Assembly: GCF_006345805.1 (NCBI RefSeq)
Contig: NW_021828131.1
Coordinates: 1 to 6,444, forward strand
DNA length: 6,444 nucleotides
Direction of reading: 5' to 3'
Source: Octopus sinensis
Taxonomy: Eukaryota
The notes beneath the pieces are model-generated. The model saw only the letters and a list, made by a program, of their open reading frames with translations. It did no database searches and had not been told where the DNA came from. This document shows positions 1 through 6,444 of the stretch, one piece after another. The position numbers were made by a program, and so were the translations under genes. Position 1 is the first letter of the stretch. The number at the start of each line of letters is the position of its first letter.

Positions 1-11
1 TTCAACAAAAT

Positions 12-49
12 CTGTTACTCTGAGTTTCTCGTTGCCGTTCATCAGACAG
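12..49 (-). ncRNA. Type I hammerhead ribozyme, family A
   Basis: Minus strand reads CTGT-CTGATGA-A-CG-GCAA-CG-A-GAA-ACTC-A-GAGT-A-ACAG. Helix I is CTGT/ACAG, core is CUGAUGA + GAAA, helix II is GNRA-capped, helix III is near-palindromic, and the cleavage triplet is GUA. Confidence 0.8.
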
Positions 50-63
50 TTTTTTGCTAGAAA

Positions 64-100
64 CTGTCTGATGAACGCAACGAGAAACTCAGAGTAACAG
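64..100 (+). ncRNA. Type I hammerhead ribozyme, family A (1-nt deletion in helix II/loop)
   Basis: CTGT CTGATGA ACGCAACGA GAAACTCAGAGTA ACAG; identical to 5543-5580 except for one missing G. Confidence 0.7.
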
Positions 101-208
101 ATTTTGTTGAATTTTCTGCTGCTTAAAATAAAGCATATTACTCTACCACTGGTATTTGAGTACTCTTTTTGCCACCTTGTTTCACATTATGTGTTTACTC
201 CGGTATCT

Positions 209-211
209 TAT

Positions 212-271
<60 letters not shown>
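209..271. repeat. (TA)n microsatellite
   Basis: Direct reading; imperfect TA run. Confidence 0.95.
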
Positions 272-451
272 AGATAAATAGGATAATAGCGATTTATACC
301 CAGTTTTATTAAGCAGTTAATTACTTATTTTCGTTCCTGCACCTACACATGTTTCTGCAACAATTAACTAATGCACACTGCAAAATTTATATCGTTATAT
401 GCACTTATTCTTAGTTGTCGCTTCTTCAGGGTGGATTAAAACGCATTCTTC

Positions 452-452
<1 letters not shown>
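272..452 (-). mobile_element. Probable solo pseudo-LTR of a second PLE family (B)
   Basis: ~180-bp island bounded by (TA)n on both sides and containing a minus-strand hammerhead. No ORF is attached, so the PLE assignment is inferred. Confidence 0.55.
340..433 (-). ncRNA. Type I hammerhead ribozyme with long helix II, family B
   Basis: Minus strand reads CACC-CTGAAGA-A-GCGACAACTAA...TTAATTGTTGC-A-GAA-ACATGTGT-A-GGTG. Helix I is CACC/GGTG, the base of helix II pairs 10 of 11, helix III is self-complementary, and the triplet is GUA. Confidence 0.75.

Positions 453-458
<6 letters not shown>

Positions 459-498
<40 letters not shown>
459..498. repeat. (TA)n microsatellite
   Basis: Direct reading. 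Confidence 0.95.
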
Positions 499-719
499 CG
501 GGGTGGGGAGCGCTGAAAAGTTCCTGGCTTTAAGGGTATTGTGAAAGGCCTACTTGGAGGCCCAACTTTCCGACCTCTTCTACAGGTCTTAGGAAAACTG
601 AAGGACCCCTGCAATAAGTGTGTGAATTTGAGAGAAGAATACGTTGAATAAATTCATAAGTAAGTGATCACCCCGTATTTTCTTTTACCCAAACCCAGGG
701 ACTTTTCAGATCCCTTTCG
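499..719 (+). mobile_element. Tc1/mariner-derived non-autonomous element (MITE)
   Basis: TIR core CTGAAAAGTTCCTGGCTTT (513-531) matches the reverse complement of 691-709 at 17/19. Both ends are TA-CG...CG-TA with a TA target duplication (497-498, 720-721). 595-651 translates KLKDPCNKCVNLREEYVE*, resembling the mariner transposase C-terminus (KLxxRWxKCxxxxGxYVE). Confidence 0.85.
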
Positions 720-727
720 TAAATTTG

Positions 728-804
728 TTGACCTAGGCGGGATTTGAACTCAGAATGTATTGGTATGAAAGTAAATGCTATCATACATTTCGTCCGTCAC
801 TCTA
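728..804 (-). mobile_element. Degenerate tRNA-derived SINE 5' head fragment
   Basis: Minus-strand B-box GAGTTCAAATCCC (739-751). Shares the GTTGAC...ATTTGAACTCAG layout with 6270-6372. Confidence 0.55.
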
Positions 805-922
805 TGTCTCATTTCTTCTGTTGAAAAAAAAAATAAAAGAGCAAAGCAAAATAAAACAATAAAGATATTATTTCAATTAAACAAGGTAAAATAAAAACGG
901 AAAGACAGATAAGGACACACCT

Positions 923-1473
923 AGAGAGAGAGGGAGAGAGGGAGAGAGGGAGAGAGAGAGAGAGGGAGAGAAAAGAGTAAGAGAGGGAGAGAGGGAGAGA
1001 GAGAGGGAGAGAGAAAGATTAAGTGAGAGAGAGAGGGAGAGAGAAGAGTAAGAGAGGGAGAGAGGGAGAGAGAGAGGGAGAGAGAAAGATTAAGTGAGAG
1101 AGAGAGGGAGAGAGAAGAGTAAGAGAGAGAGGGAGAGAGAGTAAGAGTAAGAGAGAGAGGGAGAGAGAAGAGTAAGAGTGAGAGAGGGAGAGAGAAAGAG
1201 TAAGAGAAAGAGAGAATGGCGAAAGAGAGAATGGAGAGGAAGGGCCTGGAGAGAGAGGTTGAAGAACTGTTGGAAAGAAAGTGGAGAGAAGGAAGAAAGA
1301 GAGAGGTTGTATATACAGAAAGGGATAGGGTGCAGAGAAAGAGACAGAGAAAGTGGAGAGAAAGAGTGAGTGTGTAGAGGGAGAGAGTGAAGAAAGACAG
1401 GGTGGGGAGAGAGAGACGATGGAAAGAAAAAAAAGAGAAGGTGGAGAAAGAGAGAAAGACAGGGTGGAGAGAG
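923..1473. repeat. GA-rich polypurine micro/minisatellite with higher-order repeats
   Basis: Nearly pure A/G from 923 to ~1215, then a degenerate GA-rich tail. Motifs GAGAGGGA and AAGAGTAA recur, and AAAGATTAAGTG occurs at 1014 and 1085. Confidence 0.9.
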
Positions 1474-2280
1474 ATTTTATTCTGTGAAATAAATTTACGC
1501 CCAAATTATCACCCCAATTAGTAAAAAAAGACGGTTTATTTTCCTTTATGTTTATTTGTTTTTAGTAAAATAATAATAAAAAAAAATAAACTTGGTAGTA
1601 TTTTTATGGTAATTAGTGCGGATAATGGCAGTTGTTGGGTTAACGTTAACGTAATTCCTGCTAATGTTTTGGACAGCACACAGAGTGGTACTGACATAAA
1701 CGAAAAGGAAAACAAGAAAAAAGAAGTCTCTACAAAAACAACATTAAAAAGAAAAACAGTAGTTTCTGAAGAACAACGTAAAAATAAAGAAAAGCAGTTT
1801 CGCATCCATGTTCCAGCCTCCACTTAAACACACTCACGTAAAACAAAAACAACAAGAATACATAATGATAATAAAAGTCACAAGCAAAAAAATAATAAAA
1901 AAGAGAAAAGAAAAATAATTATCGTAAAATATATATTTCATCTTTTCATAAATAAAAGAGATGGTAGTGTTGGTGTGACGGCCCTTAAACGAGGTTGCAA
2001 GGTGAAAGAAGAAACGATTGACCCTTCTCTAATTCTCTAGGCGAAACCCGAAGCCCCCAAAATTTCTCAATCAAACCAAAAAAAAAAACAAAAACAAAAA
2101 CAAAACACATACACAAGAGTAGTGAACTAACTAATTAAATAAAAATACACCATTTTTAAAAGATTGCAATTAAAAAACAAAGAATTAAAACAAATCAAAA
2201 AGAGCGTAGAAATCAGCGAATCAAAAGCGATGAGACGAAAATGAAATTAATTATAATACAAATTTTTAATTAGATTAGAT

Positions 2281-2647
2281 CATGGCTCTCCGTCGGTTGC
2301 GACGACTAGAGTTCCAGTTGATCCGATCAACGGAACAGCCTGCTCTGGGAAGTAACGCGCAAGTGGCTGAGCACTTTACATACACGTGTACCCTTAATGT
2401 AGTTCTCAGGGAGATTCAGCGCGACAAAGCTGACCCCTTTAAATACAGGTACAACAGAAACAGGAAGGCGTGAGAGAAAGTTGTGGTGAAAGAGGACAGC
2501 AGGGTTCGCTACCACTCCGTGCAGGAGCTTCGTGGAAATTTTCGTCTTTTCGTCAATAAACACTCACAACGCCCGGTCTGTGAATCGAAACCGCGATCCT
2601 AATACCGCGAGTCCGTTGATCTAATCACTGGGCCATTGCGCCTCCAT
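2281..2647 (-). mobile_element. Near full-length tRNA-derived SINE with target-site duplication
   Basis: Minus 5' end GGAGGCGCAA-TGGCCCAGTGAT (A-box-like, 2624-2635) followed by GGTTTCGATTC (B-box, 2582-2592). Flanked by ATTAGATTAGAT (2269-2280) and ATTAGATTCGAT (2648-2659), an 11/12 match. The 3' half is homologous to 2814-2979. Confidence 0.85.
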
Positions 2648-2813
2648 ATTAGATTCGATATTGCTTGAGACTAAAGACCGCCTTAAGAATGCAGGTAACA
2701 GTCTTCATGCCTTTCCACAACGCGTAAACAAAGAGGTTTGTTGACGGCCACGGTGAATCCTTCGTTCAGTTTCACAATGGACATTCGGCTGTTCTGTCAT
2801 TTGAATATCCTAC

Positions 2814-3011
2814 TGGTACTCCGTCGGTTTCGACGACGAGTGTTCCAGAGGTATCGTGGAATTTAACGTACAAGTGGTTGAGCACTCCACAGCCAGGCGT
2901 ACCCCTAACGTAGTTCTCAAGGAGATTCAGCGTGACACAGAGTGTGACAAGGCGAGGCCTTTCGAATAACACGTACAACTCATTTTTGCCACCTGAGTGG
3001 AATCGGAGTAA
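2814..3011 (-). mobile_element. 5'-truncated SINE sharing its 3' module with 2281-2647
   Basis: Aligns with 2283-2455 (CTCCGTCGGTT.CGACGAC, CAAGTGG.TGAGCACT, GTAGTTCTCA.GGAGATTCAGCG.GACA), then diverges into TCATTTTTGCCACCTGAGTGGA. Confidence 0.8.
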
Positions 3012-3050
3012 TTATATATACTCAACCCACCCATCCACACAAGTGTGTGA

Positions 3051-3110
3051 ATATACATAAATACATACGTACATACATACATATATACATATATACATAC
3101 ATACATACAT
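3051..3110. repeat. (TACA)n/(TA)n microsatellite
   Basis: Direct reading. Confidence 0.9.
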
Positions 3111-3150
3111 GTTAGTAAGGAGAGACACAAATAAGAAAGAAGAAAACAAA

Positions 3151-3195
3151 GGACCACTGATGCGGTCACAGGAGTGTGACGAAAGAACTCTGGCC
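3151..3195 (+). ncRNA. Hammerhead-like motif with variant core (CUGAUGC), family C
   Basis: GGA-CCA-CTGATGC-G-GTCACA-GGAG-TGTGAC-GAA-AG-AA-CT-C-TGG-CC. Helix I is CCA/TGG plus GG/CC, a perfect 6-bp helix II abuts GAAA, helix III is 2 bp, and the triplet is CUC. A9 is replaced by C. It lies in the microsatellite-bounded island 3111-3323. Confidence 0.55.
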
Positions 3196-3323
3196 GAAAT
3201 AAGATTAAGATTAATGTAAAATAAATAACACTGAAGCAAAAAACACCACAATATAGTGCTGTGTTTTTATTGGCTAAGCTGGCAAAATGACCATTCCAAA
3301 ATATAAAAATAAATAATAAATAA

Positions 3324-3359
3324 TATATACATATATTTATACTATCATAACATACATAT

Positions 3360-3393
<34 letters not shown>

Positions 3394-3452
3394 ATACACA
3401 CACAGCACACACACACATATATATACATACACATACATACATAGATACATAC

Positions 3453-3506
<54 letters not shown>

Positions 3507-3520
3507 ATTATATATATATA
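3324..3520. repeat. Compound (TA)n/(CA)n/(TACA)n microsatellite
   Basis: Direct reading. Confidence 0.95.
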
Positions 3521-3648
3521 TACCGGAGTAAACACAAAATGTGAAACAAGGTGGAAAAAAAAAGAGTACCAAATACCAGTGGTAGAGTAATATGCTTTAT
3601 TTTAAGCAGCAGAAAATTCAAAAAATCTGTTACTCTGAGTTTCTCGTT
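3521..3648 (-). repeat. Inverted partial pseudo-LTR (family A), broken inside the hammerhead
   Basis: Reverse complement of ~78-205 with a few indels. It retains GAAACTCAGAGTAACAG but lacks CTGATGA. Confidence 0.9.
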
Positions 3649-4535
3649 AGCAAAGATTCGAACCATCCACCAGTTATCCTTAGCAACTTAGTCAGCAATG
3701 TAGGTAGAAGAATATCTCAATTTCTTCGGACGAGGCAGTTTCCATAATGCTGCACCTTATTACGATAGCGCATTAAAGAATAGTGGATTCTCGGAGAAGA
3801 TCCAGTTCAACCAGCTTAATGCTAATAATAATGCTGCACGAAGAACTAGGACCAGGAAAAGTTTTGTGGTTCAACCCGGCTTTCAATTGGCCGTAAAGAC
3901 TAATATAGGTAAGGAATTTTTGAGATTAGTCTCTAAGCATTTTAAGCAGGGTCATAAATTCTACAGAATATTTAATAGAAGAACCCTGAAGGTTAGCTAT
4001 TCTTGTTGCAGAAATTTCGCCTCTTACATTAGCCAACATAATAGGAAGCTAATTGAGATTAGACATGGTGCCGAGCCCATTAAGAAATGTAATTTCAAAA
4101 ACGAAAGCTCCTGTCCGTTAGAAGGGAAATGTCTAGTGAAAGGAGTAGTTTATGAGCCAAGGTGCAAGTGGAAGGCTCATCGGAATACAAGACACACAGG
4201 GGCTTCAGAAAATTCATTAAAACAAGATTTTATTCTCATAAGAATTCTTTTAAATACCCAGAGAATAGGAAGAAAACCAGCCTAGCAAAATATGTCTGGG
4301 AACTAAAAGAAAAGAAGCCCCACCTTTCAACGTGACATGGAGCATTCTGGACAGGGCGGCACCATACAGGCATGGAGCTTACAAATATAATTTCAAGTGC
4401 AAGCTTTGCTTATTAGAAAAAATGCACATATTATTCAAAAGACAATAATTCTTTGAATCAAAGAAGTGAGTAATGAACTTATGTAGGCACGCGGCTAAAT
4501 TTAAAATGTCGAATATAAATATACCATATGGATAG
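3646..4535 (+). pseudogene. Frameshifted C-terminal part of PLE protein: RT thumb, Cys-rich linker, GIY-YIG endonuclease
   Basis: Joining frames by hand gives VSKDSNHPPVILSNLVSNVGRRIS..SSDEAVFHNAAPYYDSALKNSGF..RTRKVLWFNPAF..VKTNIGKEFLRLVSKHF..IFNRRTLKVSYSC..CNFKNESSCPLEGKCLVKGVVYE..GASENSFKTRFYSHKNSF..TSLAKYVWELK..VTWSILDRAAPY..CKLCLLEKMHIL..LNQRSELMNLCRHAAKF..YG* (TAG 4533-4535). About ten frameshifts are needed. It includes the supplied ORF 3866-4285. Confidence 0.9.
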
Positions 4536-5542
4536 AGTATATATTTTGTATTTTGATTTTTGATTTTTGATTTTGACTCTTAAGCGCTACGACGGATCTA
4601 TAGCAAAGTCTTATTGTTTCTACATATATATTAGGAAAAACCTACAAACTTTGTTTTCATGTTATTGTATTGCATAGGATTACCTTGATTATTTATATTA
4701 CCTTGATTACTTATAAATGACCCAAAATAGGATGTTATATTTTATTTTATATGTCTTTCGTATATATTTTTATTAATGCACCCATTTTTTAAAAGCAATG
4801 TTTTTTTTAAAAAAGCAATGTTGTCAAATTTAGAATGTTTATATAAGTTTGTGTGTATAGCAAAATAGTATTTGTAAGCATGCGTATCTGTGTATGTGTA
4901 AGTGAAAGTATGCTTGTGCTTAAGCACGCATACACACGACGGTATGTATATGTATCAATTCAAATTGTGTATGTATACTGGCCTCTATAGATGCCAATAA
5001 TATCGCTACAAGTTTTTCCCCACCCCTCCCTCGTTCCTTTTTCTCTCTTTCCCTTTCTTTCGTTCCCCCTCCTTGCTCAGTATATGAGAATTGCTACATA
5101 GATGAATTTTAGCTTGCGTGCGAGACGGTTTGCGTGAATAATGTACACATGCTTTTATGTATAATTTAGATTCATATTCATACGTCTGTATATGTATGTA
5201 TGGCGTTTACGCGCATCCTTTTGTGTGTATGTTATATATATGTGGATTTTAATATAAATATGTATTGCAGTATTTATAACAGGTTTAATTTCTATGCATT
5301 AATTTGTACTGTCTTCATTAACGGCAATAGGTTTTTTCCTCGGTTTTTCCTCGGATTTTATAATTTTTTAAATTTTATAAGTTTTTTTATATATATATAC
5401 ATATATTTTGACCTTTTTGTTTATCGCTCGAAGATTGACCGTTTTTTCTAAAGGGCAATCAAACAAGTCCATTTCTTTTTAAAGGTGTAGCGTTTGTAAG
5501 AGTATAGATTGAATTGATATATATGTTCCATTCTAGCAAAAA

Positions 5543-5580
5543 CTGTCTGATGAACGGCAACGAGAAACTCAGAGTAACAG
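5543..5580 (+). ncRNA. Type I hammerhead ribozyme, family A, at the PLE 3' terminus
   Basis: CTGT CTGATGA A CG GCAA CG A GAA ACTC A GAGT A ACAG. Helix I extends as TAGCAAAA(A)CTGT / ACAG(A)TTTTGTTG. Predicted cleavage is after A5576. Confidence 0.85.
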
Positions 5581-5613
5581 ATTTTGTTGAATTTTCTGCT
5601 GCTTAAAATAAAG

Positions 5614-5650
<37 letters not shown>
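5614..5650. repeat. (TA)n microsatellite
   Basis: Direct reading. Confidence 0.95.
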
Positions 5651-5711
5651 ATAATCACCGTTCTGTGAGAGCAGCAGATTGCTAGAAATGAATGTCAAAG
5701 AACTCTTTAGC

Positions 5712-5747
5712 CACAAAAGCACAAAAGCACAAAAGCACAAAAGCACA
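5712..5747. repeat. Tandem octamer (CACAAAAG)x4.5
   Basis: Perfect units start at 5712, 5720, 5728 and 5736, followed by CACA. Confidence 0.95.
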
Positions 5748-5781
5748 TGACAGGGGAGACAACCTCTCTACTGCACTCGAG

Positions 5782-5838
5782 AGGCCTTAGACTGTCATGT
5801 CAATTTCGCATGAAATTTAATGGTCATCAGTAATACCT
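5782..5838 (-). ncRNA. Candidate type I hammerhead ribozyme, family D
   Basis: Minus strand reads AGGTATTA-CTGATGA-C-CAT-TAAATTTC-ATG-C-GAA-ATTG-ACATGA-CAGT-C-TAAGGCCT. Helix I pairs 7 of 8, helix III is 4 bp and quasi-palindromic, and the triplet is GUC. There is a C.C mismatch at the base of helix II. Confidence 0.5.
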
Positions 5839-6089
5839 GCTCCATTGCGGGTGGTGAAGCTAAATTCTACCCCGTCAGTATATGCATAGATTTTACTATA
5901 CGAATTAATGATTTCTCTCTTGTCTGTAAATAGAAAATGTGCTTATATGGCTAAATAGTTCTTTGACTTTTATTTCTAGCGATGCTTCCTGCTCCCTGCA
6001 GCGTTCGTCACATTTTAGTGACGATGAATTATTTCCTATTTGGTTTTGAATTGCATCTAGCCACCTTCTTTATTTAATATATATTTATA

Positions 6090-6257
6090 TATCTTGGACT
6101 TTCCTCTGTCTCCTGTTTCTGAAGAAGAGCTTTGCTTGAAACGTAAAAGTACCTTTCTTTCCTTTCCTGAGCGTCTGTTAATACTTTGCAAGTATCCCGT
6201 CCTCGTGTTGCTACTTTTTTCCTGTGTTTTTTCTTCATTTTTTCTTTGATTAATTAA
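6090..6257 (+). mobile_element. Probable solo pseudo-LTR of another PLE family (E); boundaries approximate
   Basis: Minimal hammerhead followed by T-rich sequence ending at (TA)n 6258-6270, with a TA-rich stretch upstream (6076-6092). The assignment is inferred. Confidence 0.45.
6116..6148 (+). ncRNA. Minimal type I hammerhead ribozyme, family E
   Basis: TTT-CTGAAGA-A-GAGC-TTT-GCTT-GAA-ACGT-A-AAA. The core is intact, helix III is a loop-less ACGT palindrome as in PLE minimal hammerheads, and helix I is a weak 3 bp. Confidence 0.65.
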
Positions 6258-6269
6258 ATATATATATAT

Positions 6270-6372
6270 AAAGTTGACACTAATATTATTTGAACTCAGC
6301 GCAGAACGCTGGAACGAATACTGCAATGCAGTTTAACTTAAGTTCTAACGATTCAGTTAATTCACCATCCTT
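6270..6372 (-). mobile_element. Degenerate tRNA-derived SINE 5' head fragment (related to 728-804)
   Basis: Minus-strand B-box remnant GAGTTCAAAT (6288-6297). The spacing from GTTGAC to ATTTGAACTCAG is similar to the 728-804 copy. Confidence 0.45.
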
Positions 6373-6390
6373 CTCCACCTGTCTCGCTAA

Positions 6391-6444
6391 ATGTATGTAT
6401 GTATGTCTGCATGCTTGTATGTATGTATGTATGTATGTATGTAT
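6391..6444. repeat. (ATGT)n microsatellite
   Basis: Direct reading; interrupted; runs off the window. Confidence 0.95.

What the first reader, a model, noticed from the sequence alone, without database searches (positions are those of the whole stretch)
1..6270. Five unrelated hammerhead ribozyme families in 6.4 kb, each lying next to TA-type microsatellites
Seen: seven complete hammerhead-like motifs (12-49, 64-100 and 5543-5580 of family A; 340-433; 3151-3195; 5782-5838; 6116-6148) plus one half copy (3628-3648). The families share only the core and differ in all helices, and each lies within ~150 bp of a (TA)n/(TACA)n tract. Known: PLE pseudo-LTRs carry type I hammerheads with palindromic helix III, and some PLE clades favour microsatellites. 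Inference: the islands between microsatellites are ribozyme-bearing solo pLTRs or non-autonomous retroelements from several families using the same target, so any transcript crossing this locus on either strand would contain candidate self-cleavage sites.
Basis: partly seen in the sequence, partly recalled or inferred. Interest (0 to 1): 0.8.

Follow-up and report, generated by a model that had tools for sequence, protein, structure and literature searches.

The report
Pile-up of Penelope retroelement hammerheads
The seven hammerhead-ribozyme motifs are real and belong to five different repeat families, most likely end pieces of Penelope-like jumping genes that piled up here by inserting into TA microsatellites; this is a dense example of a known kind, and these copies are probably inert.

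Summary
Observation confirmed: seven type I hammerhead motifs at the stated places, against 0.05-0.08 in shuffles. No Rfam hammerhead model matches. All five families are dispersed repeats.

A is the pLTR of a young Hydra-clade Penelope-like element (2,572 exact motif copies). C, B and probably E are 3' ends of other PLEs. D is an old ~345-nt ORF-less monomer in partial tandems, retrozyme-like.

Element 3' ends abut (TA)n (A 35/35, C 27/36, E 24/33, B 13/28, D 6/17; background 18%). The genome is full of such motifs (about one per 30 kb), and they cluster about 2.5-fold. The window is an extreme of that pattern, on a 6.4-kb unplaced contig.

Copies of the old families B and D decay neutrally with almost no covariation, and cleavage of read-through RNA is doubtful. 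One lead: the youngest, commonest C subfamily carries C instead of the conserved A9. The scan reported similar PLE hammerheads in other genomes.

The parts
1..56 (-). Family A pLTR, inverted copy, cut by the contig start; hammerhead core 45->16
   Evidence: (I5); the same hairpin layout occurs at chromosomal loci L004/5, L010/11, L012/13, L015/16, L025, L030
61..207 (+). Family A pLTR running to the long terminus; hammerhead 64-100 with one base missing in loop II
209..271 (.). (TA)n tract shared by the 3' ends of A and B
272..452 (-). Family B pLTR fragment; hammerhead 433->340 with a 66-nt stem II region; an old family linked to a Hydra-like endonuclease
   Evidence: (43 other matches, 73-89%)
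453..498 (.). (TA)n tract
3111..3310 (+). Family C pLTR fragment (Neptune/Nematis-type PLE); hammerhead 3154-3193 with C at position 9; a second, broken core-like stretch at about 3226-3310
3301..3522 (.). (TA)n/(TACA)n tract between C and the inverted A pLTR
3523..3648 (-). Inverted 5' pLTR of the family A insertion, ending in the half hammerhead 3628-3648
   Evidence: (I1, I11)
3646..4532 (+). 5'-truncated, frameshifted remnant of the Hydra-clade PLE ORF (residues 426-723 of the natural 723-aa frame in L186: end of the RT region, linker, endonuclease)
   Evidence: tblastn E 2e-109; 97% DNA identity, 26 gap openings
4533..5612 (+). 3' UTR and terminal pLTR of the family A insertion; hammerhead 5543-5580; short terminus 37 nt after the cleavage base
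5614..5650 (.). (TA)n tract shared by the 3' ends of A and D
5665..5905 (-). Family D monomer piece; decayed hammerhead 5835->5785
5914..6070 (+). Family D, second piece in inverted orientation (no hammerhead)
6092..6258 (+). Family E pLTR fragment; minimal hammerhead 6116-6148, followed by (TA)6 at 6259-6270

Best explanation
The window holds six insertions from five repeat families that carry type I hammerhead motifs and end at TA tracts, most likely fossils of Penelope-like retroelements (PLEs) that were reverse-transcribed into (TA)n targets one after another. Shown: family A is the pLTR of a Hydra-clade PLE, present here as an inverted-pLTR hairpin and as a 5'-truncated copy with a broken ORF. 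B and C lie downstream of PLE endonuclease remnants at other loci, and E does so at one locus, judged by eye. D is a ~345-nt ORF-less unit in partial tandems. Inferred from known PLE biology: the GIY-YIG endonuclease nicks (TA)n and reverse transcription starts at fixed internal sites downstream of the hammerhead (A: +37 or +108). It usually stops early, so short 3' pieces that carry the hammerhead are the commonest product. Each insertion leaves TA runs on its flanks, which remain targets, so unrelated families accumulate together. In the parent elements the hammerheads would act as dimers through palindromic helix III, probably with help from the PLE protein. These genomic copies are probably inert.
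For: 7 motifs against 0.05-0.08 in shuffles. Copy numbers: A 2,572 exact; C 2,728; E 184 with a near-exact pattern; B 43 other DNA matches; D family, many matches among the 40 of 323 candidates scored. The 723-aa frame of L186 has RWK, DKT, CxCX5C, CxxC and CxH, the Hydra-clade marks listed in PMC8557442 section 11, which also says almost all such families insert in (TA)n. Window 3647-5612 is 97% identical to L186 and L182. A copies end in a TA run in 35 of 35 cases, in two sharp classes (20 at +36-43, 15 at +104-113). A TA run lies within 200 nt downstream in C 27/36, E 24/33, B 13/28, D 6/17, against 18% background; upstream C 6/36 and B 3/28. Endonuclease remnants lie upstream in the same orientation for C (6 of 27 distinct loci, plus L125, L187, L192) and B (3 of 29 loci). 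Hammerheads of other families near family loci: 47 in 442.6 kb against 16 in 399.8 kb of fixed-position regions, p=5.5e-4.
Against: No Rfam hammerhead match. Descriptor hits in fixed-position regions are not enriched within 150 nt of TA tracts (2 of 16, background 25%), so the TA link rests on the five families and is weak for D (6/17 downstream, 6/17 upstream). At least 3 of the 47 'other family' hits are mislabelled own-family copies and inverted pairs count twice. The 2.5-fold clustering does not by itself explain a ~27-fold dense window (Poisson P(>=6)=3e-7, about 0.14 expected over 422,000 windows). E's link to an ORF rests on one locus read by eye. No empty site was found. Nothing was assayed.
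Confidence: 0.88

Rival explanations
1. The locus is a selected cluster of ribozymes that cuts any transcript crossing it on either strand.
For: Four motifs lie on + and three on -. The density is about 27 times the genome sample. B folds as a hammerhead both as monomer and as dimer.
Against: Copies decay neutrally: core conservation 0.91 against 0.86 elsewhere in B, and 0.86 against 0.86 in D; intact cores 14/28 and 3/16. The window's D copy has mismatches in stems I and III, its C copy has C9, and one A copy has a deletion and sits in a hairpin. PLE hammerheads cleave poorly and as dimers (PMC4209133), and one needed its protein (PMC11167929). No host gene is known on the contig.
Confidence: 0.05
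2. The density is partly an assembly artefact: a short, poorly polished unplaced contig that joins repeats through TA tracts.
For: The window is an entire 6.4-kb contig that starts inside a hairpin. The A copy differs from L186 by 26 gap openings but only 22 mismatches, which looks like long-read error. The stretch 1490-2280 has no second place in the assembly.
Against: Every junction type seen here also occurs on chromosome-scale contigs. Multi-family clusters occur there too: three families in 5.7 kb in L183, and A, D and three others in 3.2 kb in L166. The window's B and D copies are unique, 14-25% diverged sequences.
Confidence: 0.1
3. All five islands are non-autonomous retrozyme-like elements or solo pLTRs that move by themselves as short RNAs.
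For: D forms ~340-348-nt partial tandems in 8 of 25 distinct loci, plus a two-hammerhead tandem in L193, GC 36%. Most B, C and E copies have no ORF nearby.
Against: A carries an ORF remnant in the window. B, C and E 5' ends extend into PLE 3' UTR and endonuclease sequence at other loci, as expected for 5' truncation.
Confidence: 0.12

Closest known systems
Hydra clade of C-terminal EN+ Penelope-like elements (Craig et al. 2021, PMC8557442)
   Same: Family A: single ~720-aa ORF, RWK, DKT, CxCX5C, CxxC and CxH motifs, hammerhead in the pLTR, inverted 5'-truncated copy, insertion in (TA)n.
   Different: Described as a small number of families mostly from cnidarians. Here it is a young family with at least 2,572 exact motif copies, and B, L188 and L191 suggest several more Hydra-like families in one genome.
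[quoted passage not shown]
   Same: Type I topology, palindromic helix III, short helix I, unpaired base after position 9, many families per genome, mostly single motifs from truncated PLEs, opposite-strand pairs 100-700 bp apart.
   Different: The density here is higher than the 2,000-9,000 per genome quoted there, though descriptors differ. B has a very long stem II, A only two base pairs in stem II, and most C copies have C9.
Non-LTR retrozymes of animals (Cervera and de la Pena 2020, PMC7229834; bioRxiv 10.64898/2026.07.22.740005)
   Same: Family D: ORF-less, low-GC, ~345-nt unit with a type I hammerhead in head-to-tail order.
   Different: Mostly partial tandems with PLE-style inversions rather than long arrays; old and decayed; no RNA evidence.
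Poseidon PLE of Anolis (Frangieh et al. 2024, PMC11167929)
   Same: Two fixed internal end points downstream of the hammerhead (the 'tail' signature) and AT-rich targets.
   Different: The two ends of A are about 70 nt apart rather than 30-40; different clade; not tested in vitro.

Membership tests
Type I hammerhead ribozyme (PLE minimal type) | Core CUGANGA...GAAA with an NUH cleavage triplet | tested here: met
   Six of seven motifs have the exact core; C has CUGAUGC
Type I hammerhead ribozyme (PLE minimal type) | Three helices, with palindromic helix III that allows dimers | tested here: met
   Self-complementarity of helix III is 0.86-1.0 for A, B, D, E and 0.67 for C; stem II of A is only 2 bp
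Type I hammerhead ribozyme (PLE minimal type) | Match to an Rfam hammerhead model | tested here: not met
   No hammerhead among 43 matches at E<=10
Type I hammerhead ribozyme (PLE minimal type) | Covariation of helices | tested here: inconclusive
   Within B and D one compensatory change each (A, C and E not counted). Across families, features stricter than the descriptor hold in 9 of 16 real hits against 16 of 153 shuffled hits
Type I hammerhead ribozyme (PLE minimal type) | Site-specific self-cleavage | not testable with these tools
   Needs an in vitro assay or raw RNA ends
Hydra-clade PLE (family A) | RWK, DKT, CxCX5C linker, CxxC and CxH around the endonuclease E and N | tested here: met
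   L186 frame: RWK 49, DKT 125, CNCKSESSC 574, CKLC 679, CRH 707; features from PMC8557442 section 11
Hydra-clade PLE (family A) | pLTR with hammerhead, tandem or inverted structure, (TA)n insertion | tested here: met
Hydra-clade PLE (family A) | RT phylogeny with reference Hydra elements | not tested
   No reference sequences at hand; the Pfam scan gave no family; 2,090 mostly unnamed homologues at E<=1e-30
Neptune/Nematis-type PLE (family C) | C-terminal GIY-YIG preceded by CX2-5CxxC | tested here: met
   L187: CTDRNCTVC; GIY-YIG E=0.002, below the curated cut-off; Neptune versus Nematis not resolved
Naiad PLE | N-terminal endonuclease and no canonical hammerhead | tested here: not met
   In A and C the endonuclease follows the RT and hammerheads are present
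Non-LTR retrozyme (family D) | 150-450-nt ORF-less tandem unit with a type I hammerhead, GC under 45% | tested here: met
   Period 319-348 nt in 8 of 25 distinct loci plus L193; GC 36%
Non-LTR retrozyme (family D) | [quoted passage not shown] | tested here: inconclusive
   Only L193 has two hammerhead regions 342 nt apart, and neither passes the descriptor
Non-LTR retrozyme (family D) | Expression as linear and circular monomer RNA | not testable with these tools
   No raw RNA run was offered

The most novel reading that the evidence does not exclude
Family C is a natural knock-out experiment. Its youngest subfamily arose once, replaced the conserved core base A9 with C, and still made about three quarters of the family's 2,728 motif copies, some with ORF sequence attached. 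If C9 abolishes cleavage, a PLE amplified about two-thousand-fold in vivo with a dead hammerhead, which would show that the ribozyme is dispensable for retrotransposition. A second core-like stretch at this subfamily's short terminus might have taken over 3'-end formation.
Probability: 0.25. Interest if true: 0.55.

Novelty: new member of a known kind. Interest (0 to 1): 0.27.

Why it matters
The kind is known: PLE pLTR hammerheads, Hydra-clade targeting of (TA)n, retrozyme-like derivatives. What this adds is modest. It gives a young, high-copy Hydra-clade family with a natural open frame and two sharp termini, a good substrate for testing how PLEs find microsatellites. It shows a genome with tens of thousands of hammerhead motifs that cluster. 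It also gives a natural A9/C9 pair of subfamilies that makes the open question of what PLE hammerheads are for directly testable.

Tried and rejected
Rfam scan: no hammerhead, only microRNA-type hairpin matches below gathering scores. DNA search of the A pLTR returned nothing because very common words are skipped; patterns were used instead. Pfam on the window's ORF pieces and on the L186 and L187 RT frames: no family. Naiad, my first guess from recall: rejected (endonuclease is C-terminal, hammerhead present). The pattern for B (299 matches) mostly finds other families that share helix III, so it is not a copy number for B. Exact D patterns found 1 and 3 places: the family is old. The Hydra-type ORF in L191 was first taken for E's parent, but it has its own pLTR family; the same holds for L248. 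Empty-site search with 1490-2280 found no second locus. RNA: no RNA holder listed. Contigs of three of four runs guessed to be RNA cover the ORF remnant, but they cannot be tied to this copy or show ends, so they were not used as evidence. The second core-like stretch in C was judged probably chance: C at position 9, poor pairing at the base of stem II, and no G12 in any of the A9 copies examined. The script stopped with an error after printing the junction data; its shuffle part was rerun, where the shuffled rate (3.8 per 400 kb) was higher than (0-4, mean 2). Lunse et al. 2017 (PMC5785218) on PLE hammerhead variants is not held and may already describe C9 cores. A search for 'hammerhead + A9C + catalytic core' found no paper. 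A search for 'octopus + hammerhead ribozyme + genome' found 4 papers (3 listed), none about this topic by title. No supplements were read; the Craig et al. files list Hydra families and might include this one.
Full report
Observation. The descriptor was written after reading the finding and admits C at position 9. Rfam gives no hammerhead match at E<=10. The half copy at 3628-3648 is the inverted 3' half of motif A. The window is the whole contig C4602 of a 2.72-Gb genome. The interspersed repeats look to me like octopus SINEs; that is recall and was not tested.

Family A. The 34-nt motif has 2,572 exact copies, control 0. Window 3647-5612 is 97% identical to longer natural copies L186 and L182. 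L186 holds a 723-aa open frame with RWK, DKT, CxCX5C, CxxC and CxH. These are the marks of the Hydra clade in PMC8557442 (section 11 read in full, plus abstract and passages), which also reports hammerheads and (TA)n insertion for that clade. The window carries residues 426-723 in broken frames at 3646-4532, preceded by an inverted pLTR (3523-3648) and followed by 3' UTR and pLTR. Positions 1-207 are an inverted-pLTR hairpin of a layout that is common at chromosomal loci. All 35 copies examined end in a TA run, 20 at +36-43 and 15 at +104-113 from the cleavage base. [quoted passage not shown]

Families B to E. B has 43 other matches at 73-89% among 40 of 101 candidates scored. Hydra-like endonuclease remnants lie upstream in the same orientation in 3 of 29 loci. 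C has 2,728 pattern matches. Endonuclease remnants lie upstream in 6 of 27 distinct loci and in L125, L187 and L192, with a CX4CxxC linker and a weak GIY-YIG hit, so C is Neptune/Nematis-type. E has 184 near-exact matches. One of four upstream regions inspected, out of 30 loci, shows GIY-YIG-like fragments, judged by eye. D is old (70-92% identity). Its two window pieces occur elsewhere in the order D2-linker-D1-D2 with a period of 319-348 nt in 8 of 25 distinct loci, and L193 has two hammerhead regions 342 nt apart, GC 36%. That fits the description of non-LTR retrozymes (PMC7229834, passages; bioRxiv 10.64898/2026.07.22.740005, part 1 of 5), but no RNA evidence is in hand.

Microsatellites. 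A pure TA run lies within 200 nt downstream of the cleavage base in A 35/35, C 27/36, E 24/33, B 13/28 and D 6/17, against 18% of background positions. Upstream the counts are 34/35, 6/36, 14/33, 3/28 and 6/17; A's upstream figure is inflated by an internal TA run and by inverted partners.

How unusual is the window? Forty 10-kb regions at fixed round positions gave 16 hits in 399.8 kb. Shuffles gave 0-4 and 3.8 on average. That is about one real motif per 30 kb, roughly 80,000 genome-wide, a crude extrapolation. An independent pattern for one subclass alone gives 36,678 matches against 5,615 for the reversed control. Near loci of the window's families, other hammerheads occur at 47 per 442.6 kb (p=5.5e-4 against the fixed regions). 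At least 3 of these are mislabelled own-family copies and inverted pairs count twice. TA tracts are also denser there, 2.3-4.0 against 1.9 per kb. The window has 7 where 0.26 is expected. Six insertions have Poisson P=3e-7, about 0.14 windows genome-wide before clustering is allowed for. It is therefore an extreme of a genome-wide pattern. Chromosomal loci with three to five families within a few kb exist (L183; L166). An assembly contribution cannot be excluded: gap openings outnumber mismatches against L186, and no second locus or empty site was found.

Function. Within B and D the copies decay neutrally: core conservation 0.91 against 0.86 and 0.86 against 0.86, intact cores 14/28 and 3/16, one compensatory change each. 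Structure shows across families instead: stem I of 4 bp or more together with a near-perfect helix III palindrome in 9 of 16 real hits against 16 of 153 shuffled hits. Minimum-energy folding gives the hammerhead fold only for B. PMC4209133 (parts 1-2 of 4 read) reports no monomer cleavage and low dimer cleavage for minimal PLE hammerheads. PMC11167929 reports protein-assisted cleavage that is not needed for insertion in vitro. Only A has two same-strand copies here, 5.5 kb apart, one inside a hairpin and missing a base. Cleavage of read-through RNA is therefore unlikely to matter (inference).

The one lead. In family C only 690 of 2,728 matches have the canonical A9. In a 36-row alignment 27 rows have C, 6 A, 2 T and 1 lacks the site. 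The C9 rows form one star-like group (support 93/90, bootstrap not fully settled; T and unassigned rows left out) with 94.9% mean identity, against 84.6% among A9 rows. Some C9 copies carry endonuclease sequence (L061/62, L066, L071). The text of section 8 of PMC3088659 names other natural core variants but not this one (its figure was not seen), and a search for A9C found nothing. Lunse et al. 2017, seen only as a reference in PMC6765202 (passages), could not be read and may cover it. A second core-like stretch has its predicted cut one base from C's short terminus, and has G12 in 22 of 27 C9 rows and 0 of 6 A9 rows, one of them unreadable. It also has C at position 9 and a poor stem II base, and is broken in the window, so I treat it as probably chance.

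Verdict. The features are real and of a known kind: hammerhead-bearing ends of several PLE families, plus one retrozyme-like unit, gathered at TA tracts. A 2026 octopus repeat annotation lists 31 recently active Penelope-like families and has no mention of hammerheads or ribozymes in its main text (PMC13282606, passages); it is relevant only if my recalled guess at the host is right. Earlier scan notes on other genomes reached the same kind of verdict; they were seen after my reading was set. Interest 0.27.

Noticed in passing
G000 C1, e.g. 257511/258071/258629, 399015/399573/400130, 4791457/4792012/4792567: Direct tandems of hammerhead motifs with a period of about 555-560 nt, a candidate retrozyme family with longer units than the usual 150-450 nt.
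   Followed up: no
window 3226-3310 and family C loci: Second hammerhead-like stretch whose predicted cleavage base lies one base from the short terminus of family C; broken in the window.
   Followed up: partly
L188 (G000:C1:28343500-28350800) and L191:5120-7470: Two further Hydra-like PLE families with near-full ORFs and their own hammerheads; helix III palindromes are shared between otherwise unrelated families.
   Followed up: partly
The family A protein has 2,090 homologues at E<=1e-30; most of the 120 listed lie on 2.2-3.5-kb contigs from unnamed assemblies, about the length of one element.
   Followed up: no
window 500-800, 2283-2650, 2812-3011: Other abundant dispersed repeats, SINE-like by recall; found in 3-14 of 40 fixed-position regions.
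   Followed up: partly
window 923-1475 and 1500-2280: A (GA)-rich minisatellite and an A-rich stretch with no second copy in the assembly.
   Followed up: partly
L191:3716-5026, L175, L162, L146: D and E-like pieces lie close together at several loci, as in the window; whether this is shared targeting or a real link is unresolved.
   Followed up: partly
all fetched loci: 40 of 87 crude hammerhead families have a stem II region longer than 40 nt, and 14 of 87 have C at position 9 (some of these may be chance hits).
   Followed up: no
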